DNA of 64,000 nt, taken from positions 214,148,001-214,212,000 of the forward strand of contig OZ024743.1 in NCBI GenBank assembly GCA_964016885.1, given 5' to 3'. This DNA is from Eledone cirrhosa (taxonomy: Eukaryota). The translations under genes and the position numbers were made by a program. Shown one piece after another: positions 1-64,000 of this stretch. The notes below the pieces were generated by a model that saw only the letters and a list, made by a program, of their open reading frames with translations, did not search any database and was not told where the DNA came from. Within the stretch, counting starts at the first letter, position 1. The number at the start of each line of letters is the position of its first letter.

Positions 1-135
1 AGACCTGAACAAGAGGTCTGGATGATATCAATGAGCTTGGCTGGTCTCACTTGGAGATCCAGCCGGATCAGTTGGAGACAGTGCGTGAGGACACTTCCAC
101 CACGACAATCTCTGGAATATGTGGACGATGTCTAA
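1..135 (+). mobile_element. 3' end of a degenerate RTE-like LINE ORF
   Basis: Reads LDDINELGWSHLEIQP, similar to the LINE end at 29650-29710 (LDNIHELGSSRLGIQP). Confidence 0.55.
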
Positions 136-1434
136 GAACAACATATCTGTAATATTCGTGTGATAATTCACGCAAATGAACTATATGAATATATATAATG
201 TTTTACAGATGTGGCATTCAACATAGTCATTAGGAAAATGAAATGGCAGTTTGAAAATTCTGATTCCAAGATGATTTGCACTGAATTAAAAAATTGTATT
301 ACTATTTATTCTCATGCTCTTTTAATCATATCGGTGCTTTGTTTTTCGTTATGCAGTAGTTGAGAGAGTTGTCGTTTTCTCGGTTTTTGGTATTCGATAA
401 TTCAGTAATTAGATCACTAAAGTTGAAATTCAATTTACGTGTAAATCGTTTTAATTATACCCGCTCAATTCTCGACACGTCACAAGATTTTATGCCAATG
501 ATTGAATACATTGCGTCAAAACAGACAAGTAGAAAAACAAGAAAAGGATTAACAACACCCGGGTAAAGAGACAAAAGCAAATAACACGTAAACAACAAAA
601 AACTATATTACACTTTTGAATAGGGTAGTAGGAAAAAATATAAACACATTATAAATATATAACGGTAAATCTGCTTATTTAATTTCCTATTGTAAAGATA
701 TCGCAGTTGCACGAATAAAATTAATGGATGCTGTTTCGACAGCATATAATAAATATTTATTGCAATCTGGTTATATCCCTGTCATACGATTGCATAGAGA
801 TTGAGAAAAATTTTCAATCGTAATTACATTTCTTTTAATGACAGATTTATTGCTTGGAATAATGTTTATACCTGTGTGCTGTGATTTGCATTCACAATGA
901 TCAGGGAGTAATTTGAAAAGTAAGACTTAGCATATTATCATGTGTACACACACACACTCACACACACACACACACACGTACACACACGTACAGACACACA
1001 CACACATACACACACACATACATATATATATATATACAAGTAAGTGATGTAGAGTAGAAATATCCGTAGGTATGAAAACGGAAGAAGGAAAGCAGTAGTC
1101 AATCAGGAAAACAGTAGTCAATCAGGTATGAAAGCTGATATGTTATATTGTTTATTTATGTTGATACACAGAACAAAAGCGCTAGTTATACCTCATGTTT
1201 CAATCCCAAAAAATTGCGCATAACTCCAGATTGTAAGAGGGATCAAAATTGTGACCGAATCGTCAGGCGCTGAGACTTGTTAGATAAGGTAAAAATTCTT
1301 ATCCGTCTTAGAATCTGGTGATATGGTCAATATTCGGCTTTGAAACCTTAGGTAGCGCTTTAGTTCCGTGTATGAATAAAAGTAAATAATATGATATGAT
1401 CTGATATGATACACACACACACATATATATATAT

Positions 1435-1583
1435 ATGGACTTGAGAGAAACTAGTGGGGCAGTTACAAGCGTAGACAATGATGCAACCAGAAGTTTATGG
1501 TTCTGATTTTGGGAGTAGATGGTGGAAGTGTGATATATGCAGATGGTGAGACTGGTGGCAGTGCAATGCAAACACACACACTT

Positions 1584-1661
<78 letters not shown>

Positions 1662-1810
1662 AAGTGTGTGTGTTTGCATTGCACTGCCACCAGTCTCACC
1701 ATCTGCATATATCACACTTCCACCATCTACTCCCAAAATCAGAACCATAAACTTCTGGTTGCATCATAGTCTACGCTTGTAACTGCCCCACTAGTTTCTC
1801 TCAAGTCCAT
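1435..1810. repeat. Near-perfect palindrome (~165-bp arms) centred on a (TA)n tract
   Basis: 1435-1600 is the reverse complement of 1646-1810. The mirrored ORFs 1308-1748(-) and 1497-1769(+) start with identical peptides. Confidence 0.95.
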
Positions 1811-2859
1811 CATCTCTGCCCTAGTAGCTGCCCTCGCGTCCCACATCTTCAACTCTTTTCTACTCCCATCTGGCCAAGCCCACTCTTTTTCAGCCTCGAC
1901 ATATATGTTCATTTCCAATGCTAAACTCCTCCGTGGCCTCTAAAACTTTCTCAACCTTCGCTTTTCTCTCAACTCTCTAATGCCACTCTCCGCCACCTTG
2001 CCGAGCAGTTCTTCACTCAGCTGTTTTTCTTTCTGTGATGAGTTATATCGACAGGTAACCTAGCTGGCTATTGGAGTGAAAAGGGTACCAACTACTAATG
2101 TATTTATTAGCTACATTGAATCCAAATTAATGTCCAATACATTAGACTCACCTTTGAGTTTATATCAACAACTCTATCGGCACAACCTCACTCACCCGAG
2201 GGCAGTTGAATGCATTTCTTTCTTTCCTCTGCTCCTTCAAACATGCCCTCGATTTCATCATCTCCACCTCCACCACCCCGTCCCTTTCTTGTCATCACTG
2301 TCTCTATTGACCCTTCTCATAATTCCCTCATCTCCTCCGACTTTTTCAAACCCCGACTTCCTCACGGCGTTTGGCCAGCATAGTTATATGACTTTAAAAT
2401 GAGAAAGATTTCAGGTCATCTTGTAAATTATGTCGTATCTGGTAGTAGATTTTAAAGTGATAAAATCACAAGCTTTGCACCAACTTAATTAAATATATAT
2501 TCCACATCATTAAATATATATTCCACGTGGGACCGGCTGGGACTTAGCCCATTCAATAATATACTTCCAACGCTGTAAAAGTTTTCTTATGCTATTCCTA
2601 TATAATGTAAGCTATTGTTAAGGGAAAAATTCGCGTACCTCCAAGTAATTGTAATCTTTTCTGTTAGTGATATGTTACAAATTTCGAAATAAAGGATAAA
2701 CTGAATGAGCATGTACGGAAGAATAAATTTTGCATTATATGGTCGGTCGTTTTCGTGATAACGTCATTTCGAATGAAAAGAGTACCATTTTTCTCACTTT
2801 TTAGAAATATTTAATCGATTGAATTGCGATTCCCTGATATATATAAAAAGAACTTCGTA

Positions 2860-3680
2860 GATTTCCCCCAAAACATTTCATAAAAAAGTCTTTAAATATT
2901 TCTCAAATATTTTACGCAAAATTTTCTTTGGAATTTTCTCAAAATGTTTTCGATCACGAAGAATTTTCTCAAAACTTTCAACAAATTTCTGAAAGTTTTT
3001 TCTCAATTATTTACTAAATATTTTACACATAGTTTTACCAAAATGTTCACAAAATGAAGATTTTTGAAAGATATTTAGACACATTTTAAACGAATATTTT
3101 TTCTGAAAACGAACTGAATTTTATGAAAAAAAATGTTGAGGATATTTGCAGGAAAATACTTTCAGAAAAATTTAATTTCTTCAAATGTTTTCTCTGCGAA
3201 AACCTTTGAAGAAAATTTTAAACGTTTTGAAAATTCTGAAAAAAATATTTTAAAAAATCGTCTGAAAAATTTGATGAAAAGTTCTGAAATAAATTAGGAA
3301 AAATGAATGTTCTTTTTCATATTGCAAAGTTTACTTTCACATAATCCCGTCTACCATTAGAATTTAACATTGTATGTATTCAAATATACATGTAAATAAA
3401 GACAAAATAATATATATGTGATGTAGCGGTATAACGTAACAAAGAATGTAGATCGTTATATCTGAAAGTGAACGTATGTAATGATTCAAATCTATTTATC
3501 AAATAATTAATTATTTTACTAAACTTTCATTAAACTTCTTAAAATTTCTCCAACAATTCCATAAAATATTCTTTTATAATATTTCTCAAAATGTCTCTAA
3601 ACTACTTTCATCAAAATCTTCTTGGAAATTTCATAAAATTATTGTAGGAAAAATTTGTCTGAAATTTTCTACAATTTTTT
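2860..3680. repeat. AT-rich low-complexity tract of GAAAATTTT/AAAATTTTC-like words
   Basis: Dense short A and T runs on both strands, with no fixed period visible. Confidence 0.5.
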
Positions 3681-3809
3681 CTCAGAGAGATAGAGAGAGA
3701 GAGAGAAAGAGAGAGAGAGAGGATGGTGATAATGTCTGAATTCTAATGAAAGAGGCTTGAAACTATGTTAGAAACCGGTTCTCTGTCTATTGGTGAAAAT
3801 TCATAAAAC

Positions 3810-3912
3810 AATTGTTTCAAGGCCTTCCATTATTCCAATGCATTACTGGTACTTTATTTTATCGAACCTGTAAGGATGAAAGGCAACGTTAACCTTGGCG
3901 GGACTTTACCTT
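3810..3912 (-). mobile_element. SINE fragment (octopus-type tRNA SINE)
   Basis: ACTGGTACTTTATTTTATCGA...AAGGATGAAAGGCAA matches the copies at 19055, 34148, 37765 and 53562. Confidence 0.8.
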
Positions 3913-4064
3913 CCATGAAATAATAAAACGAGAACACACATACATGCGTACATACTTGTCACATAGTTACATACACACATACATACATATATACATACAT
4001 ACATTCATACATACCTACATGAGTACATACATACATACAAAAATACATACATAAATACATACCT

Positions 4065-4340
4065 TCAAAACTAACATTTTCCGGGTTTTCTTGAAACAAT
4101 ATTGCTATGAACATTTTCTTCCATAATTTCCCATTGAATTTACAATTCAGCCAAGTGTAATTCATGAACAAAAAATCCGCATGCAAGATCCTCCCAAGTA
4201 AAACAAGAACAATAGCAATAGGAAATAAAGAAAGCCTGCTTAATTTAATATAGTGAGAACAGCAGAGGAGCCGAGGACTTTTCTTACATAGAATGTTGTC
4301 ATTTTTGTATTGGCAAATTAATACTGTCATATTATTTCGT
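4065..4340 (-). pseudogene. TIR-domain C-terminal remnant (TLR-like)
   Basis: ORF reads IVLVLLGRI...NYTWLN...LWKKMFIAI, resembling the TIR beta-D strand and box 3 (FWxxLxxAI). Confidence 0.5.
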
Positions 4341-5018
4341 AAATTATAATAATTTCAACTTTTCCTTTCAAACTTTATTCAATTATCTATTTCTATGATT
4401 TTTCTCTATTTCTCTCTCTTTCTTTGCTTTTTTCTTTGTTTGTTTTTTTGTTTGTTTGTTTGTTTGTTTGTTTGTTTGTTTGTTTGTTTGTTTCTTTCTT
4501 TCTTTCGTTCTTTCTTGCTATCCCTCTTCTCTCTCTGCCTCTTAAACATCCCTTACCGCTCTAATAATCTGTTTCTCTTATATACGCAAGTTTTCTCAAT
4601 TCTTTCTATGTGTTAGCCAATGTGTATAGATGTGCGTAGGAATTCAGTCTATGATTGTGGTTGTATATGGATGAATAGATGTATGCGTGTATGGATGTAT
4701 GCGTGCATAAATCAGTACGAATTGCGTGTTTGTATCTGGGTATATGTAAATATTTAAATTCATATAAATACACAGTCTACATGTTTGTAAGTAGATGTGT
4801 GTGTGCAAAAAATTTAAATTATACGCATTATATTCTTATGTGTGTTATGTTTTGTGTGTACTCACGATTTTATCAATTTCTCTCCTCGCCCACTTACTCT
4901 GTGCTCTATACAAGTATCTAAATGTTTCTGTATGTATCTATCAGTGTATAAATGTTTATGTGTAAGTACGTGCCCCACAGACTAATTTATGTCCTTCTCT
5001 TAGTATATATATATATTA

Positions 5019-5180
5019 GAAAGTGAGGTTTTTTTACAAAATGAAAAAAAAACGAGGTGTGCTACACAAGTGAAAGTATAAGGTAAAAAGATGAAATCGA
5101 AAAGGCAACTGGAGTGTTTTTGTAAAAAAAATATATATTTATTTGGTTCCTTTAGCGGTTTCGCAGTTCTTGTGCTTTTC

Positions 5181-5181
<1 letters not shown>
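5019..5181 (-). mobile_element. PLE pLTR-like fragment with a truncated hammerhead, same family as 25870-26179
   Basis: Homologous to 25870-26111. Minus strand reads TGAAAA GCAC AAGAA CTGC GAAA CCGC TA AAGGAAC. Flanked by (TA)n. Confidence 0.7.
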
Positions 5182-5236
<55 letters not shown>

Positions 5237-5246
5237 GGTGTATGCG

Positions 5247-5333
<87 letters not shown>

Positions 5334-5585
5334 GCGTGCGTACGTATGTGTGTGCGTGTATCAGAAATCATGGGCCAGTCTATATGTGCAAGTCTGTGCG
5401 TCACACTTGTAACGATGTTTGTGTATCGAGGTGTATTTAAATAACTTCAGAAAACTATCTATAAGTTAAATAACTTATATTTAACTAACATTCTCTCTTC
5501 TTTTCCCCCCTCTGCCCCTTCTCTTTCTTTCTTTCTTTCTTTCTTTGTCTCCCACTCTCTCGCTTTATATATATACGTATATATG

Positions 5586-5671
<86 letters not shown>

Positions 5672-5792
5672 CAATTCATAATAGAAAAATAAACAATAAG
5701 CATATGTCAAAGAAAATATATTCATAACTACTTCACGCAGACGTTTTATTTTTCTTGGTGCAATACTTACTTATATGTGTATATATATATAT

Positions 5793-5893
5793 AGGAACAA
5801 GTATGACCCCGAGCATGACCCACTCTACTACACTTAGAATTACGTACTTTGGTGCGTTATGGTCCATCTGGTTCCTTACCACAATTCCTTCGT

Positions 5894-5894
<1 letters not shown>
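5793..5894 (+). mobile_element. Mini fragment of the family-B pLTR with a 20-bp 5' inversion
   Basis: 5813-5894 matches 13621-13700, and 5793-5812 is the inverse of 13601-13620. (TA)n lies on both sides. Confidence 0.75.
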
Positions 5895-5969
<75 letters not shown>

Positions 5970-6449
5970 TATATATATATATATTTACATACATATATTC
6001 ATGGTATCTATCTATAATATATATGTGTGTGCATGTATGTATGTGTCTCGGTGTATCTATGTATATATGAAGTTAGTTTTTGTGAGTTCTTATTGTGTCT
6101 ATATTGTGAATATGAGTATCAATGCGGAAAACTGATTACAACTTATAAAATAAAGAAAAAAATGAAACGCAAAATTACTCCGCGTATATGTGTGACCCAA
6201 CATATATGTCATCAACGCTAATGGTCTAGAAAATATCAGATAATTCTCCCACTGTTAACATTTACATGAAACGGCATCCTGATGTGACTAGTGAGATAAG
6301 ACAATCTAGAGACACTAATATACAGCAACATAACAGCAACATAACAGCACGTACTTAAATACATATCTCAAATAAAATAAAATGAATATTATATAGAAAG
6401 TGTCATATTTCTGCGTATGAAATAACTTTTTACATGATAAAACAAACGA

Positions 6450-7250
6450 TGATTAAACAAATCCGATGTTTGAAGAGTTGTTAGTACATCTTATTAAATG
6501 TCACAGTTTACCAACCCACACAGCTCTGAGTTCTACTCCTACCGAACGGCATATAAGCTTTTGGAATCAATAGATAGAACATCCAACGGTCAGTGAATTG
6601 TATTCATTTTTAAATCAACAGATGAAATATTTTACTATACTTTGCCCATTAAGGGCATTATTTCAAATCCCAGTAAAATAGATGGCTTATTGAATAGTAT
6701 CATCAATGGAACACCAATGGACAGAAACTTTGTTACAATGAACACCAAGTCGGCATCATTCCTGATTCCGAAATCAAACAGCCTGCATGTATCGTCTTTA
6801 GTAGGATTCCCACTGTGGTTCAAATACAATTGCTTCTGTTGCAACATTTAAAACGAACTGTATATGGGACATCATGTCACCATACATATTCAGGATGTCC
6901 AGACAATAAGCGTTTGCTAATATGAGGAAATAAATACAATATTATCACAATATCCAGACGAAAATATGGCATATTAAGAAACAAGTAAACTCTTATTATT
7001 TTAAGACAGATTTTGTACGGCGCTTTCAGTCATATAACTCCATATTACAAGATGAAAGACAGGGTTTGACAACTTAAAATTGTTTGTGGGAATGGCGAAA
7101 ATATACCTGTACGGACGTAATTGAACATGTTATTCCTGTTTCATTTAAGATCTAGTACTCAAGGAAACAATTACAGTGTTGGTATCACACATAATAACAC
7201 CAGTTAAGATGCCGCACAGTTGAGCGATTATATTATTTTGCTAATACAGT
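6450..7250 (+). pseudogene. Decayed LRR ectodomain (TLR-like)
   Basis: Frameshifted pieces LESIDRTSN, NELYMGHH (6852), AFANMRK (6910), LRQILYGAFSHIT (7001) and LRRCT-like IYLYGRN*TCYSC (7101). Confidence 0.55.
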
Positions 7251-7933
7251 GACGAGAGGTGGTTGTCAGTCATGGATTCATATGGCTATCATTATGACAG
7301 AAAAAATAAAACCAAAATTCAAAAATATATAACACCCACAAAACATGCGAAAGTATTTAAGTTAAGCGTGATATTTGAAATGATTTCATCAAAATCTCAA
7401 TACATTAATTATCAAATAAGTAAGGAAACTATTTAATATGAAAAATAGTAAATGCGAAATTACGCCAGTAAATTTAACGCACCGATATAACTTATCTGTT
7501 TTAATCATTTTCTTCATTTATTTAGTTTTTACAAAATAAAATCTATTAAATGGTTAACTCTATCTAACTACTCTAAATTTGATAAATATATACAAACGCA
7601 ACAACAAACATCAGACGCACACACACACACAGACACAGATATATATATATACACTTCCTTTTGTATTTTATTTGATGTGAAATCATATGTAGAAAGGGTT
7701 ATTCTTTTATTTTGGCATGATCATGCTACTAAGCATTCGTTGAATTTCACATCAGTTTTGTTATTTTTAGATATCCTATTGTTAGGATGGACCCAGAGTA
7801 ACAGATTCATCAGCAAACAAACTCAAGATTGGACAGTTAATTTTCCAAAGCGATAGCGCCAAAACTAGATTAAAAAATGGCTGAGAATCGTGACGAAATG
7901 GTATATATTTTATCTAATAATTCCAAGGAGATG

Positions 7934-7971
<38 letters not shown>

Positions 7972-8027
7972 GACGTAAAATAAGAAAATTTTAAAAATTA
8001 AAAATTAACTTACTTACTAAAATTTTC

Positions 8028-8082
8028 ACTCCAACTAATTAGTTTCTGTAATCATCGAGAATTCATTACGTCATCAGGGAGT
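8028..8082 (-). ncRNA. Type I hammerhead ribozyme motif
   Basis: ACTCC CTGATGA C-GTAAT...ATTAC-A GAAA CTAATTAG TT GGAGT: 5-bp stem I, palindromic stem III, GUU site. Confidence 0.8.
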
Positions 8083-8376
8083 CTATTCTCAGCTAAGTCT
8101 CCAGGCAATGCGGACTCATATAAAAATAATAATTCGGTGGATGGAACAGCTAGCGGGGACTGAATTCCATAGCACTGAAAAAGTTCACTGTTTCTGGTCA
8201 AGTGGCAGATTCTAAAGAATCAATCACGTGACACTGAGGCTAGTCAGGAGGAGTGGGATGGTATAATGACAAGAGCCTACCACTACTACGATGAATTAGT
8301 AGTGGATTTGGCAAGTTTGCTCAACAAATAAATAATTTGGAGATAAATATAGAGTATTAGTATATTTAAATATACT

Positions 8377-8503
<127 letters not shown>

Positions 8504-8510
8504 TGTATAC

Positions 8511-8591
<81 letters not shown>

Positions 8592-8594
8592 TGT

Positions 8595-8640
<46 letters not shown>

Positions 8641-8685
8641 ATACATATATATATACATATATATATATATATATGTATATAGATA

Positions 8686-8723
<38 letters not shown>

Positions 8724-8726
<3 letters not shown>

Positions 8727-9001
8727 CGTTTCTGAATTTGTTTAGCAAGATTCTTTATCTGAAATCGTGTGTTGAAACCGATATTGTTATACTTTGGGAG
8801 GGTCATGTTGCCAATAAGAAACACACGCACCAGTTGCTTTCACTTCAATTTATTATGTATTTATGAATTTATAAACTTACAAATCTACAAATTTACAAAC
8901 TTATAAATTTCTGGTTGGTTGGTTGGTTCCACAACCAGATAGTTGTTTATATATATAGTCATAGTCCTTTCGTCACACAATCTGTGACCTCTTCAGTGAC
9001 T
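8724..9001 (-). mobile_element. Solo pLTR of Penelope family C in (TA)n
   Basis: Near-identical to 51452-51712 in reverse complement. Confidence 0.9.
8957..9001 (-). ncRNA. Minimal hammerhead (family C)
   Basis: AGTCA CTGAAGA G GTCACA GATTG TGTGAC GAAA GGAC TA TGACT. Confidence 0.8.
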
Positions 9002-9009
9002 ATATATAC

Positions 9010-9108
<99 letters not shown>

Positions 9109-9118
9109 AATATATATG

Positions 9119-9164
<46 letters not shown>

Positions 9165-9165
9165 A

Positions 9166-9378
9166 CTGGCAACCTATATCACGTGAAGCGCAGTACTTAC
9201 CATCAACTACTACATAATGCTGTAACTAAGGATTACCGTAAAACTAATCGGTGCGTCATCAATGAAATCAACGATGCTGCGTTTAAAATCACATCTGATC
9301 TCAACATCCGGGACCGGACCGAACCTCTGGACCACATTTCTCCCCACTTTACCCTGAAGGATCACAAATCCAATTTCA
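9166..9378 (+). mobile_element. Inverted internal fragment of Penelope family A
   Basis: Reverse complement of ~11068-11279 with scattered substitutions. Encodes [18 protein letters not shown]...[11 protein letters not shown]. Confidence 0.85.
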
Positions 9379-9498
9379 TACATACCTTCACAAAACATAC
9401 GGGTAATATATACTTACCTATGCAAATAAGTAAACGAATAAACAAAACATATATTTAGCTCCCAGATCAAGACGTAAAATATCCACGTATAGATCGTA

Positions 9499-11627
9499 CT
9501 ATCCGTTAGGGTATAGCGTGGGGCTGTAATACAGGAGTGTTTTGTGCAATTTATGTTTACAATCCGAAATTGCCTCAGATTTTTTGTTTAAGATGTGGTT
9601 TGTGGCGTAGAGTATTTCCGCGGCCTCAGCGGCGCAGAGGTCCCATGGTCTTTTATTTCCGTTATACGATCTAGCCCTAGCTAGGATCTCCCAGTGTAAC
9701 TTATATTGGGTGTGGTTGTCTTTTAGACTTCAAATATAAGCTGAAAGTGACGTCATATTCCTTCTTAGAGCGTAACGAAAAGAATGGGTATGCATGTAAA
9801 GACGCTGCTTGAATCTATTGGCGGTTAACCCTATGTAGGCCCTACGGGACGTGGGTGTTACAACCTTACGTTTGTAGACAATGTTACTAGAGAGGCGTTT
9901 CCCGGATAGGGGGAAATCAACCCGATTCCTACAATTACAGTTAGTACTAACTACAGGGTTGCACGTGTTACTACGGCTAGGTAGTTTAACTAAATTTGAA
10001 GCTGTGATGTTATGTGCAAGGTTAGGAGTCGTAGAGTAAGACATTTAATAGTATTTCTATTAAAAAGTTTACTATATTTATGTGTAGGGGGAAAATGCTT
10101 CGTAATAAGGTAAAGAAAGATCTTAGCTAATGGTGTGGCCACCTACATATTATATGGTGGGTTATACCAACAAATGCGACGGGATCTATTTCTTCTAGGT
10201 CTATTTTCGTACTCTGTATATGCTACCTTATCGACAAATCCACTTCGAGCAAGAGCTTCATTGTAATAAGTGGAATGGTCGTTGAAAATGCGCTCGTTGG
10301 TGGAAAGACGGGAAAGCCTCAACGAAACGTTTCTTGCCAGGTTCTTTGTTATGCTGGCAGGATGGTTGGAATGCTTACTTATGTAATTAAGCGTATCATT
10401 CGGCTTTCTATACGGGTAATATAACCCATTCAATAAGTTGAGGGTAACGTCGAGGTAATTAACGACCGAGAGATTGGCATCAACCTGTATAGAGAGGTTG
10501 AAGCCTTTACAGAAGGCTGTGAGTACTTTTCTGAACCAGTCGCAAGCACGAGGTCCGCACTTAGTCATGGTCAAAAGACCATCGTCACGGTACAAACCAC
10601 CGCCCGCGTTGGGGAATTTGTCCTTGATAGAGAAAATAAGGAAAAGGCCGATAAGATCAGTAACCTCCGTAGAATCACTGGCGCCCATACTCACGTCGAA
10701 TGGGGTACTATTGGATGTTTTAATCCAAATAGAGTCGTCGAAATTAATCACCGACTTTCGAGCATTGAGGATGACATCAACTTCGAAATCCTTAACCACT
10801 GTGAGTGTTTTAGCGAAATTGATAGCTCTAATGAGAAGTGGTAAAGTGATGGAGGAGTAGTAATTGTTGATGTCGAATTGGATAAAACGGCAATGTTCCT
10901 TGTTACATATGCCGTTGAACCAATCAATCACCGCGAAGGAATTGTTCTACAGTGCAAGAGGGGCCAAACTTCTAATTTCAGGTATAATTCTATCAAGAAT
11001 CGTTTTACTAAGTCTACCTAAATCGGAATTCGTAGGGTTAATAAGCCGAATAGAGGGGTTGTTCGGAAAATTGGATTTGTGATCCTTCAGGTTAAAGTGG
11101 GGAGAAAAAGGGTCCAGAGGTTCGGTCCGGTCCCGGATGTTGAGATTAGATGTGATTTTAAACCCAGCATCGTTGATTTCATTGATGACGCACCGATTAG
11201 TTTTACGTTAATCGTTAGTTACAGGATTATGTAGTAGTTGATGGTAAGTACTGCGCTCCACTTGATATAGGTTGCCAGTTTTGTCTGAATGGACGTGCAC
11301 AGCATTAGAATCCTTAATAGAACGAATTCTATTCTTCAGGTCTTGCTGGAAGGAATTGCTCCTATTCCGAAATTTGATACGCCGAATGAGTTCCAAGACA
11401 GCATTTTCGAATGGTAGCAATCCTGGGTTACACGGGGGGTTATTATAGGTTTTAAATCCAAATTTATCCTATTTGTTGTCTGCTTTTCGCGGATTATCGA
11501 AGTAAAAGGCCCGCCAACGAAACCTTTTAATGAACGCGTCTGTTTTCTGTATCAGGAATTTTAGGTATGTTTTCCTGCTTGGTACGGGTATGTTCTTTGT
11601 AGAAATATTCAGATGTTGTTTCTGCAT
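9499..11627 (-). pseudogene. Penelope-like reverse transcriptase/GIY-YIG endonuclease ORF with several stops and a frameshift
   Basis: MQKQHLNISTKNIPVPS...KRFRWRA; IQFDINNYY; MGASDSTE; LYRDDGL; VNYLDVTL; WYNPPY; CNCR...NIVY...YIGLT...FKQR. The YRDD motif suggests a Nematis-like clade (inference). Confidence 0.92.
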
Positions 11628-11738
11628 GATGAATATAAGTCAGAGTGCTCAACCGAGGGAACCAAATAGTAATAATAATAAATTTATATCAAATATATAA
11701 GAACCGTAGAGCAAATATTTATTAAAATAACAGATTAA

Positions 11739-11788
11739 AGTTTAAGCAAAGAATCGCTGCTTTCACCCTTAACGGGATCTTCTGAAAC
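11739..11788 (-). ncRNA. Hammerhead-like motif with CAGAAGA core (family A); mutated inverted copy at 11840-11890(+)
   Basis: GTTT CAGAAGA TCCC GTTAA GGGT GAAA GCA...TGC TT AAAC, sense to and upstream of the ORF. Confidence 0.6.
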
Positions 11789-11906
11789 AAACAACGTTTT
11801 TTGAAATATCCACTTCTGCGTTTACAGATTGACTTTGTTAGTTTCAAAAGATCCCGTTAAGGGTGAAAGCAGCGATTCTTTGCTTAAACTTTAATCTGGT
11901 ATTTTA

Positions 11907-11951
<45 letters not shown>

Positions 11952-11953
<2 letters not shown>

Positions 11954-13699
11954 AACCAGTAAGACCCCGACAGCTGAGCTCAAGCCGTTTCGACGGCTAA
12001 TTCTGGACTAAATGAAAATTTATCCTGGTATTTAAATAGCCGATCTTCTAAAGGGGTAATTCCATATATGGTCAAAGTGATTGTCAAAAATCAGTAGTAA
12101 TTCTGTGGTTGCAAATTAGTAGGGGAGATGGTGGCTAAACCTGCCAGTAGGAGAAAGAGGGGAGGGGGTGGAGTAGACCCAATCAAGCGTTGGTAGTGCC
12201 AGCTACAGCTGGGCATGAGGTCAAAGAAGATACGGAGGAGGGGGAGGGGGAGGAAGTCGGAACGGTAGGTAGAAATATATAAGAAAAGAAAAAATACTGA
12301 GAGTGAAGAAAAGCAAATAAGTGTAAAGAAAAAAGTAAAGTAAATTAAATTCTACGACCTAGGTCTCAGGCTATTGTTATGACACGGGGGGGTAGACTAG
12401 GGCTATAACACCCCACTTGCCGATTTTGCAATGGGTAACCCCTGCTTGCCAAGGAAGACGTAAGATCTTCTTTGTATTCTTTTATCGCTTCCTTTATTTC
12501 CTTCCCCCCACTCTCCTTAGTCCTTCTACCCCAGCTCTTCTCCTTTGTCGGCGTCTTTTCTCGCCCACCCGAGGCTGCCCTTTGGCCCCATGTAGCCTTA
12601 GTACCCCCCCCCCCCCCATCCCCTCCCCTAGTCTATGATAGATTTGGCGGACTCCGCCCTTTATAGCAGTTGGCTTAGACCCCGGATACTTGCCCCCTTT
12701 TTCCGACCGCTCCCACTATTCTCTGTGCCCTCTATATTTCTTAGTGGCACTTATGCCATATTTTTTCGTTTCAGTATTTCTTGCTTCGCTTTTCTTCTGG
12801 GCGGGGTGGATTCTGAATTTATTTCTCCGTATTCTACCTTTATTTCGTACGAACTTTCATGTAGCTTGTTTTAGATCTTTTAGAGTTAGCATTAGTATAT
12901 ATTTTTCTCGGGACTCAGAATTATTATCTCGTACAAGTTCACTTTGCTGTACTGGGTCGTTGCTGGCCCGGGATGGAAACCTTTATGGTTTATTTCGTGG
13001 TAGTCTCTTTAGTATTTTGGCCCCTTTTGTTGACCCGTCACCGTATCATTTACGTACTTATACCTCTTAAAAGGGTCCTTGCCTAATCCGTCCCACCTAG
13101 TTCTTTTATTTATTTCGTTATTTCTTTATTTATTTATTTCTTTACTTCTTTCTTTCTTTCTTTATTTTATTCTAGCCTAACAATAGCCTGAGACCTAGGT
13201 CGTAGAATTTAATTTACTTTACTTTTTTCTTTACACTTATTTGCTTTTCTTCACTCTCAGTATTTTTTCTTTTCTTATATATTTCTACCCCCATTGTTCT
13301 ACCTACCGTTCCGACTTCCTCCCCCTCCCCCTCCCCTGTATCTTCTTTGACCTCATGCCTAGCTGTAGCTGGCACTACCAACGCTTGATTGGGTCTACTC
13401 CACCCCCTCCCATCTTTCTCCTACTGGCAGGTTTAGCCACCATCTCCCCTACTAATTTGCAACCACAGAATTACTACTGATTTTTGACAATCACTTTGAC
13501 CATATATGGAATTACCCCTTGAGAAGATCGGCTATTTAAATACCAGGATAAATTTTCATTTAGTCCAGAATTAGCCGTCGAAACGGCTTGAGCTCAGCTG
13601 TCGGGGTCTTACTGGTTCCTATTACCCACTCTACTACCTCAAGTATTGAGTACTTTGGTGCGTTATGGTCCACCTGGTTCCTTACCACATTTCCTTCGT

Positions 13700-13700
<1 letters not shown>
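11952..13700 (+). mobile_element. Non-coding PLE derivative (family B) with ~430-bp inverted arms
   Basis: 11952-12378 is the reverse complement of ~13180-13620. Pyrimidine-rich spacer, hammerhead in the arms, (TA)n flanks. Confidence 0.85.
13514..13607 (+). ncRNA. Type I hammerhead with U3:A8 core; G5-mutated copy at 11964-12057(-)
   Basis: ACCCC TTGAGAA GA(T)CGGCTA...TAGCCGTC GAAA CGGC TTGAGCTCA GCTG TC GGGGT. Confidence 0.75.
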
Positions 13701-13790
<90 letters not shown>

Positions 13791-13857
13791 TAAAATAACA
13801 GATATGTATATATATCTTTCTCGATACGTAAATACGGTATATGTATATATATATATG

Positions 13858-13943
<86 letters not shown>

Positions 13944-13973
13944 AAAGAATAGAGGTGTAACACACAAGTTATT

Positions 13974-14209
13974 ATATATTGGTAAACGGAATAGAAAATG
14001 CTGACAAATTGTTCACATTCTAAAAATGGTTTAATTAGGAATAAAAGAGTATTAGTGATTGTATGGGTTAGTATTCAGTTGTGGTTTTAAGTTTTAAAAA
14101 CTTAAAACCACAACTGAATACTAACCCATACAATCACTAATACTCTTTTATTCCCAATTAAACCATTTTTCAACAGTGAACAATTTGTCAGCATTTTCTA
14201 TTCCGTTTA

Positions 14210-14218
<9 letters not shown>
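13974..14218. repeat. Hairpin palindrome (~120-bp arms) abutting (TA)n
   Basis: The arms are reverse complements around ~14096, with few mismatches. Confidence 0.92.
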
Positions 14219-14246
<28 letters not shown>

Positions 14247-14310
14247 AATTCTGGCAATATTACGCAAATATGACCCTCCCCAAATATAACAATATATATA
14301 TATATATATA

Positions 14311-14742
14311 GGGTTTAGGATGGTGGTTTGGACGGAACAAGGGGAGAAAAGAAGAAATGATCCTTCGTCAGCTATAATCCGCGATCCAGAAGTTTCAGTG
14401 CTTATTTACAGCATATCTGTAGCAATCCGCGGTGCGCCCGAGGCCTTTTCTTAATCAAAAGGCCAGGAGGAAAAGAAGAGAAAAAAGAAGGAAAAAAAAG
14501 GAAGCGCGGAAGAAAAACAAAGGGGGAAAGGTGGTGAGGAGAGGGGATGAAAGAGAAAATGGAGAAAAAGGAGAAAAAAAACAGGTGACCAGATCCATAT
14601 CGTGGGGAGACACAGGACAAAGGAGCATGCACGTGTGTAACCGGGAAAAAAATAAGATAAGTAAGTTATAGCAAACCTGGTAGACATAAGCCTAGTAGGA
14701 TGCGCTAACAAGAGAATGGTGTTAGTGTGTCGACTCAATCAT

Positions 14743-14806
<64 letters not shown>

Positions 14807-15345
14807 GAGAGGGAGAGAGAGAGACAGAGTAACCGGAAGTGAGAGGGAGATAATCCAAAAGGGGTTTTACGAGAGTGGTACAACGTGTCGCAAAAGATTG
14901 CGAACGGAGAAGTTTTACGACACCTGTAAACATGTCAACAATCAAAACCGAATGGATGGATAGAGAAAGGGAGAGAGAGAGAACGAGAGTGAGAGGAGGA
15001 AAAGGGAAGAGAGAAGGGGAAAGTCGATGCGAAAGTATAGTGGGAACACAGATCGAATAAAACAGGAAGAGAAGGGTCACACGGTAAATACAAAATGATA
15101 AGAAACGAAAGGAGCTGTGTGGTTACTAAAAACAAGGTTTAGGGTGGTGGTTTCGACGGAACAAGAGGAGAAAGAAGACAAATCCTTCGTCAGCTGTAAT
15201 CTGCGATCTAGATGTTTCTGCTCTTATTTACAGGACATCTGTAGCAATCCGCGGTGCGCCCGAAACAAAAAGCCAGGTTGAAAATCAAAGACAAAAAGGT
15301 TTTGATTATTGACATGTTTGCACGTGTCTTAAAGCTCCTCTGTAC
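14311..15345. mobile_element. Non-coding element with ~125-bp direct repeats (pLTR-like partial tandem) and an inverted tail
   Basis: 14311-14440 resembles 15136-15262. 15308-15340 is the inverse of ~14907-14939. Internal (GA)n. Confidence 0.65.
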
Positions 15346-15443
15346 ACCCTGTAAATACGAAACTGTTGCTCACAACATCAATATATATGTATCTATATGA
15401 TTGTTCAGTTGAATAGGAGGTTAATTATATGTACAAGCATTGA

Positions 15444-15497
15444 TAATGCTCCGATGACTCCAAACGAAAGTTTGGAAGAAACGATTGTCAGTTATTA
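15444..15497 (+). ncRNA. Degenerate minimal hammerhead
   Basis: TAATGCT CCGATGA C-TCCAAAC GAAA GTTTGGA-A GAAA CGATTG TC AGTTATTA. Confidence 0.6.
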
Positions 15498-15653
15498 AAT
15501 GATTTGAACGGAACTTTCATAATTGTCTAATTTGTTTTCCTGCTCTGTAAAGCACCTGATGTTCTTACATTGAGCTATTTCTCTTACTGGTAATAAAGTA
15601 GTAGGAAATGACTGACCTTTCTTGTTTATAGTATATACATAACTATAAATAGT

Positions 15654-15720
<67 letters not shown>

Positions 15721-15777
15721 TAATAAAAACAATGAATAAAAACAAAGAACAGGTTCCTTATATTAAAAAAAATTCAT

Positions 15778-16143
<366 letters not shown>

Positions 16144-16284
16144 TTGTGTATATATATATATATATTTGTATATATATATATATATACAGATTTTCTGAAG
16201 ACAGCATGTATATGTGAATATATATATATATATAGTAATAATAATACATTTGAAGACTAAAATCCAAAGAGGGCTCGATAAGGA

Positions 16285-17787
16285 TAAATATATATCAAAT
16301 ATTTAAGAACCGTAGAGCAAATATTTATTAAAATAACAGATATAAAGTTTAAGCAAAGAATCGCTGCTTTCACCCTTAACGGGATCTTCTGAAACTAACA
16401 AAGTCAATCTGTAAACACAGAACTGGATATTTCAAAAAACGTTGCAACCGGAGGAAGACAGGAAGACGATACTTTGGTTCGTGGAAACGTTCGCTGGCTA
16501 AGAACGGGAAAAAACGAATATAATACGTCATTAATAGGAGCAGTGAAAAACAATTACGCGCAAAGATAGAACAACGTTTATGGTATAAAAGAGGTCGTAG
16601 ACTAATGTTCTCTTAGGTGGTGCATAGAGACGTTCTCTGGCAATGAACGAAAAAAACGAAGATAATTCGTCATATGTGGAGCGTGGAGAACAATAGCACG
16701 CCAACACAAAACCACGTAAATGGTATAGCAGAAGTCGTAGACTAAATTCTAACTAGGAGACCGAATGAATCTCCGCTACAGAGTTAAGAACAAAGTAAAT
16801 AAATACAATACATAAGTAATAGAAATAAATAAATACATACACGCAAACAAATACGTACATACACAAGCATATGCAAAAACTTACCATAGGTAAACAAAAC
16901 CACGCACATATGTGTGTGTGTGTAAGCGTGTATAGAAATAAATAAATAATTATATAAACGTATATAAATAAATAAATACGTATATAACAAGCGCACACAC
17001 ATACCTACATGTAAATACACGAATGTTCGGAGACTTAAGTCAACCAAAACATGAAGTACACATATACACACGCCCTACATACGTACAAACCTGAATACTC
17101 ACACAGACGCAAAACTCCCGTATACACATAGCCGAACCATATGTACCAGAATATATAAAAAAATGATACGCCATAACAATAAAATATACGTACGAGAAGG
17201 TATACGTACCTTCACAAAACATACGGATAATATATACTTACCTATGCAAATAAGTAAAGGTATAAATAAAACATATACTTAGCTCCCACATCGAGACGTA
17301 AAATGTCCACGTATAGATCGTACTATCCGTTAGAGTATAACGCGGGGCTGTAATACAAGGAGGTTTTGTGCAATTTATGTTTACAAGCCGAAATTGCCTC
17401 ATATTTTTTGTTTAAGATGTGGTCTGTGGCGTAGAGTATTTCCAGGGCCTCAGCGGCGCAGAGGTCACATGGTCTTTTATTTCCGTTATACGATCTAGCC
17501 CTATCTAAGATCTCCCAGTGTAACTTATATTGGGTGTGGTTGTCTTTTAGACTCCAGATATAAGCTGAAAGTGACGTCACATTCCTTCTTAGAGGGTAAC
17601 GAAAAGAATGGGTATGCATGTAAAGACGCTGCTTGAAACTATTGGCGGTTAACCCTATGTAGGCCCTACGGGACGTGGGTGTTACAACCTTGCATTTGTA
17701 GACAATTTGTAGACAGTTTCAGAAGATCCCGTTAAGGGTGAAAGCAGCGATTCTTTGCTTAAACTTTAATCTGTTATTTTAATAAAT
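16285..17787 (-). mobile_element. 5'-truncated Penelope family A copy (GIY-YIG end, 3' region, pLTR) with an inverted pLTR at the truncation
   Basis: 17210-17705 matches 9385-9880. pLTR 16285-16445 matches 11684-11850. Inverted piece at 17715-17787. Hammerhead-like motifs at 16346-16396(-) and 17715-17765(+). Confidence 0.92.
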
Positions 17788-18356
17788 ATATATATATATA
17801 TATACATAATAAGGGTTGACGGACCCACTATATTTATCAATGACAGTACCGGTTGTATCTGAGCGCGCTCAATGGGCAATGTAAGATACATTACCAGAGT
17901 ATACACATAGTTATTCGCCTCAACACAACACACGTAAAATGGGTGCCTATAAGGTTCCAGGAATCGAGTTTCTGCAGGACTAATGAAGCAGTAAGGTGCA
18001 CTGCACCATCTCTCTGCATATATTATGCAACAATGCACAATCAGCTCATGCGGCTTCATCAGCGGGTATCGCCTAATCAATAACCAATCGATCGACATAA
18101 TCCAAACATCGGCCCGTGCCGGTCATGACTGTTTGTGACAACCGACACGGTAAAGCGAATAACTGGCAACCGATAGGACTTTATCTCTCAACTAGTCACT
18201 GATTTACAAATTTTACGTGGTGACGGGAAGCTAAAAAGAATCAATCTATTAGTTCCTGTCAGGAGCTCTCAGCCAACGTGTCTCACACACAAATTATCAA
18301 GGGGTGAAAAGATGGCTATTAGAAATAGCAGTTCACATTGATATTAAATAGAATGG

Positions 18357-18412
<56 letters not shown>

Positions 18413-19054
18413 TGATATTGCCAAAAGAGAGCAGCTGAGCTCGTGGATGTTATCCAACCATCTTGGGTCTCCTGTCGGACGATTTTGCCTGAAATGTCTG
18501 TCCACCTATTCTTTTTTGAGACATTTTAACCACATGCCCTTAATATCGGAGCTTTGATCTTTGAATTTTGAGAAGTAGTGGCTCTATCTGAAGCTCCTCT
18601 AAGATATCCGATCTGCACAAACAGTTTTACTCTAAAAACCCTCCCTTGAAAGACCCCATTTCGGCCGCTTGTATTGGCGATCGCATTCGTTCGATCGCAT
18701 TCGTTCGATCATATTCATGAGCATAATTTCAAAATAATATTGGTAACCCTACCCGTATCTCTTCAATTTCAGTAGGAGGTTTTCATTAAGTTAAGCTTCG
18801 TTTTGTGGTTACTATATTATCTAAACATTTAATGACATTCAAACAAATCTTTGGTGGAGAATCTATTTTTGTTATAGAAAGAATCCAGTAAATCGCCTTT
18901 TATTTACAATTGACGTTAATGTCATACAAGTTCCAATGATGAAATACAAAGCTTATCCTGTAGGATTTGAACTTAAAAGTAGAACACAATGTCACAAAAG
19001 ATTCTGTTTCATACCCTGGTGATTCGGCTCGCACCTGCCTGATTGCATTACTTA

Positions 19055-19240
19055 TTGGATTGGCAGTATCGGTAGAGGGTCGGACGCCATGGTTTGCAGC
19101 ATAGAGTTACGGCCCGTTATGGTCTGAGTTCAAATCCCGCCGAGGTTAACTTTGCCTTTCATCCTTACGGGGTCGATAAAATAAAGTACCAATAATACAC
19201 TGGGATAATTGCTGGCCTTGTGCCTAGAGTAGAAACAATT
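19055..19240 (+). mobile_element. tRNA-derived SINE with a Meta/MESC-like core
   Basis: A-box-like TGGCAGTATCGG, B-box-like GAGTTCAAATCC, core GCCTTTCATCCTTACGGGGTCGATAAAATAAAGTACC, TSD ~ATTACTTATT. Confidence 0.85.
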
Positions 19241-20486
19241 ACTTATTTTAGTTAAATTTGTTTGATTCGTTATCGCATTTAATCATAATACCATCTGAAA
19301 GCTTTCCATATTGTTCATTTTATTTAAATTAATGATTGAAAGAAAACAATATTCAAAGCGTTGTTGAAATTGTTTTGTTACCTGGATTTATTCTAACCTG
19401 CAGATATTTTGCCTATCTGTAGATCTCAACTCCGTGTAAAACAGTGTTAAAAGATATGCATGTTAGAAAACCATAGTATCCAGATAAAATATAGTAGTCA
19501 ATATACCTTAGTTGTCAGATATTCCTTATGGCATCTGACCTCTTACGTCCTTGGAATGCTATGCTGGTATATTTAGGCATGATAAATCGTTAGTGTTATC
19601 AACATCTATATAAACCACCTGCTTCGGCATAAATGCCATCTGTTATTTTGAAAACAACGATATATAAATATTTTCTTTTCATATGTTTATTCTTGTATAC
19701 TCACTAAACATACACGCGAATTTTTTATTTTTCATTTTACCAGCATTTCCGGCATATGGGTATGAGGCTTGTTGAAAAACATGTGTAGAATAAATAGTTG
19801 TGAATTACATTCTATCATGTGAATATGAACATCATCCTATTATTGCAAAACATGTATCTCTCAACAATTTCATAAAACGTATTCTAGTATGATAAACAAA
19901 ACAGAATTTGGAATTTAACAACAAAACATGTTTTAACAATCTGTAAAATCTTGAATAGCCCACCTCATAAACGATATTAACAAACAACTCATTCTTATAA
20001 TTTTCTTCTAAATGTTATAAAATGTTATTAGAGAAATATGAAAAATATGATTTTCTACATGAGATAAAGTAAATATTTATGATCGTAAATACAAGGCAAT
20101 ATTAAAGACATTTACAATTTATGTTAACACATCCAAATGTGCGTATATAGTAAGCTGTTAGTATATCTATAAAGTTGTACATTACAACATTATCAGTTCA
20201 CATTTAGTTTTTGTGGATCTCTGGGCCAATCCCACTCTCTGAACATCGAAGGACTGGTCTACATCCTTGAATGCAAAGGAAGTCTCAGGTTTTATATCAG
20301 AGTGACCTTCCCCTTCTAATGAAGACTAGGCGTCTCTCGCTCTACACAAAAATAACTTTATTGGATCCCCTGTGTTCCTCAGATTTTTGAGGGGATTTTG
20401 TTCTTTAAGTACAAAATTCTCCGAGCACAAATCCACTGCCTTTCTTAACCGAGAGATTCTAAAGATAGCCCCCCCCCCCCACACAC

Positions 20487-20529
<43 letters not shown>

Positions 20530-21552
20530 CGCATACACACACACACACACAAATACACACATACACATATACGTATGTGTGTGTTGTGTCTTTCTGTGTG
20601 TACATGTTCGTGTGTGTATTTGTGTCCGTGTATGCATATATATATATATCTATATGCATGAATGTATAACAATATTTTATTTATTATGCATATATATTTA
20701 CATGTGACTGTTTAAAATTGTGAGTTTTCATGTATGGACAGTATTAAGCAAATATTTCGTGTGCACCCACGCACGTATAGCAATTGCAATTTAATGTTAC
20801 CGCTTCCGCTTCATCAATTATATGAGTTGTATGAAATATCATCACGCCACGTTACTAATATTTCTCGAATATTCTTTCAACTTCTATATCTAACTTTGAA
20901 TTCTCCTAGAATATTCACATTTACTTTGAAAAAATTGTTTCATATGCTCCTGAGTTTTCTCTGTAAACTACATAATATTTTCAGCGTCAAACCTCTGGAA
21001 GCATATACAGAACAAACATATACACATACTTCTAAATATTTTCAACGTCAGGGATAGATATAGGGAAAACTGCCAAGCAACGAGAGTATCAGCGCATATC
21101 CCACGTAGTACACATTTAGAAATCAGATTGTTGTCTAAGCAATATATATATAAATAAATAAATAAATAGATATATATATATATGTATATATATAGGATAA
21201 CTAGGTATTGTTAAAGGTAATCCAGTTAGAGGTTGCGAGTACACTGTACTGTGGAGAGTTTTAACGTAAGGCGTTGTTTGACTCAACAAGATGTTTCCTT
21301 AGTTAGGTGGTGAGCTTAAGAGAATTCCCATGCAGCTGGTTCTTTGAGTAATAATAGTGAAAGAGTGAAGAATAACCTCAGGAAGCACATACATAATATT
21401 CCGATGATTTGATAATCAGAGACACACATGAAATTAAGTGGCGTAATTTCTGGAGACAGCGGCCTTTAGACTCACCTGATCAATGAAACACTTGTTAAAA
21501 CTGTAAATAAACACATTTGTTCAGCCGACCATGTTATTCTTCACCATTTCAC

Positions 21553-21585
<33 letters not shown>

Positions 21586-21755
21586 ATAAATAAGAAATTG
21601 GAATAAATGCTCTGAAATAGCGATATATATGTGAATATAGACATAGAATATTCGAAAATATTCTGTATGTTTATAATAAACATTTTGAAGACCTAATCGC
21701 TATAGAATAGAATACGTCACGTATTACAATTAGATTCTCGACAAAAGCAAGGGAA

Positions 21756-21798
21756 GCAATCTACGCGTTTCATTCTTGTTAGAAATCTTCAGGACTAC
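21756..21798 (-). ncRNA. Minimal type I hammerhead
   Basis: Reverse complement of the 22121 motif. Confidence 0.85.
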
Positions 21799-22120
21799 AT
21801 ATCCAGTGCTTTTATCGAGAATGACACAGCTAGAGACTTATAGAATACTTAGCTGTGTACAGGAACTGGTTTGAAAGAGCGGTTGCCGGTCCGGCAGAAA
21901 TTAGAAATTGGAATAAATGCTCTGAAATAGCGATATATATGTGAATATAGACATAGAATATTCGAAAATATTCTGTATGTTTATAATAAACATTTTGAAG
22001 ACCTAATCGCTATAGAATAGAATACGTCACGTATTACAATTAGATTCTCGACAAGGTTATCCAGTTAGAGGTTGCGAGTACACTGTACTGTGGAGAGTTT
22101 TAACGTAAGGCACTGGATAT

Positions 22121-22163
22121 GTAGTCCTGAAGATTTCTAACAAGAATGAAACGCGTAGATTGC
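22121..22163 (+). ncRNA. Minimal type I hammerhead
   Basis: GTAGTC CTGAAGA T-TTCT AACA AGAA-T GAAA CGCG TA GATTGC, with palindromic ACGCGT stem III. Confidence 0.85.
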
Positions 22164-22430
22164 TTCCCTTGCTTTTGTCGAGAATCTAATTGTAATACGT
22201 GACGTATTCTATTCTATAGCGATTAGGTCTTCAAAATGTTTATTATAAACATACAGAATATTTTCGAATATTCTATGTCTATATTCACATATATATCGCT
22301 ATTTCAGAGCATTTATTCCAATTTCTAATTTCTGCCGGACCGGCAACCGCTCTTTCAAACCAGTTCCTGTACACAGCTAAGTATTCTATAAGTCTCTAGC
22401 TGTGTCATTCTCGATAAAAGCACTGGATAT

Positions 22431-22473
22431 GTAGTCCTGAAGATTTCTAACAAGAATGAAACGCGTAGATTGC
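22431..22473 (+). ncRNA. Minimal type I hammerhead (tandem copy)
   Basis: Identical to 22121-22163, 310 bp downstream. Confidence 0.85.
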
Positions 22474-22608
22474 TTCCCTTGCTTTTGTCGAGAATCTAAT
22501 TGTAATACGTGACGTATTCTATTCTATAGCGATTAGGTCTTCAAAATGTTTATTATAAACATACAGAATATTTTCGAATATTCTATGTCTATATTCACAT
22601 ATATATAT

Positions 22609-22689
<81 letters not shown>

Positions 22690-22694
22690 TATAA

Positions 22695-22745
<51 letters not shown>

Positions 22746-22803
22746 CAAAGACACACATATATATATATTATATATGTGATAACTTTATATATTATATATA
22801 TAT

Positions 22804-22874
<71 letters not shown>

Positions 22875-24289
22875 TATATATATATAAAGTTTACTGTCTC
22901 TGATACTTAGAAATCTCAGTGTATGGATGAGATATTTAATATATTATCTACTCAGAGAAGTAATTCAATATATTAAAACTTCAGTCAAAATCCCTATTTT
23001 GGGAGATATAATCTAGACCGACCAATATAAGTCGATTTTACTCATACAGTTCCCCAATAGTGTTTTCTGGAATTCATGAAACAGCATTAACTATTCGAAG
23101 GCATTGGAATAACCAATATTGGAAGAATTACAACTTAGTCATCCGGGTGAGAGTTCTTTGCAATAAGAGAAATTAAATGCCTATCCTACATACCATGTTT
23201 CTCTGATGTAGATCGAAAGGTGAGTGTGTAGGGTAAAGTGTGGGTCATGAGGTTCGTGGTGAAATGGAATCTATAGCACGTATGGGGTCTTGCGTAAGCA
23301 TGGTAACTGAAAGAGGATTTACAAGGGAGAAGGGAGTTGAGGACATTGCGATTCCTACAATGTCGGGTGCTATTAAAGGAAATAATATTGGAAGGAAGAA
23401 ATGGGGGTAAGGAGCGAGATTAAAATGGAAACGACGGAAGAGACGGATGATCGTCCTCCAGAGAAGAAATGTTTAGATGTGGTAGGTCTAGAAGAAGAGT
23501 ACGCGGTAGGTGAAATTGATGTGGTGTGTTGGCGCAGTGTAAAAACGATGGTATTGCCGATTCGACGGACACAGGTACGTGAGGCTTGGTCTAGAATATG
23601 GAGGTGTCAAAGCAGCGGGATTAGACCAATCACGTAAGGAGCATGAATCTCAAAATTATGTTAAAAGTCAACAGATGGAGGAGAGTGATGGATTTGGACT
23701 AGAGAATGGAGTGGGTGATTTCAGTAGAGAGGAATATAATTGTGTGACAGGGAATGTCTACGTGGATCTGTGTGTTTGTGATTGTACACATACATTTGGC
23801 CAGGTAAATATTTTTGTTCTTTATTATGACAAAATAATATATGATTCACATTTACTACCATATATCTGGAGACTATAAAAGTTATATATATATGCATTAT
23901 ATACTACAGCTTCATCATATTTTATTTCTGTATTTATTAATGTTATCTATTGTCATGAAATTGTAGAACAATAACATTTTAATTTAATTGTATTTCATTT
24001 TCTTTTTCATAATACTAATATTCTAGCATTCTTAAAAGTAATAAGTTCAAAACACATTTATCTACAGCTATTTCATACTTCCCAAACACCATTGAACTAC
24101 TACAATATTGAAAGCAAACTTATACAATTTTAATCTACAAAATCTATAGAACTATATGCGGCGTATTTCTCTTTCGTATTTTGATGCACTTTAACAATAA
24201 TTTTATGAAGCATGTTGAATACGTGGATTGATAGGAAGGCATTTTACACATTTTAAAAAGAAAATATACTATTGTTTTATATTAACTGC

Positions 24290-25750
24290 AATTACTTCAT
24301 ATATATATTTGAAGAAAAGGAATCATTACATTTAAAAAAATTGCAAAATATTTTGAATAACATATTGTTATTACAAATTGACACGAGGTACGATGTTTTC
24401 ATGAACATTTGCATGGAAATATATAAAATAATATTCTGACTAATATATATGTACGTGATAGGCTCAATAATATTTTGTTCGACAAAAGGGAGCAATGTGG
24501 TTGAAAGTTGCCAAAGGTTTAGTAATCTCCAGTCGAATGTATGCATGAATTTGAGCTCTTCTTATAAATGACTGTATTGTTTCTTTCGAGAGATTACGCT
24601 GAAAAATCTACCTCATTTGCTCATTCAATGAGAGTATCTTGGTCAGCTTATTAACTTTTCAGTCAACCCTCGTAAAAAAATGTAATACTTTTCATGTGTT
24701 TATTTTCCTTTATGTGATTGAAACGTGCTGTGAGGTGCGTTTTTATATGGATGTATTTACATTATTAATTAATATCTTTGATTAGCATTATATTTAAGTT
24801 ATGTGATATAGCAAGTTTGTGATATTACAAAGTTGGTTCTCTTGTATGGAATATACTAAAACCAGTTCAGGGAAAAAATATTATTCATCTTTTATTTCGG
24901 TTCGATTTCGCATAATTAAATTCCAAATATCAATGAATATTTTATAACTTGATTTGAATTTAGCAGATCGGTAAATTAGAAGAGTCATATATTAATTAAT
25001 ATGTTTCTTATATGTCAAAACGAGTAGTTAATTCAAAAATGTTTTTCTAATAATTTTCTAATAATTTCATTATGTATTCATATATGTTTAGATATGTAGA
25101 AAAGCTCGAATGCAGGAAACACATCTTAGACAAATTTCTCCTATAACCGAGAAAAGAGAATCAAAGCGTGTACAGCTCAAATTGCAGATGAGCGATGTAT
25201 ACCATGAGCTATTTTCCTGCCTTCCATATTTTCTACATTACTAAACATTTCCATTCACCCGACGCTCCAATGATTATTTACAAAATGTTGCCACATTGAA
25301 AAGCTGATATTTAAGTCGGTAACCGTTGCCAGGTGTCCTTTTACCTCTCTCAACACAAAAGGAAATAAATAACGAATTATACCGTATAAAAGAGGGTAGC
25401 GTTGTCCGTTTGAACGTTACGACCATTCTTGATAAACGTGATTCGAACAGAAGGGGGACACAGATAATAACATAGTGACAAGAAACAGACCTTACATAAA
25501 TTTCCCTAACATGATTGGGTATCTTGGCTGTGAGGATTAGGCTCCGCCCTGGACTTAATTCCCTTCAGATTGATTTTCTCCTGCAAAATACCGAGAATAT
25601 ACTAATCAATGAAAATCGCAGATAAACATGTGCTAAAGTCGATGGAAAAACGAAGTTTCAACATAATATCCATGTGAATTTAGCAAATCTTATAGATCAG
25701 AGCATCAACAATCATGGTCAAAATGTTGCAAATATTATAAATTGAAATTA
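24290..25750 (-). pseudogene. Decayed LRR remnant
   Basis: FPSTLAHVYLRFSLI, KIPNHVREIYV, PITYIYISQNIILYISMQMF. Confidence 0.4.
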
Positions 25751-25869
25751 TTTTTAAATAAATGCGTTTTGGCCGATGTAAACGAGCTGTTAGTTTTATA
25801 TAGCGACACGCATGTACGCGCAAACCTCCCCCACAGACATGTATATATATATATATATATATGTTATTT

Positions 25870-26179
25870 GAAAGTGAGGATTTTTAATTTTTTTAAATGT
25901 TTTTTATTTTTTACAGAATGAAAAATAACAGAGGTGTCCTACACGAGTGAAAGTATAAAGAAAAAAAGATGAAAACGAAAATGCAACTGGAGTCTTATTT
26001 AAAAAAAAATATATATATTTATTTGGTTCCTTTACCGTGAGAAAAACCACAGACCCTCCATCTCAAATGTACTTTTGAAAAGCAGAAAAACTACGAAACC
26101 GGTAAAGGAACCAAATAAATATATATATTTTTTAAAAAACAAGACTCCAGTTGCATTTTCGATTTCATCTTTTTTTCTT
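25870..26179. mobile_element. pLTR fragment with an inverted duplication
   Basis: 25959-26037 is the inverse of 26100-26179. Homologous to 5019-5181. Confidence 0.8.
26069..26111 (+). ncRNA. Minimal hammerhead with U3:A8 core
   Basis: GTACTT TTGAAAA GCAG AAAAA CTAC GAAA CCGG TA AAGGAAC. Confidence 0.6.
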
Positions 26180-26461
26180 CACACATATATATATATATAT
26201 ATACACATACACGCATGTATGTACGAGTGTCTATGAATGTGTGCTGTGTGTGTTTGAAATTGTATATATATATAGATTAATACAGGATTAATTTGCACTA
26301 AAATATTTAATAATTCGTTCGTAAGTTCTTTGAATGACAATGTGAATTTTGTACATGTGTAACATAATGTTTGCAATACGTGGGTGATTGTATGGCAAAA
26401 ACGGTTCAGAGTGTACTACTGAGGCACTGCATTTTTAAATATTTGTGAGTTCGACATAATA

Positions 26462-28420
26462 CATCATCATCAGGTCGAGCTTGCTCGGCTTTCTACGACA
26501 CGTTTCCTCCATCCATCTCTGTCTCTTATAGCGTTTGCCAGTTCTTCTGCAGTGCATCCAGTATCGTCATCAAGTTGATTGACGTATGTCTTCTTGGGAC
26601 GACCAGCATTTCTTGCTCCATGAGATGGATTCCATAACAACACATCACTTGCTACTTCTTCTTTGCTGCGCCAAAAGTGGCCAGCAAATCTGAGTCTCTG
26701 TCCACGTATTGACCTGCTGATAGGTGGTATATTGCCATAGAGATCCTTATTTGTTGGGTGTTCCCTCCAAGACACGTTTAAAGCAGCGCGGAGCATACGC
26801 ATGTATGCCCCGTCTAGCTTTTTATCCAATTTCCACGTTAGCGTCCAAGTGATAGAGCCATAAACGAGCACAGATTCCATAGCAGCTCTGAAGAAATTCC
26901 TTTTCAGTTTGGCCGGGAGGTTTGATTTCCATATCTTTTCCATTGCATTTAATGCTCCCCAGGCTTTACCCAGTCTGATGTTAACATCATGTTCTGTGGA
27001 GGCGATATAGCTACCCAGGTATTTGAAGTCGTCAACTTGCTTGATTATATCGCTGTTTAGACTTCGCAGACCAACTGAGGAGTCTTGGTTCAGGCAAATA
27101 TATTCTGTTTTGCCTGCGTTGACATAGAGTTCGATTTCCTTTGCAACTGATTCGATGCTGTGAAGTAGTGATGTTGCATCCTTAAGGTAGTCAATGAGGA
27201 CCGCTAAATCATCCGCATAGTCAGCATCGGTGATTTTCTTAGCTGCATGGCGTCTACACTTTCGCTTTGTGAGAGTGAAACCAAGCTCGTCCAGGGCTTT
27301 TCTCAATACATAGTCGAGGCAGTGGATAAAAATATATGGAGTACTCCTGCAATGATGTCAAAGAAGTTGGTATCTCCATCAGGTGAGCGCACCATTGCGC
27401 GGGTGTTTGTATATAACATCATGATGGCATTTACTGTTTCCTTTGGCAAGCCGTAGGCTAGAAGTATCTCTCTCATCCTCCCACGATGGATGGAATCGAA
27501 TGCTCTTGAAAGGTCAATAAACAGGAGAGTTTCATGGGAGGTTTTTGGCTTTTACGCCTTCCAAGATACGCTGAATAGTAAGTATGTGCCCTGATATAGA
27601 TCTGTTGGTGCGGAAGACATTTATTTTTTTTCTCAGCAAGGGGTCAATGACAGGTCTTATTAATTATAATAATAATAATGAAATGATTGTGTACAGTGCT
27701 CAGGTGCACTACAACTCATCAAAGCATGATATCTTTGCGGCAATTGCCATTAGTGTTATGCCACGGTAGTTTTCAGCCATTCCAAGATCGCCCTTTTTGG
27801 GAAAAAGGAGTATACATCCCTCAGTCCATTTGTCTATGGGGTCTTGATTATAGACACTATTACACAACTCTAGTAGGATTGGGTGAAATTCAGGTACCTT
27901 CCACACTTCAGCTGGGATCTCATCGAGTCCGCACGCTTTTCCGTTACCAATACTTTTCACTGCCTTCTGTAGTTCCTCCATAGTGAAAGGACCTTTCTGT
28001 ATTTGGTGTTCCTCTGTAAAAACGGGTATTATTTCTTCTTCGATGATCTGTGGTGCTTTGCCAAGTAGGTTCTGAAAATGTTTTGCCACAGTTTTAAACG
28101 TTCGTCTTGGCTGGAGGCTTTCAGTTTGGCTCTGTCGCTACTTTTTCTGCCATTAAATTTCATTGACAGTTTTCCAGGCTTCAGCAGACTTCTTATTGCT
28201 GACAGTACTCGAGATATGATTGATCTTTCTCTGCATGTATTCGGCTTGCTCAATTTCATACTCACTTTTGAGTGCTATACAAGCAGCATTGAAGTTACCA
28301 ATGTTTTCTGGAGATCGTTGAGTGTCTTTCAATTCTGCAGCTTTTCGCAACTCTTTGCGCTTTTGGCTATCCTCTCTGTTTCCCAGGGTTTTCGTTTTTT
28401 AACCTTGGGTTTTAAAGGGG
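26462..28420 (-). mobile_element. 5'-truncated RTE-like LINE, frameshifted RT
   Basis: GKACGLDEIP, PKKGDL..NYRGITL, YADDL, FKYLGS, RLRFAGH, GRPKKT; (TGA)n tail. Confidence 0.93.
27661..27727 (-). mobile_element. Short retroelement 3'-end insertion with an (ATT)n tail inside the LINE
   Basis: Non-coding ~65 bp interrupts the RT between AIAAKI and RPVIDP. Confidence 0.55.
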
Positions 28421-28769
28421 TTTACATTGTACATTTTAACCATTCTGCTCTGATGATACAGTGGTCACATCATTTGATAATTGAGTTTTGCAAATAGTTA
28501 TAAATTTGCACATAGCATAACTAGGCTGTATAACAACCGTGGAAACAATTGTAAGCACACAGAATAAATTACCTTTTTATGATGTCTACCTGTTATTATT
28601 CATTCTTTATATATATATAATAATGTACACACCGTATATCATTAGATATGCAAACTTCACATACTGATATGTATATAGCTATGTTGGAACAAAGCGTATA
28701 TTTTCGCCTGATTGAAATAGAGTAGGTATTTGTTTAAACAGAGAAATTGTTCTCTGGCTGATTCGCGTG

Positions 28770-29851
28770 TTCCAGGTGATCTGGGTCTCTGGCAGGGTAC
28801 CTAAGTAATGGCAATCGGGAGTGAGAGTGCCAATTTTCAAAATAGGGAGACAAGAAAATTTGCTACAATTTTGGAGCGATCCCCTTCTTAAGCCTCTTCG
28901 GTAAGGTCTATGCTAAGTTTTTCGCAAAGGGATATAGGGACATTGTTGAATTAAAGCTAACTAATGAATAGTGTAGCTTTCGCCCCAGACATAACACAGT
29001 CGAGCAAATATTCCCTCTACGGCATGTCCTTTCAAGATTGTGTGGGTACTGCAAAGGTTCCTTTCTTGCTTTATAGACCCCGAAAATGCATATTACCGCG
29101 TTTAATGGGCCAGGTTTGGTAGTTTCTGCAGGAATATAGGATCAACGATCAGGTTCTTCTTGCCCTACGTCTCTATATGAATACCAGAGCATTTCTGTTT
29201 GGATAATGGTGCTAAATGGGCACCATTCAGTGTAAGAGTCAGAATCTACCATCTCTCCTGTCCATAAATCGTCATTACAGAATTGGCATGTGCAGCTGGA
29301 TTGGAATTGGTTTCACTATTGGCGGATACAGGAACTTTCAGGACTGGAATTTTCAGTCGACTTGGAATTAATTAACTCGTCAGAATTTGATCACAGTCAT
29401 TTACTTGTTCTGGAGTGCTACAATGTATGAGACACCGTTTCTCACAAGGATACGTACAAGTATCTTGGGCTGCGTTCACAAATGATAGTAGGCAGAGGAC
29501 TGAAATAAGTACAAGAATGACAGGATATGTAACGTCAACGTCTGCATTCGCTGATCAGAAGAAGTGAAGTATGTGTAAAAGCCAAACTTGTTATCTTGTC
29601 AGGAACGAATCGTTGAACATAGTTTACGAGCAAAAACCAGCCAATCACGATGTTTGGATAACATCCATGAGCTCGGTTCTTCTCGCCTGGGGATCCAACC
29701 GTATCAATTAGAGAAGGCTGATTTTGATAGAACCCGTTGGAAGTAGTGTTTGAGACTCTCCTCGCTCGCACAACACTCCCAGAAATAAGTGGCTGAAGAA
29801 GAAGAAGAAGAAGAAGAAGAAGAAGAAGAAGAAGAAGAAGAAGAAGAAGAA
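28770..29851 (+). mobile_element. Highly degenerate RTE-like LINE with a (GAA)n tail
   Basis: Remnants WQSGV.VPIFK, FRP, YKYLG.AFT, LDNIHELG. Confidence 0.7.
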
Positions 29852-30049
29852 CCCACTGGATGCATTATGATAATTTGATCGGAAATAAAGCTACAACAGA
29901 ACTTAATTGTGGAATTGTACCAGAAAAACATATATATAACAGACAACTCCTGAAACAACAAACAAATATTGCATAGAAAATTTAATAATATAATTCGATC
30001 GACATGCATTGAAGGAAATGGGAAATGGTTAATATATTCCAGGGGACCA

Positions 30050-31900
30050 GAGACAACTTTTGCTGAAATTTTCTGAAGCCATAATGTAAATAAATCGATT
30101 CTCTATATTTGCATGTAAGCAGTTTGTGAATGCCTAGCGCTTGATAAGAATTGATGTGAAATACATTTTATGTAGTAAATATATCCAACGTATTACACAA
30201 AAATAAATTTATAACCTTAAACTGACAGAAACATTATCTGAAAAGAAAAGTGGGGTTGTTTTAAGCGAATACGTGTACTGTCCGTTTAAAGAAAAAAAAC
30301 ATTTGCTCAAATTATGCTTCTTATGCATTAAAAGAGTTTAACAAATCTGAAGCAACATAAAAATGAATGAGACTTCTAATAAAATATATATTGATTCACA
30401 AATTTGTTCAAATAACCATGCAGGTGGGAAAATAGTACTTAATTTACAATTAGAAGATAGGTGAAAATATGATATCGCCCATGTGATATCTATAATAGAC
30501 ATAAAGAAATGAATGAAAAATATATGGTAAATATCAGTTGAAAATAGTAGCTCCTGAATCTGAACAGAAATAACTATCGTTTCTAAAATAATTTGAAGGC
30601 TCTATATTTGGATATGAGAGTTAGTCAATAAATATGGTCTCAGGACTTGACTGTTAGTTTATTAGTATCAAACCTGGGTGTATAAAGGGAATGATCTCGG
30701 GAGGTAAAGAGAAGAACAAACTGGGCAAACAATGTTTTTCTAAGCCGTTTTTATGATTCAGTTTTTCCACATGCAATACATAGCATCACTAAAATATTTT
30801 AGAAGTGATAATCATTTGAAACCATCAGAAAAATATCACTGAATTAAGTCAATTCCTACTCCATATATTTCATATTGACATATCAATGTTACAATAGGTT
30901 CTTTTCTGCAACTCTAAGCTATAAGAGATGTCTGAAGCACAGACTCAATTTTGACATAGTAGCTATAAATCATTACACTAGAGAAAATATATTTTCAAGC
31001 TGATATTATCCACATAAATGATTAGAAAGAAATTCAGAACGAATGTAATGAATACTCTATATTATTTTAGCTCTGATTAGGGCGGAGTAACGGCTGTATT
31101 AGTAGCGCGTCAGACAACATGCTTTGCAGCATATAATTATTGTCCTTTACGTTCTGAGTTCAAATCCCGCCGAGGTTTTGCCTTCCATCCTTACAGTGTC
31201 GATAAAATAAAACGCCAGTAATGCACTGGGATAATTATTGGCTTTGTTCCAAAAGAAGAAACAATAATTTTAGTTCTGAAATTTTAATCACTATTTTTAC
31301 AGTTTAGGGTTGCACATCATGTGGCAGGAGACAAAACGAAGATAACTAGCGTGTGGGAATCTACATGGTAGTTTCATTTTATAGGAATTGAGTACATTAT
31401 ACTTGAGATAACCGCCATATTTGTTTTCTATTTTTGCATGTTACTAGTCATGAATCCTTCAGTGACTAGTGACTGAAGGATCAATGAATTTGTTAACACG
31501 TTATTCTAGTTTATCCTTTCAGTCTTATACAATTGACTTCTTTACATACAGCTAGAATCAAAAGCCATATCAACTATTGTTGCGATACAATTTCTATTGA
31601 GGAGATCATAAAACGTAATAATTGGTTTCGGTGTTAGGATTATGTAGAATCTAGAAACGGATAATAATGTATAGCTGAAGGTAATATATTTCACAATTAC
31701 TCTATATGAGACAGACAAAATAAGCTTTTTTTTTCTTGATTGTTAGAGTCGCTTTGGGAATAAAGTTATTGTCTATTTGTAGACTTCTATCCACTGATGG
31801 TACGAGGGAAGCAGACGTATGTATTAATTAGAAAAGTAGTAAAACAGAGATTGGTGAGTTGAAAAGCAATTTAACAAACGAAGATATTATTCGCTAAATG
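30050..31900 (+). pseudogene. TLR-like pseudogene (LRR, transmembrane, TIR remnants)
   Basis: LHKNKFITLN (30193), KSLTNLKQ (30332), TM-like YIILEITAIFVFYFCMLLVM (31393), TIR-like VESR and LLES downstream. Confidence 0.5.
31078..31270 (+). mobile_element. tRNA-derived SINE
   Basis: Same family as 19055. TSD ~TTTTAG(C/T)TCTGA. Confidence 0.85.
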
Positions 31901-32499
31901 AAATGTATAGCACATACATAAACTATAGCCACTTTTGTTCTTACACCCGGAGAAGAAGAAGAAGAAGAAGAAGAAGAAGAAGAAGAAGAAGAAGAAGAAG
32001 AAGAAGAAGAAGAAGAAGAAGAAGAAGAAGAAGAAGAATTTTTATTGTTCTTTTTTTTTGCTAGATGAAGCTAAAATTTAGATCGATCATTCGTTCTCGT
32101 GATTTCTCTGCGAGGCTTGCGCTGTTTGTGGGTAGTCCCCACTCGCATCGCACCCAACCTTTCATTATCGTGCTCTTTCTGTCAAGGCTTTCTCTGGCTG
32201 TGTGTCGTTCACCCTTTGGATTGTGTTCACTTTCATCGGACCCGACCGTCTATTCTCCTAATCGTTCTGCTGCACAAGCACTGATATTTCCATTTTAATA
32301 CTCACCGGAATTAAAATGGTGCTAGATTTAAGCAGCGTCATGGAGGACCTTTTCAACAACATTGGCGACTGCAACTTATACTTTAATATAACAGGCGTTA
32401 TAATAAGTAGTCCAGATGGTTTCTCTGCGCCGAAACATTGGAAGTAGTATTTTCCTGTATGGAGATGATCAAGAAGAGTTATATAGCTGTACATGGAAT

Positions 32500-32995
32500 T
32501 GAGATTCTTAGACTCGTCTGAGACAGGAATGACCTAGACAGGCATGAACATAGACGCCTCTCTCCCATTATATCAGGGAATGGCAGACCTCAAAGAATTA
32601 TCTCACTGTCCATACAAAGCTATACATAGCTAGACGTGCACCGTGGGTTAGTATACCAATATTATCTCGTTGATATATATCGAAGTTCAATGACAAAACA
32701 TATATCTAGGAAGAGCGGTGGCCATTAGAGTCAGCATTGATGGGGATGTGGGAAACATCTTTAATGTATGGTGGAATAGAAGATTTTAGGAACCACTAGC
32801 AGATAACTCTATAATCTTAATGATGTACTCCCGCTATGTAGACGATACAAATATAGTAGTAAAGTCAACTCCGCATAAAAATATTCAGGAATTAAAGAGA
32901 AGCATCAGGAAGAACAGTCAACAAATAGCCAACTCCATCCACCTAGGAATTAAATAAACAATATAACACCCAGACAAGAGACTATATTTTCAGAC
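32500..32995 (+). pseudogene. Penelope-like RT remnant (YVDD type)
   Basis: AIRVSIDGDVGNIFNVWWNRR and MYSRYVDDTNIVV. Confidence 0.75.
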
Positions 32996-33152
32996 ACATA
33001 ATATTTCATCCACCGGAGGCAGTCGTCTGGATACAACGAGTGAGCCAGGATCCTGGTATCAAAAAAAAAGCCAGCGAAAAATTGAAAAATATCATATCTA
33101 TAACTAAGTGTATTAGTATATGTAATTCCATATATATATATATATATATATG

Positions 33153-33232
<80 letters not shown>

Positions 33233-33478
33233 CTGGAACGAAATCATAGGATAGGACCGAAATACCTACGATCGTTTTCCCACTCACCCAATGCTTTATT
33301 TAAGCCAGTATCATTAACATACCAGCCAAAAGGAAAGCAGAGTGCACACCTATACGTTAAATAGTTGGAAAAAACGATTTCTTGTGCGTATAGAATTTGA
33401 TTATGTGTGTTTGCGTGTGTATGTGTGTGTAAGTATGTACGTATCACATATATATATGTGTATATATATATGCCTATT

Positions 33479-33509
<31 letters not shown>

Positions 33510-33584
33510 TTAGAGTTTCTAACTCAATATATACCCTTGATATAGTCGGGTCCTTCACATGTTGTCGAGCTAATTTAGATGTGT

Positions 33585-33659
33585 ACACCCACTGATGAGC
33601 AACGTATTGGTAATTTCCTTCCCTAAAGTTGCGAACAGCCAACCAAACTGTCTGGGCGT
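33585..33659 (+). ncRNA. Hammerhead motif lacking one A of GAAA
   Basis: ACACCCA CTGATGA GCAAC...GTTGC GAA CAG CCAACCAAA CTG TC TGGGCGT, inside a (TA)n-flanked island. Confidence 0.65.
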
Positions 33660-33894
33660 TCCGGCAGTTGCCCAATATAAATGTGTATTTCTTTTTCTTG
33701 ATTTATTATTTTAAATTGAGTCTGGCAAACCATATTGTTAATAGTTAGTGTTTTTTCACCCTAGCGAACTTGGCCCCTTACGATTTGAACACATGTATGT
33801 TTATATCTGTGTTTATCTCTCTTTTATATTCAATTATATTACACGGCTCAGAAAAATGTCTTTCTTTGAGCTATTTAATTGTAAGATACCTTTG

Positions 33895-34037
<143 letters not shown>

Positions 34038-34147
34038 TATATGTGTGTGAGCGTGTGTGTGTGTGTGTGTGTGTGAATATGCCTATATATATAAGTGTAT
34101 ATATATATATATATATATATATATGTTCAACTATCATTATTTCTTAA

Positions 34148-34338
34148 GGCGGTGGATTGGCAGTATCGGTAGAGGGTCGGACGCCATGCTTTCCAGCATA
34201 GTTACGTCCCTTTACGATCTGAGTTCAAATCCCGCCGAGGTTGACTTTGCCTTTCATCCTTACGGGGTCGATAAAATAAAGTACCAGTAATGTACTGGGG
34301 GATTGCTGGCCTTGTGCCTAAAATAGAAACAATTATTT
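34148..34338 (+). mobile_element. tRNA-derived SINE, full length
   Basis: Closely similar to 19055 and 37765. Confidence 0.9.
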
Positions 34339-34399
34339 ATTGCTATCTCTCTATGTGTGTATATACATCTCTGTCCGCCTATATGTCTATCTTCCAGAA

Positions 34400-36400
34400 G
34401 CAGAGTTTCCTGTTATAAGTAAGCTGATATTGAGTAAGTTATGGAAGGTGAATATATCAAATCTATTGTGCATTACATTTACTTCGGATTTTATTAATTG
34501 AATTTAGTTTATCGAAGCTACTTCTGAAATTATACTCTTTAGTCAAGTTTTCTTTAATTCGATTCCACCAATTTTCTCCACATAATTTGATTTAATTCAG
34601 TAAAACTTTTGCTCAGCTTATTTAGTATTTTCACAAAGTTGGGTGCCGTCTGTGCGCTATTGACGTTAGTGAAACACAAATATATTAATACATAACATTA
34701 TTATCGATTTTGCACCTGAGAAATGGAGATAGACATCGAGAAAATAGATATTTGATATTGCGATTGTGAACTTTCATTTTTGTTATTGATATATATAACA
34801 GAGAATACCTATGATCAGAGGCTAGATGGCAATAACCATATCGTAATCTTTCTGTCAGGGTTTGCAATATCCAAAGTTTTTTTTTTTAACGTGATTCTTC
34901 ATAATTTAAGAGAGATTTGGTATCTAGTTTTAGTTTTTTGTACAGAGCATGTAAATGTTCTAAATAGGGTCTGTTATAATTGTTGTTTTGTCAATATAAT
35001 TTTGATAGAGCATCGGACTACATGTTTTGCGGCATATTTTTAGATCTCCTTACGTTCTGAGTTCAAATCACGCAAAGGTAAGCTTTGCTTTCATCCTTAT
35101 AGAATCGATACCACAAATTACCAGGAACGCACTGGCGTTGATTTTATCAACTTCCCCTCCCTCCCTCATTTGACAGTATGCCGAAATCAGAAACCATTGT
35201 AAACCTCTTGAACATGAAAATGTTAAGAAAGAACCATATAGAGACTTCACTTAAGATTATATTTAGGATTAGATTTATTGCAACATTTGAAAGCCTATAC
35301 AAGAATAAATATAAAAATACTGCATGCATCGTACTTCAAAAATATCTATTGACATAAATTCAATAGATGGAAATAGATAGAAATAGATAGATGGAAATAG
35401 AAGGAAATAGATAGAATTGCACCAAAGTTTTGTGAAATAAAAAAATTCATTAATGCAAGATGAAACTGGGTTTTGCATATGAAATTATCAAAAGATTCTA
35501 GTATGGCAAATATTTTGTCAGCCATATTCATCAGCCTCAGTACCTTTGCTACCACGAAGAGAAACTTCCTCGGATATTCCTCCTCTTAACACGTGCTACT
35601 GGGTGTCTCTTCCCGTGCTTTTAATAAGTTCTATTGCCGTCATCAATTTCGTCTGCTTTCTGAATTATACGATGAACAGCCCTTCCTCGGAATCTTTCAA
35701 AATCTTATCCCACCATATAATATGATTGACTAAAATAGTGAACATCAGCACATTAGATGAAGCTGTTATATTGGATATTGCTGACTTGATACTACAGTAC
35801 TTCATGGGATTATACGTTATCAGCGATATTGTGTCTTCCGTATTGTTGTCATCATCTATCATCACATTCAGATATGTTCAATTATAATTATACACAGATA
35901 ATCAAACACGTAGCTAAAACAAATTTCACAAGGATGTACACTTGTTTATCATTATCACTGACCCTATGGTGAGAACATCAATATGAAATGGCGTATTCTA
36001 AATTTTTTAATCCTTCTTCGTCAGCAGAATATTTGAAATATTTTCCTGTTAGATTGTATTGTATGATTGAAGTTTGAGAATAAAAATTAATAAAATTGCG
36101 TACGTTGAATTTTGATTCCTTGGTAATAGCACATCTGTAGCAAGTGCATAGCTTTCAGAAGACGCAGAAATACTGATCTCTCCAACAACACTAATGTTAA
36201 ACGTTGTAACAGTCTCTACCCTCCCAACAAGTTCCACTTTCACGTTTATAAGACAGGTAACATATAGTTTTTATTGCCAAATTGTACAAGATGCTACTGA
36301 ACTGAAGCTCCATATTTGACATATATATCATTTCAAAATTAACTGGAGCATTTCGAGGAGTTATGCTTGACTTAATGTTTGTTTTTGAGAATGTATTATT
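34400..36400 (-). pseudogene. TLR-like pseudogene; SINE fragment inserted at 35045-35160
   Basis: ILKLQSYNTI; FTCSV; CKP*QKDYDMVIAI*PLIIGILCYI (TM-like), then HNRNIKYLF and a degenerate TIR-like region. Confidence 0.5.
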
Positions 36401-37249
36401 AAATTTTGAAAGATAATGCCCGAAAACATATATCGACGCTACAATAACAAATTAGTACAAAGGAAATCAGTTTTAGTAAACCAATGTTCAATGATCCTAG
36501 CCTACAGCACACTAACAAGACAAGTGTTTAGGTATATTAAAGAAGCGTGTGAAAGCAAATTGATGAGGTGGTATGACACTGGAAAGGATCAATGAATGCA
36601 TTTGAAAAGTAAGCGAATAAAGAGGCTTGATAATTAGTTGGGGTTGCTAGATAGAAAGATTATATTTCTTGGAGTGGGTTTTAAAACGAAATAGAAACAT
36701 AATATGGAGCGGTGAAATGCTGTTAGATTTCGGTGTTTCATTTTGCCTCACTCCATTTATCATGTAAATCCCCCAGTACATATCATAATAAAGGAGAAGA
36801 AACAAGAGAGTATATCATAACAAGAGAATTCATTTTCCCATAATAACCCGAATGTTTATTTTTGAATGAACTTAAAATTTACGATGAGGTTACCATATTT
36901 AGTCGAAACATTCGGTGTGACACGCTCTCTTGGTGCATTCTAATCATGGGTTTCTACAACACTGACATTTAGAATGGCAGAGGAGATCAACGTATTCATG
37001 TATATATATATATTTATATATATGCACATTGTACTGTTTTCAGGAGACTTTTTACAAACAATCTGCGAATAAATCGATAGTAAGTTTTAACGTCATCTGT
37101 GACGCAGATTTTTCTTATTGGACATATATTTACTTCCTTTCGAAAGTCGAGATGATATAAGTGTCAAAACGACGGTATCAAATTCTGAATGTGTGGAGAG
37201 AGTAGTTAATTAAATTTATGTTTTTCGGTTGACAGAGGCATCTGAAAGG

Positions 37250-39250
37250 ACCTAGCGGCAAAAAGTTTGTTGTAGTATGACTTTTACCCCATAGGGTCTA
37301 ATCGGCATTTCCTGTCGCCTGGCAAACATTATTTCTTCCATTTATTAGAAATAAATTCAGCTTCATTTTCTTAATGTAATGCTGTGAAAAGTTTAATAAT
37401 TGTTTCCTCTTCAAGTTGTTCTAATATTTATTTTGGTGGTAAGAATAGGATGTACGACGTGGAGCTGAAAATTTCTCAGGCTGGAAATCCATACGCTGAC
37501 CAAAATGTTCTCAGGGAATGACAAATATAGATTATCTCTACACACATTTCCTGGAAAGGAGCAATCTAGTTATTAATAATAGATTCATTAATACATGCAA
37601 GATTTCACAGCTCTTGCATCACTCCTTTCATAGTCAGCCTATGGAATTTTCAACCTACCGTCGTAGAAACAATGAGGGAAAAACAAATAAGTATAGAAGT
37701 CGTATAAAATGCAGTTACTTTTAAAACAATAAATAGTTATGGCTTTCAGGCCAGTAGTGGTAATAATTGTTTCTACTTTAGGCACAATGCCAGCAATTAC
37801 CCAGTGCATTACTGGTTCTTTATTTTATCGACCCCGTAAGGATGAAAGGCAAAGTCAACCTCGGCGGGATTTGAACTCAGATCGTAAAGGGACGTAACTA
37901 TGCTGGGAAGCATGGCGTCGGACCCTCTACCGATACTGCCAATCCACCACCCAGTAGTGGTAATAATGTTTTCTGATTCAGGCGCAAGGCCAGAAGTTTT
38001 GGGGGAGATGAACTTTGATCAAATTGTCCCCAGTGCTTTACTGATACTCATTTTATCGATCCCGTATAGACGAAAGGCAAAGATTTGAATTCTGACCGTA
38101 AAGAGTCGTTCCACAAAGCTGACCGCATGTAAACCGACACTCTACCTATGCTGTCAATCCATCGTCCTCATTAATGGTAATAATGAAAGAATATAAACAA
38201 TAGACTAAATATATGGTTTCAAACAATAGTGTCCGAATTGTGGAGGAAATACTTTGTTACATTCATACTAGGCTGTTTTACATGCTTTTTGGGAAACCTA
38301 AAGAATCTTTAATTTACATTAATACACTTCCAAAACATTCTAAGATTACTAACAACCTAGCTAAGAATATCTTCTTTAGTATCTCTCTATATATGTGTAA
38401 ATATTTCACCACATAGTATAGTATACTCCGCTGCGGAGGCCTAATAAGATTGTTTTTATCAATTATCTTTTTCAATCAGGTCCCTGAAATATGCTCTTCG
38501 TGTTGGACGACTATCATATGTATTATCTGCTTAGTGTGTTAGTTTCAGAGTTAACCACTCCAAGAATTAGGTGCTTTTCTACTAAATACTTGGCCGTGTA
38601 TTCGTAAGCTAACTCTGCAACTGTATGATTGACATTAATGTATCTTTCATACATTTGAAGGCTCTAATCGAAATAAACTTATTTTCACCTAAAAAATAAT
38701 CAGGTTTGCTCACGCAGATCCGAGGAAAATATATATGTATTGAAGTTCCGAAGAAAATATGTTTATACAATTTTCCACTTACTCACGAGAAAATATTCAA
38801 TGAACACATGCTTACGCATGGTATCAAATTTCTTTTATAAATCAAGTATTCTATTTTTTCCAACACTATTCTTTCTAAGGCAAATGTGTGATTTCATTCC
38901 GAAACCCGTTTCTTGAGCCACTACTTGAAAATAAAAGTAGACAATTCTAAACTAATTACACGTTAGACTAATGTATTTTTGGTATTCTTAAATGCTTACT
39001 AATTTAGAGTTGAAATGGGACATTTGTAAACGACAAATGGTAGTTAAGTGTTTGAGAAGCATTTAACCTACAGGCAATGTCGAAAACCAAATCCGTAACG
39101 CTGATTTTACGCCTTTTATTAGCTCATAATTCTTTTTGAATTGCAGTTCCACAAGCAAGTGTCAGTTATGTTCAGCACTTCAAGTATAGAATGTGCTTTG
39201 AATAATATTATATGTTAATATAAAGCATATAAAATGAATCAGCGTTATAT
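37250..39250 (+). pseudogene. TLR-like pseudogene interrupted by SINEs
   Basis: GMTNIDYLY (37515), NLAKNIFFSI, LCNC (38613), box-2-like CDFIP (38887), VDNSKLI...FRVEMG. Confidence 0.55.
37765..38170 (-). mobile_element. Two adjacent SINEs: a young copy (37765-37950) at the tail of an older copy
   Basis: 17-bp TSD CCAGTAGTGGTAATAAT at 37751 and 37951. Confidence 0.88.
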
Positions 39251-39308
39251 TTTGAATTGTGATTTGAAGCATTTTGAGACGATGTAGAAATGTTTCTTAC
39301 TCTCTAAT

Positions 39309-39366
<58 letters not shown>

Positions 39367-39433
39367 ATTCTTGAGTACAATGTAATAAGCACTTTAACAG
39401 AAAACCATATATATATATATATATACGTATATA

Positions 39434-39466
<33 letters not shown>

Positions 39467-39700
39467 GTTGTTATACTTTGGGAGGGTCATGTTGACAATA
39501 GGAAAACACAGGCACTAGTTGTTTCACTCCAATTTATTATAAATTAAATTTATAAATTTAATTTATAATAAATTGGAGTGAAAGCAACTGGTGCGTGTGT
39601 TTCTTATTTGCAACATGACCCTCACAAAGTATAACAATATCGGTTTCAAGACAGGTTTTCAGATAAAAAATCTTGCTAAACAAAATCAGAAACGAAATAT
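39467..39700. mobile_element. Fold-back fragment of the family-C pLTR 3' end
   Basis: 39467-39550 is the inverse of 39560-39640. Matches 51580-51712. Confidence 0.85.
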
Positions 39701-39723
39701 ATATATATATATTTATATATAAT

Positions 39724-39764
<41 letters not shown>

Positions 39765-40051
39765 TATATTATATATATATATTTATACATATGCATATAT
39801 ATATATACATATATATACATATACATATATATATACATGTATATATATATATTAGGTATAGGATTATCCAAGATGTAGTGATGGTTAATTACTACACTGG
39901 ATATGGTTGACGTACGGTAAGAGGTTACTCTACGAGTTATGGAAGAATTGTTCAAGAAACTTAGTTCCTGATCCTTCAGTATTCCGGAGTGTATATAAAG
40001 AATGAATAATAACAGGTAGACATGGATGTCTACCTGTTATTATTCATACTT

Positions 40052-40089
<38 letters not shown>

Positions 40090-40146
40090 TATACATATAT
40101 ATACATATATATATATACATATATATACATATATATATATATATAC

Positions 40147-40237
<91 letters not shown>

Positions 40238-40247
40238 TATACACACA

Positions 40248-40281
<34 letters not shown>

Positions 40282-40290
40282 CATATATAT

Positions 40291-40441
<151 letters not shown>

Positions 40442-40481
40442 GATAGTAAGAAACATTTCTAATCGTCTCAATATGTATATA

Positions 40482-41727
40482 CAGGTGTTGGACAAAATAA
40501 TGGAAACACCATAACATTTCAAACAAATTAATTTTAATATGGGGTAGGACCGCCTTTGGCAGTAATTACAACTTAAATTCTACGAGGTATGGACTCGTAC
40601 AAAGTTTGAATTGTTTCCAAAGGAATTTTTGTCCATTCTTCAGCTAAAACAGTCTCCAGTTCTTGTAGTGATTTTGGAGGATATCGACTCCTTACTTATT
40701 TTTCTAAAATGCACCATAAATGGTCAATAATCTGGGGACTGTGGGGGCCAGATAAGATGTTCAACTTCATTAGAATGTTCCTCGTGCCATTCAGTAACAA
40801 CTTCAGCTGTGTGAATTGGTGCATTATCATCCTGAAAGATTGCGTTTCCCTCCGGAAACAGTTCCACAAACATAGGATTAATTTGTTGAGATAAAATGCT
40901 TAAATAGTCTTGACTATTAATTCTGCCATAAAGGCAAACCATTGGCCCGGCGGATTCCCAAATACAGCCCCCCCCCCCCCCAGATCATCACAGATCCTCC
41001 TCCATGTTTAACATTTGGAAGAAGGCAGTCTGTTTCAAATGTTTCTTTTGGCTGTCTCCACACGTATATTCGGCCGGTGGTCGGAAATAAGGTAAAGGAT
41101 GATTGGTCCAAGAAAATAACATACTTCCACTGCTCTATGGACTAATACTGTAGGTTTTTACTCGACCCTAAACGCTTTGCAACGTTTGTTTTTGAAAGTA
41201 GTGGTTTTGTGATTGCAGCCCTCCCTTGAAATCCGGTTTGTACAGCTCCCGGCGAACAGTTTTTGTGGAAACTGGGTTCTCGGTGTGGTCATTAAACTCT
41301 GTAGTTAATTTGGGAGCTGTACTTTTGTGATCCTTTCTAACAATTCGCGTAAGAGTCCGGCTGACCCTATCTGAATGTTTTGGTTTTCTTCCGGAGATTT
41401 GTTTCTCAAAGGCTGTCATTACTTTCGAGACATTACTTCTTGATACACCAAACATTTCGGTAGTTTTTGTTACGCTAGCGCCTGCCATACGAGCACCAAC
41501 AATTTGACCTCTTTGAAAGTCCGATAGATCTGTCATTTTAATGAATTTTAATTACCTGTTTCTGATGTTATCTGAAAAGAAACAGCAATTTTAACAAAAC
41601 ATATTAAGCACCACTAATAATAAATAAAAAATATAAAATAAATAAACAAGCTTTTGACAGTTTTATAGATATTTCAAAATTATTATGCTATGATGATAGG
41701 TGTTTCAATTATTTTGTCCAACCCCTG
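40482..41727 (-). mobile_element. Tc1-family DNA transposon with a frameshifted transposase
   Basis: TIRs CAGGTGTTGGACAAAATAATGGAAACACC / GGTGTTTCAATTATTTTGTCCAACCCCTG, TA TSD. Peptides MTDLSDFQRGQIVGAR, VKHGGGSVMIWG, FQDDNAPIH, WPPQSPD. Confidence 0.95.
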
Positions 41728-41735
41728 TATATATG

Positions 41736-41805
<70 letters not shown>

Positions 41806-41809
41806 GAGA

Positions 41810-42050
41810 CATGTATTGTGGGTGGAATGTTCAGTTCACTATTTTAAAGTCGTACGTTTGATTCCCGGAGGCGCGTTTTGTTTTTTTCAAAAGATAGTTT
41901 ATTTCTCATCAGTCCACTCTACTCAACTGGCAAAAAAATATGTTTTAACAGTGATTCCAAAGGCTAGCATGTTTACGGCCTGTGTCATGTTGAATCTCCC
42001 AGAGAAATTCGCAAACGGAACGGATATTCATTCTCTTGCTCAATAACATC
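41810..42050 (+). mobile_element. Second SINE family, degenerate
   Basis: B-box-like GTTTGATTCC, followed by CAGTCCACTC..CTGGCAAAAA and GTCATGTTGAATCTCCC motifs that I recall from octopus SINEs. Confidence 0.55.
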
Positions 42051-42097
42051 AAGAGAAATCTGTTTCAATGATATGTATGCATGTATGTATGTGTGTG

Positions 42098-42134
<37 letters not shown>

Positions 42135-42199
42135 CTCTCTTTCTCTCTGTACACGTGTGCATATAAAACCTTTCTAATATGTCTGCAAAAAATATCCAG

Positions 42200-43078
42200 T
42201 GATAGCAATCTGTCAAACGCATTCATTTTATATTCTCAGAAATAATTTATGACAGTAAGCAATATAAGTAACAATATTTGGGAGAATAAGACATTATGTG
42301 TGTGGTATTATATTGCCTATCGTAATGTATATTACCATATATATTAATATAACTGTCAAACTATAACTGACAGATTATATTTGCAGTTTTTTTCAATCAA
42401 TTATGTGGATAATTCCTCGAAGGTCTATTCGTGTCTCACGTTACCAATTATACCCGTCAGGATTTCATAGCAACCACATTAATGTATGTCTTGGCTATCA
42501 CACGTTACCGTATCAATAGTGCCGTATTTCTGAAACTTTGGAAAGACATATTGTTTTATTCGGAAATATTTTGATTCGTAATCATTATATATGAATGTCT
42601 TGTATTATTATAGAAAATAATGTAGTAGATAAATATATAGGTATATATAATCTCATGCAAAGCTTAATTTTCTTCTCATCATTGTCTTCAAAACTATTTT
42701 ACGGATATATAATTTATAATTGGTAATAGAGAATACGAACGAACCCAGTCCGAGTAAGCATGTTTTCAGGTTTTGTATATTAGCTTGCTTGAATTAGTGA
42801 AATTGATCACGTAGAGATTCGATGAGAAAAAGTATTAAGTATTGAATATCACTTTGCTTGTTAAACCCGCATTGATTTTACCGTTCACAAACAATGGAAA
42901 GGCCCTGAAACGATTCAAGTGCACAGTAAACACATTTCAGATGAGCACTCACACACGCACGCACACACATACACGCACACACATGCACGCACGCACACAC
43001 ACACGCACACACACACGCACACACAGCGACACACATACACACGCACGCACACACACACACACCACACACACACACATG

Positions 43079-43143
<65 letters not shown>

Positions 43144-46100
43144 GTGTATGTATAATTTTTACACTTGCTACGAATGCCTCAAGAATTATTCCTTTTTTTT
43201 AGGTCTCTCTTGATAAGCCCTATCAATTTCACAGTTATGATGCATTTTTATAGTGCAGACATCGGTGCAAACGGATTCAGTGAATCTACAGCTGGAACGT
43301 TGATGACAAAATATGTATGCTTTTGTCTATTATTTCCTCATATCCTTGATTTGATAAATACCTCTGATTATTGAGTTATTTTAATTGTTTTGATTATTTT
43401 AACTCTTTCGATCATCGAGCAAAACTTGTTAAGGTAGAAATCACACACGGACATATACATATGAATATATGTGTGTGTATTTCATTATTATATTTTCCGA
43501 AACTCCCCTATGGTCGAGTTAACCCGGTGTGTACTAACTGCTTTTTCTAGAAAATACGTTACTCACTTACTGTCTACCTATACTACCCTTCTGTGACCAC
43601 TGTATCACGTGTTAATTTCTCCTTCCGGCTTCGGGAATTTCTTAATTGCTACAAAAGAAACATCCCTTTCTTTTACCACTATATCACGTGTTAATTTCTC
43701 CCCCTGCCTCTCGAGAATATCTCACTTGCTACAGTCCTTTTTCTGAGGGGTCTCTTGATAAACCCTATCAACCTCACAGCGATGATGCATTTATATAGTG
43801 CAGAAATCGGTGCAAACGGATTCGGCCAAACTGCAGTCGGAACTTTGAAGAAAATATAGGTATAGTTTTGGGTTATTTCCTCGTAGTCTTAATTTGATAT
43901 ATATATATACATTTTCTTTTTATATATGAAGTATCTGATACCTAACTGGAAAGGTCCAGGATATTGACCCTATTCCCTAACCTGTCTCTCAATCGACCTT
44001 GATATATCTAATAAAAACACCCATCGATTTCGGAAAGCATCCCGCAAGCAGGAAAATATCAGTCAGCCTTTATAATAATGAATTCCGTGAGATATATATA
44101 TATAATTGTTTTCCTTTCGTTTTCTTTTGTCATAGGTGTAACTAACATATTGGTAAGATTATATATTTGAATCTCAAAGAATGAAATATGCAATAGTGAA
44201 ATACTTTCATGTTGCTGGGTATTCAATAATGTTTCAACTATCTTATTTAGTTTTTAGATATCATTCATACAAACGAAAGGACCCACAAATATTTGTGGAA
44301 CTTTGATTGTGTAGAAATTTTCTTTTCATATTTGGTTTCATAACTTTTTCTTAATATTTATACATATACTGCGATGTGGTTTTGTGCTTTTTTTCTCTAC
44401 CTCTTTAATGTATATCACAGCAAGTATATTCAATAGGTATTCATTTTATTAAGTCGGCTTTGAAATTCCTTATCTATATTCTTTTACCGATTTATTCACT
44501 ACCTGCCCAAGCCATTTTCTTTTACTGTGGTCTTAAATTTGAATCACTTGTCATTACACTGATACTAAATAATCAATGCCATATTCAATGTGATACACAG
44601 ATAACCGTATCAACATATTGTTCTTTGTTAAAAGCTAAGCCATGTCTTTGCTACCATGTAATATGCTTATTTTCTCTCAAATGGATATATACGTTGATGA
44701 GTTTTGATTTTAAAGCAGTTTCGATTTAGGATGTAATATATATATATTGTAATTTTGTACCTTCTCATATTGAATCCATTTAGTCAGCAACGATTCTTTA
44801 TGTTTAATAATATCGGAATATAAATAATATCCCTTAATAAATATATAGCTAAATGATTTCGCACGTATATCAGCCGGTGTCATCATTTTAAATACATGCT
44901 ATTCTAAGGTACAATGTTTGAAACATTATAAGATTTCAGTTTATCATCTTTATAACATTGCAATACGCGTAACTAATATAAATATTGCAAATATATTCAC
45001 TCCGCTAAGTAAAGAACATTAATCCTAATGTGGAAAAGGTCAAGTATAATTTTCTTATTCATATCTTTCCTACTGACAGCGCATAACATCAAAAATAATT
45101 TTAGATATTCACAGAATATGGAATTATCATTTATTTGATATATTTCTTTCACGTGTAAAAACTGATACTTGAGGCAGTAAAATATTATCATTTAATTGCT
45201 TACAAAACTTCTTCATTTATAAATGTTTGACCAATATTATGTTGTGATATATTAAATGTGTCTCAGTGCACTGTGAATATTCAATTTTGAGACACCATTT
45301 ATCTTCACCAGTGACAATGAAACCTAGCCTGTTGGTTGTTCGTTGCTAAGAAAGCAGAAAAGTCGCAGCTGCTGCTAAATATTCATGATTACTCTCAATT
45401 AGATTTTCGGGCACCCATTGCACATCTTTCCTATTCTTTACAAGTGATTGGGGAGGGTTATCCTCAATGCCAAAAGCACTTCGGAGACTTGATGTGATAT
45501 ATGCCATGGGTTGGCTTTCACTAGCTCACCCAGTTGCTCGTCATTGAAGTCGGTTGGACATCTTGTACGAAAATAAGTTGATAGAAGCGTGCGCACCAGG
45601 CCCTGGTACTGCGTTCAGACATGGTGTGTAATCCTAATGTGTTGTTCCTGTGAATCCAATATGCTACTGCGCTGAGCCCAGATTTCAAGTCATAAGGTAA
45701 ACAGGCACGAGTAAAGTATTTTGATAGATGCATGTTGCTTCCTCTTTGATGACGTAATAGAAAATGATAAATGCAAATAGTGCATACTAACATCACTTTA
45801 ACTACATATGGGCGCAACCTTCAAAATTAAAGAAATCCCATAGCAAAATAACTTCTTTTGAAAACAGCGAAAACATTCTGTCTAACCTGATTATATATGA
45901 AAACAGAATATAATAAAACATCTAAGATATATTTAATATGGATATAACTGCCCTTTCGGCTTATGTATCTGATTGTGAAAGGATGGTGTAAACATGTTCC
46001 ACTATAACATCTGTACACAGTAAAACCTCACATCATTTTTATCAGTTTCGGAGGTTATTGTATCCCCATCAGTAGATACCTGCCCATATGACTCTACCTA
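42200..46100 (-). pseudogene. Several LRR/TIR remnants
   Basis: ESFQGLS, SDIQYLIL and IQNLKTCLLG (42760-42940); IILDLFHIRINVL (~45040); RNFKA and IIEYPA (44200-44470); NQVRQNVFAVF (~45880). Confidence 0.4.
43201..43900 (+). repeat. ~155-bp diverged direct repeats (period ~548) with an internal ~58-bp duplication
   Basis: 43201-43357 resembles 43749-43899, and 43597-43653 resembles 43676-43733. Confidence 0.8.
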
Positions 46101-46770
46101 TAGGGGACATTGATAGCATTTCTATTCATGACAGACTATATAACTTAACTGAAATCGTCAGTTTAATTTACGTGACATGCATTTATGTCGTCATAAAAGG
46201 CAACATTAAATTTTACAATTGATAATCTGTAAGAGCACGCACATAGTTAAATGCAATACATCTATAGGCACACGTACAATTAATAACTCCAGGAAAGGTA
46301 TTAGCAATAAATAGCGGCAAATAAATACAAATTCAAAATGTCATTATTGTAAATTGTTAGTTTTTAATGATTTGGCCGCAATGGTGCCAAATAAAGCCAT
46401 TGAGCGTCACAATGTCTGATTCGATTAATTTTCTGTCGGCTTCCAGCATGACAAGTAATTCTGTGTGAGTATGAGGGGGTAGGTTGAAACCCTCGATAGT
46501 AATTTCTAATGTCGATATTCATGTCATTTACAATATAGTTAAGGAGAAAATAGGATGAATGACTCTTAGATTTGCCTCAACTTGGACTGTTGAAACTTAT
46601 AGAACGAGCTTAGAATTTTAATATTACACCCGACAAGATCAGTATTTCATGCAGATATCTTTGTAGATTTTAGCTTATTCTCTGATATTTCGTTAAGTGA
46701 TCAAGTGATCGAATGTCGACAAATCTGTTGAGTTCTAAACAATTCCATCTCAGCGACGTTCAATTATGTA

Positions 46771-46855
<85 letters not shown>

Positions 46856-46870
46856 GTAAGTATGTGGAGT

Positions 46871-47231
46871 TTGTATATCTAATGATATGCGAAATGTTTG
46901 GAATAAACATTTGTAAAGCCTTTTAGCTATAAATATTGAAATGTTGATAGCTCACGTCGTCATCAGCAATCTGCGTTCCACGCCCTGCTCTCAGAGGGAA
47001 TTTAAAACAGGCGAAAATATATATTATTTTACGGTTATGTAGATGGGCTGAATAGACTCATTGGCATATAGAGCAGTAAAGACGAATAAGCGTGAAAGTA
47101 GAATGAAGGTGTTTGCTCTGATATAGCTGTATGCATATAAGTATATGACTTTTGTATATCTAATGATATACGGTGTGTTTCCGAATAAACACTTGGAAAG
47201 CCTTTTAGCTATGAATATTGAAAAGCTAACG
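46871..47231. repeat. Diverged ~80-bp direct repeat, period ~281, between microsatellites
   Basis: TTGTATATCTAATGATAT...GCCTTTTAGCTAT.AATATTGAAA occurs at 46871 and 47152. Confidence 0.75.
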
Positions 47232-47280
47232 GGTGGCAACTTCTAGCCGATTCCAGAATATATATATATATATATGTATT

Positions 47281-47351
<71 letters not shown>

Positions 47352-47615
47352 GTTAAAGTGTACATCTACATATGTATACGGAAGTATTAGTATGCATATA
47401 AATACACACATGTATACATATGTACATGTACTGAGTTTTTCACTAGACACTTTACAGTGAGTGTCAGCTAGTCTGTATGTAACCACACAGACGGACCGGG
47501 TTTTAGAGTCATACGGTATACATATGTAGATGTACACTTTAACTTAATTGTTTAAGCGTCAGTCATACAAAAGTGAGTTAGAGGCGAAACGAAATTTAAT
47601 TTCGTTTCGTTATTT

Positions 47616-47660
<45 letters not shown>

Positions 47661-47668
<8 letters not shown>

Positions 47669-48172
47669 AGAATTGATGCTCTGAAATAGCGATATATATA
47701 TATGAATGTATATATAGTGTATTTTGCAATACACTGTATGCTTAATTAAAAGCATTTTGAAGAACTTACGCTATCGTTTTAAACTATGTCACTTACTTGC
47801 TTTTTCAGCAAACAAAGGGAGATAAGCTGACAGATCTCTGTTTCGTAATGTTGGTACTCCTCAGAGCTTACCACTCCTTTTGCCTACTGGAATTTATGAA
47901 TGTTTGATTCTTATAGAATTCCAGTAATATTCAGGAATTGATTATACAGGGCGGTTGCAAGTCCAGCAAAAATTGAAAATTAGAATTGGTGCTCTGAAAT
48001 ACCGAATAGGAGTACCAACAGTTCGGAACAGAGATCTGTCAGCTTATCTCTCTTTGTTTGCTGAAAAAAGAAGTAACTGACATAGTCACTACTGTAAAAC
48101 AATAGCGTAAGGTCTTCAAAATGCTTTTAATTAAGCATACAGTGTATTGCAAAATGCACTATATATACATAC
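47661..48172 (-). mobile_element. Retrozyme/pLTR-like unit related to 21591-22600, with an inverted partial copy
   Basis: Shares GCTCTGAAATAGCGATATAT, CATTTTGAAGA and GCGGTTGC. The unit start is repeated near 47982. 48009-48172 is the inverse of 47700-47860. Confidence 0.8.
47823..47870 (-). ncRNA. Canonical type I hammerhead
   Basis: TAAGCT CTGAGGA GTA CCAACAT TAC GAAA CAGA GA TCTG TC AGCTTA: full core, G10.1-C11.1, GUC site. Confidence 0.9.
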
Positions 48173-48173
48173 A

Positions 48174-48507
48174 TGCCTCTCCTTTGTTCTGTCCTACGCC
48201 ATCCAAGATGGCGTAGGACAGAACAAAGGAGTGGCACAAAAAACAAAGAAAATCACCCCATTCACTGAAGAGGTCACATAATGTGTGACGAAATAACTTT
48301 GACAATATATAAACAACCATCTGGTTGTGCAACCAACCAACCGGAAATTTATAAATTCCTAAATTTATAAATTTATTATAATAAATTGAAATGAAAGCTT
48401 CGGGTGCGTGTGTTTCTTATTGGTAACATGACCCTCCCAAAGTAAAACGATATCGGTTTCAACACACGTTTTAAGATAAAGAATCTTGCTAAACATATTC
48501 AGAAACG

Positions 48508-48510
<3 letters not shown>
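48174..48510 (+). mobile_element. Older family-C pLTR with a 30-bp 5' hairpin and a degenerate hammerhead (48261-48303)
   Basis: Homologous to 51400-51712. 48174-48237 forms a hairpin. Confidence 0.85.
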
Positions 48511-48559
<49 letters not shown>

Positions 48560-48561
<2 letters not shown>

Positions 48562-48968
48562 CCGACCTTACCCAATTGCAGCTCTCAAGGGGCAATGACA
48601 CTCGACGGTGACCTCTGGCGTCACGCAATAATAGAGAAGACCCTATTTCTTACTTGTACAAGCCGAAGCTGAAGCATATAGACAATATGCCCCCAACCCT
48701 CCCAATGCAAAGTGGTCGTGGAGGTGCCACGTCAAAAAAGGACCCAGACCACACTGTAAAGTGAACGTGTAGGCGCCAGGGGAAAAAAACCAACTAGCAC
48801 TCACTAAAGATGAGGTTGCTGTTAGGAAGAGCATCTCGCTGTAGAACTCAAGCCAGAATCAGTTCCCGTATGAGCAAGACATGGTCAGCCGACTGGACAC
48901 TGCCCACAACAGGACAACCCGTCTAACCCATGCTAGCGTGGAAGAATGGACCTAAAACGGTGACGATG

Positions 48969-48970
<2 letters not shown>
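48560..48970 (+). mobile_element. RTE-related retroelement 3' region
   Basis: Ends AACCCATGCTAGCGTGGAAGAATGGACCTAAAACGGTGACGATGAT, an RTE-type tail with degenerate (GAT)n. Confidence 0.6.
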
Positions 48971-49001
<31 letters not shown>

Positions 49002-49005
49002 TGTC

Positions 49006-49103
<98 letters not shown>

Positions 49104-49162
49104 AATGTAAGTATGTATGTATACGTACATACATATATGTATACAGACGTACAGCAGCATGC

Positions 49163-49229
<67 letters not shown>

Positions 49230-49430
49230 CATACATGCATACAGGTACACATACATATATGCACGCATCCGTTTAGCCGACGTTTATTATAACGCCGCTT
49301 TGTTCGTTTGTTTGTCAACAAACCGACAGCCTGAATTTATGCCTGTTTGTTGACAAACAAACGAACAAAGCGGCGTTATAATAAACGTCGGCTAAACTGA
49401 TATATGTATGTGTACCTGTATGCATGTATG

Positions 49431-49467
<37 letters not shown>

Positions 49468-49945
49468 ATACTTTGGGAGGGTCATGTTGCCAATAAGAAA
49501 CACACGCACCAGTTGCTTTCACTTCAATTTAATTTAATATATATTTATAAATTTACAAATTTATAAATTTCTGGTTGGTTGGTTGGTTCCACAACCAGAT
49601 AGTTGTTTATATATATATAGTCATAGTTCTTTCGTCACACACTCTGTGACCTCTTCAGTGACTGGGGATTTCTTTCTTCGTTTCTGTGCCTTTCCTTTCT
49701 TCTATCCTACGCCATTTTGTTTGTGTGTGGGTTGCGTGCTCAGTTTGCGCATGCGCCACATCCGGGTGTCTGTGTGTGTTTGTGTTCATTTTTCTATTTT
49801 TATATTTTTATATTTATATTTGTTTGTTTATTTATTTATTTATTGTTGGTTGGTTGTTTGTTCTATGTGTGTGTGTGTTTTCATTTTGTGTGTGTTTTCA
49901 ATTGTAAGTTGTTTATATATGTGTGTGTGTGTTTTCATTTTGTCC

Positions 49946-50540
49946 TTAATTGTAAGTTGTGATGTTGCTGTTCCACTCATATTTTCTATTTAATTTTGGT
50001 TTTAATTCTTTTATGCTTACTGCCTCTGTAATTTGCCTAAACATTGCGTCTTTCTTGTGTGTGGATTCTATTTTTATTTCTATGCTCTCTAATTTACCCC
50101 TGTGTTCTATCTTAGCATGTTGGTAGAGCACAGATGATTCTTTACTATCTTGGAGGTCTCGCCAGTGTTCATTTATTCGTTCCCCTATACTACGAGCTGT
50201 CTCACCTATGTACACTATATTTTTGTTTCTACATTGTCCCTCAGTACATCTTATGCTATATACTACATTTCTAGTTTTACAGTTAATATGGGGGCTTATT
50301 TTACAGGTTATACATTTCTTATCTATACATGAGGGTCTTTGGAACGGGTATGTCTTGCTAATAAGTGTTTTTACGGAGGTACCAGGTCTTTCTACTATCT
50401 TAATATTGAGATTATGTTTCTTTAGGGCCCTTCTAAATTTGTAGGCTAGTTCACCTCTAGGGGTTGTATTGATGAACATTACACTCTGGTATTTATTGCT
50501 ATCATACCATGAGTTTATTCTATTGGCCTTGTTCTTAGTT
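49946..50540 (-). CDS. GIY-YIG endonuclease C-terminus of a PLE polyprotein (inverted copy)
   Basis: C..KCITC..C..RNVVY.I.C..C..VYIGETARS..R..EH; RQITEAVSI..LNRKYEW. Confidence 0.85.
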
Positions 50541-50552
50541 ATTAATAGAAAG

Positions 50553-51147
50553 AACTAAGAACAAGGCCAATAGAATAAACTCATGGTATGATAGCAATAA
50601 ATACCAGAGTGTAATGTTCATCAATACAACCCCTAGAGGTGAACTAGCCTACAAATTTAGAAGGGCCCTAAAGAAACATAATCTCAATATTAAGATAGTA
50701 GAAAGACCTGGTACCTCCGTAAAAACACTTATTAGCAAGACATACCCGTTCCAAAGACCCTCATGTATAGATAAGAAATGTATAACCTGTAAAATAAGCC
50801 CCCATATTAACTGTAAAACTAGAAATGTAGTATATAGCATAAGATGTACTGAGGGACAATGTAGAAACAAAAATATAGTGTACATAGGTGAGACAGCTCG
50901 TAGTATAGGGGAACGAATAAATGAACACTGGCGAGACCTCCAAGATAGTAAAGAATCATCTGTGCTCTACCAACATGCTAAGATAGAACACAGGGGTAAA
51001 TTAGAGAGCATAGAAATAAAAATAGAATCCACACACAAGAAAGACGCAATGTTTAGGCAAATTACAGAGGCAGTAAGCATAAAAGAATTAAAACCAAAAT
51101 TAAATAGAAAATATGAGTGGAACAGCAACATCACAACTTACAATTAA
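50553..51147 (+). CDS. GIY-YIG endonuclease C-terminus of a PLE polyprotein, 5'-truncated
   Basis: Same 177 aa as the inverted copy. The frame is open upstream of the Met (SWYDSNKYQSVMF), so this is a truncation, not a standalone gene. Confidence 0.85.
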
Positions 51148-51451
51148 GGACAAAATGAAAACACACACACACATATATAAACAACTTACAATTGAAAACA
51201 CACACAAAATGAAAACACACACAAGACAAAATGAAAACACACACACACATAGAACAAACAACCAACCAACAATAAATAAATAAATAAACAAACAAATATA
51301 AATATAAAAATATAAAAATAGAAAAATGAACACAAACACACACAGACACCCGGATGTGGCGCATGCGCAAACTGAGCACGCAACCCACACACAAACAAAA
51401 TGGCGTAGGATAGAAGAAAGGAAAGGCACAGAAACGAAGAAAGAAATCCCC

Positions 51452-51496
51452 AGTCACTGAAGAGGTCACAGAGTGTGTGACGAAAGAACTATGACT
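51452..51496 (+). ncRNA. Minimal hammerhead (family C)
   Basis: AGTCA CTGAAGA G GTCACA GAGTG TGTGAC GAAA GAAC TA TGACT. Confidence 0.8.
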
Positions 51497-51709
51497 ATAT
51501 ATATATAAACAACTATCTGGTTGTGGAACCAACCAACCAACCAGAAATTTATAAATTTGTAAATTTATAAATATATATTAAATTAAATTGAAGTGAAAGC
51601 AACTGGTGCGTGTGTTTCTTATTGGCAACATGACCCTCCCAAAGTATAACAATATCGGTTTCAACACACGATTTCAGATAAAGAATCTTGCTAAACAAAT
51701 TCAGAAACG

Positions 51710-51751
<42 letters not shown>

Positions 51752-51866
51752 GCATGCTGCTGTACGTCTGTATACATATATGTATATACGTATACATACA
51801 TACTTACATTTAAGTAAGTGCCATACTAAGAGTGAGAAATGAAATTTCGTTTTCATTTTTTTTCAA

Positions 51867-51907
<41 letters not shown>

Positions 51908-53015
51908 CAAAAACACATATACACATGGCATACACACACATCACCTACATGAACAGAGAAAGAATTCACCTCCAATACATTAGCCAAACGTTTCCGAATG
52001 CTTGCCGGTTTGAATATTTCTGGACGACACTAACTCTTGGTCACTTCGCATTAAACAAATCCATCTTACTTACGTTGAATGCTGACGTCCATTTCCTTGT
52101 CTGTATGTGTATACATATTTATTAAAACAAATATTACTCTCTCTGACCCATAAATCTAAAGGTTCAATATCCATTCATTGAATCATTTCTTCACATATTT
52201 TTGTTGTTGTCTAAATATAAAATACTGCACATGACACATTGATATGAAGTATGTTAAACCAAACTATTTCTAGTTTCCATTTTCCACATTGCTAATGATA
52301 TCATCTCAAATTGTGTGATTTCTGCATCTAACTACACGAAATTGATCATTGGATATATAACTGTTTGGGGCTCTTATTTGAATCATACTTGATAATAGCT
52401 TTACATAAAAAAAAAACAATACATCATCCTAATTCTATCGAAACCGAAACATTCCGATTTTTTACAGAATATTTACTATACCAGCCAGAAAAGAAAAATT
52501 CCTCTGTGAGTATTTCAGATGGAAATCCCACTGGTTTAGAAAATGTCTAAACGGTAATAAATGCTAATGAAAAAAGAAATATAACATATATAAAAATAAA
52601 ACATGATAAATATTATCGTAAACCTCTTGATATGAGTCAAGTAAATTTGTAAAATATTCATATATATTTGCAAAGCAAAATATAAGAAGGCTGGTAATTA
52701 AAACATACAAGTATGTTGGGCTTTTAAAAGCTAACAGAAACCAAACAAAAGCTATAAATATTTCAAATCTCTTGTTCTAGTAAACACCTAATTAGAGTTG
52801 TCACATCAAACAAAGATATAGAACGCACAAGGTATCGTTCATAATTCTAGATTACCTTGTAAATTACACAGGAGCATAGAATCAACTAATATATAGAACA
52901 AAAGGACAGCATAAGAAATGTCTTATTCTAGAAAATAATTTCCTTTCCGCATTGCTAACAATGTCATCTATAAATTAGAATATATAGATTTGTAGATATC
53001 AATAGCTTAATTATA

Positions 53016-53136
53016 TAATTGTTTCTACTTTTGGCACAAGGCCAGCAATTCACCAGTGTATTACTGGTACTTTATTTTATCGACCCCGTAAGGATGAAAT
53101 GCAAAGTAAACCTCGGCGGGATTTGAAGTCAGACCG
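53016..53136 (-). mobile_element. 5'-truncated SINE
   Basis: 15-bp TSD AATAGCTTAATTATA at 53001 and 53137. Confidence 0.88.
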
Positions 53137-53561
53137 AATAGCTTAATTATATTATATTAACTAATATAAGTTATTTGTTTCCAATGAGCAATATTCAATA
53201 TTTATTTGTGGTCTAACGTTAAGCATTGTGTTTCTCTATTGTGATGACGAAGCTCCAAGTTCACTGACCTTCAATTCAATACATCGAAATCATAATGAAT
53301 ATAAGCACGAAATTGGAAAACAATATGACATAAAGAGAACGTAACAATATAAAAGCGAAAATGACAGAAGTCACCAATTGTTAAATATATTCTTCTTATA
53401 TGAGACAAATATTCTAAACCATAAATTGATTATTTCTTTTATACATCATTTTCTATTGTGTTTAATATTTAATAATATTTCAATTATGTAATGTATTATT
53501 ACATTTTCACTGAGGATTTGGAGGATATTTTAAGTGATATAGTAATTCACCACTATATACA

Positions 53562-53750
53562 TAATTGTTTCTACGTTAGGCACAAGGCCAGCAATTACCC
53601 AGTGTATTACTGGTACTTTATTTTATCGACCCCGTAAGGATGAAAGGCAAAGTTAACCTCGGCGGGATTTGAACTCAGAATGGCAAGGGCCGTAACTCTA
53701 TGCGCCAAAGATATGGCATCCGACACTCTACCAATACTGCCAATCCACCA
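53562..53750 (-). mobile_element. Full-length SINE
   Basis: TSD CACTATATACATAAT on both sides. Confidence 0.9.
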
Positions 53751-54001
53751 CTATATACATAATGGCATAACATATGTCATATATTAAGAATATCTATAAT
53801 CTAACTGATTATTTTATTTAGAGAGTAAATATTTGATGTGAACGTAAAAGTTACTGAAGTATCTGATGAAGGCATATTAATGTTAACAACCGACGGAGTT
53901 CCAAATGTGTGCTTTGATTTCTCACTGATATTGTAACACTGTTTACACTCATTAAACGTCTAACAAACTTAAAAGTGACGGAAAATCCGATGGTCGGACA
54001 C

Positions 54002-54131
<130 letters not shown>

Positions 54132-55599
54132 CGAGCGATACACTATATTATATAAAATACATGGCAAAATGCCGTATGCCTCCCTAGCTACTCCGAGTTA
54201 ACCCGAAATTAGTTGATCTTACTATTCATATAATATAAATTCAATCTCTTCAGCGGTGGGTTCATAATTGGATTGACATGTTGGGGAAGTGGGTTTAATT
54301 TAATAACTGAGGTAGGGTACGAAAATTGTTTTCAAAGTCATAAGCGACTTCACGGAGAAATTATTTGTTTGTTTTTATCATTTTATTTTCTATGTATAGG
54401 CGAAATGTGTATATTTAGCCGGGGTGTGTTTCCTTCCGGTGTAGATATGTGCAAACTGGAAAACTGCTCCACTAAGACGATATAAAGTATACAGAGTGGA
54501 TGTTACAAGACTAGAAAGACTTGCTAGTCTAATCTTGTTTACATTCACTTTCTTAAGTAATCGGTACTTAAGAAAGTGGAGTGAGGGCATTGTAATTAGA
54601 TACTCCCTGCTGGCTGAGCTCTTTCTGTTTCGACAGCGAGTAGATAACTAAATTATTTCTCCATCAGATCTTCCCAAACATTATTTCTTCAGGGGTATTC
54701 TCATAATTTACGTGCAGGGGAAGTAGGGCTAAATGCAGAACTGGGTGACATATTGGGTGGAGGCAGAACGTTTATTTGTGTTTACATAATGACTTCGAGG
54801 AGACCATATGAACCTTGTTCGGCAAACAACACACGTACGTACTATAGAAAACAGAATGTACATTTTATTCAATAGCATTTTTATTTCCATGCAATGGCAC
54901 TTCGTGCATTCATAGTACACCTTTCGAATGTTTACTTTTCCTTTCATCAGTAGTAATCTAAGGGTCAGGAATACTTTTTACACACACAGATAATGAAAAA
55001 TTGTCTATTACATTACGCCTACATAGAACGATATGTGCATTATATGGAAGCATATATGCACATTGTTATATGCAAGAAACATATACATTTATATTGGTAA
55101 AAATATTGCTAAGATAATGCTGGAGACCGGCATTTCTACATGTATGACATTCTATTTGATGCACAATTATTTAATAAACCTTTGATTGAAAAAAAAATTG
55201 AAAAATGCTAAATTAAAAAAAAAATACTATTTTAAAATCCGAACCTAGGGAAAATGTGCTATTCCATAAAACAATTTATGGTTTATTATAATAATTCTTC
55301 CCCGATCAAAAAATATTTAAACCATAACGTAATATTAGCTATTAATGAACCATTAACAAATTCAAACAAAAATGAAGTAAAAATGTAGATATGTTCTTCA
55401 GTGTTATGTCATTCTATTCCCTAGATTGTAATGCATAAACTACAACTATAGTATTAATTTCGTTCGGATTGTCAATGACAAGGCTTTATCTGCACCATAA
55501 AAAACGTTTCCTTGGGCCATTTAATCATTTATAATTTGAATTAAGATAAATGACACGTAACTAGAAATTACCTGAGTCTATTATAATTCATTTCTTTTT

Positions 55600-56720
55600 A
55601 AATTAAACATAATCATTGCTCTGTGTTAACATAAAACTGTCTTCTCTGCACCACAAGCTTCATATTAAAGATGTATAAAAATAACGGATAAAATTGAAAT
55701 TAAAATCCATTTTAAGAACTTCATTTACTGAACTGTTATAATCAGAAAATTGATGTTTTAATTTCCCATGATAAGAGTTATTGTGAGAAGGAAACTATTG
55801 ATTAACATCAGTTAAATATTTGGTCATATATGACTCTCTTGAGATTGACAACTCCACGCATAAACGCTTGCGAGCTATCATATTTTATAATCACTGAACT
55901 CAATAAAAATGGGGTGATTAAAATAATCAGGAACAATCTATTTAGAGCGTATAAAGTTTACTTCTGTCAACAAAAGTACGATCAGAAATTAAACAAGTTG
56001 GTTGTATTATGTTTAACAACAATATATGAATCTCGGTAATAATAAGAATATTCTACCCAATTGGCCGATCAATCTTGTACTTAAATTAATAAATCAAGGT
56101 GTACTTGAAACACCAGTTAGTAGTTACACGGGATATCGTTTTATTTAATATACATTAAACTTAGGACCGGTGCTACATTTACGCCAACAAGCTAGTCGTC
56201 ATGAGCACAGACCCGAGAGGAGTTCATTGTTAAACGTTAACAAATCACTGTTTTATATTCATTGTATAAGTAAAAAAAACTATAATAATATTGATACGAA
56301 TTGCATTCAAATAACCAGCCTTCAGCCAGCATATTTTACAGAATGTAGCATTCGGCAAAATGAGATGCATTAGCTTATTCCAAATAAGTTTAAACAATAT
56401 CCTATGAAATAGTCTATCATTTATAGAAATAGAAAGTAATACTGGAATTGTGTTTTATTTTTCATTTATATATACTCACACTCTGTATTAAAATTACAAT
56501 TGCAAACTTGTCTCCATTAGATAAAATGATACAAAAAAGAGACAAGAATATATTATATTAATACTACTGCTAGTTTCCATTATATGTGTGGGTGTTATCA
56601 AATTCCGTTAATAATAAATATGACAAATCTCTATACAGCAAAGAATAATATTTCACCATGGTATTTTGATAATGCTGACAGTCAACATTCTGAACATAAT
56701 AAAAATACTTTTTCAAATGT
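55600..56720 (+). pseudogene. Internally deleted TLR-like pseudogene
   Basis: CVNIKLSSL, LKSILRTSFTEL, LNKNGVIKIIRNNLF; TIR-like RQEYIILILL. Confidence 0.55.
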
Positions 56721-56749
56721 TTACCGGTCTGTTAGATATGCATGTGCTT

Positions 56750-59400
56750 GATAGCTAAGGATATGATTGCATTATCCACTTGACAGCAGAATTAGTAGAG
56801 AGTTTTTCAATTATTTCAAAAGTTTCTAAGGCTTCAAGACTACAAACGATAAGTTTGTTCATACCGATATTAAATTTTCATAAATGAAACGGATAATGTA
56901 GATGCTGCAATATATTGACAGTGAACTTAAGCAGATTTATATAATTGCTTTGAGTGTATGATGTATTAGGGATATAAGAACTTACCGAATGTATGGGGAA
57001 GCAAACCATTAGTAAGCAGTGCTCGTGTAGTCGACGCAAATACTTCAGATTTACAAATTGTAAGAACCCTTCTCCATTGACATTTGACTAAGACACATGT
57101 TTTCTGTCGGAAGGGATAATTCTCGGATAAATCTTAATCTGACGGAAAAAATCAACACAATTTCTTCATTACTTCCTCTAAATATAACATTTAATGATAC
57201 ACTATTTCATAGAATATTATTTAAACTTATTTGGAATAAGCTAATGGATCACAATTTGCCGAATGCTATATTTTGTAAAATATGCTGACAGAAGATTGGT
57301 CAACAGAACAAATATATTTGAATGCAATTTGTATCAATATGTATTACAGGAACTTATATATGTAAATAGTGTAAACATGGCAAGGAAAATATAATATGTA
57401 TTTCAATGACACAATATGCCTTTGCAAATTCCATGCTAAACAATTTTGGTGGAAATTTAATAATTGAGGACTAATTCATCCAAATACTCCTAGGCTTATA
57501 ACTTAGAAAAAAGGTTTTAAATTTTGATAGAAAATTGATTAATCTGTGTTCAACAATAATCCAACTTCTGAAAGCAATTATTGCAGCATGGCAGTTGCAG
57601 ATCACTGACTTAATTACAATTCAATTGATTAAGGCAAGTTATAGTTTCTATGTTAACAGAATTATGAAAGAAGACACTGGAAATATCATACATTAATCAT
57701 TTCCTAATAGGACATATAATATATTTAGCATATTACAGAACATTTACTAGATTCAAATAGCTTAAAATGTCAAATATCTGAAACTTTAAGGGTCTATTTG
57801 TCTTATTTAAAATCACTCCTACAAATGTGACGTTAGAGGTAAGTTAATTATCCTAGCTATTTAAGTATTTTAAACCATCTTACTCCTTTTTTTCGACATT
57901 TCTTTTCTGTTTGTGTAGATAATTTTAGTAAATAAAGATTGATGCATGACCCTTGGGAGAATTATAACTGCACAAATTATGTGGTTAATGTGTCGCCAAA
58001 CGAATACAACCATGGCAAAATTACTTTTAAATATCGAAACCTTATAACATTGAATTTAAATGAATTTCTGTTCAGAAATTGATATCATTTTAAAAAGATA
58101 GTTATTAAACTATTTCCTAACAATGAAATCGAAAGTATATACATTACATGATTCTTTTACAAACGATATTTGTCATTACAAGTCATTACACCTGATGGAA
58201 TGACAGAGTTCTTTGAGATACTGGCTGGAGTGCTCCAGGGAGATACATTGGCTTCCTACCTTTTTATCATCGTAGTGGACTATTGTATACGCCTTGTACT
58301 GGAGAAACACCTGGACACTGGATTTACTGTAGCACCGGCTCAGAGCAGGAGAGTTGGGGCGAAAAAGGTATCGGATGCTGAATTTGCCGACGACATAGTT
58401 TTGGTGACAAATACAGTGAAGGAGGCAGAGGATTTGATGCGGGAGGTTGAGACTGTGTCGATGAGTGTGGGGCTGAGAATGAATGAGACTAAAACAAAAT
58501 ATCTGGTAGAGAATGTTGAGAAGCCAGAGGGAATCACTAATGTAGGCGGGAAGCCGCTGGAATTGGTTAAGGACTTCCTGTATTTGGGAGCAAAGATTGG
58601 GAATACGGAGGATGATGTGGTTGAGAGGAAGAGCAAGGCCTGGGCGGCGTGTCACAGCTTGAGATCGGTGTGGAAGTCGGACCTTCGTAGAGACCTGAAA
58701 ATCCGCCTCTTCATTGCTGTAGTGGAGTATGTGCTGCTGTATGGGTCTGAGACTTGGACACTGACCAAGAGACTCACTCAGATGGTGGATGGGTGCTACA
58801 CGAGAATGCTGAGGATGGCTCTGAACATTAATCAGTATACACTGAGGATGAAAAACTCAGAGCTGTATGGGAGCATCCCAAAAGTCAGCTCAAAAGTGAC
58901 ACAGAGGAGACTGAGGTTGGCTGGACATGCTCACCGACATCCAGAGTTGACATTGCACTCAGTGCTCCTTTGGGAGCCCCTACATGGACACACTAGAAGA
59001 GGAAGACCAAGGTTAACATATGTTGATGCCCTAAGGACAGACACTGGTCTGTTGGAGATGCAGGATATGGCAGCGATAATGAGGGACAGAGACCGCTGGA
59101 GAGAACTCGTCCATGGATCTCGGGAATTTTACCCGCCTTAGATAGATTTGTCATACGGTCTACTGAAAAACAACCACTGGTTACGATTTTACCTTAGAAA
59201 TTAACTATTACCTGAACTAATTTAGATGTTGGCTAAAGTTACGTTTGTGAATCTAATATCTCTGGTGATTAAGATACATACAGACTATTAATTGTTGTAG
59301 ATGGAACATATCCGTAATTATTATTTAAAAATGCAATAGGATTGTATTTATTTCTATCATTGCACACAATATTATATATCTCGTGTGTGAATACCCCTGT
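56750..59400 (-). pseudogene. TLR-like pseudogene split by a LINE
   Basis: LKYLNS*DN*LT, LSYLNLVN, LRRCT-like VICNCHAAIIAFRSWI (~57600), juxtamembrane YKFL*YI, TIR-like SNEEIVLIFS. Confidence 0.6.
58177..59146 (+). mobile_element. 5'-truncated RTE-like LINE with an intact RT C-terminal ORF
   Basis: GVLQGDTLA, FADD, FLYLG, LLYGSETW, RLRLAGH, GRPRLT. TAGA tail and TSD ATTTGTCAT. Confidence 0.95.
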
Positions 59401-59458
59401 TTCAAAATCATTTTAATCCTTAGAAAATAAACATTCTCTGAATTAATTTATGCAATTA

Positions 59459-59498
<40 letters not shown>

Positions 59499-59639
59499 GT
59501 CATTTTTGTATATAGAAATTACTTCTACGGAATTAGAACTGTTTCTTTCTTATGAAATCATCAGGATTGTCAGATGAAGTTGGTAAGTTCAAGGTATTTA
59601 TAGGTATCTCAGTTGGTAGTAGGGGGTTGTAGTATGGGG

Positions 59640-60465
59640 GCTATCTAGTGGAAAAAGGCATCCGGTAGTGAATGGGGACGGGGAAAAGAGAAAGTGCACT
59701 TGATTAGCGATGAGTGCGAGATGCCATCCGAGCAGAGAAGGAGGCTTACGAAGTTTGGATTAGAAATAAGTCCTCCTTTTTGTACTTGTGGGACGAGTAG
59801 GCACGAGGAATGTCAGCAGGGACAGTAAAGCCGTCCAAAGATAAGACATGGGAGTACTTTGGGGTTAAGCTGGAATCCGACTTCAGATCTGCAAATGAAG
59901 TTTTCTTGCAGACCAACAACCACATTTCGTAGTAAGAAGCCGCTCTCCACACCTGATATCAAGAACGCGCTTGGCGCTCTTCTCACTTCAGGGATGTGCA
60001 TTCGCGCAAGGTGGAGAGAATACTTTGCTAATATCCTAAACTCGAACACAACAGCATTTTCTGAGGTACAAGAGTGCTGACTAATCTCTTAGAGGCTGAG
60101 GTCACACGAGCATTTAAAGAACTCAAATGTGGCAAGACGCTGGGAAAAATGAAATCCTGACCGAGATGTTAAAAGCCTTAAATAGAGAATATATTCGCTG
60201 GCTGACTCGTGTGAGCCGTGTGGTCTGGATCTCTGGAAAAGCACCTACGCAATGGCAATCGGAAGTGATAATAACAATTTTCAAAAAGTGAAACAAGGGA
60301 GATTGTTCTGTTTACAAATGGACCTCCTTGTTAAGCCTCCTCGGTAAAAGATAAGCATTTAGTATTACATAGGCGTAATAGCCAAACCCGCTATCTCCAA
60401 TTCAGTATTTGTGCCAATCCTTACCTATGTTCATGAATCTTGTGTAATGACCGACAGAATACGAT
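59640..60465 (+). mobile_element. Degenerate RTE-like LINE fragment
   Basis: RWREYFANILN, EMLKAL, GKAPTQWQSEVI..IFKK, TSLLSL.GK, PILTY.HE. Confidence 0.75.
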
Positions 60466-60486
60466 TGTCAATACCTATACTATATG

Positions 60487-60571
<85 letters not shown>

Positions 60572-60589
60572 ACACATATACAATATATA

Positions 60590-61209
<620 letters not shown>

Positions 61210-62499
61210 ATACATATACAATATATATATATATATATATATATATCATTGAAAGTTAGTTGCAAATAGAATTGAAATCAATCGTGTATTCATGTTGACG
61301 ATTGAACCTGAAAGTCTGCTTCGCTTTACTGCCTTAATTACACCTTTTCTACAACACTAATCATAAGCACAACTCACAGTTTCTACGAATTTTAAAATGG
61401 TAAGTGGACAAATCAAAAACAAATATATTTAACTCATACTTACATTAGCAGTGTGTGGCATCTTCATACAATATGATCAATTAATTTTCAATGGACTGGA
61501 AATTCCTGCAGGGAAAATGATGATGTATATATGTATGCGCATGATATAGTAATGCTAAATGAGTTGTGTATATATATACGTTTTTGCCCTCATTGATTAT
61601 ATTAATTTGTAACGATTTAATTTCGAAGGGAAGAAAGAATATGAATACCAGACCTCGAAGAAATTTACTTCAAAATACAGTCATTACGAAAGATTTTCAT
61701 TTACTTTTTCTATTTGAAACTTCCAAATTTTGCTAACTGTATTATGTAGTAGTTCACAAAAAAATACATTTTTTCAAGAACACATCGAGTGAAATATAGT
61801 TAATCACCATAACATTATTTCCTATTTACTTCATATTTGATTATGTCTTTTAATTGTCCGCCCTTTAATTGCTTGAAATTTTCGAAGACAATAAGTGAAT
61901 ATTAAAAGAAAATATGAAAATGGTAAAATTATCTTCAATACTTAATTAACTTCGTATTGAATTGTATTATGTTGTTTAGTCGAGAACTTTTATTCAAATT
62001 TAAAGAGCCCATTTATCTTACGAAAAATAGAAATAATGAACAATTCACATTTTATATTGAATAGACATAACGAAAACCGTACAAAAAAATTATCATGATT
62101 CAAGAAAAATGGAGTAGCGATGTGTTCGGTTAGGTTTGTACTTCAGCTTTGAAAGTTATATATCATATTTCCAATCGTAATTTAGTTACAGCAGTATTAC
62201 TATTGTATTTTTGTCTCATATAAGAGAAGCATAGTATAAACACAATAGTATAAAAGCTTCATAGGTGTATTTCTTGACAATTGTTTCAAAAGGATAACGG
62301 GAAGATAAAATCAAGTAGAAGAGAGAACATTTTATTTTGTTTCTAGGTGTGGTATTTATGGCTCTATACAAACTGACGGGTGAATAAAGGAGGTGGGCTT
62401 CCTTCTTCAGTTCATATGCATAGCTAATTTTCTTCTATCCGTTTCACCTGTACTTCAAATGGCCTGAGAAAAGCATTAATATTATAACACCCATTTACA

Positions 62500-63080
62500 C
62501 CTAGTGACGTCAAAAAGACTAATCAACCACACGAGAATACTGTAGATAGAGAAAACTGAAGACGTTGGTGATTGACTCGATATATTTCCCCTGTGTGGCA
62601 AATAATGTTTTCTTTAATTTCTGTTGAATGCATTCAGAATACCAATTATCTATAATTGAATTATTTTTGTATCTTTCGAACAAAAGATTAAAGAAAATTA
62701 TTGTCTTCAATAAAAAAACAAATAAATAAAAACAGAAACTTAAAACAACTATGAAACAAGAAATATGATTAGCTTTCTAAGATAATTGTTGATATATTTA
62801 AATGCTTCTTCAGAATGAATTCTTCACAGTTTCAAGGAAAAATAACCATGTTCTTATTATTACCACGTGATACCTCAATTTTCCTCGTTAATAATAACTG
62901 AAGCATTAAATTCTTTTGACAGAGCTATTTCTGTTAAATGGCCAAAATATTATTTTTGCGATATAATTGAAGTCATTAGTCAATACGTTGCAAAAATGGA
63001 TATCGGATAATCATTTATGTTTTAACGATTATTTGTTTCCTAATTTAAAGCATGGTTCAATGTAATAATCAAAATTCATA
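62500..63080 (-). pseudogene. TIR-domain remnant
   Basis: KEFNASVI (box-1-like), IILES, IIF..L...KLKKTL...KYIE. Confidence 0.45.
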
Positions 63081-63352
63081 AAAAGCAAATACGAGAACAA
63101 AGATACTTCTAGACACACAGTCACATACATAGGCACATACATAGATACACGGAATCACTCGTATATGCAGGCCAAATGTGTCGATAAATATACCTAAACG
63201 TGTAAAACTAAGTTGAAGTAAAAAACTTCAAGTGAATATGAAGCACATATCCTACTGTGTAAATTCATTATCGAACGTCTACATTTTGCCTCTGTTATAT
63301 TCGAAATTCGATACATATGAAGATGTAGGGGACTACATGAAAATATTATTAT

Positions 63353-63466
<114 letters not shown>

Positions 63467-64000
63467 CAACTGAAAGCGTTGATCTCTTACGCGTTTTATA
63501 CCAATAAATATATGAATTTATAGGCTTATATATTTCTGTAACATTCAAACCCATCTTACGTTTATTAGCTGAGTACCTTCAATACGTCTCTCGATACACC
63601 TCGATCAAAATTATTATTTGAAACTATTTCATTTATTCTATGAATAGTTATAACATGTAAACATGCATATAATTCACCACGTCAAGACCTCATCTTAGGA
63701 TATTTTAGCCTTCCTTTATTTGAAAGAAAATGAAGATCTATTTGAATTCTATGCATGTTGGTTATAAATCAATTTGTTTGAGGTAAACAGTTGATAATAC
63801 GAATTTAGTCCTAAACTGATTGTTTGAAGATTTTATAATTCTTCAGATATTGGAAAGAATATACATAAAATATGTATATTGAATACCAAACATATTTTAA
63901 ATTGTATAGTTTCGAAATATGCAATTCTTATTAGTTGGAAGAACATATTATGGCACTGAAGTAGAAAGAAAATATTTTTGGTGTACTAAATAAAGGATTT

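Follow-up and report, generated by a model that had tools for sequence, protein, structure and literature searches.

Hammerhead-bearing tandem repeats have been described in animals as the metazoan non-LTR retrozymes (Cervera and de la Pena 2020), which in the available portion of that paper include the axolotl families Rtz_331 and Rtz_353 as well as mussel and coral families (PMC7229834). As far as the accessible text of a 2020 review goes, retrozyme repeats carry no motif that identifies a helper (PMC7761336), and it has already been published that retrozymes derive from PLEs as non-autonomous elements (bioRxiv 10.64898/2026.07.22.740005). PLE insertions have an anatomy of their own, given in the available part of PMC8557442: one copy is inverted and 5'-truncated, a tail of 30-40 bp marks one end only, and (TA)n targets are preferred; the same text describes them as strongly 5'-truncated partial tandems, structures that trouble assemblies. 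For an anole PLE, the tail was traced to the interval separating two internal sites of RT initiation, and its protein was shown to nick AT-rich DNA and to prime extension on both strands (PMC11167929). With regard to cephalopods, 235 matches to hammerhead-1 were counted in the giant squid genome, according to the accessible part of its paper. Literature queries combining retrozyme with octopus or cephalopod gave incidental co-mentions only among the matches listed, supplementary tables being outside their scope and a prior listing there possible, and queries combining non-autonomous, hammerhead, inverted and tail gave reviews only among the matches listed.

The locus considered here lies in a stretch of 64,000 nucleotides, analysed as a whole and called the window. 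It is likely that its 310-bp, protein-free tandem hammerhead unit is a PLE-derived non-LTR retrozyme, inserted into (TA)n by a Penelope-type RT/endonuclease acting in trans, and the best reading of its sequence-level features is that of a new, candidate non-LTR retrozyme family. An earlier, sequence-only reading had proposed an ORF-less retrozyme-type tandem hammerhead unit mobilised by PLEs, a proposal now supported by closed contigs in three of four public sequencing runs, the tail, the inversion and the TA target. The parts of the locus are as follows.

21214 to 21272, + strand: probable source of the filler, part of a distinct segment with TA on both sides (21195-21552)
21553 to 21587, no strand: left (TA)n-rich target flank
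21588 to 21622, - strand: one-sided 3' tail of about 35 nt, made of unit sequence and missing at the right arm end
21593 to 22054, - strand: left arm, 1.49 units, its 5' end 18 nt past a predicted cut site
21756 to 21798, - strand: type I hammerhead motif within the left arm, with its cut predicted after 21762
22053 to 22111, + strand: filler of 59 nt between the arms, 58/59 identity to 21214-21272
22110 to 22606, + strand: right arm, 1.60 units, without a tail, abutting (TA)n directly
22121 to 22163, + strand: first type I hammerhead motif, core intact, predicted cut after 22157
22158 to 22467, + strand: predicted 310-nt monomer, 34.8% GC, strongly self-paired
22431 to 22473, + strand: second type I hammerhead motif, predicted cut after 22467, within the inverted arm
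22599 to 22886, no strand: right (TA)n flank

The two arms are inverted, with their 5' ends facing inward and TA runs outside both. The + arm (22110-22606) is 497 nt long, or 1.60 units, and shows 0 mismatches against the periodic extension of monomer 22158-22467; the same holds for the - arm (21593-22054) of 462 nt, or 1.49 units, which bears out the earlier count of about 1.5 opposite-strand units within (TA)n. The direct repeat has a spacing of 310 (22107-22296 and 22417-22606), and the inverted arms are 100% complementary over 432 nt (21623-22054 and 22175-22606). With a period of 310 bp and a GC content of 34.8%, the unit falls within the retrozyme range (approximately 150-450 bp, GC below 50%). 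The monomer had been called non-coding, and indeed its longest ATG ORF has 30 codons and the longest stop-to-stop frame of the concatenated unit has 59. That ATG frame, at 22236-22328, crosses the RT-start and tail region. There is no RT or GIY-YIG ORF in 21588-22606 of the kind that defines an autonomous EN+ PLE, such ORFs belonging only to other families of the window, and no LTR-type direct flanks were seen in the repeat comparison of the window. The TA runs on both sides are what a (TA)n or AT-rich target would leave, in a window of which around 10% lies in TA runs or at most 12 nt from them. Also of PLE type are the inverted 5'-truncated copy beside the 5' end and the tail of about 35 nt, carried by the left arm only and within the 30-40 bp expected. 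Both arm ends, the tailed and the untailed, recur as TA junctions in public run X1. The 59-nt filler and the one-arm tail of about 35 nt had been missed in the earlier reading.

Hammerhead cores are located at 22127 and 22437 on the + strand, both of them intact, and at 21792 on the - strand, with predicted cuts after 22157, 22467 and 21762, confirming that identical hammerheads stand 310 bp apart. A type I hammerhead thus described recurs in at least two consecutive units by descriptor and is not called by Rfam. The descriptor, drawn up after the motifs had been seen, gave 5 matches in the window versus 0 in each of 20 block-wise dinucleotide shuffles. Rfam returned no match at the gathering score across the whole window and, at relaxed E-values (E<=10), no hammerhead in the unit (family A), its relative A' or family B; the miRNA-type matches were discarded as hairpin noise. 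The predicted motif comprises a helix I of 6 pairs, prolonged by a long stem, a helix II of 4 pairs with a U.U at its base, and a weak helix III of 1 pair with a palindromic loop. The MFE of 22120-22166 is -5.8 kcal/mol, and the cleavage-competent cis fold of the core lies at +2.1 kcal/mol versus an MFE of -4.6. Two isolated cores favour the double-hammerhead form (-17.7 versus -11.6 kcal/mol), which has a probability of 0.0 in the full tandem transcript. The unit is a putative self-cleaver, and the lack of an Rfam call and the cis and tandem folds count against it, as does the comparison with Xenopus, where of nine predicted retrozyme dimers only one showed cleavage in vitro (bioRxiv 10.64898/2026.07.22.740005); axolotl retrozyme hammerheads, in the available text of PMC7229834, cleave poorly alone and better as dimers. 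Self-pairing of the monomer is pronounced, with folding z-scores of -3.97 (linear) and -4.36 (circular) and none of 100 shuffles as stable.

The inverted arrangement bears on what the inserted copy could make. In the predicted + read-through transcript the second hammerhead is buried in the 432-bp duplex, with a helix I probability of 0.0, and the single hammerhead of the - read-through transcript would likewise be buried; a transcript starting at 22055 is predicted to form both helices I, with probabilities of 0.65-0.99. Because the read-through duplex would bury the hammerheads, circle release would require a start between the arms, and the inserted copy is probably a poor or inert source of circRNA unless transcription starts there. 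Release of a circle from the locus itself, as suggested earlier, is therefore doubtful on these pairing predictions for read-through RNA, and the long dsRNA expected from the same transcript is supported, as a prediction, by the 432-bp hairpin.

The window contains a relative of the unit, named A' to set it apart from the unit itself (A), in two pieces.

47667 to 48005, - strand: A' family, a single tailed unit whose hammerhead differs from that of A and possesses a full helix III
48008 to 48170, + strand: second, inverted arm of A', without a tail and with 88% identity to the first

A' (47667-48170) has 67-77% identity to A and a similar inverted, one-tailed layout. It was the sole match when the unit was compared with the other PLE families of the window for a shared 3' end, 8 of the 9 comparisons giving no significant alignment, and the unit sequence was found in no ORF-bearing PLE of the window. 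When A is aligned with A', 16 of the 59 pairs predicted differ at both partners, helix I with its extension accounting for 12, as against 0-1 in slid controls; this covariation rests on two sequences, from which the structure was also derived. Given these compensatory changes, selection on the fold of the A/A' unit is likely. The A' hammerhead is canonical, with its full helix III, and an A'-like contig is present in run X6, where it reads through the tail. A' is the better candidate for a cleavage assay than A. The 30-codon frame is also in-frame in A' despite indels that sum to 3, at a position that corresponds to the ORF start of family B. It is possibly the relic of a PLE ORF start, a shared frame having a one-in-three chance.

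The same insertion footprint is found elsewhere in the window, which is rich in insertions of this kind. Taking as clean a footprint in which TA abuts one arm and is separated from the other by 34-80 additional nt, the one-sided form is clean at 5 loci of other families (11952, 13973, 39468, 47347 and 49464); at 16321 and 47670 it was recognised by eye, since TA inside the arms upsets the measure there. The other inverted pairs examined number 12, and the remaining 5 have no clean fit. Identical arms and inversion are the local norm in the window. The back-to-back duplication, first taken as unusual, is hence the standard form of a PLE insertion and recurs at no fewer than 7 other loci of the window. 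The notion of the inversion as a special dsRNA device was rejected, as it recurs across unrelated families.

Several of the neighbours are PLEs with recognisable ORFs. Family B, at 49464-51711, is a near-perfect 2.2-kb palindrome that holds the 3' end of a GIY-YIG ORF (PF01541) and a hammerhead-bearing pLTR; it has a one-sided tail of approximately 60 nt, hammerhead-like cores, and arms that are mismatch-free over 592 and 307 bp. Further family B pLTR pieces occur at 8725-9000, 39468-39696 and 48204-48509, and Pfam added no RT domain in six homologs of the family B ORF. Family C (9165-11914, - strand) is a broken PLE with RT and a GIY-YIG-like domain and 74 homologs; a pLTR in inverted orientation lies at 11840-11914 and another piece at 16230-17789, and the family C linker presumably resembles that of the Hydra clade. 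The named homologs of the neighbouring PLE ORFs are all distant (coral 42%, argonaut 38%; two homolog searches). Inverted pairs in TA repeats are seen at 11952-13699, 13940-14219 and 47347-47610, each with a one-sided extension, and at 49267-49401. A type I hammerhead-like motif unlike the unit, with its core at 8077 (- strand) and a palindromic helix III, sits between microsatellites at 7968-8380. Other residents are a SINE-like repeat of about 190 nt with at least 5 near-full copies (19056-19241, 31092-31284, 34153-34341, 37764-37946 and 53561-53747), LINE-type RT fragments (PF00078; 26470-27357 and 58152-59141) and Tc1/mariner fragments (41168-41551 and 60620-61051).

Among the alternatives, the one that fares best regards the unit as the multi-copy pLTR, or 3' tandem terminus, of an autonomous ORF-bearing PLE, with the arms 5'-truncated before the ORF was reached. 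Strong 5' truncation and partial tandems are indeed what PLE insertions look like, the window has short ORF-less inverted pairs from families that do bear ORFs (e.g., 39468-39696 of family B), and the ATG frame that passes through the tail in A, and stays in-frame in A', is like the ORF start of family B. However, that frame ends after 30 codons, and both arms exceed one unit without reaching any ORF sequence.

Public sequencing runs weigh further on this question. Six runs (4 studies, four organism codes) contain 74-81% of sampled words, no RNA run being among the matching public runs listed, and contigs were compared over 22030-22440 for runs X1, X3, X4 and X6, with X2 and X5 left out. X3, X4 and X6, from 3 studies, each gave one self-closing contig of 340 nt with a step of 310 and a joint from 22419 to 22110, and these contigs pass unbroken through both genomic arm-end positions; as the run records do not state DNA or RNA, they may reflect DNA tandems; contigs do not tell a circle from a tandem, and they lose rare variants. 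The dominant contig path thus runs from unit to unit, with 310-nt closure in 3 of 4 runs, and since no closed cycle of 310 nt would be expected from a pLTR that never occurs without its ORF, this favours a unit free of an ORF over an ORF-bound pLTR. X1 gave 702 contigs over the unit, with identities of at least 99% (272), 95-99% (176), 90-95% (158) and below 90% (96). The family had been called young, which suits the insertion itself with its identical arms and does not suit the family, which spans ages across these contigs. Among the loose ends listed for X1, TA runs follow 22296 in 10 contigs and 22327 in 1 contig, positions that are the untailed and tailed 3' ends of the window locus. None of the 8 loose ends listed points to a long ORF; where identifiable they lead into TA runs, a tandem unit or A'-like sequence, two X1 ends being unassigned. 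The loose ends considered are those listed, a further 45 lying outside the listing, and ORF-attached copies may exist besides them. Overall, the pLTR explanation is unlikely, if still to be reckoned with.

Other details of the runs are of lesser weight. One X1 contig, and one only, with a depth of 2.65, breaks exactly at 22157, a weak hint at the cut site; an X1 joint at 22158 was dropped as a cut-site junction, the letters in between continuing the family sequence. No contig in the four runs spans 22030-22043 at the locus's own junction, a gap that proves nothing. By exact 22-nt patterns, the unit had no match in JGI metagenome contigs or IMG/VR.

If the unit is a retrozyme mobilised by a PLE, its arrival could be pictured in five steps. 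A source locus elsewhere would have been transcribed into multimers, which would then have served uncut or, after cleavage by their hammerheads, been closed by ligation into a circle of 310 nt. The PLE protein would have nicked both strands in (TA)n and started cDNA at two internal sites, 139 and 174 nt past the cut site, giving the untailed and the tailed arm, respectively. Each cDNA would have passed the cut site and extended over 1.5-1.6 units, on a template other than a plain cut linear monomer. Finally, the cDNA ends would have been joined through 2-nt microhomologies and a 59-nt patch copied from nearby DNA. On a cut linear monomer cDNA could reach at most 139 or 174 nt, the actual arms are 497 and 462 nt, and the cut site is passed two times in one and a single time in the other, each time with an exact junction. 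As the arms are longer than a cut monomer permits, a circle or an uncut multimer probably served as template, the two being about evenly matched. A circle is not required, since the anole PLE uses unprocessed RNA as its main substrate and cleavage is dispensable there (PMC11167929).

The filler at 22053-22111 has a 2-nt microhomology at both junctions, and a comparable filler is absent at the 9 other arm centres checked in the window. Its source may be the DNA nearby or a further copy of the donor sequence, the latter being possible because part of the donor sequence is abundant (high depth) in run X1. The segment that holds the donor (21195-21552) is 358 bp long, TA-flanked and without an ORF, and its donor part appears repetitive in X1. 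Such a templated 59-nt patch shows DNA repair at the junction, and the copies in the locus are identical and have in common two letters that are rare in the runs; both facts would suit a second alternative, in which the extra units were made at the DNA level, by local duplication or foldback repair of a single short insertion or as a satellite-like repeat, without an RNA multimer or circle. Against it, the arms stop at two stereotyped ends of the family seen in X1, and at their equivalents in A', as two RT starts predict, and the tandem junction is general to the family, which makes a purely DNA-level origin improbable. An assembly or chimeric-read artefact behind the inverted duplication, to which the 100% identity of the arms and the known trouble of assemblies with PLE structures might point, is very improbable, given arms that are unequal as in PLE insertions with a one-sided tail, a like layout in A' with arms only 88% identical, and a filler that differs from its donor at one base.

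Returning to a retrozyme copied by PLE machinery, the two shared letters invite a more specific reading. The locus has G at 22162 (3 of 3 copies) and at 22177 (4 of 4), where all four runs read A (in X1, about 99% of the depth). The shared G letters would be expected if a single template molecule, or a single homogeneous donor, had been copied. At both stem positions the sense strand has changed from A to G opposite U, with a 5' U neighbour, and ADAR editing prefers a 5' U neighbour. The locus might then be a fossil left when a dimeric PLE enzyme reverse-transcribed, in rolling-circle fashion, one circular retrozyme RNA that had undergone A-to-I editing, a speculative and rather unlikely account: the G at both positions may simply be fixed in the species or individual of the window, the species of the runs may be a different one, and two sites are too few. 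A literature query for retrozyme with ADAR found only an unrelated review. If it were true generally, every insertion would preserve the edits of one individual germline circRNA molecule, and PLE-driven mobilisation through circles would be proven.

How the locus stands among the known systems can now be set out. Metazoan non-LTR retrozymes have, like this unit, a 150-450 bp tandem unit with a type I hammerhead in each, GC below 50%, no ORF and a self-paired monomer, and, in the available text of PMC7229834, HHR_Amex1 shares the one-pair palindromic helix III and HHR_Amex2 the U.U at the helix II base. The sequence is different, and the locus is known from sequence and predicted fold alone. 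Arms of just 1.5-1.6 units, paired in inverted orientation and carrying a PLE tail, are undescribed for retrozymes in the accessible portion of PMC7229834. The non-autonomous PLE derivatives (Li, Clavereau and Pollet, bioRxiv 10.64898/2026.07.22.740005; Chlamys/MRC1 in the available part of PMC8557442) also have an ORF-less, head-to-tail, PLE-related unit and co-occur with autonomous PLEs, as the unit does here. The definition in the preprint (10.64898/2026.07.22.740005) of two consecutive complete hammerheads with an MFE below -5 kcal/mol takes in the unit narrowly, at -5.8. The link to PLEs was made there by phylogeny and co-occurrence, whereas here it is made by insertion anatomy, no parent pLTR of the unit having been found in the window. 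With canonical EN+ PLEs (Penelope/Poseidon and Neptune; PMC8557442, as far as its text is available, and PMC11167929) the locus shares the inverted 5'-truncated copy, the one-sided tail and the AT-rich or (TA)n target. Their hammerhead lies 140-160 nt upstream of the first RT start, the corresponding distances being 139 for A, 136 for A' and 164 for family B. Unlike them, the locus has no RT or GIY-YIG ORF, its unit repeats directly, and it contains a 59-nt templated filler.

The helper enzyme of animal retrozymes has so far been argued indirectly, and the insertion scar points to a PLE. Genome-wide counts of tails, units per arm and locus-private variants would test both PLE mobilisation and a circular template. 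A tandem hammerhead unit is ordinary for animals, in which such repeats are widespread, as inversion is for PLEs, and it is the coincidence of both that is the useful point: an ORF-less hammerhead tandem with a PLE scar, beside ORF-bearing PLEs with a like scar, gives an anatomical tie to the PLE machinery.
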